From: an uncultured Acidimicrobiia bacterium | GTDB taxonomy: Bacteria; Actinomycetota; Acidimicrobiia; Spongiisociales; UBA5794 | DNA length: 64,000 nt | Assembly: GCA_963708235.1 (NCBI GenBank) | Contig: OY970200.1 | Coordinates: 1,713,373 to 1,777,372 of the forward strand | Reading direction: 5' to 3' | In this document: positions 1 to 64,000 of the stretch, piece by piece | How positions within the stretch are numbered: the first letter of the stretch is position 1 | Layout of the letters: each line of letters starts with the position of its first letter | Made by a program: the position numbers and the translations under genes | Notes under the pieces: model-generated | What the model was told of the DNA's origin: nothing | Seen by the model: the letters and a program-made list of their open reading frames with translations, nothing else | Database searches by the model: none

Positions 1-543
1 GAAGGCGTAGCGGATGCAGCGCTCGATCGCCCTGCGGCTGTTGACCGACTCCTGGACCGCCACCTCCTGCGGGGTGCCCTGGTCGCTACGGCGCCCCTGA
101 CCGACGTACAGACCCTCCGAGTTCTCCCGGACCACCACGAAGTCGACCGCATCGGCGTCGACGTTGCGCAGGGCGCCGTGGACACCGGGGTGGAGCTTGA
201 CCGGGCGGACGTTGACGTACTGGTCGAGCTCGCCGCGGAGCCGGAGCAGGATGCCGCGCTCGAGGACGCCGGGTGGCACCTCGGGGTGTCCGACCGCCCC
301 GAACAGGATGGCGTCGACGGTGCGCAGCCGGGCGAGATCGTCGTCGGTCAGGGTCTCACCGGTCCGCAGGTAGCGGGTGCCGCCGAGCTCGACTTCCTGG
401 AGATCGAAGGTGATCCCGAACCGTCGGGTGACGGCGTCGAGCACCTTGACCGCCTCGGCGACGACCTCGGGACCGGTGCCGTCACCACCGACGACGGCGA
501 CGGTGAGACGGTCCGGTGAACCGACCGCGTTGGATCCCGCCAT
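1..543 (-). CDS. leuB: 3-isopropylmalate dehydrogenase LeuB, N-terminal 180 aa only (C-terminus lies beyond the window start)
   Basis: Manual minus-strand translation from the ATG at 543-541 gives MAGSNAVGSPDRLTVAVVGGDGTGPEVV...LLRLRGELDQYVNVRP...VRENSEGLY, which are LeuB/IDH-family signatures. The start shares one nt with the leuA stop (TGATG). It is absent from the ORF track because it runs off the window edge. Confidence 0.8.
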   Translation of the reverse strand, partial: MAGSNAVGSPDRLTVAVVGGDGTGPEVVAEAVKVLDAVTRRFGITFDLQEVELGGTRYLRTGETLTDDDLARLRTVDAILFGAVGHPEVPPGVLERGILLRLRGELDQYVNVRPVKLHPGVHGALRNVDADAVDFVVVRENSEGLYVGQGRRSDQGTPQEVAVQESVNSRRAIERCIRYAF

Positions 544-2120
544 CAGGCCACCCTCCCGGCGGCGACCGCCTGCTCGATGTGCTCGCTGGCGGCCCGGTTG
601 AGCGCCGCCACGACGGCACGCGCCGAACCCTCCACCACATCGGTCGCCAACCCGGTCCCCTGATAGACCGATCCGGCGACCTGAACCGACACCTCGACCT
701 CGGCCATGGCGTCCGATCCCCCGCCGAGCGGGCGCACGTCGTATCCCAGCAGCTTGGCGTCGGTGCCGAATGCCTCCTTGACCGCCTGGAACGCCGCATC
801 GACCATGCCGTCGCCCTCGGCCTCGAATTCCAGGGTGAGGTCACGGGTCTGCACCTTGACCTTTGCCTGCGGCTGGACCCGGGTGCCGCCGGTGACCGTC
901 AGCGACACCAGACGCATCACCTCGTCGACGGAGATGTGCTCGTCGATGATCGCCCGCAGCTCCCGCTCGGTGATCTCCACCTTGCGGTCCGCCAGCTCCT
1001 TGAATCGGTCGAAGGCCCGCTGGAACGCATCGTCGGTGAGGGTGACGTCGATCTCGTCGAGGGCGTGACGGAAGGCGGCCCGACCCGAGTGTTTGCCCAG
1101 CACCACCTGGCTGCCGGCCTGACCCACGGCGGTGGGGTCCATGATCTCGTAGGTGGTGCGCTCACGCAGCACTCCGTGCTGATGAATTCCGGCTTCGTGG
1201 GCGAAGGCATTCCGTCCCACCACCGCCTTGTTGTACTGGATCGGGTAGTCGGTCAGTTCGGCGACGAGACTGGACGTCCGGTACAGCTCGGCGGTGTTCA
1301 CCCCGACGGTGACGTCGAAGGCGTCGCTGCGGACGGTCAGCGCCATCACCACCTCCTCGACGGCGGTGTTCCCGGCGCGTTCACCGATTCCGTTGATGGC
1401 GCCCTCCACCTGTCGGGCGCCGTTGCTGACGGCGGCCAGTGAGTTGGCGACCGCCAGACCGAGGTCGTTGTGGCAGTGGGCGGAGACGACGACGTCGGGC
1501 CGGTCACCCTTGACCTCGGCGACGATCCGACCGATCAGCGCCCCGAAGTCGGCCGGGGTCGCATAACCGACGGTGTCGGGGATGTTGATCGTGGTGGCGC
1601 CCGCCTCGACGGCGGCCCGGCACACCTCGACCAGGAAGTCGGGATCGGACCTGGTGGCGTCCTCCGGGGAGTACTCGACGTCGGGTGTGTAGCCCTTGGC
1701 GCGGGCGACGTTGCTCCGCACCGCCGCAATCACCTCGTCGGGCGTCATCTGCAGCTTGTGCTCCATGTGGATCGGTGACGTGGCCAGGAAGACATGGATC
1801 CGGGGACGCTCGGCATCGCGGATCGCCTCCCAGGCCCGGTCGACGTCGGGGGCGTGGGCTCGGGCGAGGGCGGCGATCACCGGACCGTGCACCTCACGGG
1901 CGATCCGCTGCACCGCCGCAAAATCCCCCGGCGAGGCGACCGGGAACCCGGCCTCGATGATGTCCACCCCCAGGCGGGCCAGCTGGGTGGCGATGGCGAC
2001 CTTCTGATCTGCGCTGAGGGCGATCCCCGGCGACTGCTCGCCGTCGCGCAGGGTGGTGTCGAAGATGCGGACCTGTTCTGCTTCATTGGGGGTTGTTTCA
2101 TTCAGGGTTGTGTCACTCAT
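543..2120 (-). CDS. leuA: 2-isopropylmalate synthase (bacterial LeuA type with C-terminal regulatory domain)
   Basis: ORF 543..2378 contains IFDTTLRDGEQSPGI...HCHNDLGLAVANSLAAV...GIGERAGN. The start was trimmed to ATG at 2120 (MSDTTLNETTPNE), which is preceded by AGGAGC. The upstream extension is a low-complexity R/G/H-rich artifact. Confidence 0.9.
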   Translation of the reverse strand: MSDTTLNETTPNEAEQVRIFDTTLRDGEQSPGIALSADQKVAIATQLARLGVDIIEAGFPVASPGDFAAVQRIAREVHGPVIAALARAHAPDVDRAWEAIRDAERPRIHVFLATSPIHMEHKLQMTPDEVIAAVRSNVARAKGYTPDVEYSPEDATRSDPDFLVEVCRAAVEAGATTINIPDTVGYATPADFGALIGRIVAEVKGDRPDVVVSAHCHNDLGLAVANSLAAVSNGARQVEGAINGIGERAGNTAVEEVVMALTVRSDAFDVTVGVNTAELYRTSSLVAELTDYPIQYNKAVVGRNAFAHEAGIHQHGVLRERTTYEIMDPTAVGQAGSQVVLGKHSGRAAFRHALDEIDVTLTDDAFQRAFDRFKELADRKVEITERELRAIIDEHISVDEVMRLVSLTVTGGTRVQPQAKVKVQTRDLTLEFEAEGDGMVDAAFQAVKEAFGTDAKLLGYDVRPLGGGSDAMAEVEVSVQVAGSVYQGTGLATDVVEGSARAVVAALNRAASEHIEQAVAAGRVA

Positions 2121-2200
2121 CGGGTGCTCCTGTTCGGAGTGGCGCCAGAGGCGCAGATGCGGCATCGGGGACGGAAGGTGTGGCGGCGAAGGAGGCCGGG

Positions 2201-3856
2201 TCAGCTGGCGAGGCTGCCCGGCCGCATAAGCGCCAGCCCACCCCCGACACCCGCCGGGGTGGTTGCCTCGCTGCGGAGGAGTCCGATGGTGACCCCGTCG
2301 GTGAGTGCCTCCCATGACGCCTCGATGATGTTCTGATGAACCCCGACCGTGGCCCAGGTGCGTTCGCCGTCCGAGCACTCGATCCGGACCCGCACCCTGG
2401 CGGCGGTGCCGTCGAGGGTGTCGAGGTCCTGGACCCGGTAGTCGGTCAGCCGGATCCGCTCGACCTCGGGGAACGAGGGCACCAGGGCGGCGCGCAGCGC
2501 CCGATCGAGGGCGTTGACCGGGCCGTCCCCACGGCGGGTGGCGGTGACGCGGTCACCGGCGACCATCAGCTCCACCGATGCCTCGGTGCTCACCACGCCA
2601 CCGGATTGGCGCACCGAGACGTTGAACCATTCCACATCGAACAGGTCGGTGGTGGCGCCGGCCACGTTGCGGACCAGCAACTCGAAGGAGCCGTCCGCCA
2701 CCTCGAACTGGTAGCCGAGATGCTCCATCGCCTTGACCCGGTCCACCACCTCTTCGGCGGTGTCGGCGTCGATCCCCCATCCGTGACGCTGGGAGATGGA
2801 GAGCACGGTTGCCCTCCCCATCAGCTCGGAGACCAACATCCGGGTGTCGTTGCCGACCACGGCCGGATCGATGTGCTCATAGGCGTGGTCCAGCCGTGCC
2901 AGACCCGAGGTGTGGAGCCCGGCCTTGTGGGCGAAGGCCGACGAGCCGACATAGGGGTGGCGGGGATTCAGCGGGACGTTCATCGCCTCGGCAACCCGGT
3001 GGGCGACACCGGTCAGCCGGTCGAGATGGGCGGCCGGGCGGATCCGGTGACCCATCTTGAGGGCGAGGTTGGGGATGACGGCGCACAGATCGGCATTCCC
3101 GGGGCGCTCGCCGTAGCCGTTGATGCACCCCTGCACCTGGCGGGCACCGGCGCGCACCGCCGCCAGGCTGTTGGCGACGGCGCAGGCGGCGTCGTCGTGG
3201 AAGTGGACCCCGAGGGCCACCCCCGGGAGCATCGCCCCCACCTCGGCGACCACCCGTTCGGCGACATCGGGCATGGTGCCGCCGTTGGTGTCACACAACA
3301 CCACCCGCTCGGCACCGGCACCGGTCGCCGCCCTCAGTACCTCGACCGAGAACTCCGGGTTGTCCCGGTACCCGTCGAAGAAATGCTCGGCATCGAAGAA
3401 CACCCGGCGTCCGTGACCGACGAGGTAACGAACCGAGTCTTCGACCATCTGCAGACCGGTGGCCAGATCGATGCGGAGCGCCTCGGTGACGTGGTGCGCC
3501 GATGCCTTCCCGACGATGCACACCACCTCGGTGCCGGCGGCGAGCAGCGCCGCCAGTTGCGGGTCGTCGGATGGTCGCACCCGGGCCCGGCAGGTGGAGC
3601 CGAACGCAACCAGCACCGCATGTTCGAGGTCGAGCTCGGTGGTGGCCCGTGCGAAGAACTCGTCGTCCTTGGGGGTCGTCCCCGGCCACCCACCCTCGAT
3701 GTAGTCGACCCCGAGCTCGTCGATGAGTCGCGCCACCACCAGCTTGTCGTCCACGGTGAGGGACATCCCGGCCGCCTGGGTGCCGTCACGCAGCGTGGTG
3801 TCGTAGATCTCGACCTCTGCGTGGGGGGAATTGTGGTGGTTCATGAGCTCCTGCAT
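2201..3856 (-). CDS. cimA: (R)-citramalate synthase CimA (LeuA-type-2 family)
   Basis: ORF 2201..3928 contains EIYDTTLRDGTQAAGMSLTVDDKL...YIEGGWPGTTPKD...HFHDDAACAVANSLAAV, matching the CimA-family GGWPG signature. The start was trimmed to ATG 3856 (MQELMNHH). Confidence 0.8.
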   Translation of the reverse strand: MQELMNHHNSPHAEVEIYDTTLRDGTQAAGMSLTVDDKLVVARLIDELGVDYIEGGWPGTTPKDDEFFARATTELDLEHAVLVAFGSTCRARVRPSDDPQLAALLAAGTEVVCIVGKASAHHVTEALRIDLATGLQMVEDSVRYLVGHGRRVFFDAEHFFDGYRDNPEFSVEVLRAATGAGAERVVLCDTNGGTMPDVAERVVAEVGAMLPGVALGVHFHDDAACAVANSLAAVRAGARQVQGCINGYGERPGNADLCAVIPNLALKMGHRIRPAAHLDRLTGVAHRVAEAMNVPLNPRHPYVGSSAFAHKAGLHTSGLARLDHAYEHIDPAVVGNDTRMLVSELMGRATVLSISQRHGWGIDADTAEEVVDRVKAMEHLGYQFEVADGSFELLVRNVAGATTDLFDVEWFNVSVRQSGGVVSTEASVELMVAGDRVTATRRGDGPVNALDRALRAALVPSFPEVERIRLTDYRVQDLDTLDGTAARVRVRIECSDGERTWATVGVHQNIIEASWEALTDGVTIGLLRSEATTPAGVGGGLALMRPGSLAS

Positions 3857-3883
3857 TTCGGTGGTGCGGGGAGATACGGGGTA

Positions 3884-3912
3884 CAAAAAAACCCCCGCCG
3901 GTGAGGGCGGAG
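3884..3912 (-). terminator. intrinsic terminator/attenuator hairpin (CCTCCGCC-loop-GGCGGGGG) followed by T7, about 28 nt upstream of the cimA start
   Basis: On the minus strand the sequence is ccuccgcccucaccggcggggguuuuuuug, a GC-rich 7-bp stem with a U7 tract. It sits inside a 5' leader with no upstream gene on that strand, which is the attenuator configuration. Confidence 0.6.
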
Positions 3913-3918
3913 GTTGGA

Positions 3919-3951
3919 AGGCGCACACGGCTATTGGCGACGTGTGCGCCT
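3919..3951 (-). promoter_or_regulatory. 11-bp perfect stem-loop (AGGCGCACACG-N11-CGTGTGCGCCT) in the cimA leader, overlapping the leader-peptide stop
   Basis: The inverted repeat is seen directly in the sequence. It lies between the putative leader peptide and the terminator hairpin. Confidence 0.55.
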
Positions 3952-3991
3952 AGGTGAGAATGAGTCCGTTGCGGAGGTGAAGTGCGGTCAT
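3950..3991 (-). CDS. putative 13-aa leader peptide MTALHLRNGLILT (5 of 13 residues are Leu/Ile) in the cimA 5' leader
   Basis: Manual translation of atgaccgcacttcacctccgcaacggactcattctcacctag on the minus strand. The stop codon abuts an 11-bp perfect inverted repeat. There is no clear SD upstream, so the peptide call is tentative. Confidence 0.4.
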   Translation of the reverse strand: MTALHLRNGLILT

Positions 3992-4144
3992 GAGAAATCG
4001 AAGTGTGACGGTTCCCGCCGGGGATGTCAAGGGGGTAATCCCAGATGCGGTGTTCCTGCCTTGCCGATGACTCACCCGGACGCGTCCGCCCTCCGGTTGG
4101 CTCGGCGTGGGCGGGCCCCCGGAGCGGCCTACCATTCCCATGTC

Positions 4145-5188
4145 ATGCCGCACATTCTTCTTGCCGAACCGAGGGGCTTCTGCGCCGGGGTCGAGATGGC
4201 CATCAAGGCGCTCACCTGGATGGTGAGGATCTTCGAGCCGCCGGTGTACTGCTATCACGAGATCGTCCACAACGCGGCGGTCGTCGAGGCCTTCGAGCGC
4301 GCCGGGGTGATCTTCGTCGATGACATCACCGAGGTGCCGTTCGGGAGCCCCGTGATGCTGTCGGCCCATGGTTCCGCACCCGAGGTGGTCGCCGGTGCCT
4401 CCGACCGGGCCGCGGTCATGGTCGATGCGGTGTGCCCGCTGGTCACCAAGGTCCATCACGAGGTCAAGCGGATGGCGGAGAAAGGCTTCGACATAATCTA
4501 CGTCGGGCACCACGGCCACGACGAGGCCATCGGCGCCGTCGCCGAGGCTCCGGATTCGGTCACCCTGGTCGACCCCCGCGACGGTCTGGGTGGTTTCGCC
4601 GCCGCCGAACCGGGCAAGGTGGCGCTGCTCGCCCAGACGACGCTGGGTCTCTACGAATGGGAGGGTGTCCTCGACGACGCCACGGCCGCCTACCCGGATC
4701 TGTGGACGGCCCGGCGCAGCGACCTGTGTTACGCCACCACCAACCGTCAGGCAGCGGTCCAGCATCTCGCCGAACGGGCCACCCTGATCCTGGTGGTCGG
4801 GTCGGAGAACTCGTCGAACACCCAGGCGCTGGTGCGGGTCGCCCGCAACGCCGGGGTCGAGGCCCATCGTGTCGACGGTGCCGAGGCGATCGATCCGGGA
4901 TGGCTCGAGGGCCACGAGGTGATCGGAGTCACCGCCGGAGCGTCCGCACCCGACCAGCGGGTCCAGGCGATCATCGATGTGGTGGTCGGTGGCGGCGAGG
5001 TGGAACGGGTGCGCGTGATCGAGGAAGACGAGTACTTCCCGCTGCCGCCGGCGATGCGTCGGCTCGCCGCAGCCCTGCAAGGGTTGGTCGAAGGGGCGTA
5101 TGCCTGTCGTACCCCGGGTCGGCCCGGTCTGATCGAAGGCGACCGGGAGTGGGGCGCCACCGAAGCCCTGGAACTTCTCGACGTCTGA
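4145..5188 (+). CDS. ispH: 4-hydroxy-3-methylbut-2-enyl diphosphate reductase IspH (LytB)
   Basis: ORF 3914..5188 contains ILLAEPRGFCAGVEMAIKAL...HGSAPEV...CPLVTKVHHEV...NSSNT. The start is assigned to ATG 4145 (MPHILL). An alternative upstream ATG at 4067 is possible. Confidence 0.85.
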   Translation: MPHILLAEPRGFCAGVEMAIKALTWMVRIFEPPVYCYHEIVHNAAVVEAFERAGVIFVDDITEVPFGSPVMLSAHGSAPEVVAGASDRAAVMVDAVCPLVTKVHHEVKRMAEKGFDIIYVGHHGHDEAIGAVAEAPDSVTLVDPRDGLGGFAAAEPGKVALLAQTTLGLYEWEGVLDDATAAYPDLWTARRSDLCYATTNRQAAVQHLAERATLILVVGSENSSNTQALVRVARNAGVEAHRVDGAEAIDPGWLEGHEVIGVTAGASAPDQRVQAIIDVVVGGGEVERVRVIEEDEYFPLPPAMRRLAAALQGLVEGAYACRTPGRPGLIEGDREWGATEALELLDV

Positions 5189-5240
5189 ACTGGCTTCCTT
5201 CCCTGGGCGGTGTCGGTGACGCTGCGGGCCTATCGGACAG

Positions 5241-5317
5241 TGACGCCGCGCCCCGCCCCGTCTGCGTCCGCAAGCGTCCGCAGCCACCCCGCCCCCCAGG
5301 GCGGGGAGGGCCAGAAA
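5241..5317. repeat. 75-bp GC-rich palindromic element (copy A) between convergent ispH and cmk, identical to a module at 61411..61485
   Basis: The string gacgccgcgccccgccccgtctgcgtccgcaagcgtccgcagccaccccgccccccagggcggggagggccagaa occurs at both loci. It contains an 8-bp GC hairpin (CCCCGCCC-CCCA-GGGCGGGG) and an imperfect direct repeat GCGTCCGCA(A)GCGTCCGCAG. Confidence 0.7.
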
Positions 5318-5375
5318 ATGGACATGCCGGACCGCAAGGCTCCTAGCGTGAGCCGACACCCACCTCAGGGGTGCC

Positions 5376-6038
5376 TCACTGAGCGGCCGAGAGGCGTTCG
5401 AGGATGGCGGCGATCACCTGGTCGGCGGTGAGGGGTCCGGTATCGATGCAATAGGCATCGTCTGCGGGTCGTAGCGGAGAATCGGCCCGGTTGGCATCGA
5501 TGGTGTCACGGCGGCGCAGGTCGGCGGCCACGTCGTCGACATGACGGTCGGCAGCTTCGGCGTCACCGGAGCGGCGGGCGGCCCGGATCTCGGGGGCGGC
5601 ATCCAGATAGATCTTGACCGGCGCATCGGGGAACACCACGGTGCCGATGTCCCGCCCCTCGACCACCGCCGATCCCCCGTGCGCCATCACCCACAACCGC
5701 TGGGCGTTCACCAGGTGGCGGCGGATGGCGGGGATGGCGGCGACCCGACTCACCGCCGCCGTCACCGCCTCGTTGCGGATCTCGAGGGCGACCGCCTCGT
5801 CATCGAGCCACACGGCACCCATCTCGTAGCCGATGCGACATCCGGTGGCGGCGGCGATCACCTCGTCGTCGAGGTCGGGGTCGTCGAGATCGGCGTCGCT
5901 ACGCAACACCGCCAGCGTGGCTGCCCGGTACCAGGCTCCGGTGTCGAGATGGGGCAGCGCCAGCCGACCCGCCACCCCCCGGCTCACCGTGCTCTTGCCG
6001 ACCCCGCTCGGTCCGTCCACTGCGATGACCCCGATCAT
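5376..6038 (-). CDS. cmk: cytidylate kinase
   Basis: This is the C-terminal part of ORF 5376..7511: MIGVIAVDGPSGVGKSTVSRGVAGRLALPHLDTGAWYRA (P-loop, Cmk family). Its ATG overlaps the aroA TGA stop (ATGA) at 6035-6038. Confidence 0.85.
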   Translation of the reverse strand: MIGVIAVDGPSGVGKSTVSRGVAGRLALPHLDTGAWYRAATLAVLRSDADLDDPDLDDEVIAAATGCRIGYEMGAVWLDDEAVALEIRNEAVTAAVSRVAAIPAIRRHLVNAQRLWVMAHGGSAVVEGRDIGTVVFPDAPVKIYLDAAPEIRAARRSGDAEAADRHVDDVAADLRRRDTIDANRADSPLRPADDAYCIDTGPLTADQVIAAILERLSAAQ

Positions 6039-7331
6039 GTCGCCGACCACAGCGCATCGATCTGATCGAAGAACCCGGGCCATGACACACCGACGACCTC
6101 GGGATCGTCGATGGTCACCGCACCTGAGACCCCGGCGGCGGCAACGGTGGCCGCCATGGCGATGCGATGATCGCCGTGGGTGGCCACCACCCCGGGGTCG
6201 AGAAACCCGGTCCCCACCACCGCAAATCCGTTCGGGGGTCGCTTCCGCTCCACCACCGAGGGAACGGATCATCTCCACGGTCGAAGCGATGCGGTCGCTC
6301 TCCTTGGCTCGGAGTTCGGCGGCGTCGGTGACGGTGGTGATCCCCTCGGCGAGCGCACCGACCACGGCGACCAGCGGGAGTTCGTCGAGGGCGCTGACCG
6401 CCAGATCCCCGCCGACCTCGGTGGCGCTCAACGCGCCACCACGCACGGTGACGGTCCCCACCGGGTCGCCGAGCAACATCCCGGTGACCTCGGCACGGAT
6501 CTCGGCGCCGAACCGTTCGAGAATCTCCAGAAAGCCGATCCTCCCCGGGTTCAATGAAACACCGGGCGTGGTGATCTCGGCTCCGGGTCGGACCGCCGCC
6601 AACGCCCACAGGTAGGCCGCCGACGACGGGTCGCCGGGTACGAGGTAACGGTGGGTGGGGATCGCTCCGGGCCAGATGCGGAACGCCGTCGCCGACACCC
6701 GCTCCCCCAACCCCCAGGTCTCGAACCATCGCTCGGTGTGATCTCGGTATCCGGGGGGACTGTCGACGAGCGATTCCCCCTCGGCCTGGATTGCCGCCAG
6801 CTCGAACGCCGAACGCACCTGGGCAGAGGCGACGGGGACCACGACGGCGGCGCCGGTGAGCGGATTGGGCGCTCCGACCGAGACCGGAGCGGTGCCGTCC
6901 GGGCGGCTGACCTGAACGCTGGCGCCGAGTGCGCTCAACGGGTCGACCAGGCGACGCATCGGACGGCGACGCAGCGAGGCGTCCCCGGTGAGCACGGTGG
7001 TGAAGGGGCGGGCCGCAAGTGCCCCGGCGAGCAGCCGCAGCGTGGTCCCCGAGTTGCCGCAGTCGATGGTGTCCCCACCGGAACCGGGAACCGGGGGGTG
7101 CCAGGCGGCCACACCGGGTGAGTGCACGGTGCCGTCCGCCTCGATGGTCACACCGAGCCGGCGCAGCGCATCGACCGTGGATGAGATATCGGCGCCGGGG
7201 CCGGCGCCGAGCACCTGGGATGTCCCGGTGGCCATACCCGAGAACAGATAGGCGCGGTGGGACAGCGACTTGTCGCCGGGGGGCGAGCAGACGGCGGTGA
7301 ACGGTGTGGACGGAAGCGAGACAGTGCGCAT
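6035..7331 (-). pseudogene. aroA: 3-phosphoshikimate 1-carboxyvinyltransferase (EPSP synthase) AroA, with an apparent +1 frameshift in a G5 run at 6234-6238
   Basis: The N-terminal 365 aa lie in the frame of ORF 5376..7511 (GDKSLSHRAYLF...KESDRIASTVEMIRSLGGGAEATP). The C-terminus lies in ORF 6035..6256 (NGFAVVGTG...THGDHRIAMA...WPGFFDQ). Removing one G/C from the run restores a contiguous protein of about 431 aa. Start ATG 7331 (MRTVSLP). Confidence 0.8.
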
Positions 7332-7341
7332 CGGTGCGTTC

Positions 7342-8088
7342 CTACGGGGTGTCGGCGGGGGCGGCATCTTGCCACGACCCCGCAGCGGCGTACAGACGGC
7401 GCACCTCATCGAGGCTGAGCAGTCGACTGTCGCCGGGTCGGAGGGTGACATCACGCAGTGGGCCGATGGCGGTGCGGGTGAGCGTGACCACGGGGTGGCC
7501 GATGGCGTCACACATCCGTCGCACCACCCGGTTGCGGCCCTCCTCCATCACCACCTCCGCAAGGGTGCGTCCCGGACGGCGGTCGAGGATCCGCGCCGAC
7601 ACCGCCACGGCAGGACCGTCCTCGAGGTCGACTCCGGACTCCAGGCGACGGATCGTTGCGTCCTTCATGTTGCCCTCCACCAGGACGATGTAGGTCTTGG
7701 TGACGCCGAAGCTCGGATGGGTGAGCCGGTGGGTGAGATCCCCGTCGTTGGTCAGGATGAGCAGACCTTCGCTGTCGGCATCGAGACGACCCACGGGATA
7801 GATTCGCACCTCGGCATCGATGAGATCTACGACGGTGTGGGTGGCGTGGGGGTCATCGGTGGTCGAGATCACCCCCACCGGTTTGTACAGCAGGTGGTAG
7901 ACGAGGTCGGGGCGCACCGGGAGCGGGATCCCGTCGATCTCGACCTGGGCGGTCTCGGTCTCGATCCGCTCCCCGATCTGGGCCTTCCGTCCATCGACGG
8001 TGACCCGACCGGCGGCGATCAGCACCTCGGAATGTCGGCGCGAGGCGTACCCCGAGTGGGCGATCACCTTGTGGATGCGTTCGATCAC
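7342..8088 (-). CDS. rluB: 23S rRNA pseudouridine synthase RluB (RsuA family)
   Basis: This is the C-terminal 248 aa of ORF 7342..8811: ERIHKVIAHSGYASRRHSEVLIAAGRVTVDG...RLDADSEGLLILTNDGDL (S4 domain plus PSU catalytic Asp motif). A GTG start at 8088 overlaps the scpB TGA stop (GTGA). Confidence 0.8.
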   Translation of the reverse strand: MIERIHKVIAHSGYASRRHSEVLIAAGRVTVDGRKAQIGERIETETAQVEIDGIPLPVRPDLVYHLLYKPVGVISTTDDPHATHTVVDLIDAEVRIYPVGRLDADSEGLLILTNDGDLTHRLTHPSFGVTKTYIVLVEGNMKDATIRRLESGVDLEDGPAVAVSARILDRRPGRTLAEVVMEEGRNRVVRRMCDAIGHPVVTLTRTAIGPLRDVTLRPGDSRLLSLDEVRRLYAAAGSWQDAAPADTP

Positions 8089-8655
8089 GGGGCGTCCGGA
8101 CGGAACGGTCGTTCCAGCGCCTCGACCACGGTCGGGGGCGGTACGTGATCGGCGAGCGGCGGGAGGTCGGCGACGGCGTCGATGCCCATCTTCTCGAGGA
8201 ATAGGGAGGTGGTCCCGTAGAGCATCGCCTGACCCGGTCCGGCGGCGCGACCGATCTCGGACACCAGACCGCGCCGCTCCAGGGTCCGCAGCGCCCGTTC
8301 GGAGTCGACGCCACGGATCTCGGCGAGCTGGCCAGCGCGAGATCGGTTGGCGGTAGGCGACGACGGCGAGGGTCTCCAGGGCGGCGCCGGACAGCCGGGT
8401 GGCGGTCTCGGTGGCGGCGAACCGCTCCAGATAGGGCTGGGCGTCCGGGTGGCTGTAGAGACGCCAACCACCGGCGAGCTGTCGCAACACGAAGCCCCGG
8501 CCCTCGGTCTCGAGTTGCTCGGAGAGGCTCTCGAGCTCTGCGGTCACCTCGTCCCTGGGGACCTCGACGAGCTCCGCCAGCTCATGGGCGGCCAGCGGTT
8601 GTTCGGCGACGAACAGCACCGCCTCGATGATGCGCCGCAGATTGGGGGTCACCAT
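8085..8655 (-). pseudogene. scpB: segregation and condensation protein B ScpB, with an apparent frameshift in a CGCGC run near 8335-8340
   Basis: The N-terminus lies in the frame of ORF 7342..8811 (MVTPNLRRIIEAVLFVAEQPL...AVVAYRQPISR). The C-terminus lies in ORF 8085..8471 (AGQLAEIRGVDSERALRTLERRGLVSEIGRAAGPGQAMLYGTTSLFLEKMGI). A 1-nt deletion or 2-nt insertion at tcgcgc|tgg restores a protein of about 190 aa. ATG 8655 overlaps the scpA end by 7 nt. Confidence 0.75.
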
Positions 8656-9413
8656 TCGGTGGTCTCCCCGGCGAGACCGCGGTCGCCATGAGATCGGGCG
8701 GTCACCGCGATCGCCCCCTCCGCCTCGGTCTGGCTGACGCGCACCAGGCCCCACCGGACCAGCTCGAGCAGAGCGAGAAAGTAGGCGATCACCTCGACGG
8801 TTCGCTCGCAATGGGCGACCAACTCGTCGAACTCGGCGACCGCCTCGGAATCGAGACGGCTTCGCAGGTCGTCGATGGCGGCGCCAACCGAGGGGAGATC
8901 GAGGTCGAGGTGGTCGAGTTCGGGTTCTTCGGGGGCGGCGGTGAGCACGCGTTCGGCGATGGCGGCGAGCCCTTCCGGATCGACGCCGAGGCGAAGCTCC
9001 GGGGGCGGCGGGATGATCTCCGGATCCAGACCCACGGTGCGGGGGACAAATCGGGCCATCCCCTCCATGCGGTGGGCGAGCACGGCGGCGACGTCCTTGA
9101 ACGTCAGGCAGGCGAGGAGGCGGGCCAGGAGGCGGTCGCGTTCCTCGGACAACGCCAGTTCCTCGTCGATGTCGATGGCGACGTCACCGGGGAGCAGGTG
9201 GCGTGCCTTGAGCTGGATCAGGGTGGCGGCGATGAGCAGGAACTCGGAGGTGACGTCGATGTCGGTCTGGCGCATCGCATCGAGATGTTCCAGGTACTCG
9301 GTGACCAGCCTCCCGAGACGGAGTTCGGCGATGTCGACCTGATGCGAGGTGATCAGCTGCAGCAGGAGGTCGAGAGGCCCCTCGAACACCCGTGTTTTCA
9401 CCTGATAGCTCAT
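8649..9413 (-). CDS. scpA: segregation and condensation protein A ScpA
   Basis: ORF 8649..9479. The start was trimmed to ATG 9413 (MSYQVKTRVFEGPLDLLLQLITSHQVDI). It has the ScpA N-terminal motif and a conserved C-terminus. Confidence 0.8.
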   Translation of the reverse strand: MSYQVKTRVFEGPLDLLLQLITSHQVDIAELRLGRLVTEYLEHLDAMRQTDIDVTSEFLLIAATLIQLKARHLLPGDVAIDIDEELALSEERDRLLARLLACLTFKDVAAVLAHRMEGMARFVPRTVGLDPEIIPPPPELRLGVDPEGLAAIAERVLTAAPEEPELDHLDLDLPSVGAAIDDLRSRLDSEAVAEFDELVAHCERTVEVIAYFLALLELVRWGLVRVSQTEAEGAIAVTARSHGDRGLAGETTEW

Positions 9414-9503
9414 GGTCTGTTCAACCTGTTCCGGGACAGCCGTCATGACCGCTGCATGGTATCCCCGATCCACCACCATCCAGTGTCACACCGTGTGGAG
9501 CGT

Positions 9504-10016
9504 TCAGATGTGATCGGCGTCGAGCAGGCAGCGCCACACCCCCGGCGGGTGCGGTCCCGGGTCCGGGTCGGGGTGACGTCGGGCGAAGTCGACGATCAGC
9601 GGGTCGCACCCGATCCGTGCCAACAGCTCGGCACCGATCGGGCCGTGATTGCGGTAGGTGGCGGCGCCGCTCCACAGCGGGAGGTGGAACGTGTCGAGCA
9701 CCGTGGCGAGGCTCCGTCCCACTGCACCGATCCGACTGGCGGTCTTGCCGACATCGTGGAGCAGAGCCGCCCGGAGCACCAGGTCACCCCGCCGCTCCGA
9801 CCCGAGGCCGGTCCGCGTCATGGTGTCGTAGGCGTGTCGCTGGTCGGCGGCGACCTGGGCGTAGAAGAGCTTGCGCTCGTCGACATCGAGGATCCCGGCG
9901 ATCACTTGCTGTTCGGCGGGCCCGAGCGGGCGGGCAGTGACAAAACCCAGAAACCGGCGTGCCAGGTGACCGATCGGCAACCGGCGCAGGCCGCTCAGCT
10001 CAACTTCTGCTTGCAC
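9504..10016 (-). CDS. HD-domain protein (putative metal-dependent phosphohydrolase); start uncertain
   Basis: Contains the LRAALLHDVGK motif typical of HD/HDIG domains. The 5' end overlaps the next ORF by 22 nt, so the true start is probably downstream of 10016. Confidence 0.5.
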   Translation of the reverse strand: MQAEVELSGLRRLPIGHLARRFLGFVTARPLGPAEQQVIAGILDVDERKLFYAQVAADQRHAYDTMTRTGLGSERRGDLVLRAALLHDVGKTASRIGAVGRSLATVLDTFHLPLWSGAATYRNHGPIGAELLARIGCDPLIVDFARRHPDPDPGPHPPGVWRCLLDADHI

Positions 10017-10336
10017 TCGACGCAGTAGCGCGAGGTGGGGCGGAACTCCATGCGAGCGGTGCCAATGTCCTTGCCGCAGGCGGCACAGATCCCGTAGGTA
10101 CCGTCGGCGATCCGTTCGAGGGCGAGATCGACGTCGCGGAGCCGCTCGTGGACCGATTCCACGAGCCCGATCACCTCGGTGCGCTCGGCGGTGGCTGCGG
10201 CGGCGTCGGCAAAGCCGTCCCCGTAGTCGGTTTCGCCGGTCAGATCACCGGTCTCGGTTGCTCCGAGCTCGGCGAGTTGTCGGATCAGCTTGGTCCGTTC
10301 GTCCTTGAGGACGTCGGCGGCGGCCGCGGTTTCCAC
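9995..10336 (-). CDS. TraR/DksA-family C4-type zinc-finger protein
   Basis: It has an acidic coiled-coil N-terminus and a C-terminal CAACGKDIG...RYCVECKQK four-cysteine finger. Confidence 0.7.
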   Translation of the reverse strand: METAAAADVLKDERTKLIRQLAELGATETGDLTGETDYGDGFADAAAATAERTEVIGLVESVHERLRDVDLALERIADGTYGICAACGKDIGTARMEFRPTSRYCVECKQKLS

Positions 10337-10363
10337 GGAATCACTCCTCGGCGGTTTCTGGCG

Positions 10364-11263
10364 TCACCCGCTTCGTGGGTGAGAGGTCACGAACACCTCG
10401 TAGAGGTGTTGGGGAGAGACGCGGGTATAGACCTGTGTGGTCGAAATACTAGCGTGACCGAGCATTTCCTGGACGGTTCGCAGGTCTGCACCCCCCTCCA
10501 CCATGTGTGTCGCCGCCGAATGGCGGAGGACGTGGGGCGATACCTTTGCAGGGTCGATGCCCGCTTTCTCGGCGTGGCGACGGACGATCAGAAAGGCCCC
10601 CTGACGGGTCAGATGGCGGCCCCGGGAGTTGAGGAACAGCCAGCCCGGGTCGGCCGCACCGCGGTTGAGCTCCATCCGTACCGGCAGGTATCCCATGACC
10701 GCCTCGATGGCATGCCGACCCAACGGGACCAACCGCTGCTTCGAACCTTTCCCCGTGACCAGGGCGGAGCGGGTCTCCAGGTCGACGTCCTCGACATGCA
10801 GACCGACAGCCTCGGTCACGCGGGCACCGCTGGCGTACAGCACCTCCATCAGTGCCCGGTCCCGCACTCCGAGGGGGGTGAGCCGATCCGGCGCCTCGAG
10901 CAACGTCTCGACCTCTTGGACGGTCAACGCCTTGGGGAGCGACGCCGGTCGCCGGGGAGCTTCGGTCATCGCCGTCGGGTCGTGGTCGACATCGCCTTCG
11001 GCGAGCAGGAACCGGTGGAGACCCCGGACAGCGGCGAGCTTGCGGGCGATGGTGGCCGCGACCCAGCCCTGGGCGTCCAGCCACCCCTGGAAGGAGGTGA
11101 TCGTGTTGTCCCGGACGGTGGTGACATCGGAGATCCCGTCCTCGACCAGAAAGAGCCGGTACTGGTCGAGATCCCGCCGGTAGGCCGAGAGGGTGTGCGG
11201 TGACAGCCCTCGTTCCGACCGCATCGAAGACAGGTACTCCTCGATGGCCCGGTCGAGATCCAT
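10364..11263 (-). CDS. xerD: site-specific tyrosine recombinase XerD (chromosome dimer resolution)
   Basis: It has the SAM-like N-terminal domain and a catalytic C-terminus with the R...HxLRH...Y residues (HVLRHSAATHMVEGGADLRTVQEMLGHASISTTQVYTRV). The context next to scpAB matches mycobacterial synteny. Confidence 0.8.
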   Translation of the reverse strand: MDLDRAIEEYLSSMRSERGLSPHTLSAYRRDLDQYRLFLVEDGISDVTTVRDNTITSFQGWLDAQGWVAATIARKLAAVRGLHRFLLAEGDVDHDPTAMTEAPRRPASLPKALTVQEVETLLEAPDRLTPLGVRDRALMEVLYASGARVTEAVGLHVEDVDLETRSALVTGKGSKQRLVPLGRHAIEAVMGYLPVRMELNRGAADPGWLFLNSRGRHLTRQGAFLIVRRHAEKAGIDPAKVSPHVLRHSAATHMVEGGADLRTVQEMLGHASISTTQVYTRVSPQHLYEVFVTSHPRSG

Positions 11264-11805
11264 CAGCGGCGGCGCAGCAGCTCGAGCACTCCGATGAGCG
11301 TCTTGGCGTCGGTGATCTCGCCACGATCGAGCATTCCCGGCAGGTCGGCCAGCGGGATGTGCACGATCTCCGAGACCTCTTCCTCGGCCCCGTCCGGCGC
11401 CGTGTCGACCGGGGTGCAGTCCTCGGCGATGAACACGGTGATCTGCTCGTCGGTGAATCCGGGGGCGGTCCGGAAGGTGGCGACCGCTTCGAGGCGCCCG
11501 GGGGCATACCCCACCTCCTCCCGGGTCTCCCGGTCGGCGGCGGCACGCAGATCCTCACCGGGGATGTCGAGCTTGCCCGCCGGGATCTCGAGTAACAGCG
11601 CATCGATCGGCGCCCGATACTGGCGGATGAACACCACCGCATCCTCGACCACCGGCACCACCGCCACGGCCCCGGGATGACGGACCACCTCCCTGGTCAC
11701 GGCGACGCCGGCGGGGGTCTCGACGTGGAGCCGGTCGAGCCGGAGAAAGGTCGTGTGGGACAGCGTCCTCGCTCCCACCGGGCGGAACTCGGGGTGCTCC
11801 CCCAC
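11263..11805 (-). CDS. NUDIX hydrolase (ADP-ribose pyrophosphatase-like)
   Basis: Nudix box GKLDIPGEDLRAAADRETREEVG. Its position between xerD and pyrG matches the Mtb Rv1700 context. Confidence 0.8.
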   Translation of the reverse strand: MGEHPEFRPVGARTLSHTTFLRLDRLHVETPAGVAVTREVVRHPGAVAVVPVVEDAVVFIRQYRAPIDALLLEIPAGKLDIPGEDLRAAADRETREEVGYAPGRLEAVATFRTAPGFTDEQITVFIAEDCTPVDTAPDGAEEEVSEIVHIPLADLPGMLDRGEITDAKTLIGVLELLRRR

Positions 11806-11835
11806 CGTCAGGTTCCCACCATCAGGTCGGCACGG

Positions 11836-15194
<3,359 letters not shown>

Positions 15195-15202
<8 letters not shown>

Positions 15203-16010
15203 GATCGAGCCCGAACTGGCGCCGGACCGCCTGAGGGAACGGCGAGGCGCCACGGGTGACAAACCGGACCGGACGTTGCCCGCGTGCCACCGTCAGGGTC
15301 TCGCCGTCGCCGAGGACGCAGGCCTCCCGCCCGTCGAGGTTGACCCGTACCGGCCGATCGCCCACCACGGTGAACTCGATCACCGTCGACCGGTCCAGTA
15401 CCAACGACCGCGACAGCAGACTGTGCGGCGCCACCGGGCTCACCACCAACGCCTCGAGCTCGGGATCGAGCACCGGTCCTCCCACCGACAACGAATAGGC
15501 GGTGGAACCGAGCGGGGTGGCCACGATGATGCCGTCGGCGCGGTAGGTGGTGAAGTATTCCTCGTCGATCGACACCGCGATCCGGACGATCCGCTGACTC
15601 ATCACCTTCTCCAGCACCACGTCGTTGATGCCGTTCCAGCAGCGGCCGTCGGCGGTGGTGGCCTGGACCGTCATCCGTTCCAGCTCCCGGCGCGGCGATG
15701 CGGTGACGGCATCCAGCAGCGCACCGAGGCCGTCGGCTTCGAACTCGGTGAGGTAGCCGACCGTACCGAGGTTGATCCCGGCGACCGGGATCGAGGCGCG
15801 GTGGGCGATCTGCGCCGCTTCGAGCAGGGTCCCGTCGCCACCGATCCCGATCACGACGTCGACATCGGCGGAAACCGCCGAGGTGAGATCGATCGGAACG
15901 GTGACGATGTCGCGCTGTGTCGCCGCCTCCGCCAGTGCACCGGCGACCTCGGCGGCGGCGGTGCGGGACTTGTGAACGAGCAGGCCGAGCCGGACCGGTC
16001 GAGACGTCAT
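15195..16010 (-). CDS. nadK: NAD kinase
   Basis: ATG 16010 (MTSRPVRLGLLVH). It has the GGDGTLL motif and NE/DGxxVxTPxGSTAYS motifs. The 4-nt overlap with the tlyA stop matches the mycobacterial tlyA-ppnK-recN order. Confidence 0.85.
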
Positions 16011-16789
16011 GACCGCTCCCCGCTTCGGTCGTGGCCTCCGCTTCGGTCGAGGCCCCTGCTTCGGTCGTGGCGCAGCCACGCAAGGGTCTCCTGGTTCCCG
16101 GCGGAGCCACGGATCGTGCTCGGGGTGACACCGCACTCCCCCAGACCCGCTGCGGCGAATGCGGCGAGGATCTCGGTGACCGCCTCGGCCGCCCGGTGCG
16201 GGTCGGCCACCACCCCGTCCTTGCGGAGCCCGTCGCGTCCCACCTCGAACTGGGGCTTGACCAGGACCACGACATCGCCGTCGACGGCGGTGAGGTCGGC
16301 GATCACCGTGGTCAGCAACCGGAGCGAGATGAAGGAGACGTCGACGGTCACCAGCGCAAACGCACCGCCGAGGTCGTCCACGGTGACATGGCGGATGTCC
16401 GTGGACTCACGGACCTCGACCCGCCCGTCGTGGCGGAGAGACGGGTGGAGCTGCTCGCTGCCCACATCCACGGCGGTGACGGAGTGTGCCCCGCGTTGGA
16501 GCAGCACATCGGTGAACCCGCCGGTCGATGCGCCGATATCGAGACAGCGGCGGCCCGCCGGATCGAGATCGAACAGGTCGAGGGCGGCAGCCAACTTGTG
16601 GCCCGCCCGGCTCACATACCGGGTGGCGTCCGGATCGACGGTGACGATGGTGTCGGAGGTGACCTTGGCGGCGGGTCGGTCGACGGTTGCCCCGTCGACC
16701 GTGACCCGACCGTCGATGACGGCGCGCCGTCCGGCGGCCCTGGTCGGGACCAGGCGCCGGTTGAGCAACTCGACATCGAGACGGGTCAC
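16007..16789 (-). CDS. tlyA: TlyA-family rRNA 2'-O-methyltransferase (hemolysin A homolog)
   Basis: It has an S4 domain N-terminus and an FtsJ-like methyltransferase core (LDIGASTGGFTDVLL). Confidence 0.8.
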   Translation of the reverse strand: MTRLDVELLNRRLVPTRAAGRRAVIDGRVTVDGATVDRPAAKVTSDTIVTVDPDATRYVSRAGHKLAAALDLFDLDPAGRRCLDIGASTGGFTDVLLQRGAHSVTAVDVGSEQLHPSLRHDGRVEVRESTDIRHVTVDDLGGAFALVTVDVSFISLRLLTTVIADLTAVDGDVVVLVKPQFEVGRDGLRKDGVVADPHRAAEAVTEILAAFAAAGLGECGVTPSTIRGSAGNQETLAWLRHDRSRGLDRSGGHDRSGERS

Positions 16790-16793
16790 CGGG

Positions 16794-17117
16794 TCACCTC
16801 TGCTCGGTGGGCGGGTCGGGCCGGTCGAGTTGATCGGAGAGAATCGTCGCCATCGCCTCGGCGAGGTCGGCAGCCTGTGACGGGTCGGTGGCTTCCAGCG
16901 TGTCGATCAGTTCATCCAGATCGGCGTCCACGTCGGGAGCATCCGACTCGGGAGCATCCGACTCGGGAGCATCCGACTCAGGAACGTCCAGGTCGGCAGC
17001 GTCCGGCTCGGGTGAGCCGGGACCGGGCGTCTCCCGGTCGGGGGTGCGGTGATCGGTCCCACCCGCTGATTCCCGGGTCGAACCCGGGTTGGTTCCGGGG
17101 GGCTGCGTAGTATCCAT
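16794..17117 (-). CDS. hypothetical acidic protein with tandem (PESDA)x3 repeats
   Basis: The ORF has 15-nt in-frame DNA repeats (gggagcatccgactc x3, 16921-16985) and is D/E/P-rich. There is no recognisable domain. It is tightly linked upstream of tlyA (4-nt gap). Confidence 0.45.
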   Translation of the reverse strand: MDTTQPPGTNPGSTRESAGGTDHRTPDRETPGPGSPEPDAADLDVPESDAPESDAPESDAPDVDADLDELIDTLEATDPSQAADLAEAMATILSDQLDRPDPPTEQR

Positions 17118-17155
17118 GGAGCCATTATCGCTGCCGCCACTGACACGGATGCACC

Positions 17156-17896
17156 TTGTTCCCGATTCGAGACCTCAATCCGACCCGGATCTCGCCGGTG
17201 GTCACCGTTCTGATCATCGCCGCCAATGCCGCCGTCTTCTTTCTGTGGCAACCGAGCCCGGATACGGCGGACGGGCAACGCTTCGCCTACGAGACCGCCG
17301 CCATCGCCTGTGAGGTGACGACCGGCGCTCCGCTCAGCATCGACGAGATCACCACCGGTCGTTGTCTCGACGGTGCGCAGACCCCTGCCTTCCCGGACAA
17401 GAATGTGTGGCTGGCGCTGGTGGTCTCGATGTTCCTCCACGGCAGCGTGTTCCACCTTCTCTCCAACATGTGGTTCCTGTGGGTGTTCGGGAACAACGTC
17501 GAGGAGGCTTTCGGGCGTATCGGCTATGCCTTGCTCTATCTGGTCACCGGGCTGGTGGCGACGGGTGCGTTCGTGCTCGCCAACCCGGAGGCCACGGTTC
17601 CCCTGGTAGGGGCGTCTGGGGCGATCGCCGGCGTGCTCGGGGCCTACCTCGTGTTGTATCCGACCCATCGGGTGCTGTCGTGGTTCGTGTTCCTGTTCGT
17701 CCCGGTTCCCGCCATCGTGTTCCTGGGCTTCTGGTTCCTCGCCCAGTTCGGGGTTCAAGCCGACGGGGTCGCCTGGGAGGCGCATGTCGGTGGTTTCGTG
17801 GCGGGCGTTCTGATCACACTGCCGCTGCGGCCGATGCTGCTCACCAGGATCGACCGGATCCACCGACCGGTGCGTTCGGCCTTCCTCCCCCGGTAG
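17156..17896 (+). CDS. rhomboid-family intramembrane serine protease
   Basis: It has multiple TM helices, the GASGAIAGVLGAY motif (catalytic GxSG) and a downstream AHVGGFVAG (catalytic His). Confidence 0.8.
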   Translation: MFPIRDLNPTRISPVVTVLIIAANAAVFFLWQPSPDTADGQRFAYETAAIACEVTTGAPLSIDEITTGRCLDGAQTPAFPDKNVWLALVVSMFLHGSVFHLLSNMWFLWVFGNNVEEAFGRIGYALLYLVTGLVATGAFVLANPEATVPLVGASGAIAGVLGAYLVLYPTHRVLSWFVFLFVPVPAIVFLGFWFLAQFGVQADGVAWEAHVGGFVAGVLITLPLRPMLLTRIDRIHRPVRSAFLPR

Positions 17897-17929
17897 CCGT
17901 GAACGGCGCCGCACCTGGCCGCGTCGGAA

Positions 17930-18724
17930 TCACAGACCGAGGGCGGCGGGAAGCTCGGCGATCGACGGCAACACATGATCGATCTTCCCGGCGCCGGTGT
18001 CCCCGGTCCGGCCCACACCGGTCAGCACCAGTGCGGTCGCCCACCCCTCGGCCCATCCCAGCTCCAGGTCGGTGTCGATGCGATCTCCCACGACCAGAAC
18101 CGGACCATCCGCAAGCCGGGAGGCCAGGAGACGTCGCATCGCCGGATGGGGCTTCCCGCAGAGTTCGGCGACCACCCCGCTCGCCTTCTCCACCGCAGCG
18201 ACCATCGACCCGGCGCCCGGTGCCTGCCCGTGGGGGGTGGGAAAGGTGGCATCCCCGTTCGAGCCCACCAGCCGCGCCCCCGCCCGCACCGCCATCGATG
18301 CGGCGGCAAGACGTTGGTAGGTGAACCCGTAATCGAGGCCCACCACGACGGCGTCCACTTCGGCAGGCCCTGGTCCCGGGACGTCGGAGGCGTCGATGGC
18401 GGTGATTCCAGCATCGGTGAGAGCGGTGCGAAGTCCCGGTTCGCCGAGCACCAACGCCGACGACACCGTTCCGGCGAGAAGGTCGGCGGCGGCGAGCGCC
18501 GAGGTCACCACCCGCTCGGGGCGGGCCTGGTACCCGGTGCGGAGGACGATCTTGGCCGCCACCTCTTCGGGGGTCTTTGTCGAGTTGTTGGTGACGAACC
18601 ACAGGTCGATACCCGCCGATTCGAGCGTCTCCAGGGTGCGGCCGGCGCCGGGAACGGTCTCCGAACCGAGGTAGAGCACCCCATCGAGATCACACACGAT
18701 GGATCTGAGATTGGTCATTCCCAC
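17930..18724 (-). CDS. HAD-superfamily subfamily IIA hydrolase (NagD-like sugar phosphatase)
   Basis: It has the DLDGVLY motif I, TNNS motif II and GD...D motif IV. Confidence 0.75.
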   Translation of the reverse strand: MGMTNLRSIVCDLDGVLYLGSETVPGAGRTLETLESAGIDLWFVTNNSTKTPEEVAAKIVLRTGYQARPERVVTSALAAADLLAGTVSSALVLGEPGLRTALTDAGITAIDASDVPGPGPAEVDAVVVGLDYGFTYQRLAAASMAVRAGARLVGSNGDATFPTPHGQAPGAGSMVAAVEKASGVVAELCGKPHPAMRRLLASRLADGPVLVVGDRIDTDLELGWAEGWATALVLTGVGRTGDTGAGKIDHVLPSIAELPAALGL

Positions 18725-18789
18725 CTCGGGCCACTACAACGACGGGAACGGCAACGTAGCACCCCGCACAACCGGCATCGGAGCAAACT

Positions 18790-19968
18790 GTGGACGAAAC
18801 CATCCTGGTCCAGGTGTCAGGGCTCGACGGCCCCGGCATCACGACCGCCATCCTGCACATCCTCGCCGATGCGGGAGCGACGGTGTACGACATGGAGCAG
18901 GTGGTGGTGCGCAACCGGCTCAACCTCGGGATCCTCATCGGGATCAACGACGGGCGCTCCCCGCTCAAGGACCTGCTCTACCTGGGTTGGCAGCGTGGGT
19001 TCAACCTCGACTTCGAGGTGGTGCCCGACACCGGGAGCTCGCCGACCCGATCCCGGTTTGCGGTGACGGTCATCGGAGACACACTTCCCCCGCAGGCCCT
19101 GGCCGTGGTGACCGATGCGATCGTGGCCGGGGGCGGCAACATCGAGCGCATCGTCCGTCTCTCCAAGTACCCCGTGATCAGCTACGAGTTCATCGTGGTG
19201 GGCGGGGTGATCTCCGAGTTGCGATCGAAGCTCCTCCAGGCCTCCAGCACCGAGCGCATCGACATCGCCGTCCAGCCCGAGGGTCTGGCGCGTCGGGCCA
19301 AGCGACTGGTGGTGATCGACATGGATTCGACACTGATCCGCGACGAGGTGATCGATCTGCTCGCCGATGCGGCGGGTGTCGGCGACCAGGTGCGGGCCCT
19401 CACCCTGAGGGCGATGGAAGGCGACACCGACTTCAACGCCTCGCTGGCCGATCGGGTCCATCTTCTGGCGGGGCTTCCAGTCGAGGTCATCGACCAGGTG
19501 GCCCGCGCCATCACGGTCACCCCCGGAGCCCGGACCTTCGCCCGGACGCTGCGACGACTCGGCTACCGGACCGCCATCGTCAGCGGCGGGTTCGATGTCT
19601 TTGCGGAACGGGTCCGCCAGCACCTCAAGATGGACTACGCCTTCGCCAACCGCCTCGAGGTCGCCGACGGGCGGCTCACCGGTCGGGTGGTCGGTGACAT
19701 CATCGACGGCGACGCCAAGGCGCGGATCCTCGAGGAGGTGGCCGCCCGTGAGCATGTCCCGTTGGAACAGACCGTTGCCGTCGGCGACGGGAGTAACGAC
19801 CTCGCCATGTTGAGCCGCGCCGGGCTCGGGATCGCCTTCAACGCCAAACCGATCGTCGACGCCGCCGCCGACACCACGCTCAAGGTGCCCTACCTCGATG
19901 CGATCCTGTTCGTTCTGGGGATCCGTCGCGAGGACATCGAAGAGGCCGACCGGGCCGACGGGAGTTAG
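18790..19968 (+). CDS. serB: phosphoserine phosphatase SerB with N-terminal tandem ACT domains
   Basis: The ACT-like N-terminus (ILVQVSGLDGPGITTAIL...) is followed by a HAD core with DMDSTLI...GD..ND motifs, the actinobacterial SerB2 architecture. Confidence 0.85.
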   Translation: MDETILVQVSGLDGPGITTAILHILADAGATVYDMEQVVVRNRLNLGILIGINDGRSPLKDLLYLGWQRGFNLDFEVVPDTGSSPTRSRFAVTVIGDTLPPQALAVVTDAIVAGGGNIERIVRLSKYPVISYEFIVVGGVISELRSKLLQASSTERIDIAVQPEGLARRAKRLVVIDMDSTLIRDEVIDLLADAAGVGDQVRALTLRAMEGDTDFNASLADRVHLLAGLPVEVIDQVARAITVTPGARTFARTLRRLGYRTAIVSGGFDVFAERVRQHLKMDYAFANRLEVADGRLTGRVVGDIIDGDAKARILEEVAAREHVPLEQTVAVGDGSNDLAMLSRAGLGIAFNAKPIVDAAADTTLKVPYLDAILFVLGIRREDIEEADRADGS

Positions 19969-19974
19969 ACGCGG

Positions 19975-21321
19975 TCAGGCGGGCAGGGCCCGGGTCCGGG
20001 TACCGAAGCGGGCGACCGTGGTCTCCAACAGCCGGGTGGTGAGGTCGATCGACCCCAGGCTGACCCGCTCGTCGTGGCCGTGGAACAGCCTGATCATCTC
20101 GCCGAAGGTCATCCGATCGTCGAACAGACCGACCCCGTACGCCACGGTCCCCATGGCGCGGAAGAAGCGGGCGTCGGTGGTCACGGGAATCAGCATCGGG
20201 AGCCGCGATCGGGTTCCGGTGAGGGACTCGGCCGCATCGCCGATCGCCTCCCACAACGGTCCGCCCACAGGTGAGGCGTTGGCGGCGAAGTTGCTGTCGT
20301 CGATGATGTCGATTCGCTCGTAGAGATCCGGCCCGAGCACCTTGCGCAGGTGATCGTCGACGGTGGAGCGGTCCTGGCCGGGCACGGTACGGATGTCGAA
20401 GCGGGCCTCCCCGGTGTCCGGGATCACGTTGTGCTTCTTTCCCGAGGCCAACACCGTCGGAGCGACGGTCAGGTGGGTGCAGGAGTGCGCCCATCGGGCA
20501 AGCGCCGCATCGATGGCGGCGAGCTCTTCGATGGCGGCGTCGACCTGGTCGGGGTCGGTGAGACGGGTGACGAGTTCGGCGGGGAGCCCGATCCCGGCGA
20601 CGAACTCCCGCCACTCCGGCGAGATGTGGACCGGTGTGGGGGCGGCGGCGAGTGCCGACACCGCCTCGGCGAGAGGCAGCAGGGCATTGTCGGTGCCGTA
20701 TGGCTGGCTGCCGTGACTGGGGGTTCCGGTGGTGCGGAAGATCTTCCACGCCGGTCCCTTCTCGGCGACCGTGACCGGGAGCCCGCCACCGGCGAAGGTG
20801 GGGGTGGCGATCTCGGTGAGGAGATAGTCGCACCGGACCAGCTCGGGTCGGTGCTCGACCAGCCATGCCGCCCCGAGTTGCCCACCCGCCTCCTCGTCGG
20901 CGACGGCGGCGAAGATGAGATCTCCAGGCAGCCGGGGTGCCTCGCCGGTCAGGTGCCGGCGGAACACCGCCGCCATGGCGGCCGTGACATTGAGCATGTC
21001 GATGGCACCGCGCCCCCACACGAACCCGTCGTGGATCTCGGCGGCGAACGGATCATATGACCATCCGGCGGGATTGACCGGGACCACGTCGAGGTGAGGG
21101 AGCAGCATCAACGAAGGAGCGGCGGGGTCGGTTCCGGGGATGCGGTAGATCACGCTCTGACGACCCGGATGCGGCTCCACCACGTGACCGGGCTCTCCGA
21201 AGTACTCGGCGAGGGTCGCCACCGACCGGGACTCCCCGCCGCTGTCGGGTGTCCCGTCGTTGACACAGGCGTTTCGGATCAGTGCCTGGACCAGTTCCAC
21301 CACTTCCGGGGCGGGAATCAC
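19975..21321 (-). CDS. M20-family metallopeptidase (dipeptidase/ArgE-DapE-like)
   Basis: Contains HLDVVP and ...DEE... and a GRGAIDM metal-binding signature. The length is 448 aa. Confidence 0.75.
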   Translation of the reverse strand: MIPAPEVVELVQALIRNACVNDGTPDSGGESRSVATLAEYFGEPGHVVEPHPGRQSVIYRIPGTDPAAPSLMLLPHLDVVPVNPAGWSYDPFAAEIHDGFVWGRGAIDMLNVTAAMAAVFRRHLTGEAPRLPGDLIFAAVADEEAGGQLGAAWLVEHRPELVRCDYLLTEIATPTFAGGGLPVTVAEKGPAWKIFRTTGTPSHGSQPYGTDNALLPLAEAVSALAAAPTPVHISPEWREFVAGIGLPAELVTRLTDPDQVDAAIEELAAIDAALARWAHSCTHLTVAPTVLASGKKHNVIPDTGEARFDIRTVPGQDRSTVDDHLRKVLGPDLYERIDIIDDSNFAANASPVGGPLWEAIGDAAESLTGTRSRLPMLIPVTTDARFFRAMGTVAYGVGLFDDRMTFGEMIRLFHGHDERVSLGSIDLTTRLLETTVARFGTRTRALPA

Positions 21322-21815
21322 GTCTGCGTCTCCGCTGCGGCAGCCGGGTGGTCGTCGTGGTGCATCACGATCAGCCGCGCCGAGAACCCGTGGGCCTCGA
21401 AGAAGTTCTTGGCATGGCGGTGCCCCGGGCTGACCCGGGCATCGAAGCGGTGGTGACCGGTCTCACGAAACCACGCCAGCAGGTCCTGGGCCATGGCGTC
21501 CCCGACACCGACACCCCGGCCCTCCGGCACCGTGTAGATGAGCCGGATCACGCCGATCCGGTCTCCGTCGGCCTGGGGCAACAGCGGTTCGCTCCTCCCC
21601 CAGGCGAATCCCAGCACGACCTCGCCGATCTCGCCGACGACGAGACGCGAATCCGGATCGCCGAGGATGTCGATGAGTGATCGATCGGCGGGTTCGGCGA
21701 CACCGTCGGCGTACGGCCACATCGGGCGGAGGGCTGCCTGTTCCGTCTCGAGTTCCCGGTAGAGACCGAGGATGACCTCGAGATCGTCGACGGTGGCGGT
21801 GCGGCTCGAAATCAT
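21318..21815 (-). CDS. GNAT-family N-acetyltransferase
   Basis: It has a GNAT fold with the motif A-like segment RGVGVGDAMAQDLLAW. There is a 4-nt overlap with the downstream M20 gene. Confidence 0.65.
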   Translation of the reverse strand: MISSRTATVDDLEVILGLYRELETEQAALRPMWPYADGVAEPADRSLIDILGDPDSRLVVGEIGEVVLGFAWGRSEPLLPQADGDRIGVIRLIYTVPEGRGVGVGDAMAQDLLAWFRETGHHRFDARVSPGHRHAKNFFEAHGFSARLIVMHHDDHPAAAAETQT

Positions 21816-21876
21816 CGTCTGCGGGACGTCATGTCCCGGAAAGCGACGTCCCGGGCAGGAGCTACTGGGGCAAATA

Positions 21877-22620
21877 TCATCGTCGGCGGGAGGATAGGGC
21901 GCTGCGCAGCCGGGTCCATCTCCACGCCAGACCCCATCGGGTGACCAGCCCGATCGCCTCGGTGGCGATGCGGAGGCTCATCTTCGAGGACCCGTGGCAC
22001 CGTTCGGTGAAGGTGATGGGGAGCTCGACGATCCGAAGCCCCTGCTGATAGGCGCGCCAGGTCATCTCGATCTGGAAGGCATACCCCGATGCCTGGGCCG
22101 ACCCCGGCTCCAAACCCGCCAACGCTGCGGCCCGGTAGGCGCGGAAACCGCTGGTTGCGTCCATCACGGGGAGCCGGAGCATCATCCGGACGTAGCGATT
22201 GCCGGCCTGCGACAACACCCGGCGTCTCCACGGCCAACCGGCCGTTCCTCCCCCGGAGACGTAGCGGCTTCCCAACGCCACATCAGCCCCGTCGACTACG
22301 GCCGCAACCAGCCGGGTGATATCGCCGGGATCGTGGGAGAGGTCGGCATCCATCTGGCAGACGATGTCGGAGCCGAGCGCCAGCGCCGCCTCGAAACCGG
22401 CGACATAGGCCGGACCGAGGCCGGTCTTGCCGGGGCGGTGGAGCACCACGACCTGGGGATCGTCGACGGCGATCAGATCGGCGAGGTCACCGGTCCCGTC
22501 CGGCGACGAGTCGTCGACGACCAGGACCCGGATCTCGCATCTGCGGAGCAGCGCCACCACTGTGGCGACGTTCTCGATCTCCTGATACGTCGGTACGACG
22601 ACCGTTACGTCAGGCGGCAC
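21877..22620 (-). CDS. ppm1: polyprenol-phosphate mannosyltransferase (GT2; Ppm1/DPM1-like)
   Basis: Contains VVVPTYQE...VDDSSPDGT...QMDADLSHDP...GFRAY, the GT2 DPM synthase signature. Confidence 0.75.
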   Translation of the reverse strand: MPPDVTVVVPTYQEIENVATVVALLRRCEIRVLVVDDSSPDGTGDLADLIAVDDPQVVVLHRPGKTGLGPAYVAGFEAALALGSDIVCQMDADLSHDPGDITRLVAAVVDGADVALGSRYVSGGGTAGWPWRRRVLSQAGNRYVRMMLRLPVMDATSGFRAYRAAALAGLEPGSAQASGYAFQIEMTWRAYQQGLRIVELPITFTERCHGSSKMSLRIATEAIGLVTRWGLAWRWTRLRSALSSRRR

Positions 22621-23062
22621 AGTCGCGACACAGCGACTGGTCGGCGTCCACGAGCTGCGTCCGCTTCAGCACCAGGAAGCAGCCCAGGCAGAGAAACTCG
22701 TCGGCGGCACGCTCTCCTACGCCGTCACCCTCCAATGCCAGTTCGGCGCGGCGGATGGCGCGAAGCTCGGCGGCCTCGTCGACGATCAGAGTTTCCGATT
22801 CCTCGTCATCGGTGAGCATCTCGAGTTCTTCGGCCTCGAGCTCATCGAGCGCCTCGGAGTCATCGTCGTCGTCATCGTCGTCGGCGTCATCCGAGTCGAC
22901 GACGTCGACCACATCGGCGACGACGTCGATGTCCTCGTCTTCGTCGTCGTCGAGAACGATGTCGTCCTCTTCCACCTCGGCGTCGTCCGACCATTCGCCG
23001 TCGGCGGCCTCGGGATCGAAGTCTTCAGTTGTCTCGATGTCGTCAGTATCTAGGTCAGGCAT
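22610..23062 (-). CDS. DUF4193-family protein (acidic N-terminus, C-terminal Cys4 zinc ribbon)
   Basis: Start ATG 23062, with GAGG 7 nt upstream. It has an extreme poly-Asp/Glu tract and a C-terminal ...CLGCF...CRDC. Confidence 0.65.
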   Translation of the reverse strand: MPDLDTDDIETTEDFDPEAADGEWSDDAEVEEDDIVLDDDEDEDIDVVADVVDVVDSDDADDDDDDDDSEALDELEAEELEMLTDDEESETLIVDEAAELRAIRRAELALEGDGVGERAADEFLCLGCFLVLKRTQLVDADQSLCRDCAA

Positions 23063-23236
23063 CCTTAACCTCTGAATGGGTCGTGGAGTATATCCGGAGT
23101 CGTTGCCCCCCAAACTTCCCGGAGCGGTTGCGTATTCCCAATGCGCCACCCGGACACGTCCGCTGCACCCTGCTCCGCAGCGAGGGCCGGAGCAGACCGT
23201 AGCCGGGCGGTCGGCCGGCGGGACCCGGGACCGTGG

Positions 23237-24130
23237 TCAGATCTTGAAGTCGACCGCTCCCGGGACGACCTCGACACGCACCGATCCGGTGCCCATCAGC
23301 TCTCCGTCGGCTTCCACGGGCCAGTGATCGGGGACGGTGATCGATCCTGCGGCGAGCCGTCCCCTGGCGACCGCCCGATGACGGAGATGGTGTCCACGCA
23401 CCACCCGCGGCATCAGTGAGAAGGCGTGGCGGCGGGAACAGCGGAAGACCTCGACATCGAGCAGGCCGTCCATCAACGCCGCCTGCGGGGCGATGTTGAG
23501 CCCTCCACCGAAGAACTGGCCGTTGGCGACAACGACGTTGAGGGCGTCACCGACGATGCGACGACGACCCAGGTCGACCTCCACCGGCGCCGCCGGGAAT
23601 CCGGGGAGGGCGATCCAGAACGCCGCCTGGTAGCGGATTGCTCCCGTCCATCTCGGCAACCGCCGGCCGGTGCGCACCGCGGCGGCGGCCACCCCGACAT
23701 CGAGTGCGTTGAGAAAGTACCGGCTCCCGAAGCTGCCGTGCACCAGCCCGACATCACACCGGTAGACCCGGTCCCCGACGAGCACCCCGGCGGCGGCGTC
23801 GAGCGTGCGGGGAAGGGCGAAGGTCCGGATGAAATCGGACCCGGAGCCGGTGGGGAGGATGGACAGCACCGGGGGCTCCGACCATGCCAGATCCATCAGG
23901 GCGTTGAGCACCACATGTGCGGTGCCGTCCCCGCCGGCGGCGGCGAATCTGGTGATGCCGGCGGTGGCAGCGGTGGCGATGGTCGCCTGCAACATCGGGA
24001 TGTCGTCGGGGGTCGCCAGCTCGTAGTCGATCGGATGCCGATCGAGCGCCGCCGTCACCTGGCGCCGCTGGTCCCTCCCCCTCCCCGCTCTGGGGTTGTT
24101 GACGACGAGCCACGTCGTGTCGGGCGTCAC
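23237..24130 (-). CDS. lipid kinase (diacylglycerol kinase catalytic domain, YegS/BmrU family)
   Basis: Contains NNPRAGRG...AAGGDGT, the DAGK_cat signature. The start is assigned to GTG 24130, just after the helY stop. Confidence 0.7.
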   Translation of the reverse strand: MTPDTTWLVVNNPRAGRGRDQRRQVTAALDRHPIDYELATPDDIPMLQATIATAATAGITRFAAAGGDGTAHVVLNALMDLAWSEPPVLSILPTGSGSDFIRTFALPRTLDAAAGVLVGDRVYRCDVGLVHGSFGSRYFLNALDVGVAAAAVRTGRRLPRWTGAIRYQAAFWIALPGFPAAPVEVDLGRRRIVGDALNVVVANGQFFGGGLNIAPQAALMDGLLDVEVFRCSRRHAFSLMPRVVRGHHLRHRAVARGRLAAGSITVPDHWPVEADGELMGTGSVRVEVVPGAVDFKI

Positions 24131-24137
24131 GGGTGGC

Positions 24138-26681
24138 TCACGTGCCGCCCTCGGCGGCCACCACCCCGCGGTCGACCCGGTCGATCGCCTGCGCCGCCGC
24201 ACTGCGCAACGACGGGTACACATCCCGCATCTGCCGCAGCAGATCGAGGGTTTGGCGGGCGATCCGGACGAAGTCGCCGGCCGAGGCCTCGTCGTCGAAG
24301 AGGTCGTCGAGGGCGGCGCCCGATGCCCAGTCGTGCATTCGCTGGACATAGCCGTCGTTGGGTGGGCGACCCATCACGATGCGTCGGTGGTTCTCGGCGG
24401 CCGCCAGGTCATCGCTGAGGGCGAAGATGGTGTCCACTGCCCGGGCGACGGCCTCGGTGGGGAGCCCGCCGGGGATGTCGTCGCGGCGGGGTTCGTAGAC
24501 GAACATGGTGAGCAACCCGGCCAGTTCGGGAGGGCTCAAGCCGTCGGCGAGACCCCGCTCGGCGCTCTCGGCGATGAGGATGTCCAGTTCGTTGTAGATG
24601 AACCGGAGCCGCTCCCCCTTTGCCGTCAGCCGCCACCCGTCGACGTAACCCCACTCGCCGAGGAGTCGCAGCAGGGAACGGAACCCGGCGACGAGGTCAC
24701 CGGAACGCACCCCGATTCGTCGTTCCAACCGGGCGATGTCGCGTTCCGCCTTGGCAGCCCGGTCGAGCCACATCAGGTGCGTCCCCAGGTCCGGGCACGA
24801 GGCCACCGGATCGGTGGCGACGGTGTCGGAGACGGCATCCGACGAGATGGTCATCGCCCGGACGGCACGGGCGACGGCCCGCTGGTACGACTTCTCACGG
24901 GGACGGTAGGGGTCGGGGAGGTCGACGGTCCCGACCAGGATGGTGGCCGGCGACAGGTCGTCGGCACCGAGACGCCGGGTCCCCTCCTCGCCGACCAGGA
25001 CGAGTCGGGGATTGGCGCCGTAGCCGCGGGCCACCATCGCCCATCGCTGCGGCCCGTCGGCCCCCGGCATCTCCATCACATCGCCGGGGACCAGTCGCTG
25101 GGCGAAATCCTGCATACGGCGGCGCGAGTCGGCGACGTGGTCACCTGCGGCGTAGACCTCGATGTCCCCGAGATCGCACCGAGCGTTCTTGCGGAACTCG
25201 GCAACCTCACCCCGCCGCACCTCGATGCGGGCCTCCAACTCGGTGCGCTGGGCTTCGAGGCGGTGCTGGGCGAAGGAGGCGTGGAGCAGCTGCTCGGCCT
25301 GACTCTGCGGATATTTGGCGACCAGGTTGACCGCCATGTTGTACGAAGGGGAGAAGCTCGATGTCAGGGGGTGGCTGCCCCGCCCGGCCACACCGGCGAC
25401 CCGATCGAAGGGGATGTCGCGCTGGTGGAGGACCACGGCGGTGCCGGAGGTGTCGATGCCGCGCCGGCCCGCCCTACCGGTGAGCTGGGTGTAGTCACCC
25501 GGCTGGAGGATCTGATGGGTCTCGCCGTCGAACTTGCTGAGCCGTTCCAGCACCACGGTGCGAGCGGGCATGTTGATACCCAACGAGAGGGTCTCCGTGG
25601 CGAACACCAGCCGGATCAGACCGGCCGAGAACAACACCTCGACGGTCTCCTTGAAAGCGGGAACCAGACCCGCATGATGGGCGGCGACCCCCGCTTCGAG
25701 AGCCACCATCCACCGTCCGAATCCGAGCACGGCGAGGTCGTCGGGTGAGAGATGGGCGGTCCGCTCGGCAGCGATCCGGGCGATCTCGGAGCGTTCGGCC
25801 GTCGAGGTCAGTTCGAGACCGGCAGCCGCCACGAGGTCTGCCGCCTGGTCGCACCCGGCACGCGAGAAGATGAAGTAGATGGCCGGGAGCAGGCTGAGCC
25901 GCTGCAGGTGTTCGGCGACCTCGACCCGGCGCGGCGCCGCAAACCGGCGATAGCGGCCCTTGCCCTTGCGCAGCATGGTGACCACGGCGGGGTTGGGTCG
26001 GGTGCCGGCACGGTCGAAGATCGGCAGCATCTCGGTGCGACCTTCACGATGCAGATCCTTCACCAGATACACACTCTCCAACGGAACCGGGCGATGGGTC
26101 TCCTGGACCAGGGCGGTGTCGCCACGCCGGGAGCTGACCCAGGCGGTGAACTCCTCGGCGTTGGCGATGGTGGCGGAGAGATTCACCAGTTGGATCTGAC
26201 GGGGAAGATGGATGATCACCTCCTCCCAGACCGACCCGCGGTACGGGTCCTGGAGGTAGTGGACCTCGTCGAGGATCACCACGCCGAGATCGGCCAGGAT
26301 GGCCGCATCGGCATAGATCATGTTGCGTAACACCTCGGTGGTCATCACCACGATGGGTGCGTCACCGTTGACCACGTTGTCGCCGGTGAGCAGCCCCACC
26401 GAATCGTCGCCGTGCTGGCGGCGCAGATCACTGAACTTCTGATTGGAGAGCGCCTTGATCGGGGTGGTGTAGAAGGCGCGCCGCCCCCGTTGCAACGCCA
26501 ACTCGATGGCGGCTTCGGCAATGACCGTCTTGCCGGCCCCGGTGGGTGCGGTGACCACCACCGACGCACCGCGCTCGAGGTGGCCGATCGCTTCGAGCTG
26601 GAAGCGGTCCGCCTTGAACGGCAGACGCTCGACAAACCCTTCGAGGGAACCGCCCGGGACACCCGGTGTCGAGATGGTCAT
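24138..26681 (-). CDS. helY: Ski2-like DEAD/DEAH-box RNA helicase (HelY)
   Basis: It has a Walker A (APTGAGKT), a DEVH box, the helicase C motifs and a long Ski2/DSHCT-like C-terminus. It lies immediately downstream of tatC, as in mycobacteria. Confidence 0.8.
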   Translation of the reverse strand: MTISTPGVPGGSLEGFVERLPFKADRFQLEAIGHLERGASVVVTAPTGAGKTVIAEAAIELALQRGRRAFYTTPIKALSNQKFSDLRRQHGDDSVGLLTGDNVVNGDAPIVVMTTEVLRNMIYADAAILADLGVVILDEVHYLQDPYRGSVWEEVIIHLPRQIQLVNLSATIANAEEFTAWVSSRRGDTALVQETHRPVPLESVYLVKDLHREGRTEMLPIFDRAGTRPNPAVVTMLRKGKGRYRRFAAPRRVEVAEHLQRLSLLPAIYFIFSRAGCDQAADLVAAAGLELTSTAERSEIARIAAERTAHLSPDDLAVLGFGRWMVALEAGVAAHHAGLVPAFKETVEVLFSAGLIRLVFATETLSLGINMPARTVVLERLSKFDGETHQILQPGDYTQLTGRAGRRGIDTSGTAVVLHQRDIPFDRVAGVAGRGSHPLTSSFSPSYNMAVNLVAKYPQSQAEQLLHASFAQHRLEAQRTELEARIEVRRGEVAEFRKNARCDLGDIEVYAAGDHVADSRRRMQDFAQRLVPGDVMEMPGADGPQRWAMVARGYGANPRLVLVGEEGTRRLGADDLSPATILVGTVDLPDPYRPREKSYQRAVARAVRAMTISSDAVSDTVATDPVASCPDLGTHLMWLDRAAKAERDIARLERRIGVRSGDLVAGFRSLLRLLGEWGYVDGWRLTAKGERLRFIYNELDILIAESAERGLADGLSPPELAGLLTMFVYEPRRDDIPGGLPTEAVARAVDTIFALSDDLAAAENHRRIVMGRPPNDGYVQRMHDWASGAALDDLFDDEASAGDFVRIARQTLDLLRQMRDVYPSLRSAAAQAIDRVDRGVVAAEGGT

Positions 26682-27391
26682 CGTTTCAGGATGAAGCGGA
26701 TGGCGAGGATGGTGATCTCGTAGAGCAGGTACATCGGGCCGGTGAGGATCAGCAGCGTCAGCGGATCACCCCCGGGGGTGAGGAAGGCCGCCGAGATGAT
26801 GATGATGGTGGCGGCATACGGTCGCCACCCCCGCAGCTTGGCCGCGGTGAGCATCCCGGTGGCGGCAGCCGCAAACAGAAACACCGGGAACAGGAACGCC
26901 ACCCCGAACGCAAACAGGAAACGCATCGCAAACCGCAGGTAGTGATCGGCGCCGATGGTGGGGTCGAGCAGACCGTCCCCGAACCCGAGCAGCAGCCGCA
27001 GCGTCATCGGCAGCGCAAAATATCCGCCGACGATCCCGCCGAAGAAGAGCACCGACATCACCGCCGACAGCGGGATGACGTAGCGGCGTTCCTGTGGCGT
27101 GAGGGCCGGGCTGACAAACCTCCACAACTGGTAGATCAGCACCGGGGTCGCCAGGATCAGCCCGCCGAACATCCCGATCCGCAGCACCAGCGAGAAGGCC
27201 TCCGTCGGCTGGAAGAACGCCAGACGCTCCCCGTCGACCGCATCGAGGTACGGCTTCGAGATGAACTCGAGGATGAAGCGGTACCCGAACAGGGCGACGA
27301 TGGTGCCGATGCCGACGGCCAATGCGGACTTCACCAGACGGGACCGGAGCTCCACCAGGTGGTCCATGAAGGACATGGGTTGCTGGGTCAC
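26678..27391 (-). CDS. tatC: twin-arginine translocase subunit TatC
   Basis: It has six predicted TM helices and the MSFMDHLVELRSRL N-terminal TatC signature. Confidence 0.9.
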   Translation of the reverse strand: MTQQPMSFMDHLVELRSRLVKSALAVGIGTIVALFGYRFILEFISKPYLDAVDGERLAFFQPTEAFSLVLRIGMFGGLILATPVLIYQLWRFVSPALTPQERRYVIPLSAVMSVLFFGGIVGGYFALPMTLRLLLGFGDGLLDPTIGADHYLRFAMRFLFAFGVAFLFPVFLFAAAATGMLTAAKLRGWRPYAATIIIISAAFLTPGGDPLTLLILTGPMYLLYEITILAIRFILKR

Positions 27392-28020
27392 GGCTCCGGT
27401 TTCGGGTCGGGAGGCACCGGTGGCGTGCCGTGCTCGGGGTGGAACGGATCGTCGATGAGGGCACCGCCATCAGCGGAGGCAATCTCTCCGGAGGAGATCT
27501 CTCCGGAGGCCAGCTCGCCGGAGGCCAGCTCGCCGGAGGCCAGCTCATCGCGTGCCGAGCGGAGCCGGTCCTCGATCTCGGCCAGGGAGGGTGGGACGCC
27601 GGCGGTCGGTGCCGCCGCCGGGCCGGACGGAGAGGCTGGCGGCGGCGAGTCGGGTTGCCCGGTCGGCGTCTCCGGTGAAGCGGCGGACGGTTCAGTCGAT
27701 GCGTCATCTCCCGGCTCAGGCGTCGGGGCCGTCGGCGCCTGACCCGGCGGTGCGCCCGGACCGATCGCATCCAGGGGCGGCATCGTCGCCTTCAGATCGT
27801 CCTTGGCGCTTCTCAGTTCCTTCTCGATGTCGGCGAGCGGTGCCGCCAGGTCGCCGTACTCGCTGGTGAACTCGCTCTTGAGCGAGGACACCGTCTTGCG
27901 GGCCTTCGCCATCAACTCGCCGGCCTTGCGCGCCATCTCGGGGAGGCGGGTCGGGCCGAAGACGATGAGGATCACCAGGGCGATGGTGAGGATCTCAGAG
28001 ATGGTGATGTTGGCGTTCAC
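27388..28020 (-). CDS. tatA: twin-arginine translocase TatA/E-family protein with a long C-terminal P/A/E-rich extension
   Basis: It has an N-terminal TM helix plus amphipathic helix (LVILIVFGPTRLPEMARKAGE). The C-terminal tail contains (ELASG)x3, encoded by 15-nt tandem repeats. Confidence 0.8.
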   Translation of the reverse strand: MNANITISEILTIALVILIVFGPTRLPEMARKAGELMAKARKTVSSLKSEFTSEYGDLAAPLADIEKELRSAKDDLKATMPPLDAIGPGAPPGQAPTAPTPEPGDDASTEPSAASPETPTGQPDSPPPASPSGPAAAPTAGVPPSLAEIEDRLRSARDELASGELASGELASGEISSGEIASADGGALIDDPFHPEHGTPPVPPDPKPEP

Positions 28021-28065
28021 CGGGGTGATGGTAGGGGGAATCCGAACGGCCGGGAAAGCGGGTTC

Positions 28066-29004
28066 TCAGTCGTCGGGTGGGGTGTATCTGGCGAGGATGC
28101 GCTGACGCAGCACCGAGAGCTCGGCGGCGACCTCGTCGCCGTCGATCAGTTCGGCGTCGGCGCCGAGACGGAGCAGCAGTCTGGCGGCGACGGCGGGATC
28201 GCCGGCCGAGAACCTGACGAGGCGGGTGCCGTCGGCATCACCTTCGAGAAGATCGACCGGGTAATAGTCGGTGACCCAGCCGGCCCGGGGTCCCAGCCGG
28301 ATCACCGCGCGCACATCGTCCTCTCCCGGGGTGTAGGCCACCACCGGTGGGGGCGCTTCGGCCGGTGGGTCGAAGCGGGCGCCGGTCGGCGAGACCGAGC
28401 GGATGCGATCGATCCGGAACACCCGCTCACCCTCGGCCTGACGGCAGTAGGCGCGGAGGTACCAGTTGCCCAGGGTGGAGAACACCGCCCACGGCTCGAC
28501 ATCACGGGTGGTGGTGCGATCCCCGGCAATCGAGGTGTAGACGATGGTCACCACCTCGCCGGAGGCGGCCCGTCGCAGTTCACCGACCAGTTCCGGCTCG
28601 CTGAGATCGACGGTGAGCGCATCTGCGCCATCGGGGAGCACTACGGAGGTCAGCTTGTCGACGGCACGTTGCAGCGCCGGTGGCGCCTGACCGGTCGACA
28701 CCAGGGCCATTCCCGATGCCAGCAGGCTGAGGGCCTCCGGTGCGGTGAGACGCAACGGCGCAGAGAAGTAGTCGGCCATCTCGACGACCACCTCGTCGTC
28801 GTCGATGTAGGCCACCATCAGATCGCCCGGTCCGTAGCCGGGGAGCCCGCACACAAAGACAAGGTTGAGGTCGGAGATCAGCTCCCCACTGGTGTAGTCG
28901 AAACGGCGGCAGACCTCCTCCACGGTGCTTCCCGGGTTGGCGATGACCCAGGGCAGCATCCCCAGGATGCGGGTCAGCCGCCGGGCGGTGCGTTCGCTGC
29001 TCAT
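28066..29004 (-). CDS. pafC: proteasome accessory factor PafC (HTH-WYL transcriptional regulator)
   Basis: Start ATG 29004, which overlaps the pafB stop (ATGA). It has an HTH region and a WYL domain (TLGNWYLRAY). The position is pafA-pafB-pafC-tatA. Confidence 0.75.
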   Translation of the reverse strand: MSSERTARRLTRILGMLPWVIANPGSTVEEVCRRFDYTSGELISDLNLVFVCGLPGYGPGDLMVAYIDDDEVVVEMADYFSAPLRLTAPEALSLLASGMALVSTGQAPPALQRAVDKLTSVVLPDGADALTVDLSEPELVGELRRAASGEVVTIVYTSIAGDRTTTRDVEPWAVFSTLGNWYLRAYCRQAEGERVFRIDRIRSVSPTGARFDPPAEAPPPVVAYTPGEDDVRAVIRLGPRAGWVTDYYPVDLLEGDADGTRLVRFSAGDPAVAARLLLRLGADAELIDGDEVAAELSVLRQRILARYTPPDD

Positions 29005-29912
29005 ACCTGCGCCTCCACCCGTGCCACCAACCGCCGGCGCAGATCTTCCGGTTCGACGATCACCGCCCGGTCGTCGAACGACAACATCCATCCGATGAAG
29101 GCCTCGATGTTGGCGACGGGAACGGTGGCACGAAGCGATCCGTCGGGAAGCTCCTCGATCTCCCGCCGGCCGGTGAGCTGGCGGTGCGCCCACCAAGCGA
29201 TGTCGGCATCGAAATGGACAACGGCCACGATGTCCTCTCCCCCGGCTTCCCACGGAGCCTCCGGGATGGCGGTCGATGGGACGAACCCCGCTGGTCGCTC
29301 GAATGCGGCGGGCTCGCCGGTGGGTTGTAGACCCTCGGTCCGGTCGAGACGGAACACCTTGATGGTGGCGTCGTCCAGCCCGACCACGTACCAGTGCCCG
29401 CGGCGATGGACCAGTCCGTAGGGATCGACGGTGCGTCGGGCGTTGCGGTAGGTGAAGGAGATGCGGCGGCGTTCGGCGACGGCGGCGAATGCGGTGACCA
29501 GATCGGCGGATGACCCCAGGTCGGCGGCGAGGGGCTCACCGGAACCGGGGAGCAGGCTGCCTCCGAGTTTGAACAGGGCGTCGGTTCCCGCAGGGGCACC
29601 TCCGATCTGCACCACCGACGCCGCCATCCACAGGGCGGTCCGTTCCTCGTCGGTGAGACCGGGATCGGGCAGGGCGTAGTCGTCGACGACATAGCCGTAC
29701 TCGACCTCCCAGGCGTCGGTGGGTCGCAGTTCGAGACGGATTCCGATCCGCCGCAACAGATCCTTGTCACGCTCGAACATCCGGCGGGCGGCCTCGTCGG
29801 TGTCCTGTTCGTATCCGGCGACCGTCGACCGGATCTCTTCGGCGGTGACCGGTCGCTCCACGGTGAGCAGGAACGCCAGCAGGTTCAGGATCCGTTCGAT
29901 GACTCGCTGCAT
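29001..29912 (-). CDS. pafB: proteasome accessory factor PafB (HTH-WYL transcriptional regulator)
   Basis: Start ATG 29912 (MQRVIERILNLLAFLLTVERPVTAEEI). It has a WYL domain (RRGHWYVVGLD). Confidence 0.75.
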   Translation of the reverse strand: MQRVIERILNLLAFLLTVERPVTAEEIRSTVAGYEQDTDEAARRMFERDKDLLRRIGIRLELRPTDAWEVEYGYVVDDYALPDPGLTDEERTALWMAASVVQIGGAPAGTDALFKLGGSLLPGSGEPLAADLGSSADLVTAFAAVAERRRISFTYRNARRTVDPYGLVHRRGHWYVVGLDDATIKVFRLDRTEGLQPTGEPAAFERPAGFVPSTAIPEAPWEAGGEDIVAVVHFDADIAWWAHRQLTGRREIEELPDGSLRATVPVANIEAFIGWMLSFDDRAVIVEPEDLRRRLVARVEAQV

Positions 29913-29963
29913 GGTGCCGGAGGGTACTCGCCGCAACGGTGTGATCACCGGTTGCGTTGTTGG

Positions 29964-31319
29964 TCAGAGCGAGGCGATCAGCTTGTCGACACGCTCGTCC
30001 ACCGAGCGGAACGGGTCCTTGCACAGGACGGTTCGTTGCGCCTGGTCGTTGAGCTTGAGATGGACCCAATCGACCGTAAAGTCGCGCTTGCGGCTCTTCG
30101 CCTCCTTGATGAAGGCGCCGCGCAACCGGGCGCGGGTGGTGGCGGGCGGGGTGGTGACCGCCTTGGCGATCGCCTCGTCGGTGACGACCCGCTCGACCAG
30201 ACCGCGGCGCTCGAGGACGTAGTACAGACCGCGATCCCGGTTGATGTCGTGGTAGCTGAGATCGACCAGCGCCATCTGCGGGGAGGACAGGGACAGGTGC
30301 CGCTGCTCGCGGTAACGGTCGATCAACCGGTACTTCGCCACCCAGTCGACCTCGCGGTGCAGTGACATCGGATCCTTCTCCAGACCGGTGAGGAGGTACT
30401 CCCACATCTCGACCGCCCGCTCCACCTGGACGGGGAACCCGACGTTCCGGCCGTATTTCATCACCCGCTCCAGATACTCCCACTGCACATCGAGCGCCGA
30501 CAGCTCACGGCCGTTGGCGAGCCGCACCCGGCGACGGCAGGTGATGTCATGGGAGATCTCGCGGATGGCGCGGATCGGGTTCTCCAGCGAGAGGTCGCGG
30601 AACACCACGTCGTCCTCCAGCATCTGGAGCAGGGCGGCGGTGGTGCCGACCTTGACGAAAGTGACGTACTCCGACATGTTCGAGTCACCGGCGATGACAT
30701 GGAGCCGGCGATACTTCTCGGCGTCGGCATGGGGTTCGTCGCGGGTGTTGATGATGGGGCGGCTGCGGGTCGTGGCCGAGGAGATCCCTTCCCAGATGTG
30801 TTCCGACCGCTGCGCCAGACAGAACACGGTGCCCCGGGCAGTCTGCAGCAGCTTGCCGGCGCCGGCGTAGACCTGACGGGTGACGAAGAAGGGGATCAGT
30901 GTGTCGATGACCCGCTGGAAGTCACCCTGCCGTCCCACCAGGTAGTTCTCGTGGCATCCGTAGGAGTTGCCTGCCGAGTCGGTGTTGTTCTTGAAGAGGT
31001 AGATCTGACCGCGGATGCCCTCTTCCTCGAGCCGCTGTTCCGCCGAATGGAGCAGGCTCTCCAGGATCCGTTCCCCGGCCTTGTCGTGGGCGACGATGTC
31101 GTAGAGGCTGTCGCACTCTGCGGTGGCGTACTCGGGGTGGCTTCCCACGTCGAGATACAGACGTGACCCGTTCTCGAGGAACACGTTCGATGAGCGGCCC
31201 CAGCTGACCACGCGTCGGAACAGATATCTGGCCACCTCGTCCGGCGACAGCCTTCGCTGCCCGCGCAGGGTGCAGGTGACGCCGTATTCGGTTTCGATAC
31301 CGTAGATTCGTCGCTGCAC
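29964..31319 (-). CDS. pafA: Pup--protein ligase PafA
   Basis: The N-terminus [13 protein letters not shown] is the PafA/Dop hallmark, and the length is 451 aa. It lies upstream of pafBC. Confidence 0.9.
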
Positions 31320-31328
31320 GCCGTCAGG

Positions 31329-32672
31329 CTACCCCGGGCCGGCGGCTGCGGAGGTATCGCCGTGACCGTCGGAGTCGGCCGGCGGGTCACCGGCGACCGG
31401 AACCGTCGTCGCCTGGCGCGAGGTGACCGGGTCACCGAGGCCGCTGAGGATGTTGACTCCCGTGGCGTTCTCGATCTGCTCGGTGAGCTTGATCACCGTG
31501 GCGGGAAGCTGGCTGAGCATTCCGGGGATCGACCCTCCCCCGTTGCCGGAATCGATCACCGACACCCGGTCGATGCTCACCCCCTCGACGGTGCTGACGA
31601 TGCGGTCGACGAGATCGGGGAGCATGTTGAGCACGAAGATCCGCTCGGCGTCCTCTCCGGCTTCCTGATACTGCGCCACGAGACGACGGAACACCTCGAT
31701 ACCGGCGTTGCCGTCCTCGATGATCTTGGCGGCGTTCCCGACGGCTTCGAGTTCCTTCGCCTCCTTGGCGGCACGGGCCGGTTCGATCACATCGGCCTCG
31801 AGCCGGCGACGCTGCAGCTCGATGCGCTGCTGCTCCAACTCCTGCTGGGCGACGGTGCGCGCCCGGTCCGCCTCGACCTCGGCCTCGGCCTCCGCCGCCG
31901 CCGCCACGCGCTCGAGCTCGGCGTTGCGGACACGGAGGGCATTCTGGCGTTCGACGATGGCCAGGTCGGCTTCGACACGGGCGATCTCGCCGCGGCGGCG
32001 CGCCTCGGCCTCCTGCTCCTCGGCCTCGGTCTGGCGGAGAGCCTCGGCGACCCGGGCCTCCTTGAGCACGTGGGCGGTCTGGCGGCGACCCACCGAGTCG
32101 AGATACCCCACCTCGTCGGTGACGTTCTGGATCTTGAGCACATCGAGCTCGAGTCCGAGCGTCTTGATGTCGTCGTCGGCCTCGTCGATCAACGTCTGGG
32201 CGAACTTGAGCCGGTCCTCGTTGACCTCTTCGGGAGTGAGCGTGGCGAGCACGCCACGGAGGTTGGCCTCGAGCGTCTCCTTGGCGAGCTGCGGGATGAA
32301 GTCGGGGGGGCGCCCGAGGAACCGCTCCATCGAGTTCTCCAGCAGCCCTTCCTTGCTGGAGATCTTGACGTTGGCGATGCCCTGGACGTTGAGCGGGATG
32401 GCGCCCTTCGAGTAGGCGTTGGACACGGCGACCTCGATGGGCAGGGTGTTGAGATCCATGAACTGGACCCGTTCGATGATCGGCCAGCGCAAGGTGCGTC
32501 CGCCCCTCAGCAGGCGGTATCCGATGGTGCGTCCGTCGGGAAGCTGTCTGGTCCGGCCGGTGATCACGGCGATCTGGTTCGGGGAACAGATCACGATGAA
32601 CGAGCGCACGGCGAGCCCGGCGAAGAGTACGGCGAGCAGGACCAGTCCTGCCAGGGTAAGGATCGTTTCCAT
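31329..32672 (-). CDS. SPFH/band-7 (flotillin-like) membrane protein
   Basis: It has an N-terminal TM helix, an SPFH domain and a long Ala/Glu-rich coiled coil (EAEARRRGEIARVEADLA...). Start ATG 32672, with GAGGTG 7 nt upstream. Confidence 0.8.
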   Translation of the reverse strand: METILTLAGLVLLAVLFAGLAVRSFIVICSPNQIAVITGRTRQLPDGRTIGYRLLRGGRTLRWPIIERVQFMDLNTLPIEVAVSNAYSKGAIPLNVQGIANVKISSKEGLLENSMERFLGRPPDFIPQLAKETLEANLRGVLATLTPEEVNEDRLKFAQTLIDEADDDIKTLGLELDVLKIQNVTDEVGYLDSVGRRQTAHVLKEARVAEALRQTEAEEQEAEARRRGEIARVEADLAIVERQNALRVRNAELERVAAAAEAEAEVEADRARTVAQQELEQQRIELQRRRLEADVIEPARAAKEAKELEAVGNAAKIIEDGNAGIEVFRRLVAQYQEAGEDAERIFVLNMLPDLVDRIVSTVEGVSIDRVSVIDSGNGGGSIPGMLSQLPATVIKLTEQIENATGVNILSGLGDPVTSRQATTVPVAGDPPADSDGHGDTSAAAGPG

Positions 32673-32756
32673 CAGGCACACCTCATTGTCTTGCGGGCGT
32701 CATTGTCAGCTGACCTCGTTGTCGAGGCGGGGACGGGTAGGAATCGGTCTGGTGCA

Positions 32757-33350
32757 CTACTCGAAGTCGTCCATGGCGGTGACCAGGGCGATGCTCTGGT
32801 CGATCTCGACGACGACCACGAGATCGCCCACCCCGAAGTAGGCATTGTCGGGGCGATAGGGCAGCGCCACATACGAGATGTCCTGACCGTCGAGGTCGAC
32901 GGCGACCCGCCCCTTACGGTCCGCGCCGAGGGGAACGGTGACCCGACCGGTCCGGCCGACGATGTGGCGTTCGCCGACGGACGAATCGCTGCTGTTCCGG
33001 ATCAGCCAGGACACCAGGGCACCGTGGGTCCAGGCCGCCACCAACCCCAGCAGTACGGCCCAGATTGCGGTCATCACCGGGTTGGTGCCGATCCACCCCA
33101 GCACCAGTCCGGTGAGACCGAAGAAGGCGGCGAAGAACGCCAGACCGGTCAGGGAGAAGAACGTCGCCAGGAACGAGGACACCGCCCCACCGTCGCCACC
33201 TCCGTCGCCGGCGCCGGCATCCTGGAGGTCGAACCCGTCACCGGCACCGCCCTCGGCGGCATCCCCGAAGAGAACGAAGAAACCCACCAGAGGCCAGCCG
33301 ACCAGGGCGGCGAACAAATACCAGGGAGTCAACCCGTCCTCGATCCTCAC
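32757..33350 (-). CDS. NfeD-family membrane protein (OB-fold; partner of SPFH proteins); start uncertain (33332-33350)
   Basis: TM helices (LFAALVGWPLVGFFVLFG...) are followed by a C-terminal beta-rich OB-like domain (HIVGRTGRVTVPLGADRKGRVAVDLDGQDISYVALPY). The first 75 aa of the listed ORF are composition artifacts antisense to the next gene. Confidence 0.65.
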   Translation of the reverse strand: MRIEDGLTPWYLFAALVGWPLVGFFVLFGDAAEGGAGDGFDLQDAGAGDGGGDGGAVSSFLATFFSLTGLAFFAAFFGLTGLVLGWIGTNPVMTAIWAVLLGLVAAWTHGALVSWLIRNSSDSSVGERHIVGRTGRVTVPLGADRKGRVAVDLDGQDISYVALPYRPDNAYFGVGDLVVVVEIDQSIALVTAMDDFE

Positions 33351-33446
33351 TCGACTGCGTCGCCATCCGAGTGTACCGATCGGTCTCCGGCGATCCCACT
33401 GCCGCCGGGATCGGCACTGGGATCCGTTCGATACCACAATGGTCGG

Positions 33447-33830
33447 ATGCAGCAGCACGCAGCGGCGTCCGGCCAGGGGCAGGGAGCCCGGTTCGTCAAG
33501 CTCACCACGCTGGGCAACCTCAACGTCGCCCACATCATGGCGGCGCGGTTGCGGGCCGAAGGTATCGAGGTCCGCCTCCACGGCGGTTCGCTGGGTGTCT
33601 ACCCGGTGACGGTGGGGCGCATGGCCGAAACCGAGCTGTGGGTACTGAGCGACCGGATCGACGAGGCCAGCCAGGTGATGCTCGACGCCGAGGTCAATGA
33701 CATCCTCGAGCCGGTGGTGGCGGGATCGCGGCCCCGCAACGGACTACCCATCGAGATCAGGGCCGTGGCGGTGGTGTTGGGTGTGGCGCTCGCCGCCCTC
33801 TACGTGTTGCGGATCGTGGCCCTCGCCTGA
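33447..33830 (+). CDS. putative small DUF2007-like protein (putative signal-transducing protein fold) with a C-terminal TM helix
   Basis: These are the last 127 codons of the otherwise spurious ORF 31362..33830. The segment VKLTTLGNLNVAHIMAARLRAEGIEVRLHGG...VYPVTVGRMAETELWVLSDRIDEASQVM fits the DUF2007 pattern. It is divergent from nfeD. Confidence 0.4.
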   Translation: MQQHAAASGQGQGARFVKLTTLGNLNVAHIMAARLRAEGIEVRLHGGSLGVYPVTVGRMAETELWVLSDRIDEASQVMLDAEVNDILEPVVAGSRPRNGLPIEIRAVAVVLGVALAALYVLRIVALA

Positions 33831-33865
33831 GATGCGGCGGCGGGGGCGGCCTGACCCCGTAGGCG

Positions 33866-34549
33866 TCAGCCTTCCCGGGCAGCCGTGATCTCGTCGGGAG
33901 CCACCCAGCGGAAGGTGCGCCGGGGTCGGGTCCGGTCGAGCACCGCCGCTTCCCAGTCGGCGGCGGCAACCTCACGGTCATCGATCTCCTCGATGGCGGT
34001 GGTGGCCAGCGCCATCGCCGGAGCCAGATCCATGGTGGGCGCCCAGGAGTCTCCGAGTTTGGCGGCAAGTTGCTCTTCGGTGCCGCCCATGGCGCCGAAC
34101 CCGTCAACCACACTGAGGGTGCCGTCGAATCTGATCCGGAACAGCCGGGTGTCCTCGGGTTGCGCCCCGATCTCCGCCACCATGACCTCGACCTCGTACG
34201 GCTTGACCTCGTGGGTGAAGATCTGTCCGAGCGTCTGGGAGTAGGCGTTGGCGAGACCCCTGGCGGTGACGTCGGTACGGCTGTAGGCGTAGCCCTTGAC
34301 GTCGGCGTAGCGGATCCCGGCGACGCGGAGGGTCTCGAACTCGTTGAAGCGTCCGACCCCGGCAAACGCCACCCGGTCGTAGATCTCTCCGAGCTTGTGC
34401 AGCGAGCCGCTCGGGTTCTCCCCCACCAGGAGCACCCCGTCGGCGTATTCCATCACCACCAGTGAACGGCCCCGGGCGATCCCCTTGCGGGCGAACTCGG
34501 CCTTGTCCTTGATGAGCTGTTCGGGCGGCACATAGAACGGGATGGTCAT
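33866..34549 (-). CDS. prcA: 20S proteasome alpha subunit
   Basis: The alpha-subunit fold begins at MTIPFYVPPEQLIKDKAEFARKG. There is a 4-nt overlap with prcB. Confidence 0.9.
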   Translation of the reverse strand: MTIPFYVPPEQLIKDKAEFARKGIARGRSLVVMEYADGVLLVGENPSGSLHKLGEIYDRVAFAGVGRFNEFETLRVAGIRYADVKGYAYSRTDVTARGLANAYSQTLGQIFTHEVKPYEVEVMVAEIGAQPEDTRLFRIRFDGTLSVVDGFGAMGGTEEQLAAKLGDSWAPTMDLAPAMALATTAIEEIDDREVAAADWEAAVLDRTRPRRTFRWVAPDEITAAREG

Positions 34550-35373
34550 GGCCGGCCCTCCATCACCTCGGCGGCGACGGCGGCAAGACGCTCGTCGGAG
34601 ACCGTGGCGAGCCCGACCGAGGTCACGGTGACCACGTTGGGATAGATCCCACGCCGAACATCCGGACCTCCGGTGGCGGAATCCTCCTCGGCGGCGGCGA
34701 CCAGCGCTTCGATGGCGATACGCAGCGCCGCTTCCTCGTCCATGTCGTCGCGATAGGCGCCCTTGAGGAAGGCCTTGGCCTCGGCGCCGCCCGACCCGGT
34801 GGTGGCGTACTCGCGCTCCTCGTAGCGGCCGCCCACGACATCGAAGGTGTAGAGCTGGCCCTCGTCGGCGACCTCGTCGTATCCACAGAACAACGGCACC
34901 ACCGCCAGACCCTGGAACGCCATCGGGAGGTGGTTGCGGACCATGCGGGCGAGGTAGTTCGCCTTGCCCTCGAGACTGAGGCGGGTGCCCTCGATCTTCT
35001 CGTAGTGTTCGAGTTCGGTCTGGAACAGCCGGATCAGCTCGACCGCCATCCCTGCGGTGCCGGAGATCGCCACCGCCGAGTAGTCGTCGGCGGCGAACAC
35101 CTTCTGGATCCGTTTGTGGGCGATGACGTTGCCGGCGGTGGCGCGGCGGTCTCCCGCCATCACCACACCGTCGGCGTAGCGGAGAGCCAACACCGTGGTT
35201 CCCTCGGGCACATCGGGCAGCTCACCCGGCGCCACGGTCCAGCTCGGTGCGACCCCCTGGGAACGGAGTACCTCGGCGAAGCCGCGGCCGGAACTCAGCA
35301 GCGGGGGCATCGATGAGGTGCCGACACCGGGGAGCCCGGTTCCCTGGCCGAGATCGTCTCGGCCGGTCCTCAC
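34546..35373 (-). CDS. prcB: 20S proteasome beta subunit (with propeptide)
   Basis: The propeptide is followed by the TTVLALRY mature N-terminus (catalytic Thr). There is an ATGA overlap with the pup stop. Confidence 0.9.
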   Translation of the reverse strand: MRTGRDDLGQGTGLPGVGTSSMPPLLSSGRGFAEVLRSQGVAPSWTVAPGELPDVPEGTTVLALRYADGVVMAGDRRATAGNVIAHKRIQKVFAADDYSAVAISGTAGMAVELIRLFQTELEHYEKIEGTRLSLEGKANYLARMVRNHLPMAFQGLAVVPLFCGYDEVADEGQLYTFDVVGGRYEEREYATTGSGGAEAKAFLKGAYRDDMDEEAALRIAIEALVAAAEEDSATGGPDVRRGIYPNVVTVTSVGLATVSDERLAAVAAEVMEGRP

Positions 35374-35564
35374 TCGCCGCCCTTCTGGACGTAGTTCTTG
35401 ACGAACTCTTCGGCGTTCTCCTCGAGCACCGAGTCGATCTCTTCGAGGAGGTCGTCGATCCGCTCGGTGAGCTCTTCCGCCTGTTCCGGTACCTGCGGAT
35501 CGACTTCAGTGGTGTCGACCTCGGTGGTGTCCGGCGTCGTCTGTTTGCGATCTTGTTCAGCCAT
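35370..35564 (-). CDS. pup: prokaryotic ubiquitin-like protein Pup, C-terminal GGE variant
   Basis: The 64-aa acidic disordered protein ends ...NYVQKGGE. A C-terminal Glu means no deamidation is needed before ligation. Confidence 0.9.
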   Translation of the reverse strand: MAEQDRKQTTPDTTEVDTTEVDPQVPEQAEELTERIDDLLEEIDSVLEENAEEFVKNYVQKGGE

Positions 35565-37042
35565 TGTCGCCTCCCAGGGCCCGAATCAAAGCGGCAGGTG
35601 TGTCACTCTGGTCGAGGATCGTTTCGACCATGTCCTTCGAACCGCGCAGGGGTTCCATCATAGGCACCCGCTTCAGCGACTCCTCGCCCGTGTCGAAGAC
35701 GAGCGAGTCCCAGTTGGCGGCCACGAGCGCCGACCCGAAGCGGGACACACACCGGCCGCGAAAGTACGCCCGGGTGTCTTCGGGCGGTTCGGAGACGGCG
35801 TGCGCCACCTCGTCGTCGTCGAAGAGCCGACGCATCCTGCCGGCACCCACCAGACGGTGGTAGAGACCGCGATCGGGGTCGACGTCGTGGTACTGGAGGT
35901 CGAGGAGACGCATCTTCGGATCGTCCCAGTCCAGGTCGTCGCGCTCGGCGATATCCCAGCAGGAGGCGGTACTTCGCCACCCAGTCGAGCCGGTCGGCCA
36001 GCCGGAGCGGGTCCGCCTCGAGATCGGTCAACACCGACTCCCACACCGCCACCACATCGGCGAAGATCTCGTCCTGGTCGCTGTCGTGGAGGTACTTGGT
36101 GGCCCATTCCAGGTACTGCCACTGGGCGGCGAGGGCGGTGATGGTCCGGCCGCTCTCGAGCTCGTAGACCCCGTTCAGGTCGAGGTCGTGGCTGATCTGC
36201 CAGGTGGCCGCCACCGGCCGGTCCAGCACCAGCGGTTCGGGAAGGGCGCCGTCCTCGAGGGCGGAGAGGATCAGCATGGCGGAACCCAGCTTGAGGAAGG
36301 TCTGGGTCTCGGAGAGGTTGGCGTCGCCGATGATGACATGGAGGCGCCGGTACCTGGCGGGGTCGGCATGCGGCTCGTCGCGGGTGTTGATGATGGGCCG
36401 CTTCAAGGTGGTCTCCAGCCCGACCTCCTCCTCGAAGAAGTCGGCGCGCTGGGTGATCTGGAAGTCCGCCTTCGGACGTCCGTTCTCGGAGCCGACCTTG
36501 CCCGAGCCGGTGAAGATCTGGCGCGTCACCAGGAACCCGGTGAAGTGTCGGACCACCTCACCGAACGGAACGGACCGTGCCAGCAGGTAGTTCTCGTGGG
36601 TTCCGTAGGAGTTGCCCTTGCCGTCGCTGTTGTTCTTGTGGGCGAAGATCCGCTCCTCGGGAGGCATCATGGCCCGCGCCGAGGCGACGGCTCGCGCCAT
36701 GATCATCTCGCCCGCCTTCTCGTACAGGGCGGCCTGGAGCGGTCCGGTGCATTCCGGGGTGGAGTATTCGGGGTGGGCGTGATCGACGTAGAGCCGGGCG
36801 CCGTTGGCGAGGACCACGTTGACCAGCCCGGTTTCGAGTTCGATCGGGAGCGGGTCGTCGGTGTACCCGCCACGGGCGTCCCGGCCCGGCGATTCCTCGT
36901 CGAACGACCACTGGATCCTGGCCCGCCCGCCCCGGTACGCATTGATCAAGGTGCTCGACGCCAGGACCGGGTTGTACTCGGCCTGATTGCGCACCGTGAT
37001 GCCGTACTCGGTTTCGGTACCGAGAACCTTGGGCAACGCCAT
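35557..37042 (-). pseudogene. dop: Pup deamidase/depupylase Dop, with an apparent +1 frameshift near 35947-35950
   Basis: The N-terminal 365 aa lie in ORF 35603..37042 (MALPKVLGTETEYGI...[13 protein letters not shown]). The C-terminal 118 aa lie in ORF 35557..35913 (DDLDWDDPKMRLLDLQYHDVDPDRGLY...). Removing one C from ggatatcgCCgagcgc restores ...GYRERDDLDWDDPK..., giving about 494 aa. Confidence 0.8.
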
Positions 37043-37119
37043 CGGTCAGGGGTCCCGTCTCACCGGTGTCGTCCCGGACCCGACCGGTCCACACGTGACG
37101 GGGGCACCCATTGGCCGGC

Positions 37120-38880
37120 TCACAGATACTGACCGGGGGTCACCGCTTCGATGCTGCGGCTCTCGCCGTCACCCTGGATCAGGGTGCGGACATAGACGAT
37201 CCGCTCGCCCTTCTTGCCGGAGATGCGAGCCCAGTCATCGGGGTTGGTGGTGTTGGGCAGATCTTCGTGCTCCTGGAACTCCTGGACCACGGCGCGATCG
37301 AGATCTTCGGCGACCAGCCCCGGTGGCTCTCCGGCGATCTCGCGCTTGATGGCGTCCTTCTTGGCGCGCCGCACGATGTTCTCGATCATGGCGCCGCTGG
37401 AGAAGTCCTTGAAGTAGAGCACCTCACGATCGCCGTTGGCGTAGGTGACTTCGAGGAACCGGTTCCGGTCGGTGGTCTCGTACATCCGATCGACCACCTG
37501 GTCGATGAGGGTGGTGATCATGGTTGGGGTGTCGTCGTGGCGTTCCCGCTCGGCGGCGGCGTACGGCAGCACATCGGTCAGGTAGATCGAGAAGATCTGG
37601 CGGGCGGCGGCGGCGTCGGGGCGTTCGATCTTGACCTTGACATCGAGTCGCCCGGGGCGGAGGATCGCCGGGTCGATGAGGTCCTCCCGGTTGGAGGCAC
37701 CGATGACGATGACGTTCTTCAGCGTTTCTACACCGTCGAGCTCGGAGAGAAGCTGGGGGACGATGGTCGACTCGACGTCGGACGAGACCCCGGTGCCGCG
37801 GGTGCGGAACAGCGAGTCCATCTCGTCGAAGAAGACGATGACCGGCACACCCTCGTCGGACTTCTCCTTGGCGCGCTGGAAGATCAGCCTGATCTGGCGC
37901 TCGGTCTCCCCGACATACTTGTTGAGCAGCTCCGGGCCCTTGATGTTGAGGAAGTAGCTGCGGGTGTCCTCGTTGCCCTCTTTGGCGGCGACGGCCTTGG
38001 CCAGGTTGTTGGCGACCGCCTTGGCGATCAGCGTCTTGCCACACCCCGGCGGACCGTAGAGCAGGACCCCCTTGGGGGCGGCCAGCCCGTATTCCTCGAA
38101 CCGCTCCTTGTGGACGTAGGGAAGCTCGACCGCATCCTGGATGGCGATGATCTGGTCGGTGAGCCCTCCGATGTCCTCATAGGTGACATCGGGAACCTCT
38201 TCCAGCACCAGTTCCTCGACCTCGGGGCGGATCAGCTTCTCGTAGGCGAGCGCGGTTTTCGGGTCGAGACGGACATGGTCCCCGACACGGAGGAACTCGC
38301 CGCGGAGCGGGGCGGCGATCTCGATCACCCGCTCGTCGTCGGCCCTGCCCAGGATGACGAGTCGATGGTCATCGAGCACTTCCTTGATGGTGACCACGTC
38401 ACCCCCGGCCTCGAAGGAGCGGACATCGATGACGTTGAAGGATTCGTTGAGGAGAACCTCCTGGCCGACCTCGAGCGCCTTGATCTCGATGTTCGGCTCG
38501 ACGTTGACCCGGAGCTTCCGTCCCGCGGTGTGGACGTCGGCCGTCCCGTCCTCGTTGATCCGCAGCACCGTGCCGAACGGGTTGGGAGGAGCACTGAGCT
38601 TCTCCACCTCCTCACGCAGCAGACCGAGCTGTTGGCGGGTCTCCTCGAGAACGGCGGTCAGCTTCTGGTTCTGCGACGCCGACTGGGCGAGCCGGTTCTT
38701 GGCTTCGAGAAGACGCTCCTCCAGAACCCGAACCCGGCGCGGAGCATCCTGGAGACGGCGCCGCAGAACGGCGATCTCCTCCTCCAGCATCCGGACCGTG
38801 GCCCGGAGCTGCTGAGCCTGGCTCTCGTTCTGCTCCACCCCGCCTCCTTCGGCTTGTGCCCGGGCCCCCACCGGCTGCAC
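37120..38880 (-). CDS. arc: proteasome-associated AAA ATPase ARC/Mpa
   Basis: It has an N-terminal coiled coil, an AAA+ core (GPPGCGKT) and the C-terminal GQYL proteasome-docking motif. Confidence 0.9.
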
Positions 38881-39081
38881 GCCTGGCCCGGGAAATCAGT
38901 GTAGGCCCGCATCGGTTGAACAGACACGACTTCTCAGCCCTCGGACCGGCCCCACCGTGAGCGTCGGCGACATCCCCTCCGGTGCGGCCCGTCGGCACCG
39001 AAAGGCAGGTTGCCGGACCGTGTTCGGTAGAGTGGGGAACACGCCATTCGAGGCCATCGTCTACAAAGGTTTCACGCCACC

Positions 39082-39327
39082 ATGAAGGTTTGGATCGACC
39101 AGGATCTCTGCACCGGCGACGGACTCTGTGAGGAAATCGCCCCGGATGTGTTCGTTCTCCTCGACGACGGACTCGCCTACGTGCGCGAGGGCGACATGAT
39201 CTTCGCCGAGTCCGAGGGAAACGCCCAGGGTGCCACCGGTCTCGCCGCCATCCCCGACGGTCAGCTCGACCTCGTCGTCGAGTCCGCCGAGGAATGTCCC
39301 GGCGAGTGCATCTTCATCGAGCCCTGA
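39082..39327 (+). CDS. small single-cluster ferredoxin (Cx2Dx2C...CP type)
   Basis: 81 aa: MKVWIDQDLCTGDGLCEEIAPDVF...ECPGECIFIEP. Confidence 0.75.
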   Translation: MKVWIDQDLCTGDGLCEEIAPDVFVLLDDGLAYVREGDMIFAESEGNAQGATGLAAIPDGQLDLVVESAEECPGECIFIEP

Positions 39328-39412
39328 ACTGCTCCTTCCGGCTCCCCGCCCCGGGCTGACCCGGTGCGCAACGGAGGGGGTCAGGCGCCACCCCGACCCC
39401 CTCGATGCGATG

Positions 39413-41323
39413 TCAGCGGCGGTCGATGCGAATCCTCGTCCCGTCGCTGTCACCGTCGGCGTCGGCATTGCGGCTCGGGTCGTAGACATGCTGGGGATAC
39501 GAGACTCCGGTGACCGTCCATTCGGTGGCCGCACGGCTGATGGTGTGATGCACTCCGCAGGAGCCGGATGACCCGGTCACGCACGTGGCTCCACTGCCCT
39601 CCCGCCAGACACCAGTGACGGTCGCTCCGGCGACCGGGGCGCCGGCGCCGTCGACCACCTCGATCGTCGCGGTCGCCGCCCAGGCCCTCCCTGACGGCAC
39701 GATGTCACCACCGAGGTCGGACACGTGGACGACCCCCTGGGGTGGCGGCGGAGGTGGTGGTGGCGGCGGAGGTGGTGGAGGTGGAGGCGGAGGCGGAGCG
39801 GCAACGGTCACCTGGGCGGAGGTGGCGTTTCCGGCTCCGTCGTCGTCGACCACCTGGAGGCCCACCGTGTAGGTCCCGGCAGCACCGAAGGTGTGGGTCG
39901 GGTTGACCTGTGTGGAAGTCATCCCGGGTCCGAAGCTCCAGACCCTTGCGGCGATGGTTCCGTCCTCGTCGGTCGAGGTGTCGGTGAAGTTGCAGGTCAG
40001 ATCGCTGCACGACACGGTGAACGATGCCTTGGGCGGCATGTTCGGTGGTGGTGGGCCTGCGGCGACGGTCACGCTGTGGCTGACCGCATCCGAGGCGCCC
40101 TGATCATCGGTGACCTGGAGCGACACCTGATAGGTACCGGGAGCAGCGAATGTGTGGGTCGGATGCGACTGCTTCGGCGTGGCGCCGTCGCCCATGTCCC
40201 AGGTCCAGACCGGGAGATCCCCATCGGGGTCGATCGACCTGTTGATGAAACTGCAGGTCAACGCCTCACAGGTATGTGTGAACCTCGCCGTGGGCGCCAC
40301 GTTGGGTGGGGTTCCGGGGGGCCGCTCGCTGACCGGACCGAGGATCCTTTCCACCGAGGCGACATCGGTCTGGCCGTTCCAGGTCGCCGAGATGGTGCCG
40401 CCCGTCGATCGGGCCCAATCGGCGACCTCGATGTCGTAGGCGACACCGGCGCTCCCCGCAGGAACGGTCACCGACTCCGGAACCGAGACCCCGGGAATCG
40501 ATGTGCTCAGGTAGACCGTCTGCGGAGTGTCGGCCACCATCCCGATACCCACTGCTCTGCGGTTGGCCTCCCGGCGGAACAGGCTGAGAGTACCGACCGA
40601 GAAGTGGTGTGGGACGACCGCCGTCTCCCAACTGACCGGCGAAGCTCCCAGGTGGGCGATGGATCTGACCAGCCGGGGTTCCGACACGTCGTGAGCCCCT
40701 ACCGGGAACACCACCCGGTCGCTGCCGGGCTCTACGACCACGAACGAGGGGGCGATCAACGGGCTGGTGAGTTCTCCGGAGCGGCCAATGTTGAATCCTA
40801 TGCCGGGGTACGGCGCCTCGGTGTTCATCACGACGACCGCTTCCGCTTCGGTGTTGGCCAGGATCCCGGACGGTCCCTCGAAGGCAACGAGTCGGCGCAC
40901 CGCCGGATCGGGGGGAAGGACCGTCAGTTGGGCGAACGTCACCATGGGGGAGGCAGCGCCGGCCGGATCCGCGGTGAAATCGAGCACCCGCGGCTGGCTG
41001 GTTCCGAACGTCGACATCCACGTGGTGAATGTGAACTCGGTCTCACCGGGCGGAACGAACACCGCCGACGGCATCTGGCTCCCGGAGTTGCTGGGCCTCA
41101 TGGATACCCGCAGCCCCGTCCCGGTGCCGACCGGCGCCGGCTCGGAGATCTCGATGGTCACGGTGATTCGATCCCCGGCGGTGATCACACTCGGCGACAC
41201 CGACCCTCCGACGATCGTGATCGGCGTCTGCGCATCGGCAGGTACCGGTGGGGCGCCAAGAGCCACCGCCGCCGCAACTGCGATCATCAATGCCGCGAGT
41301 CGCCATCCCTTGGTTCTGTGCAT
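39413..41323 (-). CDS. secreted multidomain protein: signal peptide, unknown ~330-aa domain, two PKD domains, Pro19 linker, C-terminal Cys-rich domain
   Basis: The start was trimmed to ATG 41323 (MHRTKGWRLAALMIAVAAAVALGAPPVPADA), with GGAGG 8 nt upstream. The PKD signatures are FTHTCEALTCSF...DPDGDL..WTWDMGDG...PTHTF.APGTY.V.L.VTDDQGASD, present twice. There is a P19 run. Confidence 0.75.
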   Translation of the reverse strand: MHRTKGWRLAALMIAVAAAVALGAPPVPADAQTPITIVGGSVSPSVITAGDRITVTIEISEPAPVGTGTGLRVSMRPSNSGSQMPSAVFVPPGETEFTFTTWMSTFGTSQPRVLDFTADPAGAASPMVTFAQLTVLPPDPAVRRLVAFEGPSGILANTEAEAVVVMNTEAPYPGIGFNIGRSGELTSPLIAPSFVVVEPGSDRVVFPVGAHDVSEPRLVRSIAHLGASPVSWETAVVPHHFSVGTLSLFRREANRRAVGIGMVADTPQTVYLSTSIPGVSVPESVTVPAGSAGVAYDIEVADWARSTGGTISATWNGQTDVASVERILGPVSERPPGTPPNVAPTARFTHTCEALTCSFINRSIDPDGDLPVWTWDMGDGATPKQSHPTHTFAAPGTYQVSLQVTDDQGASDAVSHSVTVAAGPPPPNMPPKASFTVSCSDLTCNFTDTSTDEDGTIAARVWSFGPGMTSTQVNPTHTFGAAGTYTVGLQVVDDDGAGNATSAQVTVAAPPPPPPPPPPPPPPPPPPPQGVVHVSDLGGDIVPSGRAWAATATIEVVDGAGAPVAGATVTGVWREGSGATCVTGSSGSCGVHHTISRAATEWTVTGVSYPQHVYDPSRNADADGDSDGTRIRIDRR

Positions 41324-41541
41324 GCGGTACCTCCGGCTCGGGGGAAAGAGTGCGGGCAACGTACCCGCTGTCTTCCGGTTCCAGAGGTGCCCGGGCCGAT
41401 ACGTAATACTCTCGTAAGTCTTTGTTCCGGAATGGTTCACAGAAACACGGATGTGCAGCGATCGACCCGGTCGTTACGCCGCTCCCGCATTCACCGACAG
41501 GGCCGTGTGTCACCGGTCGGCTGCTCTGCTCGCAGGACCGA

Positions 41542-42333
41542 TCAGGGCGATTGGGTGTGCTGACGCTTCCTGGTGACGGTGAGGAAGCCGGTGTGCCCGA
41601 CCATCCGGTGTGAGGGCCGGACCGAACGTCCGTCGACGACCCACTCCCGGTGCATCACCTCGAAAGTGGTGGTCTCGAAGAACGTCGGTTGGGCGGCGAT
41701 CGCCTCACACACCGTCTGGACCTGTGGCACCGTCGGCAGGTAGCAGCAGAAGATCCCACCACCGACGAGGTGCTCGGCGGCAGGCGCCACCATGTGCCAC
41801 GGTTCGGGGACATCGAGCACCACGCGGTCGGGCCGCTCGGTGCCGATGACGTCCTCGACCTCGCCGATCCGCAGATCGAGTTGCGGCGGGATCTCGCCGA
41901 AGAACCCTTTGATCAGCTTGCGGGCGATGTCGGCGTGGTCGTTGCGTCGCTCGACGCTGATCACCCGGCCGTGCTCCCCCACCGCACGGGTGAGCGCCAT
42001 CGCCAACCCGCCCGATCCGGTGCCCGCCTCGACCACGGTGAGCCCGGGGGCGATGTCCGCCCACATCAGGATCGCCCCGGTGTCCTTGGGGTACAGCACC
42101 GTGGCGCCACGCGACATCTTGAGGGTGTAGTCGGCCAGCCGGGGTCGGACCGCCACTAGGCGGGACCCCAGCGATGAGTCGAGGGCGACGCCGTCTTCGG
42201 ACCCGATGATCTGGTCGTGGGGCAGGGCGCCACGGTGATAGTGGAAGTCCTTGCCGGGAATGAGTTCGATGAGGTAGCGGCGTCCCTTGCCGTCGAAGAT
42301 GAGGCAGGGATCGCCCGGTTTGAACATGGCCAC
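41542..42333 (-). CDS. trmI: tRNA (adenine58-N1)-methyltransferase TrmI
   Basis: Contains GTGSGGLAMAL, the class I MTase motif I, and the TrmI/Gcd14 family C-terminus. The Mtb Rv2118c homolog sits in the same neighbourhood as arc. Confidence 0.8.
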   Translation of the reverse strand: MAMFKPGDPCLIFDGKGRRYLIELIPGKDFHYHRGALPHDQIIGSEDGVALDSSLGSRLVAVRPRLADYTLKMSRGATVLYPKDTGAILMWADIAPGLTVVEAGTGSGGLAMALTRAVGEHGRVISVERRNDHADIARKLIKGFFGEIPPQLDLRIGEVEDVIGTERPDRVVLDVPEPWHMVAPAAEHLVGGGIFCCYLPTVPQVQTVCEAIAAQPTFFETTTFEVMHREWVVDGRSVRPSHRMVGHTGFLTVTRKRQHTQSP

Positions 42334-42341
42334 GTGTGACG

Positions 42342-42452
42342 TCAGGTGCTCGCCACACCGATGGAGGCAATGGTGGCGACGACACCGAGCACCATGGCCA
42401 CGATGACCACCCAGACGAAGATCTTGACCATCCCGTCACGGTTGTTGAACAT
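42342..42452 (-). CDS. putative 36-aa hydrophobic micro-protein (MFNNRDGMVKIFVWVVIVAMVLGVVATIASIGVAST)
   Basis: Found by manual translation; it is not in the ORF track because it is under 60 aa. There is a strong GGAGGG SD 7 nt upstream of the ATG. It has a single predicted TM helix. Confidence 0.3.
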   Translation of the reverse strand: MFNNRDGMVKIFVWVVIVAMVLGVVATIASIGVAST

Positions 42453-42455
42453 CGG

Positions 42456-42686
42456 TCATCCCTCCACGGTGGTGTCGTCGATCTCGGCGGAATCCCGGAC
42501 CAGCCGGACCCGGATCGTCTCACCCTCTTGCAGTATCCGACGGTAGACCAGGGTCTCCCCCGCTTCGCCGCGGCTCCGCAGCCACCCGATCAATCCGATG
42601 GCGGCGCCGAGGCCGGCCATACCGGGACGTCCCTGGCGGGCGCCGGCGAAGAGGCGGGCGACACCGTAGGCGGCAAGTCGGTTCAT
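42456..42686 (-). CDS. hypothetical small protein (76 aa), third gene of the holin-like operon
   Basis: Its ATG overlaps the stop of the upstream 66-aa gene (ATGA). It is hydrophobic and Gly/Ala-rich. Confidence 0.45.
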   Translation of the reverse strand: MNRLAAYGVARLFAGARQGRPGMAGLGAAIGLIGWLRSRGEAGETLVYRRILQEGETIRVRLVRDSAEIDDTTVEG

Positions 42687-42883
42687 TTCAGGCGGTAGAC
42701 CTCGACTCGGGCACCACCGGACTTCTTGCCGCGCCGACGACCGAAGACAAAGGCAAGGATGATGAAGACGACGACTCCCACGGCGATCGCCGTCCCCGAC
42801 GATTTCGCCTGGCTCTGGGTGTCGTCGACGATGGTTTCGATCTGGCGGAGCTTGTTCTCGAGATCGCTGCGCTCGATGGGCAT
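42683..42883 (-). CDS. hypothetical 66-aa single-TM protein (MPIERSDLENKLRQIETIVDD...VVVFIILAFVFGRRRGKK)
   Basis: There is a strong SD (GAGGAGCTGAGG) directly upstream and a 2-nt gap to the holin-like gene. The topology is a helical N-terminus plus a C-terminal TM helix and a basic tail. Confidence 0.5.
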   Translation of the reverse strand: MPIERSDLENKLRQIETIVDDTQSQAKSSGTAIAVGVVVFIILAFVFGRRRGKKSGGARVEVYRLK

Positions 42884-42885
42884 CC

Positions 42886-43218
42886 TCAGCTCCTCTTCGA
42901 TGGGCGGCCGGCGGCGGATGTGCGACTGGCGGTGACCTTCAGCAGGATACCGATGACAAGGACCATCGCCAGTGCGGCGAGAACGTACCCGAGGGCTTCC
43001 CAGTTCGGGCCGGAGGGCAGCGCCTTCTGGATGTAGCGGACCGTGGCGACCGACAGGAACAGGGTCCCCAGCGAGAAGGCGATGGCCGCCCCGATGGCGA
43101 ACCCGGCGAAACGACCGAGTTGCTTGGCGGGAACGATCGTCTCCTGACGAAGGTATTCCTTCGCCATGTCGAGAAACTCTCGTATGTGGTCGGGCAACTC
43201 TCGAATGTCCGACATCAC
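42886..43218 (-). CDS. putative actinobacterial Holin-X-like (phage holin family 3) membrane protein
   Basis: 110 aa with two TM helices (FAGFAIGAAIAFSLGTLFLSV...LGYVLAALAMVLVIGILL). Its N-terminal amphipathic segment (MMSDIRELPDHIREFLDMAKEYLRQE) resembles that family. Confidence 0.5.
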   Translation of the reverse strand: MMSDIRELPDHIREFLDMAKEYLRQETIVPAKQLGRFAGFAIGAAIAFSLGTLFLSVATVRYIQKALPSGPNWEALGYVLAALAMVLVIGILLKVTASRTSAAGRPSKRS

Positions 43219-43301
43219 GCTCCCTTCGTCGCCGTCGATCGTAGCTGGCCGTCACCCATCAAAGAATCCGGCCCGCAGCGCCCGCCCTACCCGGTGGGGG
43301 G

Positions 43302-43436
43302 TCATCGGTAACGCCGCCGCCCGGTGCTGCGGGCGGTGGTGCGCGCCTGGCGGCGGCTGTTGGCGAGCCAACCGACAAAGATCCCGACCACGAAGGCGAT
43401 GATCATCCAGACGGCGATCTGTGAAGCAACGAAGGC
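43302..43436 (-). CDS. putative 44-aa single-TM micro-protein (MAFVASQIAVWMIIAFVVGIFVGWLANSRRQARTT...)
   Basis: It lies 50 nt downstream of the OmpA-like gene on the same strand. It is hydrophobic with a basic tail, but has no strong SD. Confidence 0.3.
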   Translation of the reverse strand, partial: AFVASQIAVWMIIAFVVGIFVGWLANSRRQARTTARSTGRRRYR

Positions 43437-43485
43437 CATGTCTCGTTCGTTCGTTTTGTACGGGGCTACAGGTGTGTGGGGCGGG

Positions 43486-44664
43486 TCAGTCCAGCAGGGC
43501 GACGAACTCGATGCGCCGGTTGCGGGAGCGACCCTCCTCGGTGTCGTTGTCGGCGATTGGTCGGGTCTCACCGTAGCCGATGACCTGGAACCGATCGGAT
43601 TCCTCGCCGTTGGCCACCAGATACTCGAAAACGGCCTGTGCCCGCCGGCGGGACAGCGCCAGATTGAGGTCGTCGGGCCCCTGGGAGTCGGCGTGACCGG
43701 CGATCTCGACGGCGACCTCGGGGGCAAGCCGCAGCGCTTCGAGAATCTCGTCGAGCAGCGCCTCGCCACGGGTGGTCAGCCGGTCGCTGTTGAGGGCGAA
43801 CTCGACGACCTTGCCTTCGATCAACTCATCGAGGTTCACCTGGAGTTCTTCGACCACCTCGGGTGGGGCGGGCGGCGGGGCGTCTTCGACGGTGAGGCCG
43901 CTGAGGAAGTCGAGGGGTCCTGCTGCGAGCACCTCCTCGGCCTCGCTGCGGAGATCGAGGCGGGTCTGACGATCGGGAAGCTCGGCGGTGACCGTGATCA
44001 CCCGCGCATCCCCGTTCACCACCACCTGGCCGTCGTCGACGGTCGATGCGGCGGTGTCGATCACGTCGAGGACGCCCGGCAACCAACTCTCCTCGGAAGT
44101 GATCCGTTCCCTGACCACGAGTTCCTCGGCATCGACCCCCGCCGGGTACGCCGCCTCCAGGCGGTCGATCACCTGTTCCCGCACCACGTCGGAGGAGACC
44201 GTGCCGGTCACCTGTGCCACTCCCTCTTCCCATGCGATGGTGAGCGGATCGGAAGCAGCGGGACCTGACTCCTGCTCGATGACCGCCACATAGGTGAGGC
44301 TGCGCGCCACCCGGCGCACCCCGGGGACCGATTCGGCGGTCGCCGCCACGGCATCGAGGTCGGTGTCCTCGGGCACGACCCCGATCAGCTCGAGGTCGCG
44401 TCCATCGGCGACCACGTCGACGTCCGGAAATCCGGCAGCGGCGAGTTCGGCGGCGGCGGTCGCCGCCAGGTGGCTCTGGATCTGGCGGGAGCCGAACCAT
44501 GCCGCTCCGGCGGTCACCAGCACGAAGATCAGGACCGAGACCATCAAGAATCCGAGCTGGGACAGGATCGGACCCTCGTCGTCCTCGCCCGGGATGTACC
44601 GGCTGCCGAGATCACGCGGTGGGTCCGAAAGCTGACGCAGTCTGCGGTTGACTTTCTTGGCCAT
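43486..44664 (-). CDS. OmpA/MotB-domain membrane protein (N-terminal TM helix, central BON-like repeats, C-terminal peptidoglycan-binding OmpA domain)
   Basis: The start was trimmed to ATG 44664 (MAKKVNRRL). The C-terminus FALNSDRLTTRGEALLDEILEAL...GHADSQG...NLALSRRRAQAV..YL...GYGETRPIADNDTEEGRSRNRRIEF is a canonical OmpA_C. Confidence 0.8.
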   Translation of the reverse strand: MAKKVNRRLRQLSDPPRDLGSRYIPGEDDEGPILSQLGFLMVSVLIFVLVTAGAAWFGSRQIQSHLAATAAAELAAAGFPDVDVVADGRDLELIGVVPEDTDLDAVAATAESVPGVRRVARSLTYVAVIEQESGPAASDPLTIAWEEGVAQVTGTVSSDVVREQVIDRLEAAYPAGVDAEELVVRERITSEESWLPGVLDVIDTAASTVDDGQVVVNGDARVITVTAELPDRQTRLDLRSEAEEVLAAGPLDFLSGLTVEDAPPPAPPEVVEELQVNLDELIEGKVVEFALNSDRLTTRGEALLDEILEALRLAPEVAVEIAGHADSQGPDDLNLALSRRRAQAVFEYLVANGEESDRFQVIGYGETRPIADNDTEEGRSRNRRIEFVALLD

Positions 44665-44769
44665 CTCAACACCTGGGATCGGACTCGCACCACCCGTTCT
44701 CGTCGCCGATGGTACAAGACGATGATGACAAGGTCGCTCCACGCCCCGCCCCCGCCGGAGCACATCATC

Positions 44770-45255
44770 TCACCCGAGCGGTGGTTCCTCGAGGCTGCCC
44801 ACCAGACGGTCGACGAACGCCGCCTGAGCCGGGTTGAGCAGCCGGCGGGCCGTTTCCGGATCACACCAGCACACCCGGTCGATCTCGGGGACATCGATCG
44901 ATCGTCCCGACCGTGGCGGCCACTCCATCGAGAAGGTGTTGCACCGGATCTGGTCGGGTTCGAGATCGCCGACGGCGGCGAACCCGTGGACCGTCTTTCC
45001 TCCCCGCTGCACCACGGTGCCCAGATCGAGCAGATCACCGTCGACCCGGTGCCCGGTCTCCTCGGCGAACTCGCGGCGTGCCGCCGCTTCGCTGGTCTCC
45101 CCCGGTTCGACCAGCCCCTTGGGAAGGCTCCAGGCGCCCTCGTCCCGCCGTGCCCACAGCGGTCCTCCCGGATGGGCGATCAGCACCTCGACACCGTCCG
45201 TCCCGACCCGGTACAGCATGATGCCGGCGCTGGTCTTCCCACGATGCGTTGCCAT
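44770..45255 (-). CDS. NUDIX hydrolase
   Basis: Nudix box GLVEPGETSEAAARREFAEETG. Confidence 0.75.
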   Translation of the reverse strand: MATHRGKTSAGIMLYRVGTDGVEVLIAHPGGPLWARRDEGAWSLPKGLVEPGETSEAAARREFAEETGHRVDGDLLDLGTVVQRGGKTVHGFAAVGDLEPDQIRCNTFSMEWPPRSGRSIDVPEIDRVCWCDPETARRLLNPAQAAFVDRLVGSLEEPPLG

Positions 45256-45553
45256 CTGGTGTCACCCTATGCGACGGCACGGTCGCCTGCACGTGCTCGG
45301 CGAGGTCCGCCCACCCTGCGTGCAGGCACGGCGCAGGACACCGCCGCATTCGTAAGCGGCTTCGACGTGGCCGGCGATCCCGACGCGGACGCTCCGAATC
45401 GACCGGGTCGTCAATCCGAAAGCGCGACGACGAAGATCGCGGCACGGTCCAGGGTGATGGGACGCTCGGGGGTCCGGGAAGGGCGCGCAGCGCCACTTGA
45501 TGTCGCCAGGGAGACGCAGTCGCCGACCGCATACGAACACGTGCAGGACTGGG

Positions 45554-45637
45554 TGTCGGAGAGAGGACTCGAACCTCCACGTCCTTTCGGACACTAGGCC
45601 CTCAACCTAGCGCGTCTACCAATTCCGCCACTCCGAC
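45554..45637 (-). tRNA. tRNA-Leu (anticodon GAG), class II with a long variable arm
   Basis: Manual fold of the minus-strand sequence GTCGGAG..CTAGG-TTGAGGG-CCTAG..TGTCCGAAAGGACG..GGAGGTTCGAGTCCTCT..CTCCGAC. It has a 7-bp acceptor stem, the anticodon loop U-U-GAG-G-G, a TPsiC loop TTCGAGT and discriminator A. Confidence 0.85.
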
Positions 45638-45686
45638 GTGGGTCGGCGAGTATACCGCTCCGGACCGGTGATCCATCCACCCCGGA

Positions 45687-46757
45687 TCAGACCACCTCGC
45701 GGATCTCCGGGAAGTGGCACGCCACCCAGTGCCGGGGTTCGAGTTGGCGGAACTCGGGGACCTCGACATCGCACACCCCACGTTGCGCCTTGGGGCAGCG
45801 GGTGTTGAAGCGGCAGCCCGGCGGTGGGTTGGCCGGCGACGGGATGTCACCTTCGAGGAGGATGCGCTCCCGAACCGCCTCCAGCCGGGGATCGGGGATC
45901 GGCACCGCCGACAGCAGCGCATGGGTGTAGGGGTGCATCGGCCGGTTGTACAGGGCGTCGCGATCGGCGAGCTCCGCCATCTGCCCGAGGTACATCACCG
46001 CCACCCGGTCCGAGATGTGGCGGACCACCGACAGGTCGTGGGCGATGAACAGGTAGGTGAGCCCCAGTTCGTCCTGCAGATCGTCGAGCAGGTTGAGCAC
46101 CTGGGCCTGGATCGACACATCGAGCGCCGAGACCGGTTCGTCGAGCACCAGGAAACTCGGATTGAGCGCCAGCGCCCGGGCCACACCGATCCGCTGTCGC
46201 TGTCCACCGGAGAACTCATGGGGATGACGGTTGGCGTGCTCCGGGCTGAGCCCGACCACCGACAACAAATCTTTGACCTTGGCGAGACGCTCGCTGGCGC
46301 TGCCCACCCCGTGGACCAGCAGCGGTTCGGCGATGATCGTCGCCACAGTCATCCGGGGGTTCAACGAGGCGTACGGGTCCTGGAACACGATCTGGATGTC
46401 CCGCCGCAACCGGTTCAGGGTGTCCTTGTCAGCGGAGGCGATGTCGATGACCTCGGTGGGGTTTCCGGGACCGTCGGTGGTCGCCCGGTACAGGACCTCA
46501 CCCGAGGTCGGTTCGAGCAGCCGCAGGATGCATCGCGCCGTCGTCGACTTGCCGCAACCCGATTCGCCGACCAGACCGAGCGTCTCGCCGCGGACCACAT
46601 CGAACGAGATGTCGGACACCGCCTGCACCGCACCGATCTGCTTTTTGAAGAACACCCCCTGCGTGATCGGGAACTCCTTGACCAGATGCCGAACTTCGAG
46701 CAGGAGGTCCTCCGAGGCAAGGTGCGCATCGGCCACGTCGTCATCGAACACGGTCAT
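45687..46757 (-). CDS. peptide/nickel ABC transporter ATP-binding protein (OppF/DppF-like)
   Basis: It has a Walker A (GESGCGKST), the LSGGQRQR signature and the oligopeptide-ABC C-terminal domain. Confidence 0.85.
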   Translation of the reverse strand: MTVFDDDVADAHLASEDLLLEVRHLVKEFPITQGVFFKKQIGAVQAVSDISFDVVRGETLGLVGESGCGKSTTARCILRLLEPTSGEVLYRATTDGPGNPTEVIDIASADKDTLNRLRRDIQIVFQDPYASLNPRMTVATIIAEPLLVHGVGSASERLAKVKDLLSVVGLSPEHANRHPHEFSGGQRQRIGVARALALNPSFLVLDEPVSALDVSIQAQVLNLLDDLQDELGLTYLFIAHDLSVVRHISDRVAVMYLGQMAELADRDALYNRPMHPYTHALLSAVPIPDPRLEAVRERILLEGDIPSPANPPPGCRFNTRCPKAQRGVCDVEVPEFRQLEPRHWVACHFPEIREVV

Positions 46758-47782
46758 GGTTCGATCTCACCGGTCGGGGCGATCGTCAGACCGGCCAGAT
46801 CGAGCTCGTGGGCCCGGTGGCAGGCGGCCTCCTGCCCTGGTCCCCCGGAGGGCCGGAGCGCGGGAAGCACCTCGGCGCAGATCTCGATGGCGAAGTCGCA
46901 GCGGGGACGGAAACGGCAGCCGGTGGGGAGGTCGATCAGCGAGGGCGGGGCTCCCCGCACCGAATGCAGCCGGCGACGCTGCTCGACATCGAGACGGGTC
47001 ATCGACGAGAGCAGACCCCAGGTGTACGGGTGCTGCGGGTCGTAGTACAGCTCCTCGGCGGTTCCTTTTTCGATGATGGTCCCGGCGTACATCACCTGAA
47101 TCGTGTCGCAGAACCCGGCAACGACCCCCAGATCGTGGGTGATCAGCATCACCGCGGTGCCCCGGTCGTCGGCAAGGGCGAGCATCAGGTCCATGATCTT
47201 GGCCTGGGTGGTCACATCGAGGGCAGTGGTGGGCTCATCGGCGATGAGCAGCTCCGGGTTGCAGGACAGACCCATGGCGATCATCACCCGCTGGCGCATC
47301 CCCCCGGAGAACTGGTGCGGGTGGTCCTCGAAACGGTCCCGGGCGTGGGGAATCTGGACGTCGACCAGCGACTGGATGGCGATCTCACGGGCCTCGCTGC
47401 GGGAGACGTCCTGGTGCAACAGGATCGTCTCCATCAATTGGGTGCCGATGGTGTATACCGGGTTGAGCGAGGTCATCGGGTCCTGGAAGATCATGGCGAT
47501 GCGGCCGCCCCTGACCTGCTGCATGGCGTGCTCGTCGAGTTCCAGCAGGTTGCGGCCCTTGAACGAGATGGTTCCGGTGACGATCTCGCCGGCGGGGGGT
47601 TCGATCAACCCCATCACCGACATGGCGGTGACCGACTTTCCCGAACCCGACTCCCCCACCACCCCACGCCGTTCACCGGGGGCGATCGAAAAGGAGACCC
47701 CGTCGACGGCGCGCACCACCCCTTCCTCGGTGTTGAAGTAGGTGCGGAGGTTCTCTACCTCGAGCAGCGGTGTGGTGTCGAT
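46754..47782 (-). CDS. peptide/nickel ABC transporter ATP-binding protein (OppD/DppD-like); apparent non-canonical ATC start
   Basis: It has a Walker A (GESGSGKS), the FSGGMRQR signature and the C-terminal CxxC oligopeptide domain. The conserved N-terminus (I/M)[25 protein letters not shown] is in frame upstream of the first canonical start (GTG 47719). GGAGG lies 7 nt before ATC 47782-47780. Confidence 0.75.
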
Positions 47783-47786
47783 GGTG

Positions 47787-48815
47787 CTACCTCCGCTCGA
47801 TGGTCTGGGTCGGGTCGAGGGCGTCGCGGAGTCCGTCGCCGACGTAGTTCACCGACAGCACGGTGAGCACGAGGGCCGCCCCGGAGAAGGTCAGCTCCCA
47901 CCAGAAGCCGCGGACGGCGGTCAACGCTCCCTGTGAGGCCATCCCGCCCCAGGTCGGTGTGGGTGGGCGGACCCCGAAACCGAGAAAGGACAGGGCGGCT
48001 TCGAGGATGATGGCGGTGCCGACGATCAGCGTGGTCTGCACGATGATCGGGCTGATGGCGTTGGGCAGGATGTGGCGGAAGATGATGCGACGATCGCGGG
48101 CGCCGGCGGCACGCGCCGCCTCGACGAACTCCTTCTCCCGCAGCGACAGGAACTCGGCGCGCACGATCCGCGCCAGGGTTCCCCACAGCAGCAACCCGAG
48201 CAGGACGCCGATCCCCCACGGACCCTCCTGCATCCAGTCCGGGAGGAACTGCAACTCGGGAAGGAGGCGGCCGATGACGATCGCCACCGGAAGCAGCGGC
48301 AACCCCAGGACGAGATCGGTGAAACGCATCAGCGACTGGTCCGGGCCACCCGGGTAGTACCCGGCCACGGCACCCACCACCGTCCCCAGAATGGCGACCA
48401 GCAGCCCGGTGATGGCGCCGACGATCAGGCTTCCCCGGGCGCCGTGCACGACGCGGGAAAGCACGTCACGCCCGAGTTCGTCGGTGCCGAACGGAAACTC
48501 CGCTCGGGGAGGGATCGAGGTCCAGATCCGACCGTCCCCTTCGACATTGCGCAGCGCCTCGTGGGGGTGCTCGAGAATCGCACCGCAGTACTGGTTCTCG
48601 CGCCCCGCCGGACAGGTGATCAGGGGGGCGAGGATGGCGATGAGGATCATCCCGGCCAGGAAGACGGCTGAGATCATCGCCAGCCGGTGGCGGCGGAGAC
48701 GGGTCCAGAACAGGTCCCACTGCGTCACCGGCTCGACCGAGATTCCCTCACGGGCCTCGAGTTCGCGCAGACCGTGGGGTTGGTCGGGGCCGAGCGGCAT
48801 CTGCATGTCAGTCAT
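47787..48815 (-). CDS. peptide ABC transporter permease (OppC/DppC-like)
   Basis: It has multiple TM helices and the EAA-loop region. Confidence 0.8.
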   Translation of the reverse strand: MTDMQMPLGPDQPHGLRELEAREGISVEPVTQWDLFWTRLRRHRLAMISAVFLAGMILIAILAPLITCPAGRENQYCGAILEHPHEALRNVEGDGRIWTSIPPRAEFPFGTDELGRDVLSRVVHGARGSLIVGAITGLLVAILGTVVGAVAGYYPGGPDQSLMRFTDLVLGLPLLPVAIVIGRLLPELQFLPDWMQEGPWGIGVLLGLLLWGTLARIVRAEFLSLREKEFVEAARAAGARDRRIIFRHILPNAISPIIVQTTLIVGTAIILEAALSFLGFGVRPPTPTWGGMASQGALTAVRGFWWELTFSGAALVLTVLSVNYVGDGLRDALDPTQTIERR

Positions 48816-50010
48816 ATCGCACCCGCGGGTCGAGGACGCCGTAGAGGATGTCGGCCACGATGTTCATCACCACGATGCCGATCCCGATCACCATCACCAC
48901 GGCCATGATCACCGGGTAGTCCACCGAGTTGATGGCGTTGATGTAGAGCCGTCCGATACCGGGCCAACCGAAGATCGACTCGGTGATGATCGCCCCGCCG
49001 ACGATGGCGGCGACGTCCAGCGACACGAGGGTGACGATCGGGATCATGGCGGTCCGCAATGCGTGTTTGACGATGACGGTGCGGCGCGGCAACCCCTTGG
49101 CCTTGGCGGTGCGCAGGTAGTCGCTGTGCATCACCTCGAGCATCGAGGCGCGCTGGAACCGTGAATACTGGGCGATCGAGATGAGGGCGATCGCCAATGC
49201 CGGGAGCACCAGGTGCTGGAGGATGTCGCCGAACTGCTGGAGCGAGGGCAGATCGATCGGACCGAACTGGATCCGGTCGCCGAGGGTGTCGTAGTTGCTA
49301 CTCGTCATCCCGGCGACGTAGAAGGTCTTCACCCCGGTCCATTGTTCGAGCTTGAGCGCAAACACGATCTGGAGTCCGACACCGACGATGAAGATCGGGG
49401 TCGAGAAGGCGACGAACGCAAACGTCGTCCCGAGCTGATCGAAGAAGGAGTACTGCCGGATCGCCTGGTAGACACCGAGCGAGATGCCCACCACCAGGGC
49501 GACCGCCAGTGCAGTCAGCCCGAGCCGGAAGGTGGCGCCAGCTGCGCCGAAGATGAGATCCCACACCGATCCGTTGCCGGCGAAGGACACGCTCCATGCC
49601 AGCGCAAACTCGATCCGACCCTTGGCGAACCACAACGCCCCGAGCCACACCGCCAGGATCGAGAAGGCACGGAAGCTCCGCCACCACACCTTGCGCACCG
49701 TGACCACGAAGACGGCGGCGGTGTAGGCGATCGCTCCTCCGATGGCAACAAGAGGGGCGATCCCGTGGATGGCGATCCGGTCGGTGTCCGGCGAGACGAA
49801 GTTGCGTAGCCAGGTCAGGTACTGCTCGAGCACCGAACGGTCGAGCCCGTAGTACTCGGTGAGCATCGGGATCACGGGCGCCATCCGTGGGTTTCCACGC
49901 AGACGGGTGAGCGGCGAGCCCGACGCCTGGATCAGAAAGAACACCACGGCGCTGAGGGCGAAGAGCGTGATCAGCCCGTAAGCGAGGCGCCGGAGTATGT
50001 ACGCCAACAT
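48808..50010 (-). CDS. peptide ABC transporter permease (OppB/DppB-like)
   Basis: The N-terminus MLAYILRRLAYGLITLFALSAVVFFLIQ is typical of DppB, and it has six TM helices. Confidence 0.8.
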   Translation of the reverse strand: MLAYILRRLAYGLITLFALSAVVFFLIQASGSPLTRLRGNPRMAPVIPMLTEYYGLDRSVLEQYLTWLRNFVSPDTDRIAIHGIAPLVAIGGAIAYTAAVFVVTVRKVWWRSFRAFSILAVWLGALWFAKGRIEFALAWSVSFAGNGSVWDLIFGAAGATFRLGLTALAVALVVGISLGVYQAIRQYSFFDQLGTTFAFVAFSTPIFIVGVGLQIVFALKLEQWTGVKTFYVAGMTSSNYDTLGDRIQFGPIDLPSLQQFGDILQHLVLPALAIALISIAQYSRFQRASMLEVMHSDYLRTAKAKGLPRRTVIVKHALRTAMIPIVTLVSLDVAAIVGGAIITESIFGWPGIGRLYINAINSVDYPVIMAVVMVIGIGIVVMNIVADILYGVLDPRVRYD

Positions 50011-50140
50011 GCCGTGCTCCTACTTCACCCGAGGCTGTGTCACCCTACCAACACCGCCCCCGGCTCGCCGGACCGGAAGAAACGTGGGGCCCGGACGAAC
50101 CGGGCCCCACGTGTGTCGCATCGGTGTTCAACCGGGTCGC

Positions 50141-51964
50141 CTACTGGTCGACGCGGTGCCACTCCTCGATGTTCCAGGTCAGACCGGCGAGGGTCGGGTT
50201 GTGCTTGAACCCGCCGATCTCATCACCCCAGACCGCACCGATATCGAGTCGGGCGTACAGCGGGATGATCACCAGCTCGTCGGCGAGGATGTTCTCCGCC
50301 TCGGCGATCAACGGGATGAGCACGTCCTCGTCGACCGAGGTGTTGAGCTCGGTGCGGATCTCGGCGAACCGCTCGGAGTTCTCGTTGACCAGCGCTGATC
50401 CCTCGGCGCCGAAGTAGTAGTAGTTCTGTCCCTCCGGTGGCGGGTTGTTGGGATCGAACAGATCCATCAGGTCGACAAGACCCGAGAATCCGGGAGTTCC
50501 GACCCATGCCCACTCACCGAGGTCGTAGTTGCCGTTGACGGTGGTCTCGCCGAAGAACAGCTCCGAGTCCTCCAGATCTGCGACGTAGTCGATGCCGACC
50601 GCCGCAAACATGTCGCCGAACAGCTCGGAGAGCTGGACGCGGGCGTCGTTGTTGGAGGTGGTGGTGAACACGGTGGACACCGCATCGACACCCTCCTCCT
50701 CCTTCACCTGCTCGACGAGGTCGCTGGCCAGCTCCGGGTCGTAGTTGTACTGGGCCCAGGCTCCCTGCGACAACGCCGGCGCATACGCCTCGACGAACGA
50801 GTCCATCGGCTCGACCTGTCCGGCCAGCAGCTCGTCGACGACGACCTGGCGGTCGATGGCGTGCGCCACCGCCTGGCGGTAGGTGATGTTGGCGTTCATC
50901 GACTCGGCGTTGCGCTCGAACCGTGATTCGGCGAACGAGAAGGCGAGATGCTCCCAGATCGGACCACTCAGCACCTCGACGACGGCGCCTTCGGGTTCGA
51001 GCGCCTGGAGCGTCTCGATGACGTCGGTGCCCGGGGGCGGGTTGAAGGCGTCGATCTCGCGGGCGCGGAACGCATTGATCAGCGACTCGGTCTCCGGAAT
51101 GAAGCGGAAGGTGACGCTGTCGAGGTAGGGAAGCTGGTCCCCGGTCTCCTCGTCGGTCTTCCAGTAGTTGTCGTTGCGGGTCAGGGTGATGGTCTCACCC
51201 TTCTGCCACGAATCGAAGACGAACGGGCCGGCCGACGGCCAGGGTGCGTCGTTCCAGTCGGTGACGAAATCCGAGCCCTCGACGGCGTGCGCCGGGATGA
51301 GGGGGTGGGTCAGACCGAACAGCAGCTCGTACCCGGTGGTGGGGGCTGCCAGGGTGTAGGTGAACGACTTGTCACCGACCTCGGTGTCGACGATCTGGTC
51401 ATACGTCGCCTTGTCCACCGGGAGGTCCGGGTCGAGGATGGTGTCGAGGGTGAACTGGAAGTCGGCTCCGGAGATGGGGGTTCCATCGGACCACACGGCT
51501 TCCTCGCGGATGTCATAGGTCACCGTCATGGTGCCGTCGTCGTTGAGTACCACGGCGCCGTTCTCCACGGTCGGAAGCTCGGTGACGACCTCGGGGAGCA
51601 GCTCGAGGGTGAAGCCGTCGACTTCCTGTACGCCGGTGTAGTAGCCCTGGCCGACAATGGCGACGATGAAGTTGTCGCCGCCGGGAACATAGGGGTTGAG
51701 GGTGGGGGGTTCCTGGGTGTCACCGACCACGGCGTCGCCACCGTAGGTCTTGCCGCCAGCGGTCGGCGGAGCGGTGGTGGTGGTCTCTGCGACCGTTGTG
51801 GTCGTGTCTCCACCAGGAGCGGCGACGGTGGTCGTCACGTCGGGGGGTGTGGTCGTCGTCGTGTCGCCTTCGGTGTCATCGCCGCCGCATGCGGCAGCCA
51901 CCAGAGCAAAGGCGAGAAGAGCGACCAACCATGCGACCTTGCGGCTGCGCCACATTCGAGTCAA
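50141..51964 (-). CDS. ABC transporter substrate-binding lipoprotein (SBP family 5, peptide/nickel)
   Basis: The signal peptide carries a lipobox (LVAAAC), followed by a T/P-rich linker and the SBP_bac_5 fold. Confidence 0.8.
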   Translation of the reverse strand: MTRMWRSRKVAWLVALLAFALVAAACGGDDTEGDTTTTTPPDVTTTVAAPGGDTTTTVAETTTTAPPTAGGKTYGGDAVVGDTQEPPTLNPYVPGGDNFIVAIVGQGYYTGVQEVDGFTLELLPEVVTELPTVENGAVVLNDDGTMTVTYDIREEAVWSDGTPISGADFQFTLDTILDPDLPVDKATYDQIVDTEVGDKSFTYTLAAPTTGYELLFGLTHPLIPAHAVEGSDFVTDWNDAPWPSAGPFVFDSWQKGETITLTRNDNYWKTDEETGDQLPYLDSVTFRFIPETESLINAFRAREIDAFNPPPGTDVIETLQALEPEGAVVEVLSGPIWEHLAFSFAESRFERNAESMNANITYRQAVAHAIDRQVVVDELLAGQVEPMDSFVEAYAPALSQGAWAQYNYDPELASDLVEQVKEEEGVDAVSTVFTTTSNNDARVQLSELFGDMFAAVGIDYVADLEDSELFFGETTVNGNYDLGEWAWVGTPGFSGLVDLMDLFDPNNPPPEGQNYYYFGAEGSALVNENSERFAEIRTELNTSVDEDVLIPLIAEAENILADELVIIPLYARLDIGAVWGDEIGGFKHNPTLAGLTWNIEEWHRVDQ

Positions 51965-52019
51965 GGTTTGCCTCCTTATCGGATGCTTCAGGGCTTCAGG
52001 AGGCGGGACAACACTCTGG

Positions 52020-52253
52020 TTAGCGCCACATCCACGTCAGAGTGAAGGTGGTGATAGCGAAGGCGAGCGCGGCGATCACCGTGAGGCGATCGAGGTTGCG
52101 CTCGACCACGGTCGAACCGGAGAAGCTGCCGCTACTCATTCCCCCACCGAACATGTCGGACATGCCGCCGCCTCGACCTGCATGGAGCAGGATGAGGAAG
52201 ATCAGCCCGAGGGAGATGAGCGCATGCAGCGCTGCAACGAGGTTGGCCAGCAA
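52020..52253 (-). CDS. secG: preprotein translocase subunit SecG
   Basis: 77 aa with two TM helices and a Gly-rich loop (GRGGGMSDMFGGGMSSG). It lies downstream of tpiA, as in the conserved cluster. Confidence 0.85.
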   Translation of the reverse strand: MLANLVAALHALISLGLIFLILLHAGRGGGMSDMFGGGMSSGSFSGSTVVERNLDRLTVIAALAFAITTFTLTWMWR

Positions 52254-52365
52254 CTTGAGAGCCCTTTCTCACAGAGAGACCCGCTCACACAACGGGTCTG
52301 GACTTGTGAGTATGGAGGGTAACCCCAACCGGCGCAAGTCTCGCGCCCCGGGTCCACCGGTGGTA

Positions 52366-53115
52366 TCAGCCCCGGGTTGCCTGCTCGGCGACGGCACGGG
52401 CCGCAGCGGCAACCTCGTCGGGATCTCCCAGGTACCCGCTCGACACCGGCCGAAGGTCGTCGTCGAGACGGTAGACGAGCGGGACCCCGGTGGGGATGTT
52501 GAGATCGACGATGACCTCGTCCGCCACCCCGTCGAGATGTTTGACCAGAGCCCGCAGGCTGTTGCCATGGGCAACCACCAGCACCCGCTGTCCACTGCGG
52601 AGATCGGGGACGATGGCGTCGTACCAGTAGGGCAGCATCCGCTCCACGACATCGGCGAGACATTCGGTTGCCGGGAGCACCTCGGGAGGCAGCCAGGAAT
52701 AGCGAGGGTCGTGCCGTGGGTGGCGTTCGTCGTCCAGATCGAGTGGAGGTGGGGGGATGTCGTAGGCGCGGCGCCACACCTGGACCTGTTCCAGACCGTG
52801 CTGGGCCGCCGTCTCCGCCTTGTCGAGACCTTGGAGCGACCCGTAGTGACGTTCGTTGAGCCGCCAGTGCTTCTTCCATCCGATCCAGCCGAGACCCATC
52901 TCCCCGAGGGTGATATGGGCGGTGTCGATGGCCCGGGTCAGCAGCGAGGTGTGGAGCACGTCGAACCCGAGACCTTCGTCGGCGAGCAACCTGCCGGCGC
53001 GGACGGCTTCGGTGCGGCCCTGCTCGGTAAGCGGCACATCGGTCCACCCCGTGAACAGGTTCTCGAGGTTCCAGGTGGATTGACCGTGACGGAGAAGGAC
53101 GAGATCGGTAGTCAT
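52366..53115 (-). CDS. gpmA: 2,3-bisphosphoglycerate-dependent phosphoglycerate mutase
   Basis: It has [12 protein letters not shown] (catalytic His) and the dPGM-family C-terminus. Confidence 0.85.
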
Positions 53116-53203
53116 GGGCCCAGTGTGTGCGAAAACCGCCTACCGAGGCAAATTGCGGCGGGGTCGTGGCCCGGAGAGACCGGGACGGCGGTCGCCACCC
53201 GGC

Positions 53204-53656
53204 TCAGACGGAAGGGGCGTTGGGTCGGTGCCGACGCCGCTCCGTCGCCAGCGTCGCCCTCCGCACCTGCCAGGTGGGGGTGCGCAGACCCGACCAGGCG
53301 TTCAACTCGGGGCGGAGACGGAGTTCGTCGCCTGCGGGCAACAGCCCACGATGGTAGGCGCCGGCGTCCCGGATCGCCCGTCCCAGCAAATCGCGGGCTT
53401 CGGTCTCGGCCATCCGCCGGTCGGCGTCGCCGAGTGTCACCTCGATGGTGACGCGATCACGGTCGAGATCGGATTCGGTGCGCACTTCCCTCACCTGACC
53501 GTATCCGGCAAGGTCGTCGCATACCTCGCCGACATGGTCGAGGAACGTCTCCGGTTCGGATTCCCATGGCACCCGCCGGTGAACCGAGAACTCGAAGCGC
53601 ACCGAACAGTCCATCGTCTGACCTGTCATTTCTCCTGCCCTACCCGAGAACACCAC
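53204..53656 (-). CDS. hypothetical protein (~140 aa)
   Basis: The ORF lies between tpiA and gpmA and has no recognisable motif. The likely start is at the internal Met MTGQTMDCSV. Confidence 0.35.
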   Translation of the reverse strand: MVFSGRAGEMTGQTMDCSVRFEFSVHRRVPWESEPETFLDHVGEVCDDLAGYGQVREVRTESDLDRDRVTIEVTLGDADRRMAETEARDLLGRAIRDAGAYHRGLLPAGDELRLRPELNAWSGLRTPTWQVRRATLATERRRHRPNAPSV

Positions 53657-53734
53657 CGGCAGCAGCGTCCCATCATCACCTCGACCCGGATATGGGTTCG
53701 CCGACCCAATGGCAGCCGGGAAACCACCGGGTGC

Positions 53735-54499
53735 CTACAGCCAGTACCGGACGATGGCGGCGAAGGTATCCGGGTCGAGCGACGCTCCCCCGACCAGCGC
53801 CCCGTCGACATCGCGCTTCGCCATGATCCCGGCGATGTTCCCGGGGTTCACCGAACCCCCGTACAACACCCGTACCGAGTCCGAGGCGTCACCCCATGAC
53901 TCCGACACCGTCGCCCGCACCGATGCCGCCATCGAGCCGGCATCATCGGCCGATGCGGTTCGCCCCGTCCCGATCGCCCAGATGGGCTCGTAGGCGATGA
54001 CCAGACCCGCCACCTCATCGGCGCTGAATCCGGCGAGCGATCCGAGCACCTGCTGCGAGACCACCGTCTCGGCGTCTCCGGCATCGCGCTGGTCGAGCGT
54101 CTCCCCGACGCAGAGGATCGGGGTCATCCCGGCACGCAGGATCGCCTTGACCTTGCGATTCACCATCTCATCGGTCTCGCCGAAGAGTTGGCGCCGTTCC
54201 GAGTGACCGGCCAGGACATACGACACCGACAGCTTCTTCAGCATCTCGGCGGAGATCTCTCCCGTGAACGCCCCCGACTCTTCCCAATGGCAGTTCTGGG
54301 CGCCCAGTGCGATCGGGAGCTGGTCGGTCTCGATGACCGTCTGCGCCGATCTCAGGGCGGTGAAGGGCGGGCACACCACCACATCGACCCGGTCGTGATC
54401 CTCCGGTTCGACCCGGTAGCTCAGCTTCTGCACCATCTGGATCGCATCCAGATGCGAGGCGTTCATCTTCCAGTTGCCGGCGATCAGGTTCTTTCGCAT
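53735..54499 (-). CDS. tpiA: triosephosphate isomerase
   Basis: The start was trimmed to ATG 54499 ([13 protein letters not shown]), with AAGGAG upstream. Contains [11 protein letters not shown] and GGS. Confidence 0.9.
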
Positions 54500-54539
54500 C
54501 TGTGCTCCTTGGATCGTGCTGTGGCGGTGTGGTCTCTCA

Positions 54540-55712
54540 TCATCCCCACGCCTCGAGCGCCGCAACGCCCGGCAGCGTGTTCCCTTCGAGCATCTCGAGA
54601 CCGGCGCCGCCGCCGGTGGAGACGTGGCCGACGTCGTCGTCCCTGCCGAGCAGGCGGATGGCGGCGACGCTGTCACCGCCGCCGACCACGCTGAATCCCG
54701 GGCACTCCGCCACCGCTTCGGCGACTCCGGCGGTGCCGCTACGGAACGCTTCCCATTCGAAGACTCCCATCGGACCGTTCCAGAAGAGACGCTCGGCGCC
54801 GGATATCACCTCGCTGAAACGGGCGATCGACTCGGGTCCGATGTCGAGGCCCATGGTGCCGGAGGGAATGGCGTCTGCGGCGACGGTGTGATGCTCGGCA
54901 TCGGCCGCAAAGCGGTCGGCCACCACGATATCCACCGGCAGCATGATCTTGTCGCCGTATTCGGCGAGCAGTTCGGCCACCTCGTCCATCCGATCGTGAT
55001 CGACCAGCGAGTCCCCGATCTCGGCACCGCCGGCCGCCAACATGGTGAAGCACATCCCACCACCGACCAGCATCTGATCGACTCGCGGCAGCAGGTGACG
55101 CATCACACCGAGTTTGTCCGAGACCTTGGCTCCTCCCAGGACCACGACGTAGGGGCGGGCCGGATCGTCGAGGAGCTTGTTCAGTGCTTCGACCTCGGCG
55201 GCCAGCAGCAGCCCGGCCGCCGACGGCAGGCGCTCCGCCACCCCGACCGTGGAGGCATGGGCACGGTGCGCCGACCCGAAGGCGTCGAGGACGAAACGGT
55301 CGGCGAGACCGGCGAGCGCATCCGCCAGCTCCGGGTCGTTGGCGGTCTCCCCGGTGGCGAAGCGGGTGTTCTCCAACACCGCAACCACATCGTCGGGGAG
55401 CGATCCGATGGCGGCGATGACCTCGTCGCCCACCACGTCGGGAAGCTGGTAGGTGGCGAAGCCGCCCAGCTCACCGAGCCGGGCCGTCACCGGAGCCATG
55501 GAGAACTCCGGATCGTGACCTTTCGGTCTGCCCAGGTGGCTGCAGACGATCACCCGCGCCCCCCGACTCCGCAGTGCGCTGATCGTGGGCAGTGACGTCG
55601 AGATCCGGTAGTCGTCGGTGATGGCGCCGTTGCTCAGCGGGACGTTGAGATCGGAACGCACCAGGACCGTACGGCCCTCCACATCGAGGTCGGCGACGAG
55701 GGGAATCGTCAT
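54540..55712 (-). CDS. pgk: phosphoglycerate kinase
   Basis: The start was trimmed to ATG 55712 (MTIPLVADLDVEGRTVLVRSDLNVPL). It has the Pgk N-terminal signature. Confidence 0.9.
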   Translation of the reverse strand: MTIPLVADLDVEGRTVLVRSDLNVPLSNGAITDDYRISTSLPTISALRSRGARVIVCSHLGRPKGHDPEFSMAPVTARLGELGGFATYQLPDVVGDEVIAAIGSLPDDVVAVLENTRFATGETANDPELADALAGLADRFVLDAFGSAHRAHASTVGVAERLPSAAGLLLAAEVEALNKLLDDPARPYVVVLGGAKVSDKLGVMRHLLPRVDQMLVGGGMCFTMLAAGGAEIGDSLVDHDRMDEVAELLAEYGDKIMLPVDIVVADRFAADAEHHTVAADAIPSGTMGLDIGPESIARFSEVISGAERLFWNGPMGVFEWEAFRSGTAGVAEAVAECPGFSVVGGGDSVAAIRLLGRDDDVGHVSTGGGAGLEMLEGNTLPGVAALEAWG

Positions 55713-55878
55713 CGTTGTGCTCCTATCGCGGGGTACGGAGTACGGGATCCATCGTGGTCGGCCCATCCTGGCAACCTCGGCACTCCGACCGAAAACGTGG
55801 GCCGGAGGGCGGTGGCGCCACCATGCCCCTGCGCCGCCGGCGGAGACACAGGGGCATGGTCGTGGACGGTGAAACGGA

Positions 55879-57956
<2,078 letters not shown>

Positions 57957-57966
57957 CGCTGGTACC

Positions 57967-58920
57967 TCATCCCCCAACCGTACCCGGATCTGGGGTCGCA
58001 GGGTCTGAGGTCGCAGGGTCTGGGCTCGCAGGATCTGGGCCGGCAAGTTCGGGAAGGTCGCGGTGGCGCACCGTGATGTCGGCGTTGCCACCGGAGAGCC
58101 GCCGCCCCAACTCCTCGGATATCGCCACCGAGCGGTGGCGACCGCCGGTGCACCCGATACCGATGGTGAGGTACTTCTTGCCCTCGGCTTCGAATCGTGG
58201 GAGGAGGAACTGGAGCAGGTTCTCGATGTGGTCGAGGAAGGTGCGCGCATCCTCGGTCTCGAACACATAGTCGGCGACCTCGGGATCGAGACCGGTCAAC
58301 GGTCGCAACTCGGGTTGCCAGTGCGGGTTGGGAAGGAACCGGGCATCGAACAGGACATCGACGATGCGGGGCACCCCGCGTTTGAACCCGAAACTGGTCA
58401 GATCGACGCGCATCCGCCGGTCGTCCTGACGATGGGCGAAGGCCCGCTCGAGATGGCGTCGGAGATCGTGGACGTTGAGGTCGGTGGTGTCGACCACGAC
58501 ATCGGCCATACCTCTGATCTCCTCCGAGGCGATCCGCTCCCCCGCAATGGCCTCTCCCAGCGAGGGGGCGCTGAAGGGATGCTTGCGGCGGGTCTCTTCG
58601 AAACGGTGACCGAGCGTGGCGTCGTCGGCGTCGAGAAAGAGCACCGTGGTGCGCACTCCCCTGCCGAGCAGTCCCCGCACCGCCTCGTCGAGGTCGTGCG
58701 GGGTGACGCCGCCGCGGGTGTCGACCACCACCGCCATGCGCGGCAGCCGGCCCTCCACCACCCCGACATGATCGACCACCTCGCCGATGAGGGTCGGGGG
58801 CAGATTGTCGACCACGAAGTAGCCGACGTCCTCGAGGACGTTTGCCGCCTGCGAACGCCCGGCCCCCGACATCCCGGTGACGATGATCACCTGGGGTTCG
58901 ATCGTCGGTTCGTTGCTCAT
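57967..58920 (-). CDS. rapZ: RNase adapter protein RapZ (P-loop NTPase YvcJ family)
   Basis: It has a Walker A (VIIVTGMSGAGRS) and the conserved C-terminal domain. The acidic tail has DPAxP repeats encoded by 15-nt tandem repeats. Confidence 0.85.
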   Translation of the reverse strand: MSNEPTIEPQVIIVTGMSGAGRSQAANVLEDVGYFVVDNLPPTLIGEVVDHVGVVEGRLPRMAVVVDTRGGVTPHDLDEAVRGLLGRGVRTTVLFLDADDATLGHRFEETRRKHPFSAPSLGEAIAGERIASEEIRGMADVVVDTTDLNVHDLRRHLERAFAHRQDDRRMRVDLTSFGFKRGVPRIVDVLFDARFLPNPHWQPELRPLTGLDPEVADYVFETEDARTFLDHIENLLQFLLPRFEAEGKKYLTIGIGCTGGRHRSVAISEELGRRLSGGNADITVRHRDLPELAGPDPASPDPATSDPATPDPGTVGG

Positions 58921-60773
58921 GATCCTCCGGTCGGCTGCCCGTGGAGCACTCTATAGACATCGGCGGCCACCGCAGGCGGCACTACCGTCGCAAGTTCGGC
59001 TTCCTCGGCATCGCGCAGTCGCTTGAGCGACCCGAACTGGCGGAGCAGGGCACGCTTGCGTGCCGGTCCGATCCCGGCGACCTCATCGAGGACCGAGTCG
59101 ACCATCCGTTTGCCGCGGATCTGGCGGTGATAGGTGATGGCGAACCGGTGTGCCTCGTCACGGACCCGTTGCAGGAGGTAGAGCGCCTCCTCGCCGCGAG
59201 GAATCACGACCGGGTCGGTGTGGTGGGGTCGGTAGACCTCTTCGAGTCGCTTGGCGAGACCGACCACGGGGATGTCGAGACCGAGTTCGTCGAGCACCTT
59301 CACCGCCCGTCCGAGCTGGCCGGCGCCACCGTCGATGACCACCAGCGAAGGGGCGTAGGCGAAACGACCCCGCTCCTCGATCGGAGAGCGACGGTCGGCG
59401 AGATAGGCGGTGAAGCGACGCCGCAACACCTCCTCCATCGAAGCGAAGTCGTCCTGCCCGTCCACGGTTCGGATCTTGAAACGCCGGTAGTCCGACTTCC
59501 TGGGGAGCCCGTCCTCGAACACCACCATCGAGGCGACCGTATCGGCGCCCTGGATGGTGGAGATGTCGAAACACTCGATCCGCAGCGGCGGGTCCGGGAG
59601 CGACAGATGCTCCTGGAGGCTGCGCAGGGCACGGGCGCGAGCGTTGTGGTCGCTGCTGCGACGCAACCGGTGCCGGTTGAACTCCTCGCGGGCGTTGGCC
59701 GTCGCCGTCTCCATCAAACGACGCTTTGCGCCGCGCTGCGGCACTCGCAGCGACACCGCGGCGCCTCTGCGGTAAGTGAGCCACTCGGTCCACAGCTGCG
59801 GATCGTCGGGCAGCTCCTGGACCAGCACCTGGCGGGGAGGACGCTCGGACCCGTAGAGCTGACCGATGAGAACCCCCACCATCTCGGCGTTCGACACATC
59901 CTCGACCTTGTCGACCACGGTCGTCTTGCGCCCGGTGACGCGGCCCTTGACGACATGGAGCACCACCAGCGCCGCCTCCAGATCGTCCTCCTCCAGTGCG
60001 ATCAGATCGAAGGTCTCGCCACGTTGTGTCACCAGTTCCTGACGAGCCAGCGCCTTCTCGGCGGCGGCGGCCTGGTCACGCAACCGGGCGGCGGTCTCGT
60101 AGTCCTGACGCTGGGCGGCGGCGGCCATCTCCACCCGCAACCCGCTGAGCACGTCGTTGCGGTCGCCGTCGAGGAACCCGGCGAGCCCGTCGACGAGCCC
60201 GGCGTAGGCAGCGGCATCGACCTCGCCGACACACGGTCCGCTGCAGCGTTCGATGTGGAAGAGCAGACACGGTCGTCCCAGGTTCTGGTGGGTCTCGAAC
60301 TTGCGGTCGGTGCACGTCCGGACCGGGAAGGTCCGCAGCAGCAGATCGAGGGTCTGGCGGATGGCGTACGCCTGGGCATACGGTCCGAAGTATTCGACAC
60401 CCTTGCGGCGCTTGCCACGCATCACCGACGCCCGAGGCCACTCCTGGTACCGGGTGATCGCCAGGTAGGGGAACGACTTGTCGTCACGGAGCCGGATATT
60501 GAACCGGGGGCGGTGCTCCTTGATGAGCGAGTACTCCAGCATGAGGGCGGCCACCTCGCTGTCGGTGACGATCCACTCCACGTTGGTGGCGGTGTCGACC
60601 ATGGCCCGGGTCCGGGCTGCCAGATCGCGCGCAAAATACTGGACGACACGTTTGCGCAGCGATTTCGCCTTCCCGACGTACAGCACCGCATCCTGATGGT
60701 CGCGGAAGAGGTACACACCGGGCGAGTCGGGGATCGATGCGCTCGTAGGGCGCTTCACCATCAGGCGGCTCAT
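58917..60773 (-). CDS. uvrC: excinuclease ABC subunit C
   Basis: The start was trimmed to ATG 60773 (MSRLMVKRPTSASIPDSPGVYLFRD...). It has a GIY-YIG N-terminus, a UvrBC-interacting domain and an RNaseH-like/HhH C-terminus. There is an ATGA overlap with rapZ. Confidence 0.9.
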   Translation of the reverse strand: MSRLMVKRPTSASIPDSPGVYLFRDHQDAVLYVGKAKSLRKRVVQYFARDLAARTRAMVDTATNVEWIVTDSEVAALMLEYSLIKEHRPRFNIRLRDDKSFPYLAITRYQEWPRASVMRGKRRKGVEYFGPYAQAYAIRQTLDLLLRTFPVRTCTDRKFETHQNLGRPCLLFHIERCSGPCVGEVDAAAYAGLVDGLAGFLDGDRNDVLSGLRVEMAAAAQRQDYETAARLRDQAAAAEKALARQELVTQRGETFDLIALEEDDLEAALVVLHVVKGRVTGRKTTVVDKVEDVSNAEMVGVLIGQLYGSERPPRQVLVQELPDDPQLWTEWLTYRRGAAVSLRVPQRGAKRRLMETATANAREEFNRHRLRRSSDHNARARALRSLQEHLSLPDPPLRIECFDISTIQGADTVASMVVFEDGLPRKSDYRRFKIRTVDGQDDFASMEEVLRRRFTAYLADRRSPIEERGRFAYAPSLVVIDGGAGQLGRAVKVLDELGLDIPVVGLAKRLEEVYRPHHTDPVVIPRGEEALYLLQRVRDEAHRFAITYHRQIRGKRMVDSVLDEVAGIGPARKRALLRQFGSLKRLRDAEEAELATVVPPAVAADVYRVLHGQPTGGS

Positions 60774-61339
60774 GGTAGGGCGCCGACCGCAGGTAACCGC
60801 ATGACGGAACCCGACCGTGAAGAGGTGGCACATGGAGAGGTGGCCGGGCCGTTGGGCCCGGCCACCGATCGGAGAAGATCGGCAGTGGGAGGGCAGGGAA
60901 CGCCGTCGATGAATCGACGTGCGACCCTCTTTACGACGATCGTGGCGTGAGGCTGCAGCCTGGATGTCGCCAATCCCCTGCCCTTTCGGACCGGAGTGCG
61001 CGAGTGGCGTCACCGCAGTGGTGCTACAGCCACCGATCATCGTCCTCCTACGCCAACCTCCTTCGAGAATCGGAGCCTTCCACCTACGGATAGGCGAAGG
61101 CCTACCTCATCGTTCCCCATGGATAGTGACCCCACGCCCCCCGACGTGGTGCCTACCACGACCACACTATGGCGCGGTGATCGACGAATCTGAATGGGTC
61201 GGCCGCACCAAATGTCTAGACCACACCCGGAACCCGTGCTGGGCGGTCGATTCCCACGCAGTACACACCCCCGCTACCGGGGTGATTCCCGGTAGCCGCG
61301 CCGCCGATACAACGGCGATCCCGCCCCGGCGACTGCGCC

Positions 61340-63240
61340 GCTATGTCGCCGTGCGGATGCGAACCCCGAGTCACGACAACTCGCTCTGACACTGCCAGGC
61401 AATCGGACCTGGACGCCGCGCCCCGCCCCGTCTGCGTCCGCAAGCGTCCGCAGCCACCCCGCCCCCCAGGGCGGGGAGGGCCAGAAGGAGACCACGCCCG
61501 ACGTGGCATGCGAACGTCGTCGTCGCCCTCCCCGCGCCTCCGATCGCGACCCCGAGCGCCCACAGCCCCCAAGGGCAAAGAGCCCAGAAGGAGACCACGC
61601 CCGACGTGGCATGCGAACGTCGTCGTCGCCCTCCCCGCGCCTCCGATCGCGACCCCGAGCGCCCACAGCACCCCAGGGCGGAGAGGCCAGAAGGAGACAG
61701 CCTGTCGACCTGAGGGCAGCGTCCTACCGCACGACCAGACAAACCTGGGGCGCGTCGTCCCTTTCTTGGCCCTCCCCGCCCCGGGGGGCGGGGTGCCTCC
61801 GAGGCTCTGGGAGGAGGCGGGGCGGGGCGCGAGTTCAGCATCCCTGAACGTCGGATGGTCCCGGCCGGTTGCCCTCACCGTGCGGATGCGAACCCAAGTC
61901 ACGACAACGCTCGGCGGCACTGCCAGGCAATCGGACCTGGGACGCGTCGTCCCATTCTTGGCCCTCCCCGCCCCGGGGGGCGGGGCGCCTCCGAGGCTCT
62001 GGGAGGAGGTGGGGCGGGGTGCCTCCGAGGCTCTGGGAGGAGGTGGGGCGGGGTGCCTCCGAGGCTCTGGGAGGAGGCGGGGCGGGGCGCGAGTTCAGCA
62101 TCCCTGAACATCGGATGATCCCGGCCGGTTGCCCTCACCGTGCGGATGCGAACCCCAAGTCACGACAACGCTCGGCGGCACTGCCAGGCAATCGGACCTG
62201 GGACGCGTCGTCCCATTCTTGGCCCTCCCCGCCCCGGGGGACGAGGTGCCACCGAGGCCCTGGGAGGAGGCGGGGCGGGGCGCGAGTTCAGCATCCCTGA
62301 ACATCGGATGATCCCGGCCGGTTGCCCTCACCGTGCGGATGCGAACCCCAAGTCACGACAACGCTCGGCGGCACTGCCAGGCAATCGGACCTGGGGCGCG
62401 TCGTCCCATTCTTGGCCCTCCCCGCCCCGGGGGACGAGGTGCCACCGAGGCCCTGGGAGGAGGCGGGGCGGGGCGCGAGTTCAGCATCCCTGAACATCGG
62501 ATGGTCCCGGCCGGTTGCCCTCACCGTGCGGATGCGAACCCCAAGTCACGACAACTCTCGGCGGCACTGCCAGGCAATCGGACCTGGGGCGCGTCGTCCC
62601 ATTCTTGGCCCTCCCCGCCCCGGGGGACGAGGTGCCACCGAGGCCCTGGGAGGAGGCGGGGCGGGGCGCGAGTTCAGCATCCCTGAACATCGGATGGTCC
62701 CGGCCGGTTGCCCTCACCGTGCGGATGCGAACCCCAAGTCACGACAACTCTCGGCGGCACTGCCAGGCAATCGGACCTGGGGCGCGTCGTCCCATTCTTG
62801 GCCCTCCCCGCCCCGGGGGACGAGGTGCCACCGAGGCCCTGGGAGGAGGCGGGGCGGGGCGCGAGTTCAGCATCCCTGAACATCGGATGATCCCGGCCGG
62901 TTGCCCTCACCGTGCGGATGCGAACCCCAAGTCACGACAACGCTCGGCGGCACTGCCAGGCAATCGGACCTGGGGCGCGTCGTCCCTTTCTTGGCCCTCC
63001 CCGCCCCGGGGGGCGGGGTGCCACCGAGGCTCTGGGAGGAGGCGGGGCGGGGCGCGAGTTCAGCATCCCTGAACATCGGATGATCCCGGCCGGTTGCCCT
63101 CGCCGTGCGGATGCGAACCCCGAGTCACGACAACTCTCGGCGACACTGCCCGATACTCGGACCCAGACGCCGCGCGCCCCGCCCGTCTGCGTCCGTAAAG
63201 CGTCCCGCGGCCGACCCGCCGGTCGATCGCTGACCGGGTC
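61340..63240. repeat. non-coding tandem-repeat array with a 193-bp unit: about 7 full head-to-tail copies (starts 61861, 62121, 62314, 62507, 62700, 62893, 63086), flanked by a divergent 5' copy (61340-61860) and a degenerate 3' copy
   Basis: The unit is ccggccggttgccctcaccgtgcggatgcgaacccc...gagttcagcatccctgaacatcggatgatc, with 193-bp spacing seen directly. Copies differ by a few SNPs. The first copies carry nested 103-bp x2 and 34-bp x3 sub-repeats. The period is not a multiple of 3, and all six frames are interrupted. Confidence 0.85.
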
Positions 63241-63244
63241 ACGA

Positions 63245-64000
63245 TCAGCCGGTTCGCCAGCGGATCCCGACCAGACGGGGTACGAACTCCTGACCCTGGT
63301 ATCCGGGGTGAGCGGCGATGGCGTCGGTGGACAGTGGCCGTTCCTCACACCGTTCCAACCGCCACCCTGCCTCGGCGGCGGTGGTGAGGATCGCACCCAA
63401 CGGGCGGTGGTGGAAGGTGACGCTCCGGGTCCCGTCGAGGATCGTGGGGACGGCGCCCGTCTCGAAGTACGGACCCCACCGCCACAGCACCTCGCCGTCG
63501 GAGAGGTCGATGATCGGTCCGGAACCGTCGGCGGTGAACGACGGGTGGTTCGACACCACGACCAAGGACCCTTCGGGTCTCACCACCCGGCGGACCGACT
63601 CGAAGAGAGCGCTCAGATCGGCGATGTGCTCGACCGTCAACACCGCATAGGCGCCGGCCAGCGTCCCGGGTCGGATCCAGGCGAGATCGGGGAGCCGGCA
63701 CCGCACCACGGGTGCCGCCGACGCCCCCAACCGGGCCAGATCATGCGAGATGTCGCAACCGATCACCGGTCGGGTCATCCGGCGCAGCATCCGCCCCTCG
63801 CCACATCCAAGATCCAGCCACGGGACGTCGTCGGTACCCGATCGACGGCGGAACGGGTCGCCCCCGGACTCGGCGTCGGGACCAGACCCGGCGCCATCGA
63901 TCAGCGACAGGGTGAACGGCGCCACATCGGTTCCGAACACCGCATCGCTGCGGGCCTCGTCGGCCCACCAACCGGCGAGATGCTCCCACTCGTCAGTCAT
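63245..64000 (-). CDS. class I SAM-dependent methyltransferase
   Basis: It has a glycine-rich motif I (WLDLGCGEGRM) and the MTase fold. The ATG is the last three bases of the window (MTDEWEHLAGWW), so the CDS is complete. Confidence 0.7.
   Translation of the reverse strand: MTDEWEHLAGWWADEARSDAVFGTDVAPFTLSLIDGAGSGPDAESGGDPFRRRSGTDDVPWLDLGCGEGRMLRRMTRPVIGCDISHDLARLGASAAPVVRCRLPDLAWIRPGTLAGAYAVLTVEHIADLSALFESVRRVVRPEGSLVVVSNHPSFTADGSGPIIDLSDGEVLWRWGPYFETGAVPTILDGTRSVTFHHRPLGAILTTAAEAGWRLERCEERPLSTDAIAAHPGYQGQEFVPRLVGIRWRTG

Follow-up and report, generated by a model that had tools for sequence, protein, structure and literature searches.

The window, that is, the whole stretch of 64,000 nucleotides that was analysed, carries cimA, leuA, and leuB one after the other on the minus strand. 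The first of these, and the first gene that the leader described below would regulate, is cimA (2201..3844), which encodes (R)-citramalate synthase (TIGR00977, 590.6 bits with a cutoff of 450). Its start codon is the ATG at 3844, with GGAG 3 nt upstream, and another in-frame ATG is located at 3856. The next gene, leuA (543..2120), encodes 2-isopropylmalate synthase (NF002086, 710 bits with a cutoff of 532; TIGR00973, 659.6 bits with a cutoff of 598.7), and in the 80 nt between cimA and leuA we found neither a terminator, nor a promoter-like site, nor unusual structure. Finally, leuB (1..543), coding for 3-isopropylmalate dehydrogenase (NF002898, E = 2e-66 on 181 aa), has a start codon that overlaps the leuA stop codon (ATGA), and the gene is cut by the edge of the window. 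On the other side of cimA, ispH lies on the plus strand, divergent from cimA. Among the 166 loci compared, the order cimA-leuA-leuB was found in the window only.

The initial annotation had placed a 13-codon Leu/Ile-rich ORF, a hairpin, and a terminator on the minus strand upstream of cimA, and all three are indeed present. The leader ORF, MTALHLRNGLILT (3950..3991, read directly), runs from an ATG at 3991..3989 to a UAG stop codon at 3952..3950 and has 13 sense codons, five of which specify Leu or Ile (L4, L6, L10, I11, and L12). Three of these form the putative regulatory triad CUC AUU CUC, Leu-Ile-Leu (3956..3964, minus strand), at positions -4 to -2 relative to the leader stop, and a single codon, ACC, separates the triad from UAG. 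The hairpin, H1 (3919..3951, minus strand), was described before as a perfect 11-bp stem-loop at the leader stop, and this is what we found: the arms (3951..3941 and 3929..3919) form 11/11 perfect pairs around an 11-nt loop (3940..3930), with a folding energy of -21 kcal/mol, and the first pair lies within UAG, using its A (stop nucleotide 2). After a spacer of 3 nt (3916..3918, minus strand) follows the intrinsic terminator, T (3883..3915, minus strand), with a GC-rich 10-bp stem (3915..3890; arms 3915..3906 and 3899..3890, loop 3905..3900; -17.6 kcal/mol) and a U-rich tail, UUUUUGU, that extends to 3883. A U7 tract had been assigned to this terminator, but two of these U residues pair in the stem. 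The distance of about 28 nt to cimA given previously is correct when counted from the in-frame ATG at 3856 and becomes 40 nt when counted from the start codon at 3844. The terminator scan gave two overlapping calls, both at the T site, compared to 0.3 ± 0.5 in shuffled sequences, and the 166-nt leader folds with -54.5 kcal/mol, while shuffled sequences reach -37.8 ± 3.8 kcal/mol (z = -4.44) and not one of 200 folds as well. The leader elements are real, and a chance origin is unlikely.

Apart from a single UAG between them, the leader ORF and cimA share a reading frame in the window, which we judge to be chance since the GC content leaves all frames open through T. Starvation-dependent frameshifting or stop codon read-through across T was also considered and rejected, as all three frames are open in 78-94% of the leaders and there was no signal; the AUC repeats are not a slippery site.

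Upstream of the leader ORF, we could read directly a promoter-like site on the minus strand, consisting of the -35 box TTGACA (4025..4030) and, 17 nt away, the -10 box CACACT (4002..4007), for which the consensus in related leaders is CATACT. The same CACACT variant occurs in leaders L031 and L115. In the related leaders, the promoter has the form TTGACN-17-CATACT, with a 17-nt spacer in 28 of the 29 leaders that were parsed and 18 nt in the remaining one, and TTGACN at this spacing is also present in most of the 101 family members described below. The distance between the end of the -10 box and the start codon is 10 nt in the window and 6-12 nt in the family. This puts the predicted transcription start at ~3995, and the predicted transcribed leader up to ATG 3844 would measure ~150 nt; the leader of 290 bp that had been reported is in fact the whole cimA-ispH intergenic region. 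The leader mRNA is thus predicted to be leaderless or nearly so, with its start 0-4 nt before the AUG, and this placement by the conserved promoter would also account for the lack of a Shine-Dalgarno (SD) sequence noticed earlier for the leader peptide. In Corynebacterium glutamicum, the leader peptide of ilvBNC starts 1 nt from the transcription start (PMC11857589). A sigma-70 scan of the window found no promoter-like site between T and cimA, with the qualification that this generic scan requires A at position 2 and at least 4/6 matches to TATAAT, and misses the leader promoter itself. In cimA-type leaders, the first long downstream ORF follows the model match after a median of 14 nt, counted from 8 nt past the T stem as the match includes the U-rich tail. 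Since this gap is so short in the relatives, and the flanking genes are divergent, cimA must be transcribed through T.

A leader family in Acidimicrobiia

To compare leaders, we used a covariance model, R1, built from L017, L021, and L029 only, which are equal-length leaders from three other genomes; a MAFFT alignment was dropped since it misaligned H1. R1 matches the window at 3881..3965 on the minus strand over the full model length (44.8 bits, E = 4.9e-10), and full-length copies were found in approximately 100 of the 166 related Acidimicrobiia loci. A second match in the window, at 26758..26809, is spurious, being an Ile run within a coding ORF, without H1. Homologous leader ORFs of 10-14 aa are present in 99 of the 101 family members. 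In the family alignment, 97.4% of the cells are paired, and 19 of the 20 base pairs show changes on both sides, a level of covariation that was reached by none of 500 shuffles, while slid controls were 41-52% paired. These compensatory changes affect 10/10 modelled pairs of H1 and 9/10 of T, and the G-U pairs in H1 of the relatives show that it is a structure at the RNA level on the minus strand. The geometry is also conserved. The distance between triad and stop is one codon in 88/101 leaders, H1 begins 0-2 nt into the stop codon in 87/101, and the spacer between H1 and T measures 0-4 nt in 93/101, whereas H1 itself ranges from 18 to 36 nt and varies in sequence and loop. The window fits this geometry, with 10 nt from the -10 box to ATG, a peptide of 13 aa, a triad set off from the stop by a single codon, an H1 that begins at stop nucleotide 2, and a spacer of 3 nt.

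An Rfam search (cmscan) of 3600..4400 with E ≤ 10 returned no leader family, the best match being anti-hemB with 21 bits against a gathering score of 49.5, and a scan of the whole window at gathering thresholds returned tRNA only. None of the Rfam leader and cis-regulatory families, such as Leu_leader, Thr_leader, His_leader, Trp_leader, and T-box, reached its threshold. Neither did we find a description of an Acidimicrobiia branched-chain leader family in the literature. The window leader belongs to a conserved and so far apparently undescribed family of probable Acidimicrobiia attenuators that would sense amino acids.

Sensing codons and operon content

The initial annotation had proposed conservation of the Leu/Ile codons as a check. 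Every orthologue retains a leader peptide whose three triad positions hold branched-chain codons, so that the refuting case named in that annotation, hairpins kept while the peptide or its codons are lost, did not occur. The orthologues upstream of cimA alone have Ile in place of Leu, as would be expected from their operons. In these cimA-only leaders, Ile occupies positions -4, -3, and -2 in 54/59, 56/59, and 56/59 of the unique peptides, respectively, and Leu is never found there. The codons change with the genes that follow. Val occurs in 29 of the 34 leaders of leuB-ilvE-cimA operons, whose regulatory codons are Val and Ile, compared to 6 of the 59 cimA-only leaders (Fisher p = 3e-13), while Leu is present in 4/4 leaders of ilvBNC-leuAB(CD) operons and in 1/59 cimA-only leaders (p = 8e-6), although both p-values overstate the independence of the loci, which share phylogeny. 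All four ilvBNC-leuAB(CD) leaders contain Val, Leu, and Ile, and all four have Leu at position -4, as does the window.

The cimA-only subtype is defined by Ile at -4, -3, and -2, and the window falls outside it, as it has Leu, Ile, and Leu. Set against the 59 unique cimA-only peptides, no cimA leader except that of the window has Leu in its triad. The closest cimA relatives, obtained by protein search, encode CimA proteins that are 67-68% identical and have Ile-only leaders and other downstream genes; in the genome and metagenome scans, the best CimA identity was 63%. Since Leu-Ile-Leu replaces the Ile triad of the cimA-only leaders, the window leader looks like a distinct subtype that accompanies its distinct operon. 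Compared with classical leaders, the triad is the weaker run, as it holds only one Ile codon and two for Leu. The combination of Leu-Ile-Leu with cimA-leuA-leuB is a single case, and its Leu codons could be drift in a decaying leader. However, AUC and CUC differ by a single base, and of the seven non-synonymous single-base neighbours of AUC just one encodes Leu, therefore two independent changes to Leu would be unlikely under drift.

The match between codons and operons argues strongly for ribosome-mediated attenuation. With a probability of roughly 0.8, we consider the window leader to be a ribosome-mediated transcription attenuator for cimA-leuA-leuB and a member of the Acidimicrobiia branched-chain leader family. 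A ribosome-mediated Leu/Ile attenuator had been suggested from the window alone, and this reading is now supported by approximately 100 relatives, by compensatory changes in both helices, and by codons that follow the genes. The occurrence of one RNA scaffold with Ile, Val/Ile, Val/Leu/Ile, or Leu/Ile codons is an unusually clean natural experiment, and the variation of codons with downstream genes is, on comparative grounds, strong evidence that ribosomes act as the sensor in the Acidimicrobiia, a class of which few members have been cultured and for which, to our knowledge, no genetic system is established. Moreover, the Ile-only leaders before cimA in dozens of genomes lend independent support to the annotation of these genes as Ile pathway enzymes over leuA paralogues.

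The antiterminator question and a candidate switch

The comparisons establish the elements and their conservation, the covariation of both helices, the tight geometry, and the match between codons and operons, and from these we infer translation of the leader ORF, termination at T, and read-through upon scarcity. Translation has indirect support from the conservation of the reading frame, from the start codon kept 6-12 nt after the -10 box, and from the fit of codons to operons. Transcription would begin a few nucleotides before the AUG, giving a leaderless mRNA on which the 13-codon ORF would be translated. With ample charged Leu- and Ile-tRNA, the ribosome would reach the stop codon and transcription would end at T, whereas scarcity of Leu- or Ile-tRNA would stall the ribosome on the triad and allow RNA polymerase to continue into cimA-leuA-leuB.

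In a classical three-hairpin attenuator, the stalled ribosome would make an upstream segment, such as the 3' arm of H1, available for pairing with the 5' arm of T as an antiterminator. The peptide, hairpin, and terminator do follow each other in the classical order, as was pointed out when the leader was first noticed. No antiterminator could be derived by eye at that time, and this holds family-wide: duplex, masked-fold, and consensus-fold tests, which would miss a competitor of 3 nt or fewer, detected none in the window or in the family. Complementarity between the upstream RNA and the arms of T in 101 leaders was the same as in dinucleotide shuffles (mean z = 0.04 and 0.38), the best matching upstream segments are scattered in position across these leaders, and the window itself has a z of about -1. 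For the co-transcriptional masked fold, the RNA was cut before the 3' arm of T and the positions of the ribosome were masked. In this assay, the E. coli trpL control met expectation, with a paired fraction for the 5' arm of 0.30 when free, 0.62 with a stalled ribosome, and 0.06 with the ribosome at the stop codon. The corresponding values for the 5' arm of T were 0.00-0.20 stalled versus 0.03 at the stop in the window, and 0.23-0.38 stalled versus 0.38 at the stop in the family. A consensus fold of 73 aligned leaders left the 5' arm unpaired in every ribosome state. The alternative folds mutually exclusive with the 5' arm of T that had been proposed as a check were therefore found neither in the window nor in the family. 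A candidate in the window is CACCUCCGC (codons 5-7), which matches the 5' arm of T and could pair with the 3' arm at -15.6 kcal/mol, but this pairing is not above shuffles and not conserved, and a ribosome stalled at codons 10-12 would sit on the segment. In C. glutamicum ilvBNC, overlapping the base of the terminator by 3 nt is reportedly enough for switching (PMC11857589). Weighing this precedent against the duplex, truncated-fold, and consensus tests, none of which shows stall-dependent pairing of the 5' arm of T, we regard a classical attenuator as unlikely. An equilibrium fold with ribosome masks predicted T to be folded in every ribosome state (p ~0.95), and the trpL control behaved likewise, so this test is insensitive.

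Because an antiterminator is missing throughout the family, the classic three-hairpin mechanism suggested at first is unsupported, and the switch must work differently. Tentatively, we propose an antiterminator-free steric switch in which H1 acts as a foldable tether; this would be a distinct attenuation mechanism, and we consider it possible rather than probable. With the ribosome stalled on the triad, H1 would stay folded and be pressed to the mRNA entrance, and since the ends of a hairpin are adjacent, only ~3 nt plus one helix width would separate the ribosome from the base of T, whose last pairs would then be blocked from closing at the exit channel of the polymerase, resulting in read-through. 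A ribosome that moves past the triad would unwind H1, freeing 17-29 nt of RNA, or would depart, and T would fold. In masked folding, H1 was intact with the A site on codon 1 or 2 of the triad and was lost with the stop codon in the A site. Work in E. coli showed termination to drop from ~90% to <10% with a stop codon 5 bp upstream of the terminator, and to stay at ~90% with 28 bp (PMC4824070). The steric model sits at the edge of this distance range, and the spacing statistics add no extra support; compensation between the two spacers, as a strict rule of distance could have brought about, was not seen (rho = -0.04). In such an arrangement, the three-codon sensor would be separate from the RNA switch and could be retuned by single-base changes (AUC to CUC or GUC) each time the operon acquires other genes, in line with the codons seen for cimA, leuB-ilvE-cimA, ilvBNC-leuAB, and cimA-leuA-leuB, and if this is true, the separable sensor cassette would be useful for synthetic amino-acid-responsive control.

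It is also conceivable, but quite improbable in our view, that H1 anti-terminates on its own, for example via the exit channel of the polymerase or NusA, so that a nearby ribosome is unnecessary, and T would act only after a ribosome has reached the stop codon and melted H1. This would agree with the same conserved geometry and with the loss of H1 in the masked folds only once the ribosome passes the triad, and a pause stabilised by H1 would, judging from the sequence, put the polymerase 10-12 nt downstream, inside the 5' arm of T. H1 covaries freely in its sequence, its length, and its loop, which speaks against a specific polymerase contact, and we are aware of no case in which a plain neighbouring hairpin suppresses a terminator. 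The output of such a hairpin would equal that of the steric switch, except that an untranslated leader would read through.

Very unlikely is a third alternative, in which T is a constitutive partial terminator and the ribosome stalled at the 5' end of read-through transcripts shields them from 5'-end-dependent decay, thereby raising CimA, LeuA, and LeuB. Leader-stalled ribosomes induce mRNA stabilisation in the case of ermC in B. subtilis, the leader ORF lies at the extreme 5' end, and codon tracking would need no antiterminator, but this alternative leaves unexplained both the existence of H1 and its placement from the stop codon to 0-4 nt before T in ~90% of the 101 leaders. Hardly credible, finally, is that the leader does not regulate cimA, be it a separate small gene or small RNA that ends at a terminator of its own, or a decaying leader with drifted Leu codons: Leu-Ile-Leu is unique among the 59 unique cimA-type leaders, and T lies 40 nt from cimA compared to a family median of 14 nt (counted from 8 nt past the T stem), but the ORF, H1, T, spacers, and promoter are all intact, there is no promoter-like site between T and cimA and no room for one in the relatives, both substitutions are to Leu in the sole operon that adds leuA after cimA, and all four ilvB-leuA leaders have Leu at the same position.

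Comparison with known systems

Like the enterobacterial leaders trpL, leuL, ilvL/ivbL, thrL, and hisL, the window leader has a short ORF with codons for the end product, followed by a terminator before the first gene, and by expectation a starvation-induced stall would lead to read-through in both. As in ilvL, the codons of the family are multivalent (Leu, Val, and Ile in ilvL) and fit the function of the operon. However, the enterobacterial leaders possess an SD and longer codon runs inside segment 1 of the 1:2, 2:3, and 3:4 hairpins, whereas the family combines a leaderless ORF, a sensor of three codons just before a hairpin that abuts the stop codon, and an adjacent terminator that does not overlap H1, without a detectable 2:3-type antiterminator, which places it outside the textbook model. 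In the pyrBI attenuator, a ribosome close by directly represses an intrinsic terminator. The steric model also resembles the findings of Li et al., NAR (PMC4824070), in which the last pairs of the terminator stem are kept from closing when the ribosome is only a few nucleotides away; there, the distance is the linear position of the ribosome, while a foldable hairpin would here alter the effective distance.

A close counterpart is the leader of ilvBNC in Corynebacterium, the ilvB-II motif, which is also from an Actinomycetota species, has an SD-less Ile/Leu/Val leader peptide and two conserved hairpins, P1 and P2, of which P2 is the terminator, and controls branched-chain genes (PMC10272879, PMC11857589). 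An antiterminator overlapping the terminator base has been proposed for ilvBNC and tested by mutation (PMC10272879, PMC11857589). It involves the loop of P1 and the 3' shoulder of the terminator (PMC10272879), whereas the H1 loops of our family vary and show no complementarity to T. In addition, the upstream ORF of the ilvB-II motif covers most of P1 (PMC10272879), whereas that of the window stops at the first pair of H1, and the genes and class differ, the window carrying cimA and belonging to the Acidimicrobiia. By the definition of the ilvB-II motif, the window leader lies outside it. The actinobacterial ilvB candidates of Seliverstov et al. 2005 (PMC1262725), which lack a defined mechanism, resemble the window leader in that a short ORF with branched-chain codons, in their case runs of Ile, Val, and Leu, stands beside a terminator with no clear antiterminator. 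The authors stated that attenuator components were missing, and their study makes no mention of cimA or citramalate and does not cover the Acidimicrobiia (PMC1262725). In those candidates the ORF overlaps the terminator hairpin, whereas in the window a separate, covarying hairpin is located between the stop codon and the terminator, and this 110-nt element opens a long-noted puzzle, the 'attenuators with missing parts' of actinobacteria (PMC1262725), to direct testing.

Leader element and operon

The element upstream of cimA is likely, at a probability of about 80% by our estimate, to be a Leu/Ile-responsive, ribosome-mediated attenuator. The leader ORF, stem-loop and terminator that the initial annotation placed before cimA are present, and a terminator scan and folding agree with it. 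On the minus strand, a promoter-like -35 box (TTGACA, 4030..4025) and -10 box (CACACT, 4007..4002), 17 nt apart, were read from the sequence, and 10 nt past CACACT opens the leader ORF MTALHLRNGLILT, running from the ATG at 3991 to the UAG at 3952..3950. Hairpin H1 (3951..3941 with 3929..3919; 11 perfect pairs, 11-nt loop) starts at the A of this stop codon, and a 3-nt spacer separates it from the predicted intrinsic terminator T, whose GC-rich stem of 10 bp (3915..3906 with 3899..3890) runs into UUUUUGU. The scan called the T site twice, in overlapping calls, against 0.3 expected, and the leader folded into exactly H1 and T (-54.5 kcal/mol, z = -4.44), with none of 200 shuffles as good. cimA starts at the ATG at 3844, with GGAG 3 nt upstream and a further in-frame ATG at 3856. 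The leader ORF and cimA lie in one reading frame (3842..3991, minus strand) with the UAG as sole interruption, and ORF 2201..3928 continues this frame; the sharing is probably due to chance, because the frames of relatives are also mostly open across T, owing to high GC.

cimA (citramalate synthase, 2201..3844, minus; TIGR00977, 590.6 bits, cutoff 450) is followed by leuA (543..2120, minus; NF002086, 710 bits, cutoff 532) and by leuB, which is cut by the window edge (1..543, minus; NF002898, E = 2e-66). Between cimA and leuA lie 80 nt in which scans found no terminator, promoter-like site or unusual structure, and the leuB start overlaps the leuA stop codon; therefore, the three genes look like one operon, with the leader as the only upstream signal on the minus strand. 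The divergent ispH starts near 4146 (plus strand; TIGR00216, 266 bits, cutoff 187.85). An Rfam search of the leader region returned no family at threshold (best 21 bits, gathering score 49.5). Further upstream, ORF 5376..7511 (minus, 711 aa) combines, by eye, an EPSP-synthase-like N-terminal part with a C-terminal part resembling cytidylate kinase; the Arg-rich stretch between them looks out of frame, and two genes, or an ORF run-on in GC-rich DNA, are the probable explanation.

A leader family in Acidimicrobiia

The window was compared with 160 loci of CimA relatives (48-63% identical), nearly all from Acidimicrobiia metagenome-assembled genomes (MAGs), and with 6 loci added from protein look-ups, 166 in total. 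Upstream regions of the relatives carry a recurrent promoter, TTGACN-17-CATACT, with the leader start codon 6-12 nt past the -10 box, an ORF of 10-14 aa that ends in a run of Ile codons, one more codon and the stop, a hairpin from within or just past the stop, and a terminator a few nt on. A covariance model (R1), seeded with the leaders of loci L017, L021 and L029, gave full-length matches in ~100 loci and scored the window copy at 44.8 bits (E = 5e-10). In the alignment fitted to this model, standard pairs make up 97.4% of cells, and both sides have changed in 19 of 20 pairs, a result that none of 500 shuffles matched (slid controls 41-52% paired). Compensatory variants are also visible in the raw sequences, e.g., GGCGCACACG/CGUGUGCGCC, GGGCGUCCACC/GGUGGACGCCU and GGGCAUAGGG/CCCUGUGCCC. 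The comparison in relatives proposed earlier has thus found the module kept in ~100 loci with compensatory stem changes, and because G-U pairs occur, the aligned leaders show the predicted structure to be an RNA-level one, on the leader strand.

AT-rich versions, with peptides such as MKKIIIII and MKIIGIIIM, an AU-rich H1 and a U8 terminator tail, were seen by eye and script at L064, L074 and L075 (Candidatus Actinomarina and an unclassified Actinomycetota MAG). R1 missed these, therefore the family is wider than the model reaches. A second R1 match in the window (26758..26809, minus; 20 bits, E = 0.013) is spurious, as it is an Ile run from an ATC repeat without H1, and sits within the coding ORF 26678..27391 (minus).

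Among 101 leaders, the geometry is tightly held: the peptide has 10-14 aa in 99, exactly one codon separates the last Ile/Leu/Val from the stop in 88, the first H1 pair lies 0-2 nt into the stop codon in 87, and the H1-T spacer is 0-4 nt in 93. H1 ranges in length between 18 and 36 nt and has a mean stability of -19 kcal/mol, and T averages -16.7 kcal/mol. The stop is UAG in 83 of the 101, its A or G making the first H1 pair; a need of the hairpin or an RF1 preference are both conceivable.

Transcription typically starts 7 nt past the -10 hexamer. Given the conserved distance from -10 box to AUG, the leader 5' UTR would be 0-4 nt and translation of the ORF would be leaderless, which would account for the missing Shine-Dalgarno sequence noted by the initial annotation. 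In the C. glutamicum ilvBNC attenuator, the leader peptide begins 1 nt from the transcription start (PMC11857589).

Regulatory codons and the genes controlled

Codons were counted on unique peptides, and the three regulatory codons (the triad) are those at -4 to -2 from the leader stop. In the 59 peptides preceding cimA alone, Ile occupies these positions in 54, 56 and 56, and Leu in 0. Before leuB-ilvE-cimA (34 peptides, genes confirmed), endings are, e.g., VIIIx, VIVIx and IIVIS; ilvE-cimA leaders (L120, L122, L145) end in FVIII, and those of ilvB-ilvN-ilvC-leuA-leuB(-leuCD) operons (L163-L166) in VLLIE, VLLIT, VLLIT and IILVLP. Val is present in 29/34 leuB-ilvE-cimA leaders versus 6/59 cimA-alone leaders (among the last five residues; Fisher p = 3e-13), and Leu in 4/4 ilvB-type versus 1/59 cimA-alone leaders (p = 8e-6), although the loci share descent and these p-values overstate independence. 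The window, the only one of the 166 loci with the order cimA-leuA-leuB, has Leu-Ile-Leu and no Val; no other cimA leader contains Leu in its triad, and this combination of genes and codons is a single case. LeuB also acts in the citramalate route to Ile, IlvE and IlvBNC serve Val, and LeuA alone is specific to Leu, so that codon identity matches the pathway roles of the controlled genes. At the level of sequence comparison, this tracking of operon content is the strongest evidence for the putative ribosome sensing.

The leaders of the nearest relatives (CimA 68% and 67% identical) end in VIIIS and PIIC, with cimA followed by gltB or argJ-argB-argR, and in close LeuA relatives leuA-leuB is located behind ilvBNC. 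The simplest history would be that leuA-leuB moved behind cimA in the window lineage and that two AUC codons became CUC.

The ilvB leaders (L163:2232-2293, L164:3557-3636, L165:3556-3636, which equals L002:6490-6570, and L166:3473-3555) use the same scaffold and encode Val/Leu/Ile peptides, e.g., MTTNHTTVLLIT, ahead of ilvBNC-leuAB(CD) operons; a divergent ilvD separates this leader, in L164 and L165, from a cimA with an Ile-only leader of its own. At L162:873-5614 (CimA 67% identical), argJ, argB and argR follow a cimA that has an Ile leader, and a second argR-like gene lies divergently on its upstream side, an unusual pairing of Ile with Arg genes. Thr is enriched before the Ile run of cimA-only leaders (-6 in 30/59, -5 in 15/59 unique peptides), and codon 2 of the window leader is ACC (3988..3986). 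Since Thr is a precursor in the alternative (IlvA) route to 2-oxobutyrate, it could be a second sensed amino acid; compositional bias is equally possible.

How the switch may work, and known attenuators

The initial annotation saw no convincing antiterminator pairing, and duplex, folding and consensus tests had the same outcome for the window and the family. For 101 leaders, the best duplexes of either T arm with all upstream RNA did not exceed the strength of those in dinucleotide shuffles (mean z = 0.04 and 0.38), and their partner sites were scattered across leaders. In equilibrium folding with the ribosome footprint masked, T formed at ~0.95 in every state, and an E. coli trpL control behaved alike, so that folding at equilibrium does not tell the states apart even in a known attenuator. 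When the RNA was folded after truncation before the T 3' arm, mimicking transcription, the 5' arm of this control was paired at 0.30 without ribosome, 0.62 for a Trp-codon stall and 0.06 for a ribosome at the stop. The T 5' arm of the window was paired at 0.00-0.20 when stalled and 0.03 at the stop, and family means (0.23-0.38 stalled versus 0.38 at the stop) gave no shift in the required direction. In a consensus fold of 73 aligned leaders, the T 5' arm stayed single-stranded in all states. One alternative is a hidden antiterminator of very small size, as a competitor of ~3 nt, like that proposed for C. glutamicum ilvBNC (PMC11857589), would escape all these tests. Alternatively, H1 by itself may act on the polymerase, or the mRNA may be stabilized by the stalled ribosome.

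We tentatively suggest a steric switch, with low confidence in this specific mechanism. Free leader RNA would always form T, so that termination would be the default. The sole physically different state would be that of a ribosome stalling on the triad while H1 remains folded against its mRNA entrance; masked folding left H1 intact with the A site on triad codon 1 or 2, partly open at codon 3 and abolished with the stop in the A site. As a hairpin brings its two ends next to each other, ~3 nt and the width of one helix would then separate the ribosome from the T base, and the last T pairs could close at the exit channel of the polymerase only if polymerase and ribosome took up almost the same space. 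To reach the stop codon, a ribosome moving past the triad would have to unwind H1; loop, 3' arm and spacer would then give a free linker of 17-29 nt, or the ribosome would be released, and T could close. In E. coli, measured termination was ~90% when the stop codon lay 28 bp from the terminator and under 10% at 5 bp (PMC4824070). The steric model would account for the absent antiterminator, the two tightly held spacers, the free length and sequence of H1 and the easily re-coded triad. No compensation between the two spacers was found, thus spacing statistics speak neither for nor against it.

A full-text literature search, covering few subscription journals, found no paper in which a leader peptide or attenuator is connected with cimA or with Acidimicrobiia. 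The classical attenuator family has an antiterminator, which was not found for the window element; in the Corynebacterium ilvB-II motif, a further contrast, the uORF extends across the first hairpin. As proposed here, the window element would nevertheless work like the enteric leader-peptide attenuators and the actinobacterial ilvB leaders (PMC1262725, PMC10272879, PMC11857589).

Follow-up and report, generated by a model that had tools for sequence, protein, structure and literature searches.

A tandem repeat array between a methyltransferase gene and uvrC in an Acidimicrobiia genome is probably a local amplification of a dispersed MITE/REP-like repeat

We analysed a 64,000-nucleotide stretch of DNA, hereafter the window, from the genome of an uncultured Acidimicrobiia bacterium. 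Towards its end the window carries uvrC on the minus strand (58917-60761; 614 amino acids, ATG start at 60761), identified by Pfam and by a 100% match to P0001. A class-I SAM-dependent methyltransferase of the Methyltransf_11/25 type (Pfam) follows at 63245-64000, also on the minus strand. These are the two flanking genes that a previous sequence-only reading of the locus had named. On one side the flank consists of uvrC, rapZ, cofD and gap, on the other side of the methyltransferase. The methyltransferase precedes uvrC in relatives as well, and uvrA and uvrB lie further out there. Between the two genes we find a structured RNA-like element just upstream of uvrC (60837-61212, minus strand) and, separate from it, an array of GC-rich repeats.

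The spacer between methyltransferase and uvrC is 2,483 bp long, compared to 459-604 bp in six syntenic relatives, whose UvrC proteins are ~80% identical. These six relatives share only the RNA-like element of the spacer and show no similarity to the array. Neither blastn nor nhmmer detects similarity to the array at eighty uvrC loci of GTDB species (UvrC at most 67% identical). The array occupies the gap between the methyltransferase stop codon and the RNA-like element, a gap that normally measures 11-124 nt. Judged by these comparisons, the array appears to be a lineage-specific insertion.

The largest part of the array is a 193-bp periodic block at 61743-63150 (no strand), which holds ~7 unit-equivalents in 1.41 kb. 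TRF reports the 193-bp period at 62045-63150 (5.7 copies, 98% matches, score 2093). Overlapping TRF rows reach back to 61785, and repeat finding within the array traces the register leftward to 61743; repeat families D1 and D2, anchor positions and pairwise differences mark the same block. Five units are exactly 193 bp long (62140-63104; starts at 62140, 62333, 62526, 62719 and 62912, anchor GTGCGGATGCGAACCC) and differ from each other by 1-7 changes per 193 nt. One unit at 61880-62139 is enlarged to 260 bp by 3.3 copies of a 34-bp sub-repeat, GGGGCGGGGTGCCTCCGAGGCTCTGGGAGGAGGT (61977-62087, no strand; 97% matches in TRF and visible in the sequence). Two GGGGCGGGG direct repeats flank this sub-repeat, and the same direct repeats stand 34 bp apart in every unit. 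At both ends the block closes with partial units.

A 30-nt core, GTGCGGATGCGAACCCCAAGTCACGACAAC, occurs seven times at up to 3 mismatches, compared to 0.00 times expected from shuffles, and a 16-nt anchor of this core occurs eight times. The 163 nt between cores are near-identical from unit to unit (96-99.5%). Each unit contains the palindromes TTCAG-N5-CTGAA, CCGGCCGG and CCAGG-N8-CCTGG and forms 3-4 hairpins of -6 to -22 kcal/mol. The SNPs listed in the sequence-only reading (gatc/ggtc, acgc/actc, gggacgcg/ggggcgcg and cccattc/ccctttc) are all found in the sequence, and so are its three hairpins, its CCGGCCGG palindrome and its plus-strand G-tracts.

The 193-bp units do not fill the whole array. 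To the left of the block, and separate from it, lies a 103-bp tandem repeat of 2.1 copies (61481-61698; TRF 95% matches, family D5). Each of its copies terminates with a degenerate GC hairpin module in plus orientation, as seen in a fuzzy hairpin map. The two outermost parts are diverged copies of the repeat family, both in plus orientation. The left-edge copy (61346-61486; blastn, nhmmer and alignment A1) consists of core, linker, GACGCCGCGCCCCGCCCCGTCTGCGTCCGCAAGCGTCCGCAGCC and then the GC hairpin. The right-edge copy (63100-63244; families D3 and D7, alignment A1) immediately follows the methyltransferase stop codon on the 3' side. The edge copies are 85% identical to each other over 84 nt and ~76% identical to the inner units. 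Hence the tandem array described earlier is real, but the ~9 head-to-tail copies of 193 bp over 1.9 kb shrink to ~7 unit-equivalents over 1.41 kb (TRF and self-comparison), and the remainder is the 103-bp array and the edge copies.

Parts of the array recur elsewhere in the same genome. The 75 nt at 61412-61486 match window positions 5242-5316, 56 kb away, without a single difference (blastn 75/75; nhmmer E=1e-15). The latter positions belong to a dispersed family copy at 5189-5375 (plus strand; blastn, nhmmer and fold), a 187-bp sequence that takes up the entire spacer between the convergent genes ispH (4145-5188, plus strand; Pfam LYTB) and cmk (minus strand, stop at 5376; Pfam Cytidylate_kin). 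In two relatives (L089 and L090) the ispH-cmk spacer is 8 and 10 bp long. The 187-bp copy is a long imperfect palindrome with a strongly stable fold (z=-2.98), and its imperfect inverted ends of ~17 nt pair in the MFE structure. These inverted ends are missing from the tandem units and from the edge copies (alignment A1), and the 32-nt core CCGTGCGGATGCGAACCCCRAGTCACGACAAC, present at the array, was not found in the ispH-cmk copy.

Further copies are indicated by spurious open reading frames. Translations of the array, compared with collections of 5.8 billion and 1.84 billion proteins, match only P0241, P0242, P0243, P0244 and P0247. P0241 is the window's own reading frame. The other four are spurious frames on the same 3,740,380-bp contig, none of them encoded in the window. 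Two extragenic family loci thus lie in the 64-kb window, and at least four more on the same contig can be deduced from the spurious frames. In the searched protein collections, no other genome has reading frames that translate the array modules. An exact 21-nt core has no match in genome, metagenome or viral contig collections, the hairpin module has none among viral contigs, and blastn at distant settings finds none for the unit and the left part among plasmids or for the unit among phages. A metagenome scan with GTCTGCGTCCG...GCGTCC, the edge-copy segment between core and GC hairpin, returned two matches inside coding sequence that looks MutY-like by eye, and we regard them as chance.

The GC hairpin module, CACCCCGCCCCCC(A/G)GGGCGGGGAGGGCCA(A)GAA, has three plus-oriented copies, at 5279, 61449 and 61660, whereas each 193-bp unit carries one copy in minus orientation (seven in total). 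A related pattern, CCCGCCCC-N2-8-GGGCGGG, has 8 matches versus 0.04 expected. The hairpin has an energy of -24.1 kcal/mol in the dispersed copy and -22.1 kcal/mol in the outer units. Derived changes common to the four central units reduce its stability, from -22.1 kcal/mol to roughly -15 or -16 kcal/mol. The two derived changes preserve G.U pairs on the minus-strand RNA. This retention would fit a transcribed hairpin, with a chance expectation of 50%. The 193-bp unit is a mosaic, assembled from modules of a MITE/REP-like repeat that is dispersed in this genome, a feature that the sequence-only reading had not recognised.

Taken together, we give a probability of roughly 70% to the following interpretation: the array is a recently amplified, lineage-specific cluster of a dispersed, non-coding MITE/REP-like repeat with GC-rich hairpins, confined to one Acidimicrobiia genome. 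The few differences between units, the derived changes in the central units and the occurrence of all four allele combinations of sites 30 and 171 across four adjacent units suggest that turnover of the array is recent or ongoing. Two of the roles proposed earlier, a satellite prone to expansion and a recombination hotspot, are in essence borne out by the evidence. Prokaryotes commonly have species-specific repeats, ~11% of them are tandem, and many intergenic ones are without known function (PMC3372372).

We infer the following order of events. A member of the repeat family would first have inserted between the methyltransferase stop codon and the conserved RNA-like element upstream of uvrC, where the spacer was short. 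The two edge copies may be what remains of this original member. Short direct repeats inside it, both the GC hairpin modules and the GGGGCGGGG motifs, could then have been the substrates of replication slippage and unequal recombination. This process may have produced first a mosaic 193-bp unit and subsequently ~7 tandem copies, together with the nested 34-bp and the adjacent 103-bp expansions. Intra-array recombination or gene conversion would keep the units homogeneous at 96-99.5%. Any effect on the host would be a by-product: a 2-kb hairpin-rich spacer may uncouple the methyltransferase from the downstream RNA-like element and uvrC, and, like REP elements, it may cause read-through to pause or terminate or give stability to the 3' end of the upstream mRNA.

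An amplification could also be apparent only. The copy number, or the entire tandem arrangement, would then be an assembly artefact of a metagenome-assembled genome, which we consider unlikely. The source is indeed a MAG-type contig, and tandem repeats are a recognised cause of assembly error (PMC6868369). However, a collapsed or duplicated consensus would yield neither the distinct SNP combinations nor the nested 34-bp and 103-bp sub-arrays with their unique junctions. The 3.74-Mb length of the contig suggests that long reads span the 2 kb, and related modules occur at further loci of the same genome.

The array resembles known bacterial repeat families in part. REPs occur in more than 100 extragenic copies per genome, and a cognate RAYT gene (a Y1 transposase) is flanked by REPs. 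REPs are GC-rich imperfect palindromes of ~30 nt that lie outside genes, at their 3' ends. The GC hairpin module has these properties: it is GC-rich, imperfectly palindromic, within ~20-40 nt and folds into a stem-loop. As with REPs and BIMEs, the repeat is scattered over one genome and combined with linker modules into mosaic units, and it is a source of intergenic length polymorphism, as in E. coli, Pseudomonas, Xanthomonas and Stenotrophomonas. A composite unit in tandem, here ~7 units of 193 bp, is typical of BIME-2 and atypical BIMEs (PMC2817692).

There are also differences to REPs. A REP head is a conserved GT(A/G)G or CGTC tetranucleotide directly at the end of the palindrome (PMC2817692, PMC3733652). 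Here, CGCAGCCA stands 5' of the stem, the nearest CGTC is ~9 nt away and neither strand shows a GTRG head. The hairpins do not alternate in orientation as in BIMEs; all seven in the 193-bp block are minus and all three in the left part are plus. The unit of 193 bp is far longer and carries several unrelated palindromes. Finally, the host belongs to the Acidimicrobiia, whereas RAYT-associated REPs were found only in gammaproteobacteria in the study cited above (PMC2817692).

The likeness to MITEs and REPINs comes from the ispH-cmk copy. This non-coding insertion of 187 bp has imperfect inverted ends, folds into a strongly stable hairpin (z=-2.98) and shares 75 identical nt with a copy 56 kb away. 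Presence/absence polymorphism at conserved sites, another property of MITEs, is seen in both the ispH-cmk and the methyltransferase-uvrC spacers. The tandem units differ from MITEs and REPINs in having no inverted ends, the ends of 5189-5375 show no target-site duplication, and no parent IS came to light. The sequence-only reading had itself stated that homology of the unit to a known element such as a MITE would refute its claim. Since the unit is built from modules of a MITE/REP-like repeat, the more exotic readings are weakened.

Other repeat systems share fewer properties with the array. MIRU units of Mycobacterium are 40-100 bp long, intergenic and variable in copy number from strain to strain; such MIRU/VNTR-type intergenic minisatellites were reportedly described by Supply and colleagues in 1997 and 2000. 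Like these, the array is a head-to-tail series of non-coding repeats that lies between genes of an operon-like actinobacterial housekeeping region, with related copies at several loci and probable expansion through slippage or recombination. In contrast to MIRUs, its unit of 193 bp lies outside the 40-100 bp range, and it has neither a small open reading frame nor an overlap with flanking start or stop codons. NIME/dRS3 sequences of Neisseria are lineage-specific intergenic arrays of 50-150-bp blocks, bounded by a short repeated module. The array, too, is composed of intergenic blocks delimited by a short repeated module in one lineage, but there is no sequence similarity, the delimiter is a GC hairpin instead of the 20-bp dRS3 inverted repeat, and a link to phage integration is not seen. 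With CRISPRs the array shares a short conserved core that recurs at a fixed period. It is not a CRISPR, as had been recognised before, because the intervening 163 nt are 96-99.5% identical and hence not unique spacers; the examined flanks contain no cas genes.

The array does not encode a protein. All six frames of the unit contain stops, and the longest open stretch is 192 codons. A Pfam search of six array reading frames gave no match, which agrees with the earlier statement that the array cannot encode a periodic protein. The coding hypothesis was rejected on these grounds and because homologues exist only as spurious frames of the same genome.

A function in DNA binding or DNA structure is improbable. 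The units would then be protein-binding sites or non-B-DNA motifs (palindromes, a minus-strand G4, a plus-strand i-motif) and the array a nucleoid anchor, a gyrase site, an insulator or a copy-number-dependent regulator of the RNA-like element and uvrC. The three palindromes of each unit point in this direction, as do the strong gyrase binding of tandem BIME-2 clusters in E. coli (PMC2817692) and the single G4 motif per unit that appears on the minus strand only when loops of up to 12 nt are allowed (loops 1/1/8). Yet the palindromes are short and unremarkable at ~72% G+C, relatives show no conservation, and the flanks hold no candidate gene for a binding protein. Canonical G4 motifs, with loops of at most 7 nt, are absent from both strands. 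Hence the units do not each contain the four runs of at least three Gs with 1-7-nt loops that define a G-quadruplex array. The plus-strand G-quadruplex potential proposed earlier does not withstand a search for canonical motifs either: the plus strand yields none, whether loops are limited to 7 nt or to 12 nt.

Slightly harder to uphold is the proposal that the units are small genes for structured RNAs, or that the array yields a long repetitive RNA that is processed to unit-length RNAs. Its appeal comes from the 3-4 hairpins per unit, from two units whose plus strand has a T-rich tail after a terminator-like hairpin, and from the array's place a short way upstream of an authentic structured RNA element. 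Tandem structured RNA genes would have a promoter for each unit, a fold of more than chance stability, and a match to a known family or covariation; the array shows no such promoter, fold or family match. Positions 60500-64000 have no Rfam match at E<=1, and on both strands shuffled sequence folds as well as the unit does (z -0.66 and -0.47). The array has no sigma-70-like promoter. Its 1.4 kb lack any TA dinucleotide (~13 expected), so there can be no TANNNT -10 box on either strand; this count is of one 193-bp unit seven times over and serves solely to exclude that box. As an independent signal, the TA-free composition was discarded for the same reason. Furthermore, the units that were amplified last carry a decayed form of the strongest hairpin, and the array is missing from all relatives that retain the locus. 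The structured ncRNA array suggested by the sequence-only reading is thus not borne out.

Less probable again is a functional regulatory spacer of variable copy number, transcribed from the methyltransferase side, in which the GC hairpins of each unit, with G.U pairing kept on the minus-strand RNA, and the minus-strand G4 motifs would form a tunable roadblock or insulator. If this were true, the spacer would set read-through to the structured RNA and uvrC and would act as a contingency-type rheostat for the expression of DNA repair. We regard it as most improbable that the array is left over from an integrated mobile element or prophage, in which the 85%-identical edge copies would be attL and attR, because, even though ~100-bp direct repeats (families D3 and D7) bracket a 1.75-kb interior, this interior holds repeats only and no reading frame with a Pfam match, phage, plasmid and viral collections show no similarity, the sole tRNA of the window lies far off at 45552 and the edge sequence itself belongs to the repeat unit; with neither gene content nor a tRNA, the att reading was rejected.

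The amplified MITE/REP-like repeat is most likely selfish or neutral DNA without a sequence-specific cellular function; we infer neutrality because signals of function are absent. The array is then mainly a caution, as a striking 1.9-kb 'satellite' would be the local amplification of a genome-specific dispersed repeat, and neither a new RNA nor a defence system. It would also illustrate clearly, in a lineage of uncultured Acidimicrobiia, how large tandem arrays can grow out of MITE/REP-like modules. To our knowledge, such elements are undescribed in this lineage. In practice, the array could be used as a marker for strain typing or populations and as a checkpoint for assembly quality.

A separate observation concerns the RNA-like element between the array and uvrC. 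At ~375 nt, it is conserved and supported by covariation (alignment A3, RNAalifold, nhmmer, pair counts and covariance model R1). The spacer upstream of uvrC has only chance-level matches in Rfam at E<=10, and the loci of the relatives have no match at gathering thresholds. The element terminates in a GC-rich, terminator-like hairpin. For RNA biologists, it may be a more useful lead than the array.

The array is flanked, as the sequence-only reading stated, by uvrC (58917-60761, minus strand; 614 aa, ATG at 60761) and a class-I SAM methyltransferase gene (63245-64000, minus strand). The encoded UvrC is identical to the database protein P0001, located on a contig of 3,740,380 bp. The next-closest UvrC proteins are only ~80% identical, and the best matches with a named source are Acidimicrobiia MAGs. 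From the ~80%-identical set we compared the uvrC loci of six relatives (L083-L088). All six keep the order methyltransferase, uvrC, rapZ, cofD, gap; pgk and tpi come after gap in the loci that extend far enough. The spacer between methyltransferase and uvrC spans 2,483 bp in the window but 459-604 bp in the relatives, and the only feature common to all is a conserved element adjoining uvrC. Since the distance from the methyltransferase stop to this element is 2,032 nt here and 11-124 nt in the six relatives, whose spacers hold no array-like sequence, the array is a lineage-specific addition of ~1.9-2.0 kb within a normally tiny spacer.

In the same gene order (uvrC, rapZ, yvcK-like cofD, gap; window 55879-58960 and L083-L088), whiA is absent between the yvcK-like gene and gap, and this arrangement is identical in every relative fetched. 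In Actinobacteria whiA usually follows yvcK.

The array is real and non-random, with ~7 unit-equivalents. This follows from the tandem-repeat register, core counts and anchor intervals. TRF finds a 193-bp period at 62045-63150 (5.7 copies, 98% matches, score 2093), and a repeat-family search of the window places the register from 61743 to ~63150. A 30-nt core, GTGCGGATGCGAACCCCAAGTCACGACAAC, occurs seven times compared to 0.00 expected in shuffles. The anchors of a 16-nt core are separated by 529, 260, 193, 193, 193, 193 and 193 nt, with a terminal piece of 140 nt, and the five exact 193-bp units differ pairwise at 1-7 positions. Hence the array proposed from sequence alone exists, with fewer than the ~9 copies envisaged. 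Nor is the 1.9 kb a single 193-bp array: it combines three periodicities with two edge copies. An unrelated 103-bp repeat occupies 61481-61698 (2.1 copies), a nested 34-bp repeat occupies 61977-62087 (3.3 copies), and a further TRF row with a 261-bp period begins at 61785. The edge copies (84 nt; at 61346 and 63100) match each other at 85% and the inner units at only ~76%. The SNPs, hairpins and CCGGCCGG described earlier are all present in the sequence. A canonical motif search finds no G-quadruplex on the plus strand, where one had been suggested; a G4 motif with loops of 1/1/8 occurs once per unit, on the minus strand only.

The four central units differ from each other at only three sites. 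Two of these sites show all four allele combinations, which points to recombination or conversion within the array, or to recurrent mutation. Derived substitutions common to these units make the main hairpin less stable: its energy rises from -22.1 kcal/mol to roughly -15 or -16. Each unit carries two GGGGCGGGG motifs spaced 34 bp apart, the exact period of the nested expansion, and a degenerate hairpin module ends each 103-bp copy. The 34-bp spacing, the hairpin-ended 103-bp copies and the unit variants bear the marks of slippage and of unequal exchange among short repeats inside the array.

The modules are not restricted to the uvrC locus. A blastn comparison of the spacer with the rest of the window shows that 61412-61486 is 100% identical to 5242-5316 over 75 nt; the GC hairpin ending this stretch is present, inverted, in each 193-bp unit. 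The second site (5189-5375, 187 bp) fills the entire spacer between the convergent genes ispH (4145-5188) and cmk. It folds into a long imperfect palindrome (z=-2.98) with inverted ends of ~17 nt. Because the equivalent spacer is only 8 and 10 bp long in the two large-contig relatives, this copy is an insertion.

For copies in the source genome beyond the window, we used predicted proteins as a proxy. The translated array matches four of 5.8 billion proteins, all on the source contig, and an exhaustive phmmer search of 1.84 billion representatives adds a fifth. One match, P0241, corresponds to ORF 61343-62107 of the window itself. The others (P0242, P0243, P0244 and P0247; 157-240 aa, annotated as 'proteins') lie on the same 3.74-Mb contig, with no coding sequence in the window. 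Each holds one to three stretches corresponding to translated hairpin, G-rich and edge-copy modules. As they lack Pfam domains and are rich in Arg, Gly and Pro, they are spurious ORFs over additional repeat copies or clusters. The public annotation of the source genome thus includes false, repeat-derived genes, P0241 among them. Apart from low-complexity matches, neither protein collection contains similar proteins from other genomes, and DNA searches for the array sequence in genome, metagenome, viral, plasmid and phage collections give no match. Two metagenome matches to a 21-nt pattern, both within coding sequence, are due to chance. Together with the second window site and the same-contig ORFs, these searches show that the modules belong to a dispersed repeat family that, on the available evidence, is limited to the source genome.

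We therefore regard the array most likely as selfish or neutral DNA, with a probability of roughly 0.7. Incidentally, it could uncouple the methyltransferase from the downstream RNA element and uvrC, pause or terminate read-through, or stabilise an mRNA 3' end. Alternatively, the array may bind a protein or adopt non-B DNA, a possible role for which there is no positive support and against which the lack of conservation speaks. That the copy number is an assembly error is improbable given the units' distinct SNP haplotypes and the nested sub-arrays. A structured RNA array, also proposed earlier, is not supported: Rfam gives no match at E<=1, the unit folds no better than shuffled sequence on either strand (z -0.66 and -0.47), and sigma-70-like promoters are missing. 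Since 1.4 kb of the array lack any TA dinucleotide, there is no TANNNT box. The earlier exclusion of a periodic protein and of CRISPR holds, with stops in all frames and no matching Pfam family for the former, and identical 'spacers' and no cas genes in the flanks for the latter. An integrated element fails for want of gene content, a nearby tRNA, and phage or plasmid similarity.

The closest counterparts are REP/BIME clusters, MITEs/REPINs, MIRU-type minisatellites and neisserial mosaic arrays. Like these, the family is extragenic, hairpin-bearing, mosaic, dispersed within one genome and locally tandem. However, the GT(A/G)G or CGTC head of REP/BIME proper is absent, the hairpins do not alternate in orientation as in BIMEs, and the 193-bp unit exceeds the MIRU range. 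Hence we assign the element to no named family and class it as new and genome-specific, within the broad kind of dispersed intergenic mosaic repeats that have amplified in tandem.

Between the array and the start of uvrC lies the conserved element (61212-60837, minus strand, ~375 nt), which is RNA-like and structured. It is found in 6/6 relatives (L083 9557-9925, L084 9521-9896, L085 3543-3924, L086 3571-3945, L087 2468-2842, L088 3558-3917) and opens with the invariant box TTGGTGCGGCCGACCCATT. Predicted partners pair in 90.9% of cells, compared to 40-48% when slid by 1-3 columns, and 0 of 500 shuffles attain the observed values. Compensatory double changes affect 30 of 109 predicted pairs, among only six sequences. 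The 3' end forms a covarying GC hairpin resembling a terminator, which in some relatives has a T-rich tail. Rfam contains no match, and nhmmer and a covariance model of the 5' domain do not detect the element outside the clade with ~80%-identical UvrC. It is a candidate for a new structured RNA or sRNA, or for a uvrC leader or attenuator. The mechanical uvrC ORF (58917-61040, minus strand, 707 aa) extends 93 codons 5' of the true ATG and overlaps the element, so a naive gene call would mask it.

The left edge of the array is separated from the element by 133 nt (61213-61345, minus strand) that are unconserved in the relatives. They carry a 9-bp hairpin, GCTACCGGG-AATCA-CCCGGTAGC, and after it a G/T-rich run. 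This feature may be the terminator of the methyltransferase gene, now displaced, or may belong to the inserted element.

Elsewhere in the window, single open frames on the minus strand cover aroA and cmk (5376-7511, 711 aa; EPSP_synthase, Cytidylate_kin) and scpB and a pseudouridine synthase (7342-8811, 489 aa). In relatives, both pairs are separate, slightly overlapping genes. The frames could be true fusions, or the mechanical ORF list may just read through in frame. Short tandem repeats with a 15-bp period at 16933-17012 and 27474-27546 (5.3 and 4.9 copies, 81-89% matches, lengths multiples of 3) are probably pentapeptide repeats within coding regions.
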